In this document: positions 1 through 9,276 of the stretch, in pieces
How the letters are laid out: each line of letters begins with the position of its first letter
Position numbering within the stretch: the first letter of the stretch is position 1
Program-made: the position numbers and the translations under genes
The notes under the pieces: generated by a model
What the model was told of the DNA's origin: nothing
Databases searched by the model: none
What the model saw: the letters and a program-made list of their open reading frames with translations, nothing else
Origin: a virus
Taxonomy: Duplodnaviria; Heunggongvirae; Uroviricota; Caudoviricetes
Length of the DNA stretch: 9,276 bases
Direction: 5' to 3' (one strand)
Virus record (IMG/VR): IMGVR_UViG_2737471845_000024
Coordinates: 1 to 9,276 of that record

Positions 1-120
1 CTGCGCATTATTCAGCTGGAGGCGGTGCAGGAAGAAATGGCTAACGAATTTCGTGATCTGCTTGTTGAGAAATTCAAAGACAGCAAAGTAGAAACCTTTA
101 TTGGTACTTTCACCGCCTGA
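1..120 (+). CDS. 3' end (last 39 codons + TGA) of a gene that starts left of the window; uncharacterized prophage protein
   Basis: Frame 1 is the only frame open from position 1; it translates [39 protein letters not shown] and stops at TGA 118-120. Frames 2 and 3 hit stops early. By synteny with yfdQ-yfdR of E. coli prophage CPS-53 it could be YfdQ-like, but the fragment is too short to verify. Confidence 0.45.
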
Positions 121-132
121 TTTCATTACTGC

Positions 133-154
133 AAATGCCCCTGCGGGGGCATTT
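133..154 (+). other. GC-rich hairpin just downstream of the partial gene (possible weak terminator or RNA structure)
   Basis: aaatgcccc-tgcg-ggggcattt gives a 9-bp perfect stem with a 4-nt loop. The only T-run is the 3 Ts inside the stem, so it is not a canonical intrinsic terminator. Confidence 0.3.
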
Positions 155-248
155 ATGGAAACGTAATTGACTCAATAATCGCCGGATGGTGAGGGCTTCC
201 TTTTACCAGAATTCAGCGCGGTGCAGCGCATATAACGTGGAGAACAAA

Positions 249-773
249 ATGTCATTTATTAAAACTTTTTCCGGGAAACATTTTTATTATGACAGGATAA
301 ATAAAGACAACATCGATATTAACGATATCGCGGTTTCCCTTTCAAATATCTGTCGCTTTGCCGGCCATCTTTCACACTTCTACAGCGTCGCCCAACATGC
401 GGTGCTTTGCAGCCAGCTGGTACCGCAGGAATTTGCTTTTGAAGCGTTAATGCATGATGCAACAGAAGCGTATTGCCAGGACATCCCGGCTCCACTGAAA
501 CGCCTTCTTCCTGACTATAAACGGATGGAAGAAAAAATAGACGCCGTAATCCGTGAGAAATACGGGTTACCCCCGGTTATGAGTACGCCCGTGAAATATG
601 CCGATCTCATCATGCTGGCAACCGAACGCCGCGATCTCGGGCTTGATGATGGCTCTTTCTGGCCCGTACTGGAAGGTATCCCGGCAACAGAGATGTTCAA
701 AGTTATTCCACTGTCGCCAGGCCATACCTATGGGATGTTTATGGAACGCTTTAAAGAGTTAACTGAGTCGTAA
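249..773 (+). CDS. yfdR: HD-domain phosphohydrolase, YfdR-like (cryptic-prophage 5'-deoxynucleotidase family)
   Basis: ORF-track ORF 186..773. I place the start at ATG 249 (GGAG at 239-242, 6-nt spacer) rather than ATG 186, which has no RBS. The translation MSFIKTFSGKHFYYD... carries HD-domain signatures (...GHLSHFYSVAQH..., ...LMHDATEAY...). I recognise it from memory as very close to E. coli prophage protein YfdR. A hand-counted 100-nt sample (351-450) is ~53% GC. Confidence 0.8.
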   Translation: MSFIKTFSGKHFYYDRINKDNIDINDIAVSLSNICRFAGHLSHFYSVAQHAVLCSQLVPQEFAFEALMHDATEAYCQDIPAPLKRLLPDYKRMEEKIDAVIREKYGLPPVMSTPVKYADLIMLATERRDLGLDDGSFWPVLEGIPATEMFKVIPLSPGHTYGMFMERFKELTES

Positions 774-881
774 AAATCAGCACGTACGAATTCAAACTCT
801 GCCATAAAAGAACATATAAGTAATTTATTAACATATAGATATAGGTTATATTACAAATTGAAAAATTATTGGAGAGCAACA

Positions 882-1748
882 ATGAATCAAAATCCATTCT
901 CATTCTATGACTTTCTTGGATATTTAATACCAGGTGGTTTTTTTATCCTATTAATGTATTTCTGTGGTTTGACATTCGATCTAGATATTGTTATTGACTT
1001 AAGTGAATTGCTCAGAGGTCAAAGTCAAATCTTTGGCATTTTGAACTACGCTTCAATAGTTATTATATCTTATATAGCTGGACATTTTATTTCTATCACG
1101 TCAGCATTTTTTATCGAAAAATACATGAATAAAGAATTAGGATATCCTTCCAAATATCTATTTAAAAAATTGATAGATACCTCAGAAAGCATTTGTAGCC
1201 CATCATGCGATGAGAGAAGCGCTGATAAAAAAACAAAAATAAAGAATCGCATAATCAAATGCGTATTATGCCCAATAATACTATGGGATTTTATAACACA
1301 AAAACTATGTTATTCTCAATCTCTACCATTTCATTTAGCTAATACAACATGGTTAATGATCAAAGAAGGTTATGAGAAAAAGTTCATAACAAATCGCCAA
1401 TTATTACAAGATAAAAACGGACTTGATGATGATCTCTTCAGATTGGCATATCATTATGTTTATGAGTTTTCAAAACAACATCAAACAAAAATTCAAAACT
1501 ATGTTGCATTATATGGTTTTTGCAGAAACATATGTTTAATCTTTATAATTTCATTTTGGGTATCAGTTCCAACCTTTATTTATCGATTATGTACTCATAG
1601 TGATTATCTTTATAGTTTACTTTCAATAATGCTTAGCTTTTTCTTCGTCTATGTTTTCTATGTTGGTTTTGTTAAATTTTATAGAAGATATACTTTAGAA
1701 GTATTAATGGCATTTGCTGTACTTCAAAGTAACGACACTATTCGTTAA
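882..1748 (+). CDS. AT-rich predicted 4-TM inner-membrane protein of unknown function (prophage moron)
   Basis: ATG 882 is preceded by GGAG 871-874 (7-nt spacer); the ORF-track start at 858 is a TTG. A hand-counted sample (901-1000) is ~29% GC, against ~53% in the adjacent yfdR-like gene. Two N-terminal hydrophobic helices (FLGYLIPGGFFILLMYFCGLTF; IFGILNYASIVIISYIAGHFISITSAFFI) and two C-terminal ones (LYGFCRNICLIFIISFWVSVPTFIY; LYSLLSIMLSFFFVYVFYVGFV) flank a ~130-aa basic hydrophilic domain with C-x3-C and C-x2-C pairs. No family recognised. Confidence 0.75.
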   Translation: MNQNPFSFYDFLGYLIPGGFFILLMYFCGLTFDLDIVIDLSELLRGQSQIFGILNYASIVIISYIAGHFISITSAFFIEKYMNKELGYPSKYLFKKLIDTSESICSPSCDERSADKKTKIKNRIIKCVLCPIILWDFITQKLCYSQSLPFHLANTTWLMIKEGYEKKFITNRQLLQDKNGLDDDLFRLAYHYVYEFSKQHQTKIQNYVALYGFCRNICLIFIISFWVSVPTFIYRLCTHSDYLYSLLSIMLSFFFVYVFYVGFVKFYRRYTLEVLMAFAVLQSNDTIR

Positions 1749-1789
1749 TAATGTTGCTCCCGTGTGCAGACGGGATAATGGAGAAACGT

Positions 1790-1996
1790 ATGCTGAACCT
1801 CGATTGTGTTCCTATCTCAACTTATTGCAAAGAAACTGGCGAAACTCCTGAAGCAATAAACAAACGTGTACAGCGCGGTGTTTGGCGTGAAGGTGTTCAG
1901 GTTTTAAAGGTTGAAGGCGTTAAGGAGAGGTGGATTGATCTTAGTGAGGTTGCAAAATGGGCCAGACAAAACTGCTCAAACTACCGCGCGGCGTAA
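1790..1996 (+). CDS. small excisionase-like (Xis/recombination directionality factor-type) DNA-binding protein
   Basis: ORF-track ORF 1751..1996. Preferred start is ATG 1790 (GGAG 1780-1783, 6-nt spacer), giving 68 aa: MLNLDCVPISTYCKETGETPEAINKRVQRGVWREGVQVLKVEGVKERW... It is small and basic, sits directly upstream of the integrase gene and overlaps it by 40 nt, as lambda xis-int does. The call rests on context and general resemblance, not on a proven motif. Confidence 0.55.
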   Translation: MLNLDCVPISTYCKETGETPEAINKRVQRGVWREGVQVLKVEGVKERWIDLSEVAKWARQNCSNYRAA

Positions 1997-3129
1997 CAAT
2001 CAGGAAACACCGCCAGGGAGAAACGATCAATATAACTTTCACCTACAAAGGAGTTAGATGTCGTGAGCCGCTTTCCAATCTGGAAGTAACACCAAAGAAC
2101 ATTAAATACGCCGAGCGTACACTCGGCGAAATCCATAATAAGATCGAAAGGGGAACATTCATTTATGCAGAATATTTTCCCCGTTCTGCTCGTTTGAAAA
2201 TTTTTGGTAATGCTGCTGCAGGCAAAACGGTAAAGATGTACCTGGACGAATATCTTGAAATCTGCGAAACAAGAAAACTTTCACCCTCTACGATTGGTGG
2301 CTATAAAAAATGCCGTAGTGCGTTAGCCTCACTTCACATTTGCCCTGCAAGTGAATTAACACCAGCAACCCTGAAAGCGTGGATTCAAAATCAGAAAACG
2401 ACCTTAAAAACAATTCGCAACCAGTTATCTTTCCTGCGGTCAGCACTTGATGAAGCCGTGACCGATGGGGTACTTCAAATTAACCCCGTATCGTTAGTAA
2501 CAGCTTCGCGCTACCAAAGTGATAAGTCAGAAGCAGAAAGCAGCTACGTAGTTGATCCGCTATCACCAGCAGAAGTTGATGCATTACTAGCAGCAGCCGG
2601 AAACAAACAATGGGAAAATCTGTTCCGGTTCGCTATACATACAGGCCTGCGTAGTTCTGAATTATGTGCCCTTCGATGGCGTGATATCGACTTTGTTGGA
2701 AAAACTGCCCATGTCCAGAGCGCAAGTGTTGTCGGTGTTATCAAAGGGACAAAGACAAAAGCAGGTACTCGGAAAGTTGAACTGACAGAAGAGGCAATGT
2801 TGGCGCTGATAAATCAGAAGCCATTTACATTCATGAAGGATACTACTGTCTTTGAAGATCCAAAGACCAATAAGCCTTGGGCAAGTGCTGATGCAATCAG
2901 GAAAAAAGCATGGGTGCCAACATTGCGAAAAGCAGGTATTCGTTACAGAAATCCATATCAAACTAGGCATACATTCGCCACCCGCCATATCAGCCGGGGA
3001 GCAAACCTGTTTTGGCTTGCAGCTCAAATGGGGCATAAAGGGCCGGAAATGTTATTTCGTCATTATGGTTCATATTTAAAGGAATATGACGGTAATACGA
3101 CCAGCAATATCACAAAAAAAGCCACTTAA
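1957..3129 (+). CDS. int: phage tyrosine recombinase / integrase (lambda-type, 390 aa)
   Basis: ATG 1957 with GAGG at 1946-1949. Tyrosine-recombinase catalytic signatures are visible in the translation: ...HTGLRSSELCALRWRDID... (box I Arg) and ...HTFATRHISRGANLFWLAAQMGHKGPEMLFRHYGSY... (H-x-x-R, conserved His, catalytic Tyr). The N-terminus KHRQGETINITFTYKGVRCRE looks like an arm-binding domain. Confidence 0.92.
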   Translation: MGQTKLLKLPRGVTIRKHRQGETINITFTYKGVRCREPLSNLEVTPKNIKYAERTLGEIHNKIERGTFIYAEYFPRSARLKIFGNAAAGKTVKMYLDEYLEICETRKLSPSTIGGYKKCRSALASLHICPASELTPATLKAWIQNQKTTLKTIRNQLSFLRSALDEAVTDGVLQINPVSLVTASRYQSDKSEAESSYVVDPLSPAEVDALLAAAGNKQWENLFRFAIHTGLRSSELCALRWRDIDFVGKTAHVQSASVVGVIKGTKTKAGTRKVELTEEAMLALINQKPFTFMKDTTVFEDPKTNKPWASADAIRKKAWVPTLRKAGIRYRNPYQTRHTFATRHISRGANLFWLAAQMGHKGPEMLFRHYGSYLKEYDGNTTSNITKKAT

Positions 3130-3140
3130 GTGGCTTTATC
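3114..3140. terminator. bidirectional intrinsic terminator between convergent gene ends
   Basis: A-run 3114-3120, then a perfect 20-nt palindrome aaagccacttaagtggcttt (3118-3137) that contains the int stop codon TAA (3127-3129), then T-rich sequence. On the minus strand the hairpin is followed by TTTTTTT. It lies between the int stop (3129) and the stop of the reverse 127-aa gene (3143). Confidence 0.5.
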
Positions 3141-3142
3141 AA

Positions 3143-3526
3143 TTAGGAGGCTCTCGATTTAAGCATTTCCGTACACTTAGCAAAGAGCCTCTCAGTTGTT
3201 AGAATCGCAACTTCAGACTGTTTAGAAGTGACCGATTGATCAAGTCGATAGTCTGCAACAATCCTCTGAGCTTTAAGTTGACTCAGGATAAAACTAATCC
3301 CTTTTAGATATCTAGCTTCATATACTTCACTTCCTCTTGAAGCATCGCCCTGCAAATAATTGATTAGCCCCTGATGACTGTCTTTCGGCCCGTTTACCAT
3401 ACAAGGCAAGACATGATGGTAAGCGCCATAGTAGGATCTTGCTATAGCATTTCGATAGCCGATTTCGTCATTACGTTGATGACAGTCTTTTGCAAAACCG
3501 AGAAAATCTTGACTATTAACCGGCAT
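3143..3526 (-). CDS. 127-aa helical protein, second gene of a two-gene cargo operon; tentatively HEPN-like fold
   Basis: ORF-track ORF 3143..3532 begins at a TTG. The ATG at 3526-3524 is preceded by GGAGGG (6-nt spacer) and overlaps the upstream gene's stop by 11 nt, indicating translational coupling. Translation: MPVNSQDFLGFAKDCHQRNDEIGYRNAIARSYYGAYHHV...LKAQRIVADYRLD... The AIARSYYGAYHH helix (R-x6-H) and a later R-x3-DY segment recall HEPN-family profiles; this is from memory and unverified. Confidence 0.65.
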   Translation of the reverse strand: MPVNSQDFLGFAKDCHQRNDEIGYRNAIARSYYGAYHHVLPCMVNGPKDSHQGLINYLQGDASRGSEVYEARYLKGISFILSQLKAQRIVADYRLDQSVTSKQSEVAILTTERLFAKCTEMLKSRAS

Positions 3527-4331
3527 GTGCAACCCTCCGGGTAATCAGACCTAATTCGGAGATAGCATTCTGCTCAATATGTGTGTCTTTACATTCAAAC
3601 CAAACAGCAAAATCTTTACCGACTAAACAATCGTGCTCAGCCATTGAAAAAGCAAGCTCAATATTCATATCAGCGATTTGTTCAGCATCAGAAGACTTTG
3701 TCATGAATACAATCGCATTCACTTTCTCTTCCGAAATATTATAAAAACGCATTCCCGAAAGATGAACCTTCTGAGAATCCATGACATTGGCTACATTATT
3801 GAAAATAAGTTCATATTCTAAACCAGAAAGATCGGCACGTTGCTTAAAGGATTCGACCTGGGAAACAACTTCATCAAGATTGTTGTCCATTTTTTCAGGC
3901 TCCTTATCTCCGAACAATTTAGAGTATGACTGGAAATACTTCTCCGCCAACGCCATCTTCCCCATAAAGAGGGAGTTTTCATAAGCTTGAAGATAAATAA
4001 ACGGGGATATGAAGCTTTCAGCAAGCTTAATGCTTGTTTCAAAGCTTTTCTTCAACGTACCGTAATCTGACAAGAAAACAAGAAAATTCTTTGCAACAAC
4101 CTCATTATGGCATACCTGCAAGGAACGCTCAAAGAAGCCTATCGCCTCATTCACTTGGCCATGTGCACCATAGACCAACGCTAAAAGATAGTCCTCAGAG
4201 ACAGGATCTCTAAGTGCTTCAATCTCACGTAACATCCTTCTAAAGCTAAAGTCATCAATCCTCACTCCATCTTTGAGGTATTTAGTTAGCCGCGCGCTAA
4301 TAACTGATGCTTTTTTTGCTGGCTGCAACAT
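3516..4331 (-). CDS. 271-aa helical protein with TPR-like N-terminal segment, first gene of the two-gene cargo operon; function unknown
   Basis: ATG 4331 is the only possible start (AAGG 6-7 nt upstream; in-frame stop upstream at 4446-4448 with no alternative start codon). TPR-like stretch ...DYLLALVYGAHGQVNEAIGFFERSL... No nucleotidyltransferase (GS...DxD), P-loop or nuclease motif seen. A hand-counted sample (3601-3700) is ~38% GC. Confidence 0.7.
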   Translation of the reverse strand: MLQPAKKASVISARLTKYLKDGVRIDDFSFRRMLREIEALRDPVSEDYLLALVYGAHGQVNEAIGFFERSLQVCHNEVVAKNFLVFLSDYGTLKKSFETSIKLAESFISPFIYLQAYENSLFMGKMALAEKYFQSYSKLFGDKEPEKMDNNLDEVVSQVESFKQRADLSGLEYELIFNNVANVMDSQKVHLSGMRFYNISEEKVNAIVFMTKSSDAEQIADMNIELAFSMAEHDCLVGKDFAVWFECKDTHIEQNAISELGLITRRVAHAG

Positions 4332-4456
4332 TAAAAACCTTATCTTACAAATAGTTGGTAATGATGTTGAATTATTTTTTGTTCTTTATGGCTAATAAGA
4401 TTACATGAAGGGACAACTTCTGACCACCTTAGAAAACACTCACTTTAGTAACAAGA

Positions 4457-4474
4457 GTCAATAATATTGTTGAC
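4457..4474. promoter_or_regulatory. 18-bp imperfect dyad (16/18) gtcaataatattgttgac, candidate operator in the intergenic region upstream of the reverse operon
   Basis: Its reverse complement is gtcaacaatattattgac, with a perfectly palindromic aatatt centre. It overlaps -35-like hexamers on both strands (TTGACA on plus, TTGACT on minus), but no convincing -10 partner was found. Confidence 0.25.
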
Positions 4475-4525
4475 AAATCACAAAAAAACAAACTTATCCA
4501 AAACAATCTGGTTTATCACAAAGCC

Positions 4526-4548
4526 TCTGTGCATAAATCTGTGCATAA
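4526..4548. repeat. tandem direct repeat tctgtgcataa x2 (12-bp period) in the phage arm next to the att core
   Basis: tctgtgcataa occurs at 4526-4536 and again at 4538-4548. It lies ~220 bp left of the att core in an A/T-tract-rich region and could be integrase arm-type sites or a regulator site. Confidence 0.3.
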
Positions 4549-4757
4549 CATCATTTTTACACACATTTTTTATAAAAATATTTTTTAGCAAAAAATGCTA
4601 TCTATCTCCGAAACTGCAACCACAAACCATTAATTCCAAATGAAACTATTTTAAAATAAATAGTAAGACAGTAACAGGACAGAAAAAGTTCCGCAAAAGA
4701 GCCGCTTGTAAAATCAACAATATTTGGCTATTTAAATTCAATGAATTACATAACTAT

Positions 4758-4789
4758 GGACACGGGTTCAACTCCCGCCAGCTCCACCA
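4758..4789 (+). repeat. partial copy of the tmRNA (ssrA) 3' terminus: attachment-site core at the junction of two integrative elements
   Basis: ggacacgggttcaactcccgccagctccacca has a T-loop (TTCAACT), the acceptor 3' strand and CCA. It matches my recollection of the E. coli ssrA 3' end GGACGCGGGTTCAACTCCCGCCAGCTCCACCA with one mismatch (A at 4762, weakening the T-stem). The ~330 nt upstream are AT-rich and show no tmRNA features such as the tag-reading frame, so this is not a functional gene copy. Confidence 0.7.
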
Positions 4790-4836
4790 AAATTCTCCAT
4801 CGGTGATTACCAGAGTCATCCGATGAAGTCCTAAGA

Positions 4837-4868
4837 GCCCGCACGGCGCAAGCCCTGCGGGCTTTTTT
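4837..4868 (+). terminator. rho-independent terminator downstream of the ssrA-derived core
   Basis: gcccgca-N12-tgcgggc stem (alternative inner stem agccc/gggct) followed by TTTTTT at 4863-4868. Confidence 0.55.
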
Positions 4869-4920
4869 GTGCCCTCAATTTGTCCCGCGAAGTCCGAAGA
4901 AAACTAATTAAATCCGATCC

Positions 4921-4976
4921 TTTTAGGCACCTTGTTAGGCACCTCATAAAGCTTTATTGTTTTTTGAGGTGCCTAA
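4921..4976. promoter_or_regulatory. repeated TTAGGCACC(TCA) motif, two direct copies plus one inverted, just upstream of the IntA-like integrase gene
   Basis: ttaggcacc at 4923-4931 and 4935-4943 (direct); the 12-mer ttaggcacctca at 4935-4946 recurs as its reverse complement tgaggtgcctaa at 4965-4976, separated by an 18-bp AT-rich spacer. All copies lie within 75 bp of the int start codon (4995). Confidence 0.4.
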
Positions 4977-4994
4977 AACTATGGAAACCCGGCA

Positions 4995-6236
4995 ATGGCA
5001 AGACAAACCAAACCTCTATCCGTTAAAGAAATAGAATCAGCCAAACCCAAGGAGGCGGACTACGTTCTCTATGATGGCGATGGCCTTGAGCTACTCATTA
5101 AATCCAGCGGGAGTAAAATCTGGCAGTTTCGCTACATTCGCCCTGTCACCAAGAAACGAGCAAAGAAGAGCATAGGCTCCTACCCGTCAGTTACCCTTGC
5201 CGATGCCAGAAACTACCGTGCAGAGTCCCGCTCACTACTGGCTAAACAGATCGATCCGCAGGAACATCAGCAAGAACAATTGCGCAGTTCGCTGGAAGCC
5301 AAAACCAACACTTTCCAACTCGTAGCTGAACGTTGGTGGAATGTGAAGAAAGCCAGTGTGACAGAGGACTATGCGGAAGATATCTGGCGCTCTCTTGAAA
5401 GAGACGTCTTTCCTGCGATTGGCGACGTTAGCGTTACAGATATTAAAGCTCATACACTGGTTCAGGCCGTACAACCGGTTCAGGCCAGAGGAGCACTGGA
5501 AACTGTTCGTCGCCTGTGCCAACGTATTAATGAGGTCATGATCTATGCCCAGAACACAGGGCTGATTGATGCTGTTCCCAGCGTTAATATCGGTAAAGCC
5601 TTCGAGAAGCCTCAGAAAAAGAACATGCCCAGCATTCGACCGGATCAGCTACCTCAGTTAATGCAGACGATGCGAACAGCCAGCATTAGCCTTTCCACAC
5701 GCTGCCTGTTCATGTGGCAACTTCTTACTATTACCCGCCCTGCCGAAGCGGCTGAAGCTCTCTGGGAAGAGGTAGACATAGAAGCGCGAGAGTGGAAGAT
5801 TCCTGCAGCACGCATGAAAATGAACCGCGACCATACTGTTCCATTGTCAGATGAAGCAATTGCGATACTAGAGATGATGAAGCCGTTAAGTGGAAATCGA
5901 GAATTTATCTTTCCCAGCCGCATCAAGCCAAACCAGCCGATGAACAGTCAGACCGTAAACGCATCGCTAAAACGCGCAGGTTTTGGTGGGGTGCTCGTTT
6001 CACACGGCCTGCGATCTATCGCCAGTACAGCCCTTAATGAGCAGGGATTTCCACCTGATGTTATTGAGGCTGCACTTGCTCATGTGGATAAGAATGAGGT
6101 TCGTCGTGCGTATAACCGTAGTGATTATCTTGAGCAGCGACGGCCTATGATGCAGTGGTGGGCTGATTTTGTGATGGCTGCAGATCACGGTAGTATGATT
6201 GAAGGAGGGATAAAGGCAATGCGGTTAGTTGGATGA
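4995..6236 (+). CDS. intA: P4-family tyrosine integrase, IntA (CP4-57)-like, 413 aa
   Basis: N-terminus MARQTKPLSVKEIESAKPKEADYVLYDGDGLELLIKSSGSKIWQFRY... is the arm-binding domain typical of P4-type integrases. Catalytic signatures: ...TITRPAEAAEALWEEVD... and ...HGLRSIASTAL...ALAHVDKNEVRRAYNRSDY (H-x-x-R, His, Tyr). Length and position directly downstream of the ssrA att core match E. coli CP4-57 IntA as I recall it. RBS is weak (GGAAA). Confidence 0.93.
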   Translation: MARQTKPLSVKEIESAKPKEADYVLYDGDGLELLIKSSGSKIWQFRYIRPVTKKRAKKSIGSYPSVTLADARNYRAESRSLLAKQIDPQEHQQEQLRSSLEAKTNTFQLVAERWWNVKKASVTEDYAEDIWRSLERDVFPAIGDVSVTDIKAHTLVQAVQPVQARGALETVRRLCQRINEVMIYAQNTGLIDAVPSVNIGKAFEKPQKKNMPSIRPDQLPQLMQTMRTASISLSTRCLFMWQLLTITRPAEAAEALWEEVDIEAREWKIPAARMKMNRDHTVPLSDEAIAILEMMKPLSGNREFIFPSRIKPNQPMNSQTVNASLKRAGFGGVLVSHGLRSIASTALNEQGFPPDVIEAALAHVDKNEVRRAYNRSDYLEQRRPMMQWWADFVMAADHGSMIEGGIKAMRLVG

Positions 6237-6316
6237 CATGTCGTAGCTAAAACCCGTTCTGTTTTTGGGTAGATTAACCTGAAGGTCTGCAATTTTAAAT
6301 GACGCTGAAAGAAGTT

Positions 6317-6345
6317 AAACCCTGCTCTTAAGCAGGGTTTTTATG
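6317..6345. terminator. bidirectional intrinsic terminator between intA-like gene and the large reverse ORF
   Basis: aaaccctgct-ctta-agcagggttt is a perfect 10-bp stem with a 4-nt loop, followed by a T-rich tract on the plus strand (tttttatgatttatt). It lies between the convergent stops at 6236 (+) and 6375 (-). Confidence 0.55.
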
Positions 6346-6374
6346 ATTTATTCTAATTTTGGTTTTGAATCTTT

Positions 6375-9276
6375 CTATTTTAAATCAGCCTTTGCGGCTC
6401 GAATATCTGCGTTTTTTGCTGAGTATTCCCATTCGTCAGCGATTCTAAATAGCATTGCAGAAGTACGGACGCAGTGGGGCATTGAATTTGCCCATTCTCG
6501 GTACTGCTCAGCTAATATCCTTTCTTGGTTTCCACCTTCGTAACGCATACGAGCAAATACCCCCCTTTTATTGTACCTACCAATTTGTATACCTTGCTCT
6601 AACTCATCAGAAGATAATATTTCAATGATGTGCCGAATTGCTTCATGTGGCCAGGAATTATCTACTGAGCTATTAGGGGCATGTGCCAGAATTTTTCCTA
6701 TTACATGATCAGTGATTTCTTGGCGATGATGCAATTTTGCTAAATGGCGTACATTCTCACACCAATCTTCAAGTTTATCTTGATCAATTTCATTGTCTAT
6801 CTGCCCTGGTAGTATTCGTAATTTTTCAAGTAATCTGTATATAGAAGTAGCTCTTTTAACTTCCAACTCCGATGGTTCTGTTTGTTCATCTTCGTCACTA
6901 CGATATACAATACATATTGCTTCTATAAAAACCTCTGGCTTTTTCATCATTAGACGATGCAGGATAAGTGGCTCATCGCTATCCGGAAAACAAGGCAAGT
7001 AGGTCATTTCTTTAAATGCCAAATCTGTTTCAGAAACATCGTTACGTTGTTTGAGTTCATCAAAAACTTTTTTTACATAGTACGATAGCATTGTATCAAA
7101 TTGGATATCCTGGCTATTTATTTCTTTAACGACTATATCTAGAAGATATAAAAGTGTTGTAGATGGAATCTCAGAAAGGCGTTGATTTGCTGATATAATA
7201 GCAGCAAGACCCCGGCCCCTTTCTATATATTTATCCATAAGAACAAATAAATCCGAAGTTTTACCCATCATTGCAATGGGTTGTTTTTGCAACCAATATT
7301 TTTCGTTGATGTTATCTTCAAACCCTTCAATAATGCTCCATATCTCTTGTGAGTCTCTTAACGATGCTAAGATTTTCCCAGCCCTATCAGGGGTAATTTT
7401 AAACTGTTTAAAATACACTTTTATTTTATTAAGCCATTCAGCACCAAAGCATTCAACACCATATTGCATTAACAACCCACAAACTTCATCAATATTTTTT
7501 TTGTTGTTAATAAGCATTACAAACAAATCATTTAATTTTTCTTCATCCAACGAGAGTGCTGATATATGCCTTGCTGCAATAAAAACATTATTAACTTGTT
7601 GAAAAAGGTCTTTCACCCCAGACAAACCTAAAGTAAAGTATATTTCCCTAAGTTTTTCACTTCGCATTTCTGCGACAGAAGAAAAAATTCCGCCAGCATT
7701 TTCAATTGACTCTTCAATATCAGAATCCCAATCATTGAAAATCCATAAACTGGCTCTAACCATGTCAATTGGTTTATAATTATCAAGTATTTTCGCTATT
7801 TTTTCCATAGACTCAAATTTAAATGCCCAGTTCGCATCTGAATATTTTTTATGGCGAGAATACTCATGACGCAAAGCCTCCCATACGATGAACTGATCCT
7901 CTTCAGTTTGTTGAGAAAGGCAAAGTTCAAGATGAGAAAGTGTTTCATCTATTGCATTCTCAGGGAATGAGCTTAAATGAGAGATTAGGATTTCCCATCT
8001 TGTTGGGAGTATACCTGCAAGTTTAATTGCTTCTTGGATAATAAAGATTTGCCCCTCCCAAACAACGCCCCACGTTAGTTTTTCTACATCTTTATCCGAC
8101 TCTCTGAACTTCATTTTTTGGTTTTGATCAGAGGTATCATGGGAGCGAGGAAGGAGATTTTGTAACAAACTCCACCCAATACTAGGAACAATAGTGATAA
8201 TTTTTTTTATAATTGCATTTCTAACTTTTACTGGTGCCCATGTATTAGGAGACCATGCCAGAAAAATGGTTCTTAAACTATTAAGAGGGCGATCTGAGTA
8301 AGTTCCTCCGGGATCTATTACAGCGAGTTTTGCAAGACAGATTGCAGCGCGTAATAGATATGTTTGTTCCCAAGCCAAGGCTTCCAATGCCCATTTTAAT
8401 CCATGATAATGACTTCGAGGAGTTAACAGCCCTTTATCTTCATTGAATATTGGAGCAATCATTTCCCCATTGCCCTTAAGCAATTGCTCAAGGGCATCAA
8501 GGAAAGGGCCAGGGGCAGCTTCTGCCAGCAGCGGAAGTTGATCTCGCAAACTAACAAATAGTCGATGGTCGTTAGCAAGTCCCGGAATACTCTGAACTAT
8601 TTTGTTAACAAAATCTTGGGGTGTCATACCAGTAACCCGGAATTCGGCCTGTTCATGTAATATTGCCATATGTAGCAAAACTGTTGTCATTCCATTACGT
8701 AACCACGAGCTATAAGACGTTTTAATACCATTGTCAGGTACAAACAGATCTTCGGCCTTTGGTGGTTCAGGAATATAGGAAAAAACCTCTCTTACGGCCT
8801 TCTCAAAACGCTCCAGGTGTTCTTCACCCAGCAAATAGCCTAAATGTACAAAAGCATCTACCGACGAACGCAATGACCAAATATCATCTACTCGGTCAAT
8901 TGGAGAATCGCGGCGCTTTGTTAATAGCCTTAATGGATTTTCAACTTGAGAATAGTCTGTATAGCCAGCTAGTTGCTTGAGAATTAACTTATCTTTCTCT
9001 GAACATGTACTCCATGCACCAGCTAATAAAGCAGGGAGCAACTCAGGGCTGTCTTTCCATTCAGGTGATTCAGCCGTGCTACTTGATATCTGGCGAGCCA
9101 AAACAGACAAACTTCGGCCACACTGCCGCGCTATTTGATAACTTTTATCTGAATCAAACCCCATAGATTCAAGAGCCTTACCTAAAGATATACTATCTGG
9201 GCGGATCAGAAGTTCGTGATCAGTTCGTGTTTCATCGGCTCCGGCACTTACTACTGTGTGAAGTGGTTTACTGAAT
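6375..9276 (-). CDS. large uncharacterized protein (>966 aa visible, N-terminus beyond right window edge); predicted mostly alpha-helical; candidate cargo/defence protein
   Basis: The reverse-strand frame is open from the window edge to TAG at 6375-6377. The ORF-track start (Met at 9164) is internal: the 37 codons upstream (9165-9275) are open in the same frame (...FSKPLHTVVSAGADETRTDHELLIRPDSISLGKALES-MGFDSD...). No P-loop, helicase, nuclease or methyltransferase signature was recognised by eye. Base composition is heterogeneous (see findings). Confidence 0.88.
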   Translation of the reverse strand, partial: FSKPLHTVVSAGADETRTDHELLIRPDSISLGKALESMGFDSDKSYQIARQCGRSLSVLARQISSSTAESPEWKDSPELLPALLAGAWSTCSEKDKLILKQLAGYTDYSQVENPLRLLTKRRDSPIDRVDDIWSLRSSVDAFVHLGYLLGEEHLERFEKAVREVFSYIPEPPKAEDLFVPDNGIKTSYSSWLRNGMTTVLLHMAILHEQAEFRVTGMTPQDFVNKIVQSIPGLANDHRLFVSLRDQLPLLAEAAPGPFLDALEQLLKGNGEMIAPIFNEDKGLLTPRSHYHGLKWALEALAWEQTYLLRAAICLAKLAVIDPGGTYSDRPLNSLRTIFLAWSPNTWAPVKVRNAIIKKIITIVPSIGWSLLQNLLPRSHDTSDQNQKMKFRESDKDVEKLTWGVVWEGQIFIIQEAIKLAGILPTRWEILISHLSSFPENAIDETLSHLELCLSQQTEEDQFIVWEALRHEYSRHKKYSDANWAFKFESMEKIAKILDNYKPIDMVRASLWIFNDWDSDIEESIENAGGIFSSVAEMRSEKLREIYFTLGLSGVKDLFQQVNNVFIAARHISALSLDEEKLNDLFVMLINNKKNIDEVCGLLMQYGVECFGAEWLNKIKVYFKQFKITPDRAGKILASLRDSQEIWSIIEGFEDNINEKYWLQKQPIAMMGKTSDLFVLMDKYIERGRGLAAIISANQRLSEIPSTTLLYLLDIVVKEINSQDIQFDTMLSYYVKKVFDELKQRNDVSETDLAFKEMTYLPCFPDSDEPLILHRLMMKKPEVFIEAICIVYRSDEDEQTEPSELEVKRATSIYRLLEKLRILPGQIDNEIDQDKLEDWCENVRHLAKLHHRQEITDHVIGKILAHAPNSSVDNSWPHEAIRHIIEILSSDELEQGIQIGRYNKRGVFARMRYEGGNQERILAEQYREWANSMPHCVRTSAMLFRIADEWEYSAKNADIRAAKADLK

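Follow-up and report, generated by a model that had tools for sequence, protein, structure and literature searches.

The window analysed here is a 9,276-nt stretch of viral DNA (IMG/VR record IMGVR_UViG_2737471845_000024, positions 1 to 9,276) that carries yfdR, xis, two integrases, and hypothetical genes. An ORF at 882-1748 on the plus strand begins with ATG, is preceded by a GGAG Shine-Dalgarno sequence at 871-874, and encodes 288 amino acids. In RefSeq, the identical ORF is annotated as hypothetical protein WP_001075212.1 and is flanked by yfdR on one side and an xis-like gene and integrase on the other; this annotation confirmed the earlier assignment of the gene, made by a sequence-only reading, to an ea-like slot before xis-int. 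More specifically, the gene occupies the last early-left slot of a CPS-53-type lambdoid E. coli prophage, directly before xis-int, while the holin, endolysin, and lysis genes of the prophage are annotated ~11 kb away. The features of this part of the window, with the evidence for each in brackets, are as follows.

249-773, plus strand: yfdR-like 5'-deoxynucleotidase gene, the last conserved early-left gene, whose stop codon is the cassette boundary (profile searches, annotation, end of homology)
774-881, plus strand: AT-rich upstream spacer of 108 bp, 25.9% GC, which moves along with the cassette (composition; homology ends at ~768)
882-1748, plus strand: gene for a predicted four-TM inner-membrane protein, Csx27-like, 288 aa, WP_001075212.1, PHROG 12528 (ORF, RefSeq, PHROGs, AlphaFold)
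1790-1996, plus strand: TorI/xis-like excisionase gene, PHROG 2917 (PHROGs, annotation)
1957-3129, plus strand: tyrosine integrase gene with Arm-DNA-bind_2 and Phage_integrase domains (Pfam, annotation)

The base composition of the gene differs markedly from that of its neighbours. Its GC content is 28.5% (GC3 21.8%), in agreement with the ~29% originally counted by hand, compared with 46.6% for the yfdR-like gene, 46.7% for xis, and 44.0% for int. The ~53% originally given for the yfdR-like flank was wrong, as this gene peaks at 51.5% in any 200-bp window. Homology to 2969 E. coli genomes ends with yfdR (at about position 768 of the window), and yfdS/yfdT-type genes fill the same slot in K-12 CPS-53 and in strain EC1515; we therefore conclude that the WP_001075212.1 gene was acquired separately, as its composition had led the sequence-only reading to propose. 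Most yfdR-bearing prophages lack the gene: yfdR is present in 2969 genomes, and the WP_001075212.1 gene is full-length in 205 of 431 matching genomes. The exact protein is found on at least 1000 contigs. The same pattern extends to the wider family, whose genes are AT-richer than their own flanks in 75 of 75 loci from many phyla (median difference -9.3 points) and are patchily distributed and foreign-looking in every genome. The WP_001075212.1 gene is an AT-rich, mobile, horizontally acquired single-gene accessory ("moron") cassette of temperate phages. It is also a real, constrained gene under purifying selection, with a dN/dS of ~0.24 in comparison with a 78%-identical E. coli variant.

Hydropathy analysis of the protein identified four hydrophobic segments (residues about 13-37, 55-78, 213-235, and 243-265), which the helices of an AlphaFold model (pLDDT 91, pTM 0.89) match. 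The central region (residues 77-215) contains 22 Lys/Arg residues and has a net charge of +7, and the cytoplasmic domain is similarly basic across the family (median of 18 Lys/Arg, mean net charge +5.5). The arrangement initially described, with two TM helices on either side of a ~130-aa basic, cytoplasmic-looking domain, was thus confirmed by hydropathy and AlphaFold, the domain measuring ~135 aa. A homolog of the protein was labelled "4 TM" via Phobius by Rousset et al. 2022. Within the gene, the following elements were distinguished.

891-935, plus strand: N-terminal family signature NPFSxYDFLGYxxPG, aa 4-18, predicted to lie at the cytoplasmic face ahead of TM1 (family alignment; the Csx27, tm_4, and PDC-M48A profiles align in register)
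918-974, plus strand: TM1, about aa 13-31 (hydropathy; AlphaFold helix 8-31)
1044-1115, plus strand: TM2, about aa 55-78, with invariant Y64, G67, and S74, near-invariant H68, and invariant E79 at its cytoplasmic end (hydropathy, alignment, AlphaFold)
1116-1517, plus strand: basic, all-helical cytoplasmic domain, aa 79-212, including YPS 88-90 and P131 (composition, alignment, AlphaFold)
1182-1217, plus strand: low-confidence, non-conserved insertion, aa 101-112, with C105-x3-C109 (alignment, pLDDT)
1431-1526, plus strand: conserved juxtamembrane motif D184..R187..YHY..E195..H200..K203.QNYVALYGF.R215, which runs into TM3 (family alignment)
1518-1586, plus strand: TM3, about aa 213-235 (hydropathy, AlphaFold)
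1608-1676, plus strand: TM4, about aa 243-265 (hydropathy, AlphaFold)
1668-1709, plus strand: conserved C-terminal cytoplasmic motif F263.KFYRR.TLE273..M276, with K265 invariant (family alignment)

The invariant polar residues of the family are found in or near the cytoplasmic TM ends, namely in the N-terminal motif, at Y64/H68/S74 and E79, at H191/E195/H200/K203/R215, and at K265/R268/E273. The protein would be pictured as an inner-membrane protein with both termini in the cytoplasm, in which a TM1-TM2 hairpin is followed by a ~135-aa basic helical domain and a TM3-TM4 hairpin, and these residues may form a single functional site on the cytoplasmic face. No significant structural relative of the AlphaFold model was detected by Foldseek in the PDB or among viral structures (BFVD). 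The top PDB matches were the stator A-subunits MotA/PomA/ExbB (and ZorA), which share the layout of a TM-helix pair on either side of a large cytoplasmic domain, but these matches were not significant (E >= 0.56, TM-score <= 0.27), sequence similarity was lacking, and there is no B-subunit partner at this locus. The resemblance to the stator A-subunits was treated as an architectural coincidence.

Both C105-x3-C109 and C127-x2-C130 occur in WP_001075212.1, and these pairs had been suggested as a possible metal site. However, in an alignment of 137 family members the C105 and C109 columns consist of 94-96% gaps, and C127 and C130 are Cys in just 2-3% of the sequences; the first pair therefore lies in an insertion that is absent from ~95% of relatives. 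This insertion also coincides with the sole low-confidence part of the AlphaFold model (residues ~101-110, mean pLDDT 59). Since none of the four cysteines is conserved, we rejected the metal site. From its cysteine pairs and four TM helices, WP_001075212.1 could still have been taken for a housekeeping transporter, a Cys4 metal-binding membrane protein, or a protein of the holin or lysis type, but no holin, lysis, or transporter profile matched the protein, the lysis cassette is a long way off, and the gene is patchy and foreign-looking wherever it occurs. This reading is already largely refuted by the conservation analysis, and we give it next to no weight.

Profile searches placed the protein in a family that has so far gone unnamed. 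No Pfam profile matched WP_001075212.1, whose family lacks a Pfam model; the sole PHROGs match was PHROG 12528, a family of unknown function; and in NCBIfam the protein matched the Csx27 model alone, below threshold. The sequence-only reading had held that homology to a transporter or to a holin/lysis family would count against it, and no such match was obtained in Pfam, NCBIfam, or PHROGs. Nor was there a match to a characterised superinfection-exclusion or Abi membrane protein (SieA, SieB, Imm, RexB) in Pfam, PHROGs, PADLOC, BFVD, or the PDB, and a literature search by accession and PHROG identifier returned no mention of WP_001075212.1 or PHROG 12528. The family comprises at least 945 clusters at 50% identity in many phyla, in which homologs are frequent in non-phage chromosomal contexts. 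Judged by its sequence, the protein belongs to a large unnamed four-TM family.

The clearest link from this family to a described one was to Csx27, a type VI-B1 accessory protein. The PADLOC Csx27 model matched WP_001075212.1 with an E-value of 1.4e-5 (23.6 bits) over residues 6-268, corresponding to positions 4-188 of the 206-position profile, such that the match spans all four TM helices. The same model matched 94 of 131 diverse family members (best E-value 2.2e-10), while an independent NCBIfam Csx27 model matched 23 of the 131 (best E-value 2e-6). Reversed-sequence controls gave matches for 0 of 5 sequences compared with 4 of 5 in their native orientation, and three of the four native alignments began in register at the N-terminal motif. 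Two further PADLOC families, tm_4 (type VI-B associated) and PDC-M48A (a "guilt-by-embedding" candidate; Payne et al. 2024), likewise consist of membrane proteins from defence contexts and matched 30 of 131 members (best E-value 1.6e-6) and 6 of 131 members (best E-value 1.9e-4), respectively, although these matches are weak and partial, covering the N-terminal 60-130 residues with the motif and the first TM hairpin. No PADLOC model other than these three matched family members.

WP_001075212.1 resembles Csx27 in its small size, in the pairing of its four predicted TM helices into two hairpins, and in an N-terminal motif that aligns in register. In contrast, the Csx27 profiles have only ~206-223 positions compared with the 288 aa of WP_001075212.1, in which the cytoplasmic domain is much larger, and whereas Csx27 adjoins cas13b and a CRISPR array, the WP_001075212.1 gene is phage-borne in Enterobacteria and the window contains neither. 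No Cas family was matched by PADLOC in the four ORFs scanned around the gene, the other genes of the window being yfdR, xis, and the two integrases. The NCBIfam Csx27 model (NF040557) aligned with residues 5-43 of WP_001075212.1 only (14.9 bits, E = 0.02, against a cut-off of 65 bits), and none of the 131 family members was reported above this cut-off. Because of the gap between 14.9 and 65 bits and the lack of cas13b or a CRISPR array in the window, we rejected WP_001075212.1 as a Csx27 orthologue; the family more probably represents a distant branch of a Csx27-like superfamily, related to Csx27 by remote homology. A wider Csx27-like family has reportedly been described in the context of natural-competence genes, ubiquitin-like systems, and WYL regulators, and none of these was among the recurrent neighbour Pfams of the 78 family loci that we analysed. 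For the Csx27 family, a role as ssDNA channels in the membrane has been proposed. Csx27 modulates Cas13b immunity: it cut Cas13b interference against phage MS2 ~10^5-fold, and it was active across Cas13b orthologues. The sole activity for which Csx27 has been tested is repression of immunity rather than defence.

Family members recur in accessory slots of temperate phages. Among viral loci in IMG/VR, an integrase gene lies within 1.5 kb downstream in 44 of 71, and in 39 of those 44 it is at 200-299 bp. Prophages of Enterobacter and Klebsiella carry the gene in the same slot, but with another xis/int family and other upstream genes. P2-like phages carry a 42%-identical homolog in the old/tin defence hotspot, the interval from gpQ to gpA, where curated system #3, a DUF4760 protein (1 TM) plus a 4-TM protein, is the third most abundant cargo with 1102 occurrences (Rousset et al. 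2022, Table S5B). Protein 2 of this system is a full-length homolog of WP_001075212.1 (280 aa, 42-44% identity; 42.5% by tblastn), and a 280-aa full-length ORF at one of our loci (L012) has all family motifs, identical to those of the Table S5B sequence; the identity of the partner as DUF4760 was also confirmed. The P2 system resembles the WP_001075212.1 cassette in being AT-rich, in occupying an accessory slot of temperate phages, and in having the same motifs, but it sits between gpA and gpQ together with DUF4760, whereas WP_001075212.1 is found in the lambdoid early-left/xis-int slot and has no such partner: tblastn with DUF4760 gave nothing in the window at E <= 1, and none was present among 1328 ORFs of the 78 loci. 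The P2 hotspot cargo tested so far is overwhelmingly defensive; for system #3, which is catalogued in the tables of Rousset et al. 2022, no report of a test was found there.

The position of the gene within the early-left region raises the question of when it is expressed. It shares its strand with yfdP-yfdQ-yfdR and xis-int, and searches turned up neither a sigma-70 consensus promoter in the spacer at 774-881 nor an intrinsic terminator downstream. A promoter of its own was therefore not claimed, and expression of the gene may come with that of the early-left operon once the prophage is induced, and not during lysogeny. Its slot is one that we take to equate to the ea8.5/ea22 slot on the lambda map. 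These features would be expected of a delayed-early, ea-like membrane protein made from pL that takes part in lytic growth or induction of the phage itself (membrane physiology, DNA exit or entry, or lysis timing) and not in the protection of the lysogen. Nonetheless, the gene is dispensable, as it is missing from most yfdR-bearing prophages and is swapped as a cassette, its homologs are common in non-phage chromosomes, and in P2-like phages the homolog forms a unit of its own, in convergent orientation, within a lysogenic-conversion hotspot. We regard a lytic role as decidedly unlikely.

Inhibitors are a common component of the early operons of phages, and the repression of Cas13b is the only activity demonstrated experimentally within the superfamily. 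By this precedent, a phage-borne homolog could dampen an immune effector of the host or of a competitor, possibly a membrane-associated one, much as Csx27 does with Cas13b. Such an anti-defence role is difficult to reconcile with an E. coli window devoid of cas13b and CRISPR arrays, with the remoteness of the homology to Csx27, with the overwhelmingly defensive nature of tested P2 hotspot cargo, and with the wide occurrence of the family in chromosomes outside a phage context, and we consider it very improbable.

The genomic neighbourhoods of the homologs pointed in more than one direction. ORF clustering over 78 loci revealed no conserved neighbour, and no neighbour family recurred in more than 3 of 150 neighbours by Pfam and PADLOC counts. 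A subset of loci has defence neighbours, including type I R-M, mad genes, and AbiEii-like ATPases; nine large neighbours included Type ISP, MmeI/BREX-like, SIR2-STAND, HsdR, ResIII, and DUF2726 helicase proteins; and at a Bacteroides locus a patatin gene lies 2 nt downstream of the homolog. Many homologs adjoin housekeeping genes. Other loci encode polysaccharide functions: at one Bacteroidales locus (L099), genes for a polysaccharide deacetylase and an epimerase flank the homolog on the same strand at distances of 12-114 nt, and at another (L098) the homolog closes a capsule locus, following a WecG/TagA glycosyltransferase gene. Glycosyltransferase-like neighbour clusters were also seen at L035, L063, L075, L089, and L094-L096, and the 150 neighbours included three GT2, two GT1, and two WecG proteins in addition to epimerases. 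Polysaccharide loci amounted to about 6-10 of 78, although the single-sequence phmmer seeds used for polysaccharide, defence, and integrase neighbours make such counts weak lower bounds.

Since Bacteroidales homologs are located in capsule loci, a role in envelope polysaccharides is the main rival to an intracellular block of phages. Homologs in capsule loci had not been foreseen by the sequence-only reading. The target of the protein, at the cytoplasmic face, would then be a lipid-linked glycan intermediate or the machinery of glycan assembly, and the outcome would be an altered O-antigen or capsule as a form of lysogenic conversion, with phage resistance, if any, arising through receptor modification. 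Besides the capsule loci and the glycosyltransferase-like neighbours found elsewhere, the invariant His, Glu, Ser, Lys, and Arg residues could suggest catalysis. O-antigen genes are typically very low in GC, and the int-proximal slots of CPS-53/P22-type prophages often carry gtr genes, a pattern that the 28.5% GC and the int-proximal slot of the WP_001075212.1 gene fit. On the other hand, no similarity to a glycosyltransferase, acyltransferase, flippase, polymerase, or GtrA was detected in Pfam or NCBIfam, and there was no structural match; polysaccharide loci are a small minority; the best-documented contexts are phage accessory or defence hotspots; and the only recurrent profile matches are to defence-associated TM families. 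While we judge this role unlikely, a protein acting in this way would represent a new type of lysogenic-conversion gene.

Our preferred reading, to which we assign a probability of roughly 0.45, is that WP_001075212.1 is a membrane factor with which its phage carriers exclude other phages or abort their infection. The idea of defence or exclusion is supported indirectly by the remote homology to Csx27, tm_4, and PDC-M48A, by the presence of a homolog among P2 hotspot cargo, and by some defence neighbourhoods. We infer an anti-phage function, the step that is affected, and the oligomerisation of the protein. Because the 78 loci lack a conserved neighbour and neither they nor the window contain the DUF4760 partner, the protein would act solo at the inner membrane against competing phages. 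The mechanism that we prefer is that it would block incoming phage DNA as this crosses the cytoplasmic membrane, as SieA, Imm, or HK97 gp15 do; alternatively, infection could trigger a membrane conductance, as with RexB or Csx28.

SieA (P22), Imm (T4), HK97 gp15, and RexB (lambda) offer an analogy, in that they too are small proteins of the inner membrane, encoded by prophages at accessory positions, and RexB has four TM helices. In contrast with the WP_001075212.1 family, which is found in many phyla, these proteins are narrowly distributed and have no detectable sequence or structural similarity to WP_001075212.1; moreover, RexB needs RexA, and no partner is present here. Exclusion proteins known to date tend to be confined to particular lineages and to evolve rapidly, whereas the spread of the WP_001075212.1 family over many phyla and its invariant polar residues fit a conserved biochemical activity better.

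A broader proposal, which we consider rather doubtful, is that solo ~280-aa Csx27-like proteins constitute a widespread, unrecognised form of single-gene membrane immunity (or a DNA-entry gate) with a fold unrelated to solved structures, spread by lambdoid and P2-like phages as exclusion cassettes; the mechanism of the E. coli member would then also explain how Csx27 modulates Cas13b. WP_001075212.1 provides a handle on the Csx27-like superfamily that is tractable in E. coli. Its family, although unnamed and without a Pfam model, is very common, with the exact protein on at least 1000 contigs and the P2 paralogue third among the cargo of a validated defence hotspot.

The gene studied here encodes a prophage accessory membrane protein that is labelled hypothetical in every source.

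882-1748, + strand: intact ORF of 288 aa, its ATG seven bases after a GGAG (871-874)

RefSeq annotates exactly this ORF as WP_001075212.1, hypothetical protein, and the gene lies in lambdoid prophages of the CPS-53/KpLE1 type (E. coli ATCC 11775 and EC21Z-147) with yfdR (5'-deoxynucleotidase) on one side and a xis-like gene and the integrase gene on the other. Its GC content is 28.5% (GC3 21.8%) and that of its 108-bp upstream spacer 25.9%, compared to 46.6% for yfdR, 46.7% for xis and 44.0% for int. The drop in GC described in the sequence-only reading is thus real, but the ~53% given there for the flank was too high, since yfdR peaks at 51.5% in any 200-bp window. Separate acquisition, which that reading had deduced from composition, is shown directly by comparison between genomes. 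A 2-kb query running through yfdR matched 2969 of 5426 complete E. coli genomes, and in all but about 180 of these matching genomes homology stops at the yfdR stop codon. In K-12 CPS-53 and strain EC1515, the slot between yfdR and the excisionase gene (TorI in K-12) is filled by small genes of the yfdS/yfdT type, which overlap the stop codon of yfdR. The AT-rich gene and its spacer are thus a swapped-in cassette. The full-length gene is present in 205 complete E. coli genomes, and records of the exact 288-aa protein exist for at least 1000 contigs. Across the family, the gene exceeded its surroundings in AT content at every one of 75 loci (median -9.3 GC points), which fits a perpetually mobile gene; part of this AT-richness stems from an amino-acid composition with much Phe, Ile, Tyr, Asn and Lys.

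No promoter or terminator signal was found flanking the ORF, so it may be expressed solely with the early-left operon. We consider it unlikely that the gene serves the phage's own early programme. The stretch separating the yfdQ-like ORF from yfdR contains a perfect stem of 9 bp with a 3-nt loop (AAATGCCCC-TGC-GGGGCATTT, 133-153) that resembles a terminator or RNA processing site inside the early-left operon.

Homologs occupy two kinds of slot in temperate phages. Enterobacter prophages carry a homolog of 50% identity at this position too, directly before xis-int, with other genes upstream (a ParB-like HTH protein) and with an excisionase (DUF4224) and an integrase of different families; Klebsiella phage P7641 is arranged likewise. 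Among 71 viral loci carrying the gene in IMG/VR, 44 have an integrase within 1.5 kb downstream, and in 39 it lies at 200-299 bp, such that xis alone intervenes. P2-like phages of the P88 type carry a full-length homolog of 42% identity in the interval bounded by portal gene Q and replication gene A, where it forms its own transcription unit with a DUF4760 protein. Rousset et al. delimited this very interval as the P2 defence hotspot, home of old and tin. This homolog is protein 2 of the curated hotspot system #3, 'DUF4760', which has 1102 occurrences and whose annotation is limited to '4 TM in protein 2' (Rousset et al. 2022, Table S5B); a later study reported most tested unknown cargo of the related P4 hotspots to be defensive. 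In P2-like phage PV468777 (locus L012, 5464-6843), the DUF4760 and 4-TM genes form a separate unit convergent with ParM/StbB, the partition genes that are the commonest cargo of the P2 hotspot, and a 720-bp non-coding stretch upstream of the unit would allow its independent expression.

Beyond phages, we examined 80 loci in GTDB genomes from Gammaproteobacteria, many Bacteroidota, Firmicutes, Chloroflexota, Acidobacteriota and further groups. When the ORFs within ±10 kb were clustered at 78 loci, no conserved neighbour emerged: the largest cluster covered 5 of the 78, no Pfam family occurred more than three times among 150 adjacent proteins, and DUF4760, the P2 partner, was absent. These observations suggest that the protein functions by itself or in concert with universal host components. 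The neighbourhoods were mixed and included type I R-M, mad genes and AbiEii-like ATPases, with six of nine large neighbours being of restriction or defence type (Type ISP, an MmeI/BREX-like methylase, SIR2-STAND, HsdR, ResIII and a DUF2726 helicase). Other homologs adjoin housekeeping genes such as nrdAB, while several Bacteroidales homologs lie inside or end capsule biosynthesis loci; the latter contexts favour a role in envelope polysaccharide, which we regard as rather unlikely. In Bacteroides sp. UMGS1534 (locus L098, 10001-12875), a gene for a 635-aa patatin-like phospholipase starts 2 nt after the homolog and precedes an AEP-like primase gene, the group closing a capsule locus; homolog and patatin may constitute a two-gene membrane-plus-phospholipase module. 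We count this patatin gene among the restriction and defence neighbours.

The family is very large, abundant in E. coli, and has a confidently modelled fold without a structural relative. Searching 1.84 billion cluster representatives with a profile recovered 945 clusters at E<=1e-3 and 203 at E<=1e-30, nearly all of 265-320 aa and matching end to end. No Pfam family was found for the 288-aa protein, its sole PHROG match was 12528 (unknown function), and a PDB sequence search with the family profile gave no match. The AlphaFold2 model, built from a 131-sequence alignment, is all-helical (pLDDT 91.1, pTM 0.89), and Foldseek found no relative at E<=0.001 in PDB or BFVD. The top matches, MotA/PomA/ExbB stator subunits, have the same layout, with a pair of TM helices on either side of a cytoplasmic domain, but because they were non-significant, with TM-scores of at most 0.27, we did not count them as evidence.

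Four TM helices around a basic domain, as first read from the sequence, were borne out by hydropathy: hydrophobic segments lie at about residues 13-37, 55-78, 213-235 and 243-265, and the region between the second and third carries 22 K/R and a net charge of +7. Family-wide, the median K/R count of this central domain is 18 and its mean net charge +5.5, compared to at most one K/R in the two short loops, which by the positive-inside rule indicates an N-in/C-in topology with a cytoplasmic central domain. The cysteine pairs proposed as a metal site do exist (C105/C109 and C127/C130) but are not conserved. The first pair is deleted in 50%-identical relatives, its columns being 94-96% gaps among 137 family members; C127/C130 are Cys in only 2-3% of these; and residues 101-110 are the sole poorly modelled stretch (pLDDT 59). 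We therefore rejected the metal site, and consider it, or a holin or transporter, largely refuted and very improbable. Conservation instead falls elsewhere:

N-terminus: NPFSxYDFLGYxxPG
TM2: H68
Residues 88-90 and 131: YPS and P131
Before TM3: D..R..YHY..E....H..K.QNYVALYGF.R
After TM4: F.KFYRR.TLE..M

F6, Y14, Y64, G67, S74, E79, R215 and K265 are invariant in 131 sequences, and dN/dS is about 0.24 against a 78%-identical E. coli variant. Under the N-in/C-in topology, the conserved polar residues would be placed within the cytoplasmic ends of the TM helices or adjacent to these ends, and we infer that they make up a single site.

The 288-aa protein appears from profile comparison to be a distant relative of Csx27, the type VI-B1 CRISPR accessory membrane protein, rather than a Csx27. 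The PADLOC Csx27 model matched it at E=1.4e-5 (residues 6-268, profile positions 4-188 of 206). When 131 diverse members were scanned singly with PADLOC and NCBIfam models, the PADLOC Csx27 model matched 94 (best E=2.2e-10), tm_4, a second type VI-B-associated TM family, matched 30, and PDC-M48A, a 'guilt-by-embedding' defence candidate, matched six. A second, independent Csx27 model, the NCBIfam equivalog, matched 23 (best E=2e-6) and was the sole NCBIfam family to recur. None of five reversed sequences, in which composition and hydropathy are unchanged, matched at E<=1, compared to four of the five native ones. Three of these four alignments begin in register at the N-terminal motif; the remaining one places TM3-TM4 on the profile's first hairpin. 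Taken together, these data indicate that the similarity is specific but remote. Indeed, the 288-aa protein scores 14.9 bits with the NCBIfam model (cut-off 65 bits), exceeds the Csx27 profiles in length by about 80 residues, and has no cas13b or CRISPR array nearby. For the wider Csx27 family, membrane channels for ssDNA have been proposed. In one family member (P0165), residues 200-277, comprising TM3-TM4, align to the first TM hairpin of the Csx27 profile (positions 5-77), which hints that the four-TM core arose through duplication of a two-TM unit.

The family has already been glimpsed, as extended Csx27 family and as catalogued, uncharacterised P2 hotspot cargo. Our preferred reading, to which we give a probability of roughly 45%, is that the protein would be a single-gene membrane accessory factor of a Csx27-like superfamily, spread by phages and acting in conflicts between mobile elements, most likely in exclusion or abortive infection of phages. 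This role is favoured because temperate phages carry the family in two independent accessory slots, of which one is a defence hotspot validated by experiment, because the family's only detectable relatives are defence-associated, and because the gene occurs in some defence islands. Given the lack of a sensor partner and the conservation across phyla, our preferred candidate for the step affected would be DNA crossing the inner membrane. Against exclusion stand the missing promoter and terminator signals, the remoteness of the Csx27 similarity, and the known activity of Csx27, which represses Cas13b interference, and thus immunity. By analogy with that activity, an anti-defence role could be envisaged, although we judge it quite improbable. 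A further point against exclusion is that the invariant polar residues and wide spread fit a conserved biochemical activity better than an exclusion protein of the usual, fast-evolving sort.

The window holds further features at and beyond the end of the first integrase gene:

3109-3128 and 4477-4496: imperfect 20-nt direct repeat (17/20) bracketing the gene pair, first copy at the int 3' end
3143-3532 and 3516-4331, - strand: two-gene operon (129 aa and 271 aa, 17-nt overlap) directly after the integrase
4995-6236, + strand: second integrase, P4/CP4-57-type (NCBIfam PRK09692, 931 bits)
6375-9164, - strand: 929-aa ORF, 38% GC, after the second integrase

The 129-aa protein weakly matches HEPN_IX (PADLOC E=1.4e-3) and the 271-aa protein has weak TPR matches; both fall in unknown-function PHROGs (5176 and 17809), and the pair is possibly a toxin-antitoxin or defence pair. 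Different genes, one STAS-like, replace it in ATCC 11775, so the region after the integrase looks like a second variable cargo slot. The 660 bp between this module and the second integrase (4332-4994, 29-36% GC) contain no convincing ORF, the 929-aa ORF had no match in Pfam, NCBIfam or PADLOC, and no tRNA gene lies within the window. EC21Z-147 lacks the second-integrase segment, glaH following the prophage there, which indicates that this segment is a separate island in tandem with the prophage.

What the first reader, a model, noticed from the sequence alone, without database searches (positions are those of the whole stretch)
1957..6236. Two unrelated integrases flank one degenerate tmRNA 3'-end att core: stacked occupation of the ssrA site
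A lambda-type integrase (390 aa, with xis) lies left of the 32-nt ssrA-derived core and a P4-type IntA-like integrase (413 aa) lies right of it. The core copy has one mismatch to the ssrA 3' end as I remember it and there is no complete tmRNA upstream, so the intact ssrA is presumably left of the whole lambdoid prophage. That places the lambdoid int next to the partial (attR-type) junction rather than next to the intact gene. The arrangement implies sequential integration of two elements at the same site, with cargo from both concentrated on either side of the junction.
Basis: partly seen in the sequence, partly recalled or inferred. Interest (0 to 1): 0.55.

Follow-up and report, generated by a model that had tools for sequence, protein, structure and literature searches.

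The report
Two mobile elements stacked at ssrA
The window is the joint between a lambda-like prophage and a small P4-type island that sit one behind the other at the E. coli tmRNA gene, a correct reading of an ordinary, well-documented arrangement.

Summary
Window 4758-4789 is a 31/32 match to the ssrA 3' end, and there is no whole tmRNA gene. To its left lie xis and a tyrosine integrase that are 92% and 93% identical to those of Citrobacter phage phiNP. To its right lies an integrase 85% identical to K-12 IntA of CP4-57.

In the nearest complete genome (E. coli YF-1, 99.8% over window 1-8663) the intact ssrA lies 44.7 kb to the left, with a full lambdoid prophage in between. In CUVET24-CCU22 the distance is 44.1 kb. 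A third, degenerate ssrA copy closes the P4-type island 5.4-16 kb to the right in relatives.

The single "mismatch" lies outside the true core. The 27 nt to its right are identical to ssrA and contain the 25-bp phiNP att site defined by experiment.

phiNP has been shown to integrate into ssrA of K-12 MG1655, where CP4-57 already abuts ssrA. That necessarily builds this same layout.

Tandem islands at tRNA and tmRNA genes are catalogued (Islander: 125 arrays). This integrase pair occurs in 18 of 5,426 complete E. coli genomes. The order of arrival cannot be proved from the sequence, but prophage-last is favoured.

Verdict: real, correctly read, already known, low interest.

The parts
1..773 (+). 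Prophage early-left genes: the 3' end of yfdQ (1-120) and yfdR, a 5'-deoxynucleotidase
   Evidence: RefSeq annotation of the 99.8% identical YF-1 locus. phrog_318 at 2e-108. The same block occurs at 96-97% in many lambdoid phages.
858..1748 (+). Prophage accessory ORF of unknown function (about 288-296 aa)
   Evidence: phrog_12528 at 9e-174, function unknown. No Pfam family. Annotated as hypothetical WP_001075212.1 in relatives.
1751..1996 (+). Excisionase (xis), overlapping the start of int
   Evidence: phrog_2917 excisionase at 8e-45. 92% identical to phiNP Xis.
1957..3129 (+). phiNP-type tyrosine integrase of the lambdoid prophage
   Evidence: PF12167, PF13102 and PF00589. 93% aa identity to phiNP Int. 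Catalytic motifs read in the sequence: GLR at about 231, HTFATR at 338-343, GH at 360, RHY at 370.
3143..4331 (-). Two-gene prophage cargo module: 271 aa (4331-3516) then 129 aa (3532-3143), overlapping by 17 nt. It lies in the variable slot between int and the att core.
   Evidence: phrog_17809 and phrog_5176, both of unknown function. Only weak TPR and HEPN_IX hints. Other genes fill this slot in MEI7BO1-21, NADC1036 and phiNP.
4332..4757 (+). P arm of the prophage attachment site (AT-rich, non-coding)
   Evidence: Identical arm in CUVET24 and SCU-101 whatever lies to the right. Shares GAGCCGC and AGGACA motifs with the P' arm and with the phiNP and MEI7BO1 arms. That these are arm-type binding sites is inferred.
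4758..4789 (+). Displaced 3' fragment of ssrA. It serves as attR of the prophage and attL of the P4-type island. 4763-4789 is identical to ssrA, and 4765-4789 is the 25-bp phiNP core.
   Evidence: The 25-bp core is given in PMC6456863.
4790..4994 (+). Left-end flank of the island, with a stem-loop terminator (about 4836-4869). In genomes without the prophage this terminator follows the intact ssrA.
   Evidence: Same sequence directly after ssrA in K-12 and in many genomes at 99.6% (H50-H56). Terminator scan. Partial IsrM-model match to this hairpin.
4995..6236 (+). P4-type (IntA/CP4-57-like) integrase of the island
   Evidence: PF13356, PF22022 and PF00589. NF007246 at 931 bits. 85% aa identity to K-12 IntA.
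6375..9258 (-). Island cargo: the C-terminal roughly 960 codons of a gene of about 1,248 aa and unknown function. It runs towards the window end in frame.
   Evidence: phrog_18693 positions 326-1255 of 1258. The full 1,248-aa gene is present in MEI7BO1-21. The window frame is open to the end, but the last 18 nt diverge.

Best explanation
The window spans the internal junction of a tandem array of two integrative elements at the E. coli tmRNA gene.

**Layout.** smpB-ssrA (intact) | lambdoid prophage of about 44 kb with a phiNP-type xis-int-attP module | displaced ssrA 3' fragment (window 4758-4789) | P4-type island with an IntA-like integrase | second, degenerate ssrA fragment | original flank.

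**Mechanism.** Each element carries in its attP a copy of the last 20-30 nt of ssrA. Its tyrosine integrase recombines that copy with the gene. This rebuilds an intact ssrA on the gene side and pushes the previous 3' end to the far side of the element.

**Why the prophage integrase sits next to the fragment.** In the phiNP-type module the order is xis, int, cargo, then the ssrA-like segment, all reading the same way. Integration therefore leaves int beside the displaced fragment and the tail-fibre end beside the intact gene.

**Most likely order.** The P4-type island was resident next to ssrA, and the prophage later integrated into the intact gene between ssrA and the island. The fragment at 4758-4789 is then a hybrid: phage arm up to about 4762, and the former ssrA 3' end plus the island's surrogate terminator to the right.

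**Basis.** The anatomy, the homologies and the layout in related genomes are shown. The order of events, the present ability of either element to excise, and the arm-site assignments are inferred. The confidence given is for the tandem-array reading as a whole; for the prophage-last order alone I put about 0.6.
For: - **Core and integrases.** Identified as stated.
- **Intact ssrA and complete prophage.** Found 44.7 kb to the left in YF-1 and 44.1 kb to the left in CUVET24.
- **phiNP record.** It begins with the core plus a P' arm homologous to the sequence after the intact ssrA in YF-1. It ends with int, cargo, P arm and core.
- **Experimental precedent.** phiNP integrates at the 25-bp ssrA 3' end in K-12 MG1655 and regenerates ssrA (PMC6456863). 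MG1655 already carries CP4-57 against ssrA, so such lysogens must have this layout.
- **Mosaic junctions.** An alignment of nine junctions shows left and right flanks assorting independently.
- **Same island without the prophage.** The same island flank and integrase lie directly against an annotated intact ssrA in many genomes. 258 records match the flank at 99% or more, and the sampled rows H50-H56 and H94-H96 all include ssrA.
- **Same prophage arm with other neighbours.** It lies next to a different P4-type integrase in CUVET24 and next to a phiNP-type P' relic in SCU-101.
- **Third copies.** They close the island in YF-1 and MEI7BO1-21.
- **Known class.** Tandem arrays at tDNAs are a recognised class, and the tmRNA gene is the most enriched target (PMC4383910).
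Against: - The window's own genome was not found whole. The best match stops at 8663 because of an IS3 in YF-1. The upstream ssrA is therefore inferred from relatives.
- Both orders of integration give the same final sequence, so "prophage last" rests on distribution and precedent, not on a diagnostic base.
- K-12 shows that the opposite order also happens: CP4-57 lies left of a phiNP-type relic.
- Homologous recombination between strains could also have assembled or moved the array.
- No evidence here shows that either element is still excisable.
Confidence: 0.93

Rival explanations
1. Same two elements, opposite order. The phiNP-type prophage integrated first, and the P4-type island later integrated into the displaced fragment at the prophage's right end rather than into the intact ssrA.
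For: - The fragment keeps the whole 27-nt 3' end, including the stretch shared with P4-type right ends (TTCA...CCACCA). It could therefore serve as a target.
- The final sequence would be identical.
- CUVET24 has a different P4-type island at the same fragment, which could equally reflect repeated island capture.
Against: - This island with the same integrase lies directly at the intact ssrA in far more genomes than the stacked form. About 250 records carry the island flank at 99% or more, against 18 with the integrase pair.
- The same prophage arm sits against three different right-hand neighbours.
- phiNP is known by experiment to enter ssrA in a strain that already has the island.
Confidence: 0.2
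2. The array was not built by site-specific integration in this lineage. It was imported or reshuffled as a block by homologous recombination between strains, using the conserved smpB-ssrA and ileY/glaH flanks or the repeated ssrA copies.
For: - The locus is highly mosaic. Identical arms are combined with different cargo and different neighbours, and IS3 copies and deletions vary between strains.
Against: - The junctions are exactly at the ssrA core, as site-specific recombination predicts.
- This rival explains spread, not origin, and so complements the main explanation rather than replacing it.
Confidence: 0.15
3. The 32-mer is not an attachment junction. It is the stump of an ssrA gene whose 5' part was deleted or overwritten, so the strain would lack tmRNA at this locus.
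For: Within the window alone there is no tmRNA gene.
Against: - Intact ssrA is present 44 kb upstream in the nearly identical genomes.
- The DNA left of the stump is the conserved phage P arm shared with phiNP-type elements, not ssrA-adjacent chromosome.
Confidence: 0.02

Closest known systems
Citrobacter rodentium phage phiNP (OR565852.1) and its ssrA attachment module
   Same: - Int is 93% and Xis 92% identical.
- The order xis-int-cargo-att is the same.
- The 25-bp core GGTTCAACTCCCGCCAGCTCCACCA is the same.
- The P' arm is homologous.
- Integration into E. coli K-12 ssrA has been shown by experiment.
   Different: - phiNP has baseplate genes and has been characterised as a member of the Myoviridae. 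The prophage here has a lambda-like tail and head set in its relatives.
- The cargo beside the att site differs.
CP4-57 cryptic prophage of E. coli K-12 (intA next to ssrA, psaA fragment at the far end)
   Same: - The integrase is 85% identical.
- The same flank and terminator follow the ssrA 3' end.
- A degenerate ssrA copy marks the right end.
   Different: - Here the island abuts a fragment rather than the intact gene.
- The cargo differs: a gene of about 1,248 aa and a P-loop NTPase in relatives, instead of alpA, yfjI and the rest.
- CP4-57 excision damages ssrA by deleting T357 (PMC10107115). Excision of this island would touch only the fragment, which is an inference.
Tandem arrays of genomic islands at tRNA/tmRNA genes (Islander database; Williams, 'Traffic at the tmRNA gene', 2003)
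   Same: There is an intact gene plus one co-oriented fragment and one integrase per element. This is exactly the Islander criterion for a tandem array (PMC4383910).
   Different: Nothing in kind. The Williams 2003 paper could not be read here, so it is cited only from the Islander reference list and from memory.

Membership tests
Tandem array of tDNA-integrated islands (Islander criteria) | An intact tRNA/tmRNA gene plus cognate 3' fragments in the same orientation | tested here: met
   In YF-1 there is an intact ssrA, a middle copy (L001 24759-24790, matching window 4758-4789) and a third copy (L001 30146-30162), all on the same strand. Only the middle copy lies inside the window.
Tandem array of tDNA-integrated islands (Islander criteria) | [quoted passage not shown] | tested here: met
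   The phiNP-type int (1957-3129) goes with the middle copy. The IntA-type int (4995-6236) goes with the third copy in relatives.
phiNP-type ssrA-integrating int/xis/attP module | Integrase and excisionase closely related to those of phiNP | tested here: met
   93% and 92% aa identity.
phiNP-type ssrA-integrating int/xis/attP module | The 25-bp ssrA 3' core at the element boundary, with a homologous P' arm next to the intact gene | tested here: met
   The core is exact at window 4765-4789. The P' arm homology was seen in YF-1, outside the window.
phiNP-type ssrA-integrating int/xis/attP module | Demonstrated integration and excision at ssrA | not testable with these tools
   Shown by experiment for phiNP only (PMC6456863).
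P4-type (IntA/CP4-57) integrase islands | Integrase with Arm-DNA-bind_3 (DUF4102), the central domain and the catalytic domain, scoring above the NF007246 cutoff | tested here: met
   (931 bits against 434). 85% identical to IntA.
P4-type (IntA/CP4-57) integrase islands | int immediately downstream of the tDNA 3' end, and a degenerate copy at the far end | tested here: met
   int starts 205 nt after the core. Far-end copies were found in YF-1 and MEI7BO1-21.
P4-type (IntA/CP4-57) integrase islands | AlpA-type regulator/excisionase and P4 alpha-type primase genes | not tested
   These would lie outside the window. In MEI7BO1-21 the island has a small HTH gene (L004 31045-31284), which was not examined.
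Lambda Int sensu stricto | A lambda-type N-terminal arm-binding domain | tested here: not met
   The Pfam scan gave PF12167 (Arm-DNA-bind_2) at 9e-24 and no other arm-binding family for this protein. It is a heterobivalent tyrosine integrase of a lambdoid prophage, but not a close lambda Int relative.
tmRNA gene (RF00023) | A full-length match above the gathering score, or an ARAGORN call | tested here: not met
   21.1 bits against 47, and no ARAGORN gene. Only the last 32 nt are present.
IsrM sRNA (RF02763) | A match above the gathering score | tested here: not met
   32.1 bits against 376. Only the first 7 and the last roughly 55 model positions align.

The most novel reading that the evidence does not exclude
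By sitting between ssrA and the IntA-type island, the prophage rewires what excision does to tmRNA.

- In K-12, excision of the island writes a one-base deletion (T357) into ssrA and switches the cell to ArfA-dependent ribosome rescue.
- In the stacked layout, island excision would recombine only the dead fragment, so that switch would be disabled.
- Prophage excision could instead copy whatever the fragment carries into the live gene. In MEI7BO1-21 the fragment already carries the T deletion.

Separately, the 271-aa and 129-aa pair in the variable int-att slot might be an undescribed toxin-antitoxin or defence module.
Probability: 0.2. Interest if true: 0.35.

Novelty: already known. Interest (0 to 1): 0.1.

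Why it matters
It matters little beyond correct annotation.

- It gives the exact boundaries of a roughly 44-kb prophage and a P4-type island at a classic integration hot spot.
- It shows that the "mismatch" marks the edge of the phage arm, not decay of the core.
- It illustrates how the ssrA locus of E. coli is layered by repeated integrations.
- One mildly useful point follows. In this layout the island is uncoupled from the live tmRNA gene. The excision-driven inactivation of tmRNA described for CP4-57 in K-12 should therefore not apply to strains of this type.

Tried and rejected
- **IsrM sRNA (Rfam).** Rejected. Only the ends of the model align, at 32-53 bits against a gathering score of 376. 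The match reflects the shared ssrA-end and terminator module.
- **Other weak Rfam hits.** rnk leader, isrJ, SpF51, SNORA38 and Toga CRE all have E-values of 0.16-0.9 and fall below gathering. Treated as chance or as plain terminator hairpins.
- **Function of the 129-aa and 271-aa cargo.**
  - Pfam, NCBIfam and PADLOC gave nothing above noise. The best were HEPN_IX at E=0.0014 and TPR at E=0.003.
  - The PDB sequence search gave nothing significant.
  - Single-sequence AlphaFold gave pLDDT 53.6, too poor for a fold search.
  - The large homology searches were not spent on this, because the answer does not bear on the finding.
- **Williams 2002 and 2003.** Neither paper is held in the library.
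- **A base that would reveal the order of integration.** None exists. Both orders predict the same junction.
- **Identity of the last 18 nt of the window.** They are not present in any fetched locus.
Full report
**What is in the window.**

ARAGORN finds no tRNA or tmRNA gene. Rfam gives only a sub-threshold partial tmRNA hit at 4742-4789, at 21 bits against a gathering score of 47.

The sequence at 4758-4789 is GGACaCGGGTTCAACTCCCGCCAGCTCCACCA. It differs at one base (4762) from the last 32 nt of ssrA as read in K-12 and in strain YF-1. No shuffle of the window gives such a match.

To the left lie an 81-codon ORF and a 390-aa integrase.
- The ORF belongs to an excisionase family (phrog_2917, 8e-45).
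- The integrase has Arm-DNA-bind_2, a SAM-like domain and the catalytic domain.

To the right lies a 413-aa integrase.
- It has Arm-DNA-bind_3, the central domain and the catalytic domain.
- It matches NCBIfam NF007246 end to end at 931 bits.
- It is 85% identical to K-12 IntA.

The two integrases share no BLASTP-detectable similarity.

**Where the intact gene is.**

The window matches E. coli chromosomes. The best match is strain YF-1, at 99.8% over window 1-8663, where an IS3 interrupts it.

In YF-1 the window lies between a lambdoid prophage and the ypjC-ileY-glaH-gab region. The prophage carries repressor/cro, replication, Q, lysis, terminase, portal, capsid, tail, J, lom and tail-fibre genes. 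The annotated intact ssrA, next to smpB, lies at the far end of that prophage. The two ssrA ends are 44,684 bp apart.

In strain CUVET24-CCU22 the same integrase, cargo and arm are present. There the intact ssrA is about 44,067 bp away across another complete prophage.

The window's own upstream contig could not be examined.

**Which phage module this is.**

The only phage record matching the int region is Citrobacter phage phiNP. Its Int is 93% and its Xis 92% identical to the window's proteins.

- The phiNP record starts with the core followed by a sequence homologous to what follows the intact ssrA in YF-1.
- It ends with xis, int, a cargo gene, an AT-rich arm and ...GGACGCTGGTTCAACTCCCGCCAGCTCCACCA.

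The order xis-int-cargo-core is therefore a property of this module. It explains why the integrase ends up beside the displaced fragment.

Published experiments define the phiNP site as the 25-bp 3' end of ssrA. They show integration into E. coli K-12 MG1655 with regeneration of an intact ssrA (PMC6456863). MG1655 already has CP4-57 intA directly after ssrA. A phiNP lysogen of MG1655 must therefore have the very layout seen here. This last step is an inference from two established facts.

**The "mismatch".**

Aligning nine junctions from five genomes and phiNP gives these results.
- The 25-27 nt ending in CCACCA are invariant among the prophage right ends. The one exception is a deleted T in MEI7BO1-21.
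It is T in MEI7BO1-21 and G in phiNP, which has a different mismatch two bases on.
- GGAC is kept in all.

The phage attP thus carries an imperfect ssrA-like segment of about 32 nt. The mismatch lies in the phage-arm part, left of the identity block where exchange must occur. It is not decay of a bacterial copy.

**The island side.**

The 205 nt between the core and the IntA-like gene, including a stem-loop terminator, are the same sequence that follows the intact ssrA in K-12. The same holds in many other genomes at 99.6% (H50-H56). This is the island's surrogate 3' flank for ssrA.

The island's far end is marked in relatives by a conserved right arm (ACCAATTCAG) and a degenerate ssrA end.
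- In YF-1 this lies 5.4 kb away, after an IS3-associated loss.
- In MEI7BO1-21 it lies 16.2 kb away.
- It is followed by AATAAATCAAGGGG... with its own terminator, probably the original ssrA flank.

Each element thus has its own integrase and its own fragment. That is the Islander definition of a tandem array. The database lists 125 such arrays and notes that the tmRNA gene is the most enriched target (PMC4383910).

**Order of arrival.**

Both orders predict the same final sequence, so no base decides it. Distribution favours the prophage arriving last.
- The island flank at 99% or more occurs in about 258 complete genomes, and the sampled rows lie against an annotated intact ssrA.
- The two integrases occur within 2.3 kb of each other in only 18 of 5,426 genomes.
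- The identical prophage arm sits against this island, against a different P4-type island in CUVET24, and against a relic of another phiNP-type left end in SCU-101.

The opposite order also occurs in nature. In K-12 the sequence after psaA, the right end of CP4-57, is a 91% match to the phiNP-type left arm. There, CP4-57 entered after such a phage.

I put about 0.6 on prophage-last for this window, 0.2 on island-last, and the rest on import of the block by homologous recombination.

**Cargo.**

On the prophage side two overlapping minus-strand genes (271 and 129 aa) fill the slot between int and the arm. They belong to phage families of unknown function. Other genes replace them in MEI7BO1-21, NADC1036 and phiNP, so the slot is variable.

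On the island side the integrase comes first. The cargo gene is a family of about 1,248 aa and unknown function that runs to the window end.

Attempts to assign a function to the 129-aa protein failed.

**Verdict.**

The finding is real and was read correctly from raw sequence. It is also a textbook case: a known phage attachment module, a known island type, a known hot spot and a catalogued kind of array, present as such in annotated RefSeq genomes. Novelty: already known. Interest: low.

The only mildly new thought is functional. With the prophage in between, island excision can no longer damage the live tmRNA gene as CP4-57 excision does in K-12 (PMC10107115). That is an inference, not a result.

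Noticed in passing
L003 (K-12 MG1655) 23470-23637 and 28966-28982: The K-12 ssrA locus reads as three layers. They are CP4-57, then psaA followed by a relic of a phiNP-type prophage left arm (91% to YF-1), then ypjA and pinH', then a P4-type right arm with a third degenerate ssrA end before the probable original flank.
   Followed up: partly
L008 (SCU-101) 11458-11640: The prophage right arm and core are followed directly by a phiNP-type P' arm and terminator, so the junction looks like an intact attP. This suggests a tandem of two phiNP-type elements, the second deleted up to glaH.
   Followed up: partly
L004 19143-19173; L003 23470-23486 and 28966-28982; L001 30146-30162: Several displaced ssrA copies lack the same T (GCCAGC-CCACCA). 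This is the change that CP4-57 excision leaves in ssrA. The window's copy keeps the T. The recurrence is unexplained.
   Followed up: no
window 4780-4868; L005 9302-9379: The Rfam IsrM model matches only its first and last positions at the ssrA-end and terminator module in front of P4-type integrase genes. The Salmonella IsrM locus may be the homologous island left end with an insert of about 250 nt.
   Followed up: partly
window 9259-9276: The last 18 nt (TGAAGTGGTTTACTGAAT) diverge from all related genomes, which continue the 1,248-aa gene. This is probably the end of an inserted element. From memory, TGAAGTGG resembles IS3-family termini.
   Followed up: partly
window 3143-4331 (- strand): This is an overlapping 271-aa and 129-aa gene pair in the variable int-att slot. 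The 129-aa protein is predicted all-helical and has a weak HEPN_IX hint. It may be a toxin-antitoxin or defence module, but that is unresolved.
   Followed up: partly
window 4750-4760 and the YF-1 prophage left arm about 214 nt after ssrA: An 11-nt direct repeat, ATAACTATGGA, abuts the left edge of the ssrA fragment and recurs in the P' arm. The chance expectation is about 0.05.
   Followed up: no
L002 19038-20246 and 17570-19003; L010 32702-34127; L007 643-1835: The ssrA-proximal end of these prophages is a second variable cargo slot. It holds a type II restriction-modification pair in YF-1, RnlAB in CUVET24, and HicAB plus an acetyltransferase in phiNP.
   Followed up: no

What the first reader, a model, noticed from the sequence alone, without database searches (positions are those of the whole stretch)
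3143..4331. Translationally coupled two-gene cargo operon (271 aa + 127 aa) between the lambdoid integrase and the att core; small protein may be HEPN-like
Both genes are on the strand opposite to int, and the second gene's ATG overlaps the first gene's stop by 11 nt with a GGAGGG RBS inside the upstream coding sequence, which implies fixed stoichiometry as in toxin-antitoxin or sensor-effector pairs. The larger protein has a TPR-like segment but no nucleotidyltransferase motif, so this is not a classical MNT-HEPN pair. The smaller protein has an R-x6-H stretch (RSYYGAYH) and an R-x3-DY stretch that recall HEPN folds. The pair sits in a moron position between int and att, and a hand-counted sample is ~38% GC. 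I cannot assign it to any named system.
Basis: partly seen in the sequence, partly recalled or inferred. Interest (0 to 1): 0.7.

Follow-up and report, generated by a model that had tools for sequence, protein, structure and literature searches.

The report
Prophage HEPN–TPR two-gene defence-like cassette
Two overlapping genes at the end of an E. coli prophage encode a HEPN-fold putative RNase and an uncharacterised helical-repeat partner; the pair always travels together through accessory-gene slots of many temperate phages and looks like an undescribed toxin-antitoxin-type anti-phage module.

Summary
Two minus-strand genes (271 aa, 4331..3516; 127 aa, 3526..3143) overlap by 11 nt, with GGAGGG six nt before the second ATG. 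They lie between a lambdoid integrase and the ssrA-derived att core.

The large protein is a TPR-like array plus a small acidic α/β cap. It has no nucleotidyltransferase features and no Pfam, PADLOC, NCBIfam or PDB relative. About 200 uniform-length family representatives exist.

The pair co-occurs in 89 of 89 loci carrying an intact HEPN homologue, mostly with start/stop overlap. It occupies many phage moron slots (int–att, Q–lysis, tail, P2 gpA–gpQ, Mu-like) and never plasmids. In sibling E. coli prophages the same int–att slot carries DarT1–NADAR or other cargos.

Best reading: a HEPN effector/toxin held by a TPR antitoxin/sensor that replaces MNT. It is a new variant of HEPN TA/abortive-infection systems. 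Function is untested.

The parts
3516..4331 (-). Gene 1: 271-aa acidic protein (pI 5.2). It has about 5 TPR-like helical hairpins (res ~4-187) and a small beta-beta-alpha-beta cap (res 191-247) carrying the family's best-conserved motif D221-M-N-x-E-L-A...F245-E246. The tail (249-271) is disordered and variable. Proposed antitoxin/sensor.
3143..3526 (-). Gene 2: 127-aa HEPN-domain protein of the AF0298/UPF0332 (HEPN-T, COG2250-like) type. Invariant residues are R25, N26, R30, Y32, Y33, Y36, H37, H51, R88, D92 and Y93. Proposed RNase effector/toxin.
3516..3538 (-). Coupling junction: GGAGGG (3538..3533), a 6-nt spacer, the ATG of gene 2 (3526..3524), and the TAA of gene 1 (3518..3516). The overlap is 11 nt.
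   Evidence: Sequence. Start/stop overlap is conserved in 70 of 76 viral-contig loci; -11 is the commonest value (30 loci).
3118..3137 (.). GC-rich hairpin flanked by A/T runs, between the convergent stops of int (3129) and the HEPN gene (3143). Likely a bidirectional terminator.
   Evidence: Terminator scan.
4332..4732 (-). Cargo-specific AT-rich (28.8% GC) upstream region; the promoter is not pinned down. Features: AAGG RBS at 4341..4338; -10-like TGTAAT at 4405..4400 inside a motif (TCATGTAAyCTT) shared by Enterobacterales loci; palindrome GTCAATAATATTGTTGAC at 4457-4474; direct repeat TCTGTGCATAA x2 at 4526-4548.
   Evidence: No consensus sigma-70 match on the minus strand at the scan threshold.
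4742..4790 (+). 3' fragment of ssrA (tmRNA) ending ...CAGCTCCACCA. This is the att core that bounds the prophage. It is followed by the ssrA terminator (4850-4864) and a P4-type integrase of the next island.
   Evidence: Rfam tmRNA partial hit. Sequence. Homology with sibling prophages resumes here.
1957..3129 (+). Lambdoid tyrosine integrase (context). It is convergent with the pair and present in 412 of 5426 complete E. coli genomes.
   Evidence: Pfam..
3093..4732 (.). Variable cargo slot of this prophage family, between the int 3' end and the att core.
   Evidence: blastn break-points. Alternative cargos: DarT1+NADAR, a STAS-like 3-gene operon, a 259-aa gene. Counts are 33, 126 and 50 genomes, against 44 for this pair.

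Best explanation
A self-contained, phage-borne two-gene module of the toxin-antitoxin / abortive-infection kind.

Gene 2 encodes a HEPN-fold protein of the AF0298/UPF0332 branch. I infer it is an RNase-type effector that uses a non-canonical site: R88, D92 and Y93 at the end of helix 3, plus H51 from the helix 2-3 insert.

Gene 1 occupies the position that the minimal nucleotidyltransferase (MNT) antitoxin has in classical MNT-HEPN operons. It encodes instead an acidic TPR-like scaffold with a small α/β cap and no conserved catalytic residues. I infer that it binds and silences the HEPN protein stoichiometrically, which would explain the conserved translational coupling. I also infer that its repeat surface may serve as the trigger sensor: a phage protein, or loss of the labile partner, would release the nuclease and arrest growth or phage replication.

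Shown here: the gene structure, the HEPN fold and subfamily, the absence of NTase features in the partner, strict co-occurrence, and residence in phage accessory and defence hotspots.

Inferred: toxicity, neutralisation by binding, RNA as the target, and anti-phage function.
For: - The invariant polar set R88/D92/Y93/H51 matches the alternative active site proposed for AF0298-like HEPN-T proteins (PMC3710099).
- Gene order is partner-then-HEPN with overlap, as in MNT-HEPN. COG2250 HEPN normally pairs with COG1708 MNT (PMC2701414).
- Co-occurrence: 13/13 genome loci with an intact HEPN homologue (L013 holds only degraded remnants of both genes), 76/76 viral contigs, 2 phage records, and a read-through or fusion in a high-GC lineage.
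- The family spans Enterobacterales, Aeromonas, Gilliamella, Vibrio phage and Thiotrichaceae, with big-protein identity down to about 15%.
- The partner has no invariant catalytic residues. It is uniformly acidic (pI 4.6-5.3), with -11 charge in residues 146-250, whereas this HEPN has pI 8.8.
- The partner diverges roughly twice as fast as the HEPN across loci. It shows 6 nonsynonymous to 3 synonymous changes between E. coli alleles, against 0 to 1 for HEPN.
- Decay pattern: in L015 the HEPN gene carries an internal deletion of residues 18-77 while the partner is intact.
- Hotspot evidence: the same int-att slot carries DarT1-NADAR in 33 genomes. The pair also sits in the P2 gpA-gpQ defence hotspot (PMC9122126), tail-to-tail with at least four integrase lineages, and in Q-lysis, tail/antirepressor, nin-like and Mu GemA-lysozyme slots.
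- It is absent from 72,556 plasmids.
Against: - No experiment exists for this pair or, to my knowledge, for RNase activity of any AF0298-type HEPN.
- The canonical Rx4-6H histidine is missing.
- The window protein itself does not reach any Pfam threshold. The only PADLOC hit is weak and partial (HEPN_IX, E=1.3e-3).
- No DNA-binding domain was found in the partner, so classical autoregulation is not evident.
- A solo HEPN homologue without the partner exists in Yersinia phage YP3. This argues that at least some relatives are not constitutively toxic.
- No complex model could be computed.
- Hotspot residence is guilt by association. Most alternative cargos in the slot are themselves uncharacterised.
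Confidence: 0.55

Rival explanations
1. A pure addiction or stabilisation toxin-antitoxin module. It would keep the prophage, or the chromosomal segment, from being lost, with no role in excluding other phages.
For: The architecture is TA-like. The distribution is patchy and mobile, including insertions between housekeeping genes: murJ|flgN, frr|MFS, and after prfB. The pair persists beside a decayed integrase remnant in 53 E. coli genomes.
Against: There is no copy on any of 72,556 plasmids, where addiction modules are most common. The pair is strongly biased to phage moron and defence hotspots shared with DarTG. No DNA-binding antitoxin domain was found.
Confidence: 0.17
2. A non-toxic accessory pair. 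Here the HEPN domain acts as a ligand- or nucleotide-binding or adaptor module, as in the substrate-binding domains of nucleotidyltransferases or in sacsin. The TPR protein would be a scaffold or chaperone, and the pair would serve phage regulation or lysogenic conversion.
For: The canonical catalytic His is absent. The KNTase_C/HEPN fold also serves as a substrate-binding domain. A solo homologue exists in a phage structural module. TPR hits include chaperones such as AcrH and IpgC.
Against: An invariant polar cluster (R25, N26, R30, H51, R88, D92, Y93) is retained over large distances. The deletion seen in L015 removes exactly the conserved HEPN core while sparing the partner. The slot is shared with a bona fide toxin system. 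There is no enzymatic partner that would need a substrate-binding subunit.
Confidence: 0.15
3. A counter-defence or host-takeover module. The phage would use it to cleave host RNAs or signalling nucleotides during lytic growth, for example when read through from pR' in the Q-lysis slot.
For: In several phages the pair lies directly after antiterminator Q or among late genes.
Against: In the window it is transcribed on its own from the att side, convergent to int, which is typical of lysogen-expressed morons. Copies exist outside prophages. There is no similarity to known anti-defence proteins.
Confidence: 0.06

Closest known systems
MNT-HEPN (MntA-HepT) type II/VII toxin-antitoxin systems, including the COG1708 MNT + COG2250 HEPN pairs of thermophiles
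   Different: The partner is a 271-aa TPR-like protein with a small α/β cap, not a nucleotidyltransferase. It has no NTP_transf hit, no invariant GS/DxD, and a different fold. Neutralisation by AMPylation is therefore excluded unless an enzyme acts in trans. The HEPN motif is R-x3-D rather than Rx4-6H. The characterised HepT toxins belong to the DUF86 branch.
RnlA-RnlB / LsoA-LsoB (HEPN RNase toxins with non-enzymatic protein antitoxins; anti-T4 abortive infection)
   Different: In those systems the toxin is large and multi-domain, comes first, and has a canonical Rx4-6H motif, and the antitoxin is small. Here the HEPN protein is minimal (127 aa) and comes second, and the partner is the large, repeat-containing protein.
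HepS (Gifsy-1 prophage single-protein HEPN abortive-infection system; PMC13043305)
   Different: HepS works alone, has a canonical R100-H105 motif, and senses the trigger itself. Here a separate, obligatorily linked TPR-like protein is present.
HEPN families previously noted next to helical-repeat partners: AbiU2 with a Sel1-repeat gene, and LA2681 fused to or adjacent to TPR (Anantharaman et al. 2013, PMC3710099)
   Same: The theme of a HEPN nuclease combined with a TPR/Sel1-type repeat protein in one operon.
   Different: Those are different HEPN families with a canonical Rx4-6H. They were described only by comparative genomics. Here the HEPN is of the nucleotidyltransferase-associated HEPN-T branch. 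I did not test sequence relatedness of the partners.
DarT1-NADAR (DarTG1) in the same int-att slot of sibling prophages
   Same: Same slot, same strand, and a two-gene toxin/antitoxin layout.
   Different: The proteins and the chemistry (DNA ADP-ribosylation) are unrelated. The gene order is toxin first.

Membership tests
HEPN superfamily (fold level) | Up-down four-helix bundle with an insert between helices 2 and 3, structurally superposable on solved HEPN domains | tested here: met
AF0298-like HEPN-T / UPF0332 / COG2250 (Pfam PF05168) | Sequence-profile membership in PF05168 / UPF0332 | tested here: inconclusive
   The window protein has no Pfam hit at E<=1. However, 25 of 32 family members hit PF05168 (best E 2e-5). 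The family profile hits PDB HEPN entries 9xbd (3e-5), 9xbc and 2hsb. JGI labels homologues 'UPF0332 family'.
AF0298-like HEPN-T / UPF0332 / COG2250 (Pfam PF05168) | Asp replaces His in the Rx4-6H position at the end of helix 3, with an alternative conserved His in the helix 2-3 insert (PMC3710099) | tested here: met
   R88-I-V-A-D92-Y93 lies at the end of helix 71-93, and H51 at the start of the insert helix. All are invariant in 32 sequences. They align to the ...SSH... and R-x-R-S-D-Y stretches of 9xbd.
Canonical HEPN RNases (HepT, Cas13, Csm6, RnlA, HepS) | Rx4-6H catalytic motif at the end of helix 3 | tested here: not met
Canonical HEPN RNases (HepT, Cas13, Csm6, RnlA, HepS) | Ribonuclease activity | not testable with these tools
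   Needs a biochemical assay.
Classical MNT-HEPN toxin-antitoxin | The partner is a minimal nucleotidyltransferase (pol-beta fold; GS...DxD motif) | tested here: not met
   No NTP_transf hit. The only invariant residues in the partner family are L49 and F67. The fold is TPR-like helices plus a beta-beta-alpha-beta unit.
Classical MNT-HEPN toxin-antitoxin | Two-gene operon with the partner upstream and the HEPN downstream, usually overlapping | tested here: met
Type II-like toxin-antitoxin modules (general) | Conserved two-gene linkage with horizontal mobility | tested here: met
   89/89 loci carrying an intact HEPN homologue. Contexts are diverse.
Type II-like toxin-antitoxin modules (general) | The antitoxin carries a DNA-binding domain and autoregulates through an operator | tested here: inconclusive
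   No DNA-binding domain was found; there is only a chance-level HTH_54 hit (E 0.15). A palindrome lies upstream (4457-4474), but it is not conserved across loci.
Type II-like toxin-antitoxin modules (general) | Toxicity of one product, neutralised by the other | not testable with these tools
   Only indirect hints: the HEPN-specific deletion in L015 and the acidic-partner/basic-HEPN charge pattern.
Catalogued anti-phage defence systems (PADLOC-DB v2) | Significant match of the components to a system model | tested here: not met
   The only hit is HEPN_IX, E 1.3e-3, partial. There are no hits for the partner or for 10 distant relatives. The accessions are absent from the DefensePredictor supplements that are held.
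Catalogued anti-phage defence systems (PADLOC-DB v2) | Residence in a recognised defence hotspot | tested here: met
   The int-att slot alternates with DarT1-NADAR. A Vibrio phage carries the pair in the P2 gpA-gpQ hotspot.

The most novel reading that the evidence does not exclude
The pair is a new, widespread family of phage-borne immune systems. A dedicated TPR-like receptor-antitoxin would recognise a protein of an incoming phage and release an AF0298-type HEPN nuclease that cuts RNA with a non-canonical Arg/Asp/Tyr + distal-His site. That would give the first biological function for the bacterial UPF0332 branch outside MNT pairing, and the first case in which the MNT antitoxin has been swapped for a non-enzymatic sensor.
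Probability: 0.3. Interest if true: 0.75.

Novelty: new variant of a known kind. Interest (0 to 1): 0.6.

Why it matters
HEPN nucleases are the effectors of Cas13, Csm6, RnlA, HepT and HepS. The abundant UPF0332/AF0298 branch, however, has no demonstrated activity and is known only as the partner of minimal nucleotidyltransferases.

Here the same HEPN type is strictly coupled to a different, non-enzymatic TPR-like protein. It rides in at least six different accessory slots of temperate phages, including slots that carry validated defence systems. The pair is present in the well-studied strain CFT073 (c3205 and its neighbour).

If it is a defence or TA module, three things follow:
- It would add a compact (1.2 kb) system to the E. 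coli pan-immune repertoire.
- It would show how an antitoxin can be exchanged for a putative sensor.
- It would give a tractable handle on the catalytic mechanism of His-less HEPN domains.

The analysis also delineates a new prophage hotspot (int–attR at ssrA) with several uncharacterised cargos.

Tried and rejected
- The PDB profile search ranked polyubiquitin chains first. This is an artefact: a 25-residue 'L-x-D-x-R-x-x-DY' stretch scores about 4 bits per ubiquitin repeat and sums over the repeats. I ignored these hits.
- Single-sequence searches of the small protein against Pfam, NCBIfam and PDB found nothing. Only family-level searches reveal HEPN.
- A PDB sequence search with the partner's profile gave only a chance hit, dihydroneopterin aldolase, E 0.53.
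- Weak hits were judged to be noise: VapB15 (E 0.047), HTH_54, and PrlF in one distant relative.
- The afdb50 fold library was unavailable. The 57-residue C-terminal cap could therefore not be searched alone. Its resemblance to a permuted ferredoxin-like unit is my own reading of the secondary-structure order and is untested.
- No complex prediction was possible.
- The sigma-70 scan gave no minus-strand promoter upstream of 4331. The palindromes are not conserved between loci.
- I considered that the pair belongs to the adjacent P4-integrase island. I rejected this because CFT073 and APEC O1-type prophages lack that island while the slot remains next to int, and because the break-points bracket the pair between int and the ssrA core.
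- Literature searches for UPF0332+HEPN, 9XBD, c3205/CFT073, and TPR+HEPN systems found no description of this pair.
- The Rfam hits inside the genes (SNORA38, SpF51) are far below gathering score and were dismissed.

Full report
**What is there**

The window is E. coli chromosome. The 1.35-kb region occurs at 99% identity or more in 44 of 5,426 complete genomes, always chromosomal, and these include CFT073.

On the minus strand, an ATG at 4331 opens a 271-codon gene that ends with TAA at 3518..3516. A second gene starts at the ATG at 3526 and ends at 3143, giving 127 aa. The junction reads GGAGGG-TTGCAC-ATG-CCG-GTT-AA, so the two genes overlap by 11 nt and a strong Shine-Dalgarno sequence lies inside the first gene. 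RefSeq annotates the same two CDS, both as hypothetical.

The pair is convergent with a lambdoid integrase at 1957-3129. A GC hairpin at 3118-3137 lies between the two stop codons. Upstream of the pair is about 400 bp of 29% GC DNA. Then comes a 3' fragment of ssrA at about 4742-4790, followed by a P4-type integrase of a second island. The pair itself is 40.4% GC.

**The slot**

The same integrase is present in 412 genomes. Alignment of sibling prophages with the window shows that homology ends at about 3090, in the last int codons, and resumes at about 4733-4757, at the ssrA core. Everything in between is exchangeable cargo.

At the int junction I found:
- a three-gene operon with a STAS-like protein, in 126 genomes;
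- a 259-aa gene, in 50 genomes;
- the present pair, in 44 genomes;
- DarT1 plus its NADAR antitoxin, in 33 genomes.

About 150 further genomes carry cargos I did not sample. DarTG is a known toxin-antitoxin anti-phage system (this is from my own knowledge). Its presence in the same slot and on the same strand makes this a defence-type hotspot. CFT073 and APEC O1 have the slot without the neighbouring P4 island, so the pair belongs to the lambdoid prophage.

**The small protein is a HEPN domain**

Alone it hits nothing in Pfam, NCBIfam or PDB. It has only a weak partial PADLOC hit (HEPN_IX, 1.3e-3).

Its family is more informative. There are 50 clusters, mostly Enterobacterales. Of 32 aligned members, 25 hit PF05168 HEPN. 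The family profile finds the solved 'HEPN domain-containing' proteins 9xbd and 9xbc and the UPF0332 protein AF0298. Some sources already label homologues UPF0332 or HEPN.

Invariant residues are D20, E21, R25, N26, R30, Y32, Y33, Y36, H37, P47, H51, R88, D92 and Y93. Anantharaman et al. describe exactly this variant for AF0298-like 'HEPN-T' proteins. The histidine of Rx4-6H is replaced by Asp, and a second conserved His from the insert between helices 2 and 3 may complete an alternative active site (PMC3710099). [quoted passage not shown]

It is the family's RxYY signature, and its His is not conserved in 9xbd. 'HEPN-like' is therefore right, but the motif assignment needs this correction.

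**The large protein**

By sequence it shows only sub-threshold TPR hits. It has no hit in NCBIfam, PADLOC or PDB. It belongs to phrog_17809, of unknown function.

An exhaustive profile search found 203 representatives at 50% identity. Nearly all are 245-275 aa and match full length. Ten distant ones again show only weak TPR hits and no PADLOC hit.

Across the family almost nothing is invariant (L49 and F67 only). There is no GS/DxD signature and no nucleotidyltransferase fold. The protein looks like a binder, not an enzyme.

It is uniformly acidic (pI 4.6-5.3), and the charge is concentrated in residues 146-250. The window's HEPN has pI 8.8.

It also diverges about twice as fast as HEPN between the same loci: for example 58 against 74%, 34 against 59%, and 24 against 45% identity. 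Between two E. coli alleles it shows 6 nonsynonymous to 3 synonymous changes, against 0 to 1 for HEPN.

**Linkage**

A scan of one genome per species found 12 loci with a HEPN homologue, and two further loci came from look-ups of distant partner proteins. In the 13 loci where the HEPN gene is intact, a partner homologue lies immediately upstream on the same strand; in the twelfth scan locus (Proteus hauseri, L013) both genes are degraded. These loci include Gilliamella and Thiotrichaceae, where the partner is only about 15-20% identical.

In IMG/VR, 76 of 76 loci carry both genes in the same order. In 70 of them the estimated junction overlaps, and -11 is the commonest value. Two deposited phage genomes carry the pair. 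A high-GC representative is a read-through of partner into HEPN.

There are two exceptions:
- L015 has an intact partner next to a HEPN gene with residues 18-77 deleted, which is the conserved core. This is what one expects if HEPN is the harmful component.
- Yersinia phage YP3 has a solo, more distant HEPN homologue.

**Where it rides**

- It sits tail-to-tail with at least four integrase lineages (22 of 76 viral loci, plus L004 and L005).
- In 53 more E. coli genomes it lies beside an integrase remnant.
- It lies directly after antiterminator Q, before lysis or methylase genes.
- It lies between tail genes and antirepressors.
- It lies between Mu GemA and lysozyme.
- In a Vibrio P2-like phage it lies between the portal/ogr genes and gpA. 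This is the gpA-gpQ defence hotspot described by Rousset et al..
- It is also inserted between housekeeping genes.
- No copy exists on 72,556 plasmids.

This is the behaviour of a phage moron or defence cassette rather than a plasmid addiction module.

**Interpretation**

COG2250/UPF0332 HEPN proteins normally follow a minimal nucleotidyltransferase in mobile two-gene operons that are predicted to be TA systems. For the DUF86 branch this has been shown experimentally (PMC2701414; structures appear).

Here the MNT position is filled by a non-enzymatic, acidic, fast-evolving TPR-like protein whose translation is coupled to that of the HEPN. The most economical reading is a HEPN effector or toxin held by stoichiometric binding, with the repeat protein as antitoxin and possibly as trigger sensor. 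Recent precedents exist for prophage HEPN abortive-infection proteins that are activated by phage structural proteins (HepS; PMC13043305).

None of the functional steps is demonstrated: toxicity, RNA cleavage, neutralisation, sensing, or phage exclusion. The lack of the canonical histidine leaves room for a non-catalytic role.

I give the TA/defence reading 0.55. Pure addiction gets 0.17, a non-toxic accessory role 0.15, and counter-defence 0.06.

**Novelty**

I found no paper, PADLOC model or DefensePredictor entry for this pair. Databases call the proteins 'hypothetical', or automatically 'Tetratricopeptide repeat protein' and 'HEPN domain-containing protein'. HEPN-plus-repeat-protein operons have been noted for other HEPN families, namely AbiU2/Sel1 and LA2681/TPR.

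I therefore rate it a new variant of a known kind. It is a solid, testable candidate of moderate-to-good interest, and it is present in the model strain CFT073.

Noticed in passing
window 858-1748 (+): A 296-aa ORF at 28.5% GC between yfdR and xis. It matches phrog_12528 (unknown function) and gives weak hits to the type VI-B CRISPR accessory membrane protein Csx27 (PADLOC 1.4e-5; NCBIfam 0.02). It is a second variable cargo: sibling prophages L017 and L019 carry two unrelated small genes there.
   Followed up: partly
window 6375-9276 (-): A large ORF on the P4-type-integrase island; 929 aa from the ATG at 9164, and the reading frame stays open to the window edge. It has no Pfam, PADLOC or NCBIfam hit. 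It matches positions 326-1255 of the 1258-residue phrog_18693 (E 0), so the gene probably continues beyond the window.
   Followed up: partly
L016/L018 5871-7741 (E. coli Ecol_545, APEC O1), same int-att slot: The commonest cargo in this slot (126 genomes) is an uncharacterised three-gene operon: 303 aa, a 108-aa STAS-like protein, and 199 aa (phrog_3364, phrog_5816, phrog_30059, all of unknown function). By position it is another candidate defence system.
   Followed up: partly
L017 5913-6692 (E. coli C1), same slot: A single 259-aa hypothetical gene (phrog_7259) occupies the slot in 50 genomes. Unlike the other cargos it is on the same strand as int.
   Followed up: no
L023 3025-6921 (E. coli FORC_042 and 52 other genomes): A diverged copy of the pair (255 + 127 aa) sits beside a frameshifted integrase remnant, and a second prophage is integrated in tandem. 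That prophage's own int-att slot holds a DUF2971 gene. The pair has outlived the prophage that brought it.
   Followed up: partly
L015 5797-5960 (Pseudomonadota MAG): The HEPN gene has been reduced to residues 1-17 and 78-115 by an internal deletion, while the partner gene is intact. Directly downstream is an AAA_15/AAA_21 ATPase plus DUF3226 pair and a Macro-domain gene, which looks like a small defence island.
   Followed up: partly
L022 3507-3866 (Yersinia phage YP3): A solo HEPN homologue (E 5e-19 to the family profile) with no TPR-like partner, embedded among structural and baseplate genes.
   Followed up: no
L020 3498-3896 (Klebsiella phage ST405-OXA48phi1.3, MK416008): The HEPN gene is an intact 132-codon ORF, but the record annotates it as two short CDS. 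This is an annotation error in the record.
   Followed up: yes
window 4526-4548 and 4457-4474: A perfect tandem repeat TCTGTGCATAA x2 (12-nt spacing) and an 18-bp near-palindrome GTCAATAATATTGTTGAC lie in the AT-rich region between the pair and the att core. They could be operator sites or integrase arm-type sites. Neither is conserved in other loci.
   Followed up: partly
window 4780-4868 (+): A weak Rfam IsrM hit (32 bits against a gathering score of 376) covers the stretch just after the ssrA 3' end, including its terminator hairpin (4850-4864). It probably reflects shared ssrA-flanking sequence rather than an sRNA.
   Followed up: no
L004, L005, L023 upstream of the partner gene: These loci share a promoter-like TTGGAA-N16-TGTAAC element and a 5'-UTR hairpin (GATTGCTT...AAGCAAC). 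The window has only the TCATGTAATCTT part (4400-4411).
   Followed up: partly

What the first reader, a model, noticed from the sequence alone, without database searches (positions are those of the whole stretch)
4921..4976. Direct plus inverted copies of a 9-12-bp motif (TTAGGCACC[TCA]) immediately upstream of intA-like gene
Three copies of one motif sit in the 75 bp before the integrase start: two direct copies 12 bp apart and one inverted copy separated by an 18-bp AT-rich spacer, forming a 12-bp inverted-repeat pair. This layout is typical of a binding array for a dimeric regulator or for integrase arm-type sites, and it probably controls int expression or excision. It is unexplained by any coding feature.
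Basis: seen in the sequence. Interest (0 to 1): 0.4.

Follow-up and report, generated by a model that had tools for sequence, protein, structure and literature searches.

The report
Integrase arm-type sites upstream of int
The three repeats are most likely the docking ("arm-type") sites that a P4-family integrase uses to assemble its recombination complex and probably to repress its own gene; this is a well-known kind of element, seen here in a sequence variant that changes together with the integrase's DNA-binding domain.

Summary
TTAGGCACC occurs exactly three times in the window: 4923-4931 (+), 4935-4943 (+) and 4968-4976 (-). These lie 18-72 bp upstream of a P4-type integrase gene (4995-6236) and 133 bp downstream of an ssrA 3' fragment, the att core.

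The array is best read as the P' arm-type site set of a P4-family attachment site.
- Phage P4's GenBank record annotates "attP arm sequence repeats" in the same layout: two direct copies at 12-bp period, core, two direct copies at 12-bp period, one inverted copy at the int start.
- An intact relative of the island (E. coli PS10-3) has five exact copies in 45 kb: three at attL and two about 55 nt from the attR core.
- Across 81 loci, arrays are uniformly GGCACC or uniformly GGCCCA.
- The only 13 integrase residues that separate the two types all lie in the N-terminal arm-binding domain.
- Near-identical AlpA proteins occur with both motif types.

A predicted int promoter overlaps copy 2 and copy 3, so Int autorepression is likely, as in P4 and KplE1. 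The window's own island has lost attR, so it is probably an immobile remnant.

This is an ordinary member of a known kind. Its one mildly new aspect is the exchangeable motif/domain specificity cassette.

The parts
4758..4789 (+). 3' fragment of ssrA (tmRNA), the att core copy. It serves as the left junction core for the P4-type island and the right junction core of the upstream lambdoid prophage.
   Evidence: Rfam gives a partial tmRNA match at 4742-4789. ARAGORN finds no complete gene. The fragment is identical to the K-12 ssrA 3' end apart from one base. The core string TTCAACTCCCGCCAGCTCCACCA is at 4767-4789.
4833..4866 (+). Terminator-like hairpin plus T-run inside the P' arm. It is the ssrA terminator carried by the island and is conserved in all relatives.
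   Evidence: Inverted repeat I2. Terminator scan hit at 4850-4864. Near-invariant in 78 attL sequences.
4923..4931 (+). Arm-type site copy 1 (TTAGGCACC), the first of two direct P' sites. It lies upstream of and adjacent to the predicted -35.
   Evidence: Homologous to the P4 arm repeat at 3965-3954.
4935..4943 (+). Arm-type site copy 2 (TTAGGCACC), 12 bp after copy 1. Its first three bases are part of the predicted -35 hexamer.
   Evidence: Homologous to the P4 arm repeat at 3953-3942.
4968..4976 (-). Arm-type site copy 3 (TTAGGCACC on the minus strand), inverted. It lies 18 bp before the int ATG, over the predicted transcription start.
   Evidence: Homologous to the inverted P4 arm repeat at 3915-3926.
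4932..4960 (+). Predicted sigma-70 int promoter: -35 TTGTTA (4932-4937), 17-nt spacer, -10 TATTGT (4955-4960). This is an inference.
   Evidence: The window scores 8 of 12, below the scan threshold. The homologous K-12 position, TTGATA-17-TATTGT, is called by the scan at 9 of 12. A TAnnnT hexamer is kept at a fixed position in all variants.
4995..6236 (+). P4-family (IntA/CP4-57-like) tyrosine integrase, 413 aa. Residues 8-95 (nt 5016-5279) form the arm-type DNA-binding domain proposed to read the repeats.
   Evidence: Pfam hits to Arm-DNA-bind_3, Phage_int_M and Phage_integrase. PDB arm-binding domains 3JU0 and 3JTZ match residues 10-106. 85% identical to K-12 IntA and 34% to P4 Int, with the HxxR and Y motifs aligned.

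Best explanation
The three TTAGGCACC copies are most likely the P'-arm arm-type binding sites of the adjacent P4-family integrase. In an intact element the attachment site reads: two direct copies, about 55 nt, the core (ssrA 3' end), 133 nt, two direct copies, 23 nt, one inverted copy, 18 nt, then int. By inference from the lambda, P4 and KplE1 paradigms, the integrase is heterobivalent. Its N-terminal domain (residues about 8-95) would bind these 9-mers while its core-binding and catalytic domains bind the ssrA core. Bridging arm and core would build the intasome needed for integration and, with the AlpA-type directionality factor, for excision. The predicted int promoter has its -35 overlapping copy 2 and its start site under copy 3. 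Occupancy by Int would therefore also repress int transcription (negative autoregulation). The motif and the arm-binding domain come in matched, exchangeable variants: GGCACC in the window, GGCCCA in K-12 CP4-57, GGGGGCA in P4. In this window the island has lost its right end (attR arm), so here the array can at most act as an autoregulatory operator of a stranded integrase gene. What is shown: the presence, conservation and geometry of the array, the copies on both arms, the covariation with the N-terminal domain, and the homology of layout with P4. What is inferred: physical binding, the promoter, and repression.
For: (1) Layout matches P4. NC_001609 annotates 'attP arm sequence repeat' features. 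In int orientation they read: two direct 12-mers (12-bp period), 53 nt, core, 112 nt, two direct 12-mers (12-bp period), 15 nt, one inverted copy at the int start. P4 Int is a 34% identical homolog.
(2) Copies on both arms, physically unlinked. E. coli PS10-3 carries an intact 23-kb island whose Int is 98% identical. It has exactly five exact TTAGGCACC copies in 45 kb: three at attL and two (12-bp period) 55 nt upstream of the attR core. The same is seen in Citrobacter amalonaticus (L006 and L062).
(3) Concerted variation. K-12 CP4-57 has TTAGGCCCA / ATAGGCCCA / inverted TTAGGCCCA at the same positions, and TTAGGACCA-aca-ATGGGACCA at attR. KFu015 shows the same. Of 81 arrays, 75 are complete and all are homotypic.
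(4) Covariation with the arm-binding domain. In 70 full-length integrases, the only 13 columns that perfectly separate GGCACC loci from GGCCCA loci are residues 4, 9, 10, 11, 14, 24, 32, 48, 54, 56, 58, 60 and 74. All lie at or within the N-terminal domain (domain limits). The N-domains of the two types are about 72% identical, against about 90% for the rest of the protein. The recombinant L044 has a B-type N-domain and a B-type array on an otherwise A-like body.
(5) The motif does not follow the RDF. AlpA proteins differing at 2 of 64 residues occur with both motif types (L072 vs L043; L031 vs L044).
(6) Promoter overlap. The scan calls TTGATA-17-TATTGT at the homologous K-12 position.
(7) Literature. 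For KplE1, arm-type P' sites overlap the intS promoter inside attL, and IntS and TorI repress it. [quoted passage not shown] The DUF4102 / Arm-DNA-bind_3 domain is the arm-binding domain of island integrases (PMC8138268).
Against: There are no binding or expression data for this element; everything is comparative. The array lies 20-70 bp from the codons of the N-terminal domain, so their covariation could partly reflect linkage. The attR copies are the only unlinked evidence, and they come from few independent islands. Type B attR sites differ from the attL sites by one or two bases (GGACCA vs GGCCCA), so recognition is not strictly one sequence. The window's own island has no attR copies, so a recombination role cannot be exercised here. 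The window promoter scores only 8 of 12 and was not called by the scan. No IHF-like site was found between core and array.
Confidence: 0.85

Rival explanations
1. The repeats are binding sites for the island's AlpA/Vis-type recombination directionality factor and transcription regulator. That protein would activate or repress int and bend the arm for excision.
For: AlpA overproduction induces CP4-57 excision (PMC10107115). RDFs typically bind direct repeats in the arm next to int, and in KplE1 the TorI sites interleave with the arm sites. K-12 and PS10-3 AlpA differ (78% identity) in parallel with the motif.
Against: Nearly identical AlpA proteins (2 of 64 residues different) occur with GGACCC-unrelated, opposite motif types: L072 (B) vs L043 (A), and L031 (A) vs L044 (B). 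All discriminating integrase residues lie in the arm-binding domain. Copies sit on both arms in the layout that P4's record annotates as arm repeats. Other sequences in the arm (GAAGTCC repeats, AAATCCG) are conserved across both motif types and in P4, and are better RDF or IHF candidates.
Confidence: 0.07
2. The inverted pair (copy 2 and copy 3) acts as a nucleic-acid hairpin, in the int leader RNA or as a DNA cruciform, that controls int transcription or translation. Copy 1 would provide an alternative pairing partner.
For: The RNA fold has a 12+5-bp stem, centroid -25.6 kcal/mol, z = -3.4 against shuffles. The inner flank of the stem changes compensatorily between types (TCA/TGA vs ACG/CGT). 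Copy 1 is also perfectly complementary to copy 3 (I4). According to Panis et al., P4 Vis was proposed to act on int mRNA.
Against: The two attR copies, about 23 kb away, and copy 1 carry the same motif and covary, which a hairpin does not require. Single substitutions in the stem flanks are not compensated (L025, L033, L049). The predicted -10 lies in the loop and the start site in the 3' arm, so the int mRNA would not contain the 5' arm. No T-run follows the stem, and no terminator is called there. Any inverted pair of protein sites forms such a stem as a by-product.
Confidence: 0.05
3. The array is an operator for a separate dimeric repressor (CI/Cro-like or host-encoded) that controls int, unrelated to recombination.
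For: A 12-bp perfect inverted repeat with an AT-rich spacer overlapping a promoter is typical of dimeric repressor operators.
Against: Cargo genes downstream of int differ completely between islands that share the array, so no regulator gene is consistently linked. The motif tracks the integrase N-domain. Copies also lie at attR, far from any promoter for int.
Confidence: 0.03

Closest known systems
Phage P4 attP arm sequence repeats and P4 Int (annotated in NC_001609; Int/Vis autoregulation of int by Piazzolla et al. 2006, as cited in PMC2951348)
   Same: The order, number and orientation of sites are the same: two direct copies, core, two direct copies, one inverted copy, int. The tandem copies have the same 12-bp period. 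The distances are similar: 53 vs about 55 nt from the P pair to the core, and 15 vs 17-18 nt between the 12-mers of the last direct and the inverted copy. The integrase family is the same (Arm-DNA-bind_3 N-domain, 34% identity). The core is the 3' end of a tRNA-like gene. An AlpA/Vis-type RDF is present in intact relatives.
   Different: The motif is TTGGGGGCA in P4 and TTAGGCACC here. The target is leuX tRNA in P4 and ssrA here. The core-to-P' distance is 112 vs 133 nt. The predicted P4 promoter has its -10 over the first direct repeat, whereas here the -35 overlaps the second. P4 has a sixth annotated copy inside int. The window element is a cargo island remnant, not a satellite phage.
E. 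coli K-12 cryptic prophage CP4-57 (IntA/SlpA, AlpA) at ssrA
   Same: The locus is orthologous. The sequence from the ssrA 3' end to just before the array is identical apart from 3 bases. The three-copy architecture and spacings are the same, and the integrase is 85% identical. AlpA-induced excision is documented (PMC10107115).
   Different: All three copies read (T/A)TAGGCCCA instead of TTAGGCACC. The N-terminal domain is only about 72% identical. K-12 retains attR with two arm copies, whereas the window's island has lost attR.
KplE1 (CPS-53) prophage attL / intS promoter with IntS P' arm sites and TorI sites (Panis et al. 2010, PMC2951348)
   Same: The tRNA-int gene order and orientation are the same. 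The int promoter lies inside attL and is overlapped by arm-type sites. Its experimentally shown negative autoregulation is the model for the regulation inferred here.
   Different: The arm motif is different (it contains TAAA). The RDF sites there are mapped and interleaved with the arm sites. The target is argW. No experimental data exist for the element studied here.
Lambda Int arm-type sites P1, P2 and P'1-P'3
   Same: The principle is the same: a heterobivalent integrase, five arm sites split 2 + 3 over the two arms, and bridging of arm and core (general knowledge; PMC2951348 introduction).
   Different: The arm-binding domain family is unrelated at the Pfam level. Orientations and spacings differ. 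Lambda int is not transcribed from a promoter inside att.

Membership tests
Arm-type (P/P') sites of a heterobivalent P4-family tyrosine integrase | The adjacent integrase carries an N-terminal arm-type DNA-binding domain. | tested here: met
   Arm-DNA-bind_3 matches residues 8-95 at E = 4e-21. The PDB arm-binding domains 3JU0 and 3JTZ match residues 10-106.
Arm-type (P/P') sites of a heterobivalent P4-family tyrosine integrase | A short repeated motif, different from the core sequence, lies on the element side within about 50-200 bp of the core. | tested here: met
   Three exact 9-mers lie 133-186 bp downstream of the ssrA core fragment, with none elsewhere in the window.
Arm-type (P/P') sites of a heterobivalent P4-family tyrosine integrase | Copies of the same motif occur on both arms of attP, that is, at both attL and attR of the integrated element. 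| tested here: met
   Met in intact relatives: PS10-3 has 3 + 2 exact copies and no others in 45 kb, and the same holds for C. amalonaticus L006/L062 and for type B in K-12 and KFu015. Not met in the window's own island, whose right end is missing.
Arm-type (P/P') sites of a heterobivalent P4-family tyrosine integrase | The motif specificity follows the integrase arm-binding domain. | tested here: met
   All 13 of 13 perfectly discriminating columns are residues 4-74. The N-domain is bimodal and tracks the motif, including in the recombinant L044. Caveat: the array and the N-domain codons are physically linked.
Arm-type (P/P') sites of a heterobivalent P4-family tyrosine integrase | The site layout is the same as in the characterised family member, phage P4. 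| tested here: met
   The annotated P4 attP arm repeats have the same order, orientation, 12-bp period and similar distances.
Arm-type (P/P') sites of a heterobivalent P4-family tyrosine integrase | The integrase N-domain physically binds the sites, and the sites are required for recombination. | not testable with these tools
   This needs EMSA or footprinting, and att-site mutagenesis in an intact island.
Self-regulated int gene with promoter inside attL (KplE1 / P4 paradigm) | The int promoter lies between core and int and is overlapped by arm-type sites. | tested here: inconclusive
   The homologous K-12 promoter TTGATA-17-TATTGT is called by the scan. The window version, TTGTTA-17-TATTGT, scores 8 of 12 and was not called. 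The hexamer positions are conserved in 80 loci. No transcript data were found.
Self-regulated int gene with promoter inside attL (KplE1 / P4 paradigm) | Int (and the RDF) repress int transcription. | not testable with these tools
   This is known for KplE1 and P4 only (PMC2951348).
RDF (AlpA/Vis/TorI) binding sites | The site sequence follows the RDF allele. | tested here: not met
   AlpA proteins differing at 2 of 64 residues are paired with different motif types.
Intrinsic terminator / regulatory RNA hairpin | A stable stem is followed by a U-run, or the structure is supported by covariation that pairing alone explains. | tested here: not met
   The stem is stable, but no T-run follows and no terminator is called. 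Non-paired copies (copy 1, attR) covary too. Single stem changes are uncompensated. No Rfam family matches the array.

The most novel reading that the evidence does not exclude
The arm-site array and the roughly 75-residue arm-binding domain may form an exchangeable specificity cassette. At least four motif types were seen in the same layout: GGCACC, GGCCCA, GGTATAC and GGGACCC. Such a cassette could make islands that compete for the same ssrA core mutually orthogonal. Tandem neighbours could then be excised independently rather than cross-recombined. In the few tandem arrays seen, neighbours were always heterotypic: A|B in C. amalonaticus, C|A in Erwinia, and B|D in E. coli KFu015. The only B|B case (Cedecea L067) has the downstream array deleted. 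The 13 discriminating residues would be the specificity code of the DUF4102 arm-binding domain.
Probability: 0.35. Interest if true: 0.45.

Novelty: new member of a known kind. Interest (0 to 1): 0.22.

Why it matters
For annotation, it explains an unannotated intergenic repeat. It also gives a simple rule for finding both ends of CP4-57-like islands at ssrA: look for the five 9-mers. By that rule the island in this window is an immobile remnant, with int and the P' arm kept but the attR arm lost. For mechanism, the two natural motif/domain pairs offer a ready-made experiment on how the DUF4102 arm-binding domain reads DNA. They differ at 13 candidate residues on a body that is about 90% identical. 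These islands carry anti-phage defence cargo (for example Avs3 in PS10-3, and AbpAB and RnlAB in K-12). Knowing which arrays are complete therefore predicts which defence islands can still move.

Tried and rejected
- An Rfam search of the whole window found nothing at the array. It gave only a partial tmRNA 3' hit and a sub-threshold IsrM hit (32 vs 376 bits), both over the shared ssrA terminator region.
- The promoter scan of the window found no site at its 9-of-12 threshold. The promoter call therefore rests on the K-12 homolog and on conservation.
- An IHF consensus scan found no site between core and array, and the window-wide count equals chance.
- The hairpin reading was considered and rejected as the primary function, for the reasons given under rivals.
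- The AlpA reading was tested and rejected.
- A single-sequence AlphaFold model of the N-domain had only moderate confidence (pLDDT 70). It was used only to place residues 24, 32 and 48 in the three predicted strands. No fold search was run.
- A search for the window island's own attR found none in YF-1 or M19 relatives, where IS3 truncates the island.
- Three papers could not be read because they are not held: Kirby et al. 1994 (PMC205313), Szwagierczak et al. 2009 (PMC2797237) and Williams 2003 (PMC142792). I therefore cannot say whether the CP4-57 repeats were already described there.
- Two scripts were faulty and gave no result: one search was incomplete and one search had a bad regular expression. 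One search replaced.

Full report
**Context.** The window is E. coli chromosome at the ssrA (tmRNA) integration hotspot. Positions 1-4330 hold the end of a lambdoid prophage, including an integrase with an Arm-DNA-bind_2 domain at 1957-3129. ARAGORN finds no complete tmRNA gene. Rfam and alignment show only the last ~32 nt of ssrA at 4758-4789; this is an att core copy left at the prophage's right junction. After it come a conserved terminator hairpin (4833-4866), the repeats, and a 413-aa P4-family integrase gene (4995-6236). That integrase has Arm-DNA-bind_3, Phage_int_M and Phage_integrase domains and is 85% identical to K-12 IntA of CP4-57. From 4760 to the window's end the sequence is nearly identical to the island that sits directly next to ssrA in E. 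coli M19.

**Observation.** TTAGGCACC occurs at 4923-4931 (+), 4935-4943 (+) and 4968-4976 (-), and nowhere else in the window even with one mismatch allowed. It is the only cluster of three or more copies of any 9-mer within 60 bp in the window. Only 5 of 1000 dinucleotide-preserving shuffles produce any such cluster.

**Conservation and concerted change.** K-12 CP4-57 is identical apart from 3 bases from the ssrA 3' end to just before the array. At the same three positions it carries TTAGGCCCA, ATAGGCCCA and an inverted TTAGGCCCA. I fetched 80 loci from different Enterobacterales species that encode 82-98% identical integrases.
- 75 of the 81 arrays (window included) are complete.
- Every array is homotypic: 47 are GGCACC and 28 are GGCCCA.
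- Spacing between the direct copies is 12 bp in 74 of 75.
- The gap to the inverted copy is 23 nt in 73 of 75.
- The six incomplete or variant arrays are also homotypic by inspection.

Three sites that change together while their geometry stays fixed point to one sequence-specific reader.

1. *Covariation with the integrase.* In an alignment of 70 full-length integrases, the only 13 columns that perfectly separate GGCACC loci from GGCCCA loci are residues 4, 9, 10, 11, 14, 24, 32, 48, 54, 56, 58, 60 and 74. All lie in or at the edge of the N-terminal arm-binding domain (Pfam residues 8-95; the solved arm-binding domains of the HAI7 and HPI island integrases, 3JU0 and 3JTZ, match residues 10-106).
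   - The N-domains of the two types are about 72% identical, while the core-binding and catalytic domains are about 90% identical.
   - Recombinants exist. L044 has a B-type N-domain and a B-type array on a body closer to type A.
   - Morganellaceae carry both types on equally distant bodies.
   - A moderate-confidence model places residues 24, 32 and 48 in the three predicted beta-strands.
   - The array lies only 20-70 bp from these codons, so linkage could contribute to this result.

2. *Unlinked evidence from the other end of the element.*
   - E. coli PS10-3 has an intact 23-kb island between ssrA and ypjA whose integrase is 98% identical to the window's.
   - In 45 kb around that island there are exactly five exact TTAGGCACC copies: three upstream of int, and two (12-bp period) 55 nt upstream of the degenerate attR core.
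   - The same attR pair lies 23 kb from a type A int in Citrobacter amalonaticus, directly upstream of a second, type B island (L006 and L062).
   - Type B islands in K-12 and KFu015 have TTAGGACCA-aca-ATGGGACCA at the equivalent attR position.
   - A Cedecea attR has TTAGGCCCA-tcg-ATAGGCCCA.

3. *The AlpA regulator.* AlpA-family genes lie about 1 kb downstream of int in 21 of the loci. AlpA proteins that differ at only 2 of 64 residues are paired with opposite motif types (L072 B vs L043 A; L031 A vs L044 B). AlpA therefore does not determine the variable positions.

4. *Comparison with phage P4.* P4's GenBank record (NC_001609) annotates "attP arm sequence repeat" features. In int orientation they read: two direct 12-mers (GTGGGGGCACAA, AAGGGGGCATAT), 53 nt, the 20-bp core, 112 nt, two direct 12-mers (TTGGGGGCATAA, TTGGGGGCATCT), 15 nt, and one inverted copy (ATGTGCCCCCAA) at the int start. 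This is the same order, orientation and 12-bp period as here. P4 Int is a 34% identical homolog with aligned HxxR and Y motifs.

**Mechanism.** The array is best read as the P'-arm set of arm-type sites of a P4-family attachment site. By inference from the general model of heterobivalent integrases (PMC2951348 introduction; PMC8138268), the N-domain binds these sites while the rest of the protein binds the core. Intasome assembly in this model needs both arms.

The array also covers the probable int promoter. In K-12 the scan calls TTGATA-17-TATTGT. The window has TTGTTA (4932-4937), a 17-nt spacer and TATTGT (4955-4960); this scores 8 of 12 and was not called. A TAnnnT hexamer is kept at the same place in all variants. 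Copy 2 shares three bases with the -35, and copy 3 lies over the expected start site. In KplE1 the intS promoter lies inside attL, is overlapped by P' sites, and is repressed by IntS and TorI. [quoted passage not shown] I therefore expect negative autoregulation here, but this step is inferred.

**State of the element in the window.** No attR copies exist in the window or in relatives with the same island. In those relatives IS3 truncates the right end. The island is therefore probably unable to excise. The int ORF and all three sites are intact, apart from a unique extra T between the -10 and copy 3.

**Rivals.** The inverted pair would fold into a stable RNA stem (centroid -25.6 kcal/mol, z = -3.4). 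Its inner flank changes compensatorily between types. However, several points count against a primary hairpin function:
- Copy 1 and the distant attR copies covary too.
- Single stem changes are uncompensated (L025, L033, L049).
- No T-run follows the stem.
- The predicted start site lies inside the stem.

The stem is best seen as a by-product of inverted protein sites. A separate dimeric repressor is unlikely because cargo genes differ completely among islands that share the array.

**Comparison with the known, and novelty.** This is a member of a well-known kind, the arm-type sites of a tyrosine integrase. It matches the P4 layout in particular and carries a motif variant (GGCACC) for which I found no description in the papers available. 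I could not read Kirby et al. 1994, Szwagierczak et al. 2009 or Williams 2003. The K-12 version may therefore already be described.

The mildly new aspect is the matched exchange of array and arm-binding domain. Further motif types occur in the same layout: GGTATAC in an Erwinia attR, and GGGACCC in a second KFu015 island whose N-domain is 49% identical. Tandem neighbours at ssrA were heterotypic in all three intact cases seen. This hints at orthogonality, but the sample is far too small to conclude anything.

**Verdict.** The feature is ordinary in kind, of low to moderate interest (0.22), and a new member of a known kind.

Noticed in passing
window 4526-4536 and 4538-4548: Two exact tandem copies of TCTGTGCATAA with a 12-bp period lie about 220 nt upstream of the ssrA core fragment, at the right end of the upstream lambdoid prophage. 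They are candidate arm-type sites of that prophage's own integrase (1957-3129, Arm-DNA-bind_2).
   Followed up: no
window 4825-4836, 4889-4900 and 4905-4918: The direct repeat GAAGTCC(T/G)AAGA flanks the terminator hairpin, and the block AACTAATTAAATCCGA lies just before the array. Both are highly conserved across both motif types. Both resemble P4 attP sequences at equivalent places (CATCCGAGAAAGTCC, GAAATCCGGA). They may be sites for AlpA/Vis or a host bending protein.
   Followed up: partly
window 4780-4868: There is a partial, far sub-threshold Rfam hit to the Salmonella sRNA IsrM (32 bits vs gathering score 376). Only the terminator end aligns, so it reflects the shared ssrA-downstream terminator carried by such islands and is not an IsrM gene.
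   Followed up: partly
window 4960-4965: The T-run between the predicted -10 and copy 3 has six T's. The window is the only one of 75 arrays with a 24-nt gap instead of 23. The effect on site phasing or promoter function is unknown.
   Followed up: no
window 1-4790 with 4995-9276 (tandem elements at ssrA): Two unrelated integrative elements share one ssrA core. A lambdoid prophage was inserted between the true ssrA and the older P4-type island, leaving the island next to a 32-nt ssrA fragment that carries one base change (GGACACGGG vs GGACGCGGG).
   Followed up: partly
L087 20230-20285 (E. coli KFu015) and the attR upstream of L038 (Erwinia sp. P6884): Further motif types occur in the same layout. 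KFu015 has ATGGCACCC-tga-ATGGGACCC ... GGGTCCCAA immediately before the ATG of an IS3-truncated integrase whose N-domain is 49% identical to the window's. The Erwinia attR has TTGGTATAC-gc-TTAGGTATACC.
   Followed up: partly
L042 and L067, upstream of int: Photorhabdus viridis (L042) has lost one direct copy. Cedecea neteri (L067) has lost almost the whole array and promoter region, although its integrase ORF is full length. L067 sits directly after a type B attR, so it is a homotypic tandem.
   Followed up: no
window 6375-9164 (-): This long ORF has no Pfam domain. In E. coli M19 the same gene is annotated as a 1248-aa hypothetical protein that runs beyond the window's end.
   Followed up: no

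Follow-up and report, generated by a model that had tools for sequence, protein, structure and literature searches.

The window, meaning the whole stretch of 9,276 nucleotides that was analysed (IMG/VR virus record IMGVR_UViG_2737471845_000024, positions 1 to 9,276; Caudoviricetes), ends on its right in a mobile island, in which an integrase and a terminator are followed by the remnant of a large gene read on the minus strand. The features of this part of the window are listed below.

4758 to 4789, plus strand: last 32 nt of ssrA (tmRNA gene), a copy of the attachment site and the island's left border, placed by alignment to annotated ssrA.
4995 to 6236, plus strand: tyrosine integrase of the island, P4/CP4-57-type, 413 aa, with Pfam Arm-DNA-bind_3, Phage_int_M and Phage_integrase.
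6317 to 6340, no strand assigned: bidirectional intrinsic-terminator hairpin between the convergent integrase and large gene, with a 10-bp stem, a 4-nt loop and T-runs on both strands.
6375 to 9258, minus strand: 3' remnant of a 1248-aa gene (codons 289-1248 and the TAG stop), encoding the last strand and lid of the predicted AAA+/STAND-like domain and the entire predicted alpha-solenoid.
6822 to 8021, minus strand: most variable part of the solenoid, residues 701-1100, with a mean commonest-residue fraction of 0.34-0.52 versus 0.53-0.71 elsewhere.
8172 to 8621, minus strand: most conserved block of the solenoid, residues 501-650, from a conservation profile of 52 species-level members.
8659 to 8663, no strand assigned: usual IS3 insertion site of other E. 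coli copies, uninterrupted in the window; the GE3 alignment pieces overlap there, with an annotated IS3 between them.
9259 to 9276, plus strand: terminal inverted repeat of ISEc52 (IS3 family), interrupting the gene after codon 288, recognised by divergence from the intact allele.

The left border is defined by the alignment of window position 4758 to position 10459 of locus L001, in which ssrA is annotated at 10128-10490, and 'ssrA' is named among the matches beginning at 4758; ARAGORN found no complete tmRNA in the window. To the left of 4758 lies a different prophage in tandem integration. The integrase matches NCBIfam NF007246 over its full length (E = 5e-281), shares about 79% DNA identity with intA of K-12 and is present as the same allele, at a minimum of 99% identity, in 209 E. 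coli genomes. The large ORF converges on it across the hairpin (fold energy -16.5 kcal/mol, z = -3.3), an arrangement that an earlier note on this DNA had described correctly. The same note spoke of a P4-like element, a label that suits the P4-type integrase and does not extend to the rest of the island. None of the P4 core genes (psu, delta, sid, alpha primase and others) is annotated in the island of E. coli 55989, whose content besides its cargo consists only of AlpA, a GTPase pseudogene, IS elements and remnants, and published typing assigns the O104:H4 island the MGE type 'None' (PMC10121019).

Translation of the minus-strand frame yields 966 stop-free codons from 9275 to 6378, terminating at the TAG of 6375-6377 (6375 to 9164 when listed from the first ATG), which confirms the frame reported as open from the right window edge, with the first six codons derived from an insertion sequence. 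The match to the intact allele ends at 9258; the remaining positions, 9259-9276 (TGAAGTGGTTTACTGAAT), make up the terminal repeat of ISEc52, an IS3-family element. The gene's own share of the ORF amounts to 960 codons, residues 289-1248, and in this strain the gene is split 18 nt inside the window edge, at codon 288/289. Exact copies of the 18-mer were found in 93 IMG/VR contigs, frequently at their ends; in locus L084 it is followed by OrfA/OrfB of IS3 type, an element that E. coli genomes carry under the name ISEc52. These 18 nt had also been considered as the start of a paralogue, owing to a gene start reading 'MKWIT' in locus L051, a candidate dismissed as a chance match to the end of ISEc52. 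The window copy is an IS-disrupted pseudogene, inactivated by ISEc52. Among the complete E. coli genomes in the collection, no match to the window spans this junction, and many genomes match just as far as the insertion site at 8659-8663. Intact copies account for about 27% of those sampled in E. coli, about three quarters being disrupted, and this low share could indicate a gene that is useless rather than costly.

The intact allele is WP_000871158.1 of E. coli 55989, and at 1248 aa it bears out the expectation of a protein larger than its visible part, the window copy itself being cut by the IS. The description of the ORF as an orphan has to be withdrawn, since the protein belongs to a large family that spans many phyla with patchy distribution and uniform length, in thousands of representative clusters. 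At E <= 1e-3, 385 homologues were found, most of about 1250 aa, and the ORF is thus no chance frame. The uniform length across phyla, together with 114 positions that are at least 94% conserved, indicates purifying selection. The gene occurs in 188-204 E. coli genomes; in K. pneumoniae, only fragmentary family members were seen. The GC content is 33-44%, which, like the patchy distribution, speaks for the defence reading.

The earlier note had proposed profile searches, and these were run on the full protein as well as on the window part; neither matches any model in Pfam, NCBIfam or PADLOC. In Pfam and PADLOC, the full-length protein matched no family at E <= 0.1, and searches with 20 members yielded nothing at E <= 1; the PADLOC Avs models and Pfam NACHT, NB-ARC and AAA_16 were likewise without a match, as were sequence searches of the PDB, whether started from one sequence or from a profile. 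Neither the DefensePredictor nor the Hochhauser supplements contain the protein accessions, and a full-text search did not return them. Some N-terminal fragments are labelled 'XRE family regulator', and one GenBank record has 'addiction module'.

Structure prediction offers a different view of the protein. The N-terminal model (pLDDT 91, pTM 0.90) has an alpha-beta-beta-beta-alpha-beta core, and residues ~1-165 are predicted to form an Mrr/FokI-type PD-(D/E)xK nuclease, whose closest folds include AspBHI, MspJI and the Mrr-like head of LlaBIII. D54, E74 and K84 are invariant and kept in members down to 26% overall identity. Two positions after E74, a glycine replaces the lysine of the canonical (D/E)xK motif, and the invariant K84 on the following helix could stand in for the canonical catalytic lysine. 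Residues ~170-330 are predicted to form an AAA+/STAND-like alpha/beta domain that has lost its Walker A loop, with the conserved motifs (L/V)xAGRExQ and DSP(D/E)E where Walker A is missing. The pattern GxxxxGK[ST] is absent from this domain in every family member, and the protein is therefore not a canonical STAND NTPase. A Walker-A-like GTNGAGKT in a Pseudomonas clade was regarded as coincidental, as it sits in a loop of the nuclease domain and outside the AAA+-like domain.

The C-terminal 960 aa are predicted to fold into an all-alpha solenoid of ~900 aa, for which the PDB holds no specific structural relative, matches being limited to solenoids of the protein-binding type. Its conserved block carries the motifs LAEAAPxPF, LExLAW, CLARLA and NRPxNSLR, and the variable stretch at residues 701-1100 is a candidate target-recognition surface. 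The part visible in the window was rightly described as a helical-repeat region lacking a catalytic signature, for it contains an alpha-helical solenoid and no catalytic domain. The accompanying speculation, that it represents the sensor part of a STAND-type NTPase, fits the predicted nuclease and AAA+/STAND-like N-terminus, with Avs4 as best structural match, save for the absent Walker A.

The gene is horizontally mobile cargo in the integrase-proximal slot of tmRNA-integrated islands. The E. coli tmRNA locus has been catalogued as defence hotspot #9 (PMC10121019). Behind tmRNA integrases of 90-94% identity, the slot holds an unknown 288-aa gene, a Lamassu-like ABC-3C system or Helicase+DUF2290, and in CP4-57 of K-12 the equivalent position is occupied by yfjH; both the naming of yfjH and the proposal of variable defence cargo next to int are upheld. 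Rst_Helicase-DUF2290 and other P4/P2 hotspot cargo were reportedly described by Rousset et al. in 2022. In strain FEX669, the Helicase+DUF2290 pair lies exactly between the integrase and PD-lambda-4, replacing the large gene; the likeness to this and other cargo of hotspot #9 is one of position only, the Helicase-DUF2290 proteins being unrelated to the large gene's product.

None of the surrounding genes recurs as a conserved partner across 70 family loci. Of these loci, 14 include an integrase and only 4 have PD-Lambda-4 A/B, all of the latter enterobacterial and with the pair on the opposite strand. In E. coli and relatives down to 80% protein identity, the gene adjoins Avs8A in divergent transcription. 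The earlier note had suggested partner genes further to the right; what lies there is the A and B genes of PD-lambda-4/Avs8, an independent system and not partners. Three co-directional genes in Polynucleobacter (1012, 1211 and 305 aa) were considered as PD-lambda-4-like partners and rejected, as they have no PADLOC matches and are unconserved elsewhere. By raw count, the surroundings of the gene are rich in defence genes and integrases: individual loci adjoin CBASS, Lamassu or AbiE/GmrSD, and the 105 immediate neighbours include LmuB, AriA, AbiL, PD-T4-7, Avs8, SngC, PDC-S06, BrxH, PDC-S39, a CBASS 2TM effector, Tmn and DpdJ, along with 7 integrases and 2 resolvases.

Comparison with known systems leads to the Avs (AVAST) proteins, with which the family has in common a predicted N-terminal nuclease effector and a C-terminal helical-repeat sensor; it differs in having no Walker A P-loop and no match to Avs or STAND profiles. 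The top Foldseek match for the two-domain head is Avs4, AVAST type 4 (PDB 8dgf; E = 1.9e-3, probability 0.92, 326/330 columns), although sequence similarity to it is undetectable. PD-lambda-4_A, or Avs8A (WP_000963924.1), is encoded on the same island just past the window in intact strains and is of similar size (1283 aa versus 1248). It consists of an Mrr nuclease, an NTPase-type domain and a helical sensor, in that order (bioRxiv 10.1101/2025.07.02.662641). Avs8A differs in its canonical P-loop (GLSGVGKT at residue 241) and in sharing an operon with Avs8B; the 1248-aa protein has no such loop or partner and is not matched by the PD-Lambda-4_A profiles of PADLOC. Weak co-linear similarity between the family and Avs8 extends over four or five blocks. 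With hhalign, it reaches E = 0.002-0.015 at a probability of 3-14%, below accepted thresholds, with top alignments that are all co-linear and above reversed-profile controls; residues 534-649 against 558-665 of Avs8 give E = 0.002-0.003 at 10-14%. The HMM score is 8.3 bits, compared with -0.1 or less in 500 shuffles, and using an alignment of 25 Avs8 sequences for the profile-profile comparison left the homology probability no higher. PD-lambda-4/Avs8 may be a very distant paralogue.

Taken together, the protein is best explained, with somewhat better than even confidence, as a stand-alone Avs-like (bacterial NLR-like) anti-phage sensor-nuclease, of which the window ORF is the C-terminal three quarters, knocked out by ISEc52. 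We infer a role in defence for the family, and the sensor-nuclease probably works independently of nucleotides. Counting against this reading are the lack of matches to PADLOC, Pfam and NCBIfam models, the glycine in place of the canonical lysine, the missing Walker A motif, the low hhalign probability for Avs8 and the small share of intact E. coli copies. In the proposed mechanism, the solenoid would bind a phage-made protein, and binding would drive oligomerisation through the central domain with no nucleotide hydrolysis. Oligomerisation would in turn bring the nuclease heads together, and the assembled heads would degrade DNA, aborting the infection.

Other explanations draw on parts of the same evidence. 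The Mrr-like head might cut DNA, such as modified phage DNA, that the helical body reads directly, in the manner of a modification-dependent Type IV enzyme. AspBHI and MspJI, themselves modification-dependent, and the Mrr-like head of LlaBIII are among the nearest nuclease folds, and the gene stands alone like many Type IV enzymes. This is nevertheless unlikely: Pfam revealed no SRA, winged-helix or other modification-reader domain, the C-terminal part resembles protein-binding-type solenoids only, and for the two-domain head the best alignment, a co-linear one, is with Avs4. Quite unlikely, too, is a selfish or competitive function for the island, either as an addiction or stabilisation module or as a nuclease excluding rival plasmids or elements at the same attachment site. 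Linkage to an integrase in 14/70 loci, the 'addiction module' label and the tight association in E. coli with one integrase allele (188-204 genomes with the gene, 209 with the integrase at >=99% identity) count in its favour; yet the 70 loci share no antitoxin-like partner, many lack an integrase and have defence neighbours, and IS-inactivated copies persist stably with the island, which argues against addiction.

Decaying cargo with no current function, in a family whose role is perhaps non-immune (scaffold or regulator), would account for the disruption of the window copy and of most sampled E. coli copies, and for the XRE labels. Its probability is low, given the constant length and strict conservation across phyla, the lack of any HTH or XRE model match in the full-length protein, and an N-terminal fold predicted to be a nuclease and not a DNA-binding HTH. 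Even less probable is that the gene contributes to the neighbouring PD-lambda-4/Avs8 as an accessory or third component, acting as decoy, regulator or second sensor in the same response. The divergent adjacency to Avs8A, the shared length class and domain order and the weak co-linear similarity speak for it. On the other hand, Avs8 co-occurs in 4/70 loci only, all enterobacterial, and in FEX669 it adjoins Helicase-DUF2290 instead; moreover, in MG1655 the Avs8AB operon is sufficient for defence against lambda and for toxicity triggered by gpE (bioRxiv 10.1101/2025.07.02.662641), and the transposon insertions shown for gpE survivors fall outside the large gene.

The reading as an Avs-like sensor-nuclease can be carried further, tentatively and at somewhat less than even odds, to NLR/Avs-like receptors that span phyla and do without nucleotide binding. 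The family would then be a distant, P-loop-less sister of Avs8, with another solenoid sensing a different phage protein (or the same one, the HK97 capsid), a variant Mrr nuclease (D...E...K on a helix) and NTP-independent assembly. Two known proteins serve as precedents for the main reading of an Avs-like sensor-nuclease. KpAvs8 naturally lacks nucleotide-binding residues (PMC13581612, Nature 2026), the same peculiarity as in the family, a likeness drawn from its description only. Dsr1 has the Avs7 sensor in common and is missing the STAND NTPase domain (PMC13581612; bioRxiv 10.64898/2026.01.04.697583).

PADLOC v2, NCBIfam, Pfam and the published maps of the island recognise PD-lambda-4 only and leave the adjacent 3.7-kb gene unexplained; this gene now has a concrete, testable identity as an Avs-like sensor-nuclease without a P-loop. 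For the window the practical message is more modest, its copy being an IS-disrupted pseudogene. If the proposal is true, an unannotated system would be added in about 4% of complete E. coli genomes, the Avs/NLR paradigm would extend to nucleotide-independent receptors, and the STAND 'switch' would not be essential to pattern-recognition immunity. Confirmation would also make defence annotation better in many environmental bacteria and in E. coli, O104:H4 outbreak strains among them.

The window is E. coli DNA, in which the 3' end of ssrA is followed by a P4/CP4-57-type integrase and then by the big gene, while a prophage integrated in tandem at ssrA lies upstream of the island. Since this prophage has an integrase of its own, there are two integrases in the window. 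ARAGORN found no complete tmRNA gene in it.

Features of the window
1 to ~4757: end of a tandem prophage with yfdQ and yfdR, lambdoid-type, different from the island
1957-3129: the prophage's own integrase
4758-4789: 3' end of ssrA, by alignment
4995-6236: P4/CP4-57-type tyrosine integrase, 413 aa, convergent with the big ORF
6317-6340: hairpin (stem of 10 bp, a T-run on each strand), between integrase and big ORF

The same prophage-plus-island layout is present in strains YF-1 and FEX669. Within the prophage, ORF 858-1748 (+; 296 aa) is very AT-rich (27-29% GC), has a multi-pass membrane look and lacks a Pfam match; its weak PADLOC matches are to two accessory proteins of CRISPR type VI-B, Csx27 (E = 1.4e-5) and tm_4 (1e-3), and it is a candidate for accessory or defence cargo of the prophage. 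The interval from the prophage integrase to the ssrA remnant contains the overlapping ORFs 3143-3532 (129 aa) and 3516-4331 (271 aa), both on the minus strand, which gave nothing above the Pfam threshold and nothing in PADLOC. By eye, the 129-aa product shows an Rx6H string, RSYYGAYH, that recalls HEPN domains; in FEX669 (locus L171, 7150-8338) the annotation calls both ORFs hypothetical.

As the earlier note had read it, the minus-strand frame is open from the right window edge (9275 to 6378; 966 codons by translation) to a TAG stop at 6375-6377, and it converges on the integrase with the hairpin between them. Its 385 homologues at E <= 1e-3, mostly of ~1250 aa, rule out a chance ORF; its GC content is 33-44%, against ~49-50% in the integrase. 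Intact alleles align to the window only up to 9258. The remaining 18 nt (9259-9276, TGAAGTGGTTTACTGAAT) recur in 93 IMG/VR contigs, where they often stand at the very end, and are followed in locus L084 by IS3-type OrfA/OrfB, an element that E. coli genome annotations name ISEc52. The gene in the window thus breaks off after codon 288, and its 960 visible codons correspond to residues 289-1248 with one substitution, E817A, relative to the protein of strain 55989 (WP_000871158.1). The expectation of a protein larger than its visible part holds for the ancestral gene, of 1248 aa as in 55989; in the strain of the window the gene is interrupted 18 nt short of the window edge.

Some part of the gene is present in 204 of 5426 complete genomes. 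Of 60 carriers sampled evenly, 16 (~27%) have a single uninterrupted full-length copy, in agreement with the 66 genomes whose sequence is continuous over 8500-9258; the other sampled copies carry one or two IS3 insertions, truncations or a 1-nt deletion. The IS3 sites are at window 8659-8663, in most E. coli copies, and near codon 64, in many (in locus L001, 14429-15591 and 16921-18083). The ISEc52 insertion is an additional lesion distinct from these sites, and further genomes are truncated at four other positions. These counts are of genomes, not independent events, and the frequent disruption may mean that the gene is costly or that a single damaged island has spread clonally.

No part of the protein has a sequence match in Pfam, PADLOC, NCBIfam or the PDB. 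A model of residues 1-330 of P0002, a family member 80% identical to the 55989 protein, reached pLDDT 91 and pTM 0.90, and Foldseek placed Avs4 first (E = 1.9e-3, probability 0.92) over 326 of 330 columns; both domains therefore match co-linearly. D54, E74 and K84 occur in every family member, down to 26% identity. Because the position +2 after E74 is Gly, the part of the usual (D/E)xK lysine would fall to K84, on the next helix. Walker A is absent from the equivalent site in every member, this site holding a conserved (L/V)xAGRExQ, and a DSP(D/E)E motif comes after the second strand. The suggested sensor of a STAND-type NTPase fits the predicted architecture with its Avs4-like head, but the protein is not a canonical STAND NTPase. 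Conservation is highest at residues 1-350, 501-650 and 1101-1248 and lowest at 701-1100. In one clade of the family, with members from Pseudomonas, Stutzerimonas, Zymobacter and Pokkaliibacter (loci L022, L024, L026-L028, L030 and L067), residues ~76-83 match the Walker A pattern perfectly, as GTNGAGKT or GASGAGKS; the numbering is higher where the start was called further upstream. This string belongs to the nuclease domain, in the loop that joins strand 3 to helix 2, and lies outside the AAA+-like domain; although conserved in the clade, it is probably coincidental.

The ORF is no orphan, as it had been called: at E <= 1e-3 a profile of the N-terminal 330 aa matched 3461 representative clusters, made at 50% identity, of which 1672 also pass E <= 1e-30; the full-length top matches are nearly all ~1245-1275 aa. 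The 65 loci among species-representative genomes span Alpha-, Beta- and Gammaproteobacteria, Cyanobium, Acidobacteria, Planctomycetota, Verrucomicrobia and Myxococcales. In GenBank the protein goes by 'hypothetical', 'addiction module' (one full-length record) or 'XRE family regulator' (N-terminal fragments); the latter two look misleading, because no HTH or XRE model matches the protein and its N-terminal region takes a nuclease fold. The 105 immediate neighbours include defence genes (LmuB, AriA, AbiL, PD-T4-7, Avs8, SngC, PDC-S06, BrxH, PDC-S39, a CBASS 2TM effector, Tmn and DpdJ) and mobility genes (7 integrases, 2 resolvases and 1 transposase).

Examples of family loci
Aeromonas: integrase, big-gene homologue, CBASS, AlpA, DUF927
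Burkholderia: Lamassu and Mrr
Polynucleobacter: AbiE, PD-T4-7, PDC-S31, GmrSD
Buttiauxella: small integrase island

Directly upstream of the Polynucleobacter homologue (L003, 2241-9940) are three co-directional genes of 1012, 1211 and 305 aa that lack Pfam and PADLOC matches; in this dense defence island, the trio may be an undescribed system.

Beyond the intact gene of 55989 lie a divergent 1283-aa gene and a 248-aa gene, full-length matches to PADLOC PD-Lambda-4_A and _B. PD-lambda-4 is now named Avs8, an Mrr-nuclease STAND NTPase sensing HK97-fold major capsid proteins, whose A+B operon alone is enough for defence (bioRxiv 10.1101/2025.07.02.662641; PMC13581612). Avs8A and the big-gene protein are alike in domain order and comparable in length (1283 vs 1248 aa), whereas Avs8A has the canonical P-loop GLSGVGKT that the family lacks. 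Profile comparison by hhalign gave one 107-column block (family 534-649 vs Avs8 558-665; E = 0.002-0.003, probability 10-14%), with the best four alternatives all co-linear and reversed-profile controls lower and scattered; the N-terminal profiles aligned over family 96-166 and Avs8 103-177 (E = 0.015), BLASTP gave two co-linear HSPs (E ~0.02), and the family HMM scored Avs8 at 8.3 bits, against <= -0.1 in 500 shuffles. These scores, below accepted thresholds, suggest a distant common ancestor. That an Avs can work without a P-loop is exemplified by KpAvs8, which naturally lacks nucleotide-binding residues (PMC13581612) and may or may not be a member of the family. Avs8B itself has 303 aa in locus L008 (4737-5648) and FEX669 (L171, 17989-18900); in 55989 (L002, 19987-20899), GE3 and O104:H4 the annotation has a 248-aa gene and a separate 51-aa ORF, so that Avs8B appears split there, and the Hochhauser table likewise gives two 'B' genes for these islands.

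A role as an Avs8 accessory is less well supported: PD-lambda-4 stands beside the gene in only 4 of 70 loci, all enterobacterial, and clustering of all ORFs from the 70 loci revealed no conserved partner gene. The only widely shared neighbour is a tyrosine integrase, in 14 of 70 loci. A selfish island function, a DNA-sensing Type IV-like enzyme and a gene with some other function that is now decaying are also less well supported. The evidence best supports an Avs-like defence protein that stands alone; its architecture, its context and the variability of its slot are established by computation. In this reading the solenoid would be the sensor, the P-loop-less central domain the assembly domain and the Mrr-type nuclease the effector, while trigger, oligomerisation and DNA cleavage are what we infer. 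PADLOC v2, Pfam and NCBIfam do not cover the family, and its accessions are missing from the supplements of DefensePredictor and Hochhauser as well as from searchable full text.

The tmRNA locus is E. coli defence hotspot #9, and the table for the O104:H4 island lists only PD-Lambda-4, with MGE type 'None' (PMC10121019). The slot next to the integrase is variable, as the earlier note had proposed. It holds a different gene, yfjH, in K-12 CP4-57, and behind integrases 90-94% identical to that of the window it holds a 288-aa gene without assignment in strain 1105 (Hachiman lying deeper in the island), a Lamassu-like ABC-three-component system in ECO8855, and a Helicase+DUF2290 pair (PADLOC E = 1.7e-110 and 2.5e-13) exactly between integrase and PD-lambda-4 genes in FEX669. 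The window integrase allele (at least 99% identity) occurs in 209 genomes and the big gene in 188-204, and the two are tightly linked. The big gene is best explained as exchangeable cargo beside the integrases of tmRNA islands, inactivated in the strain of the window.
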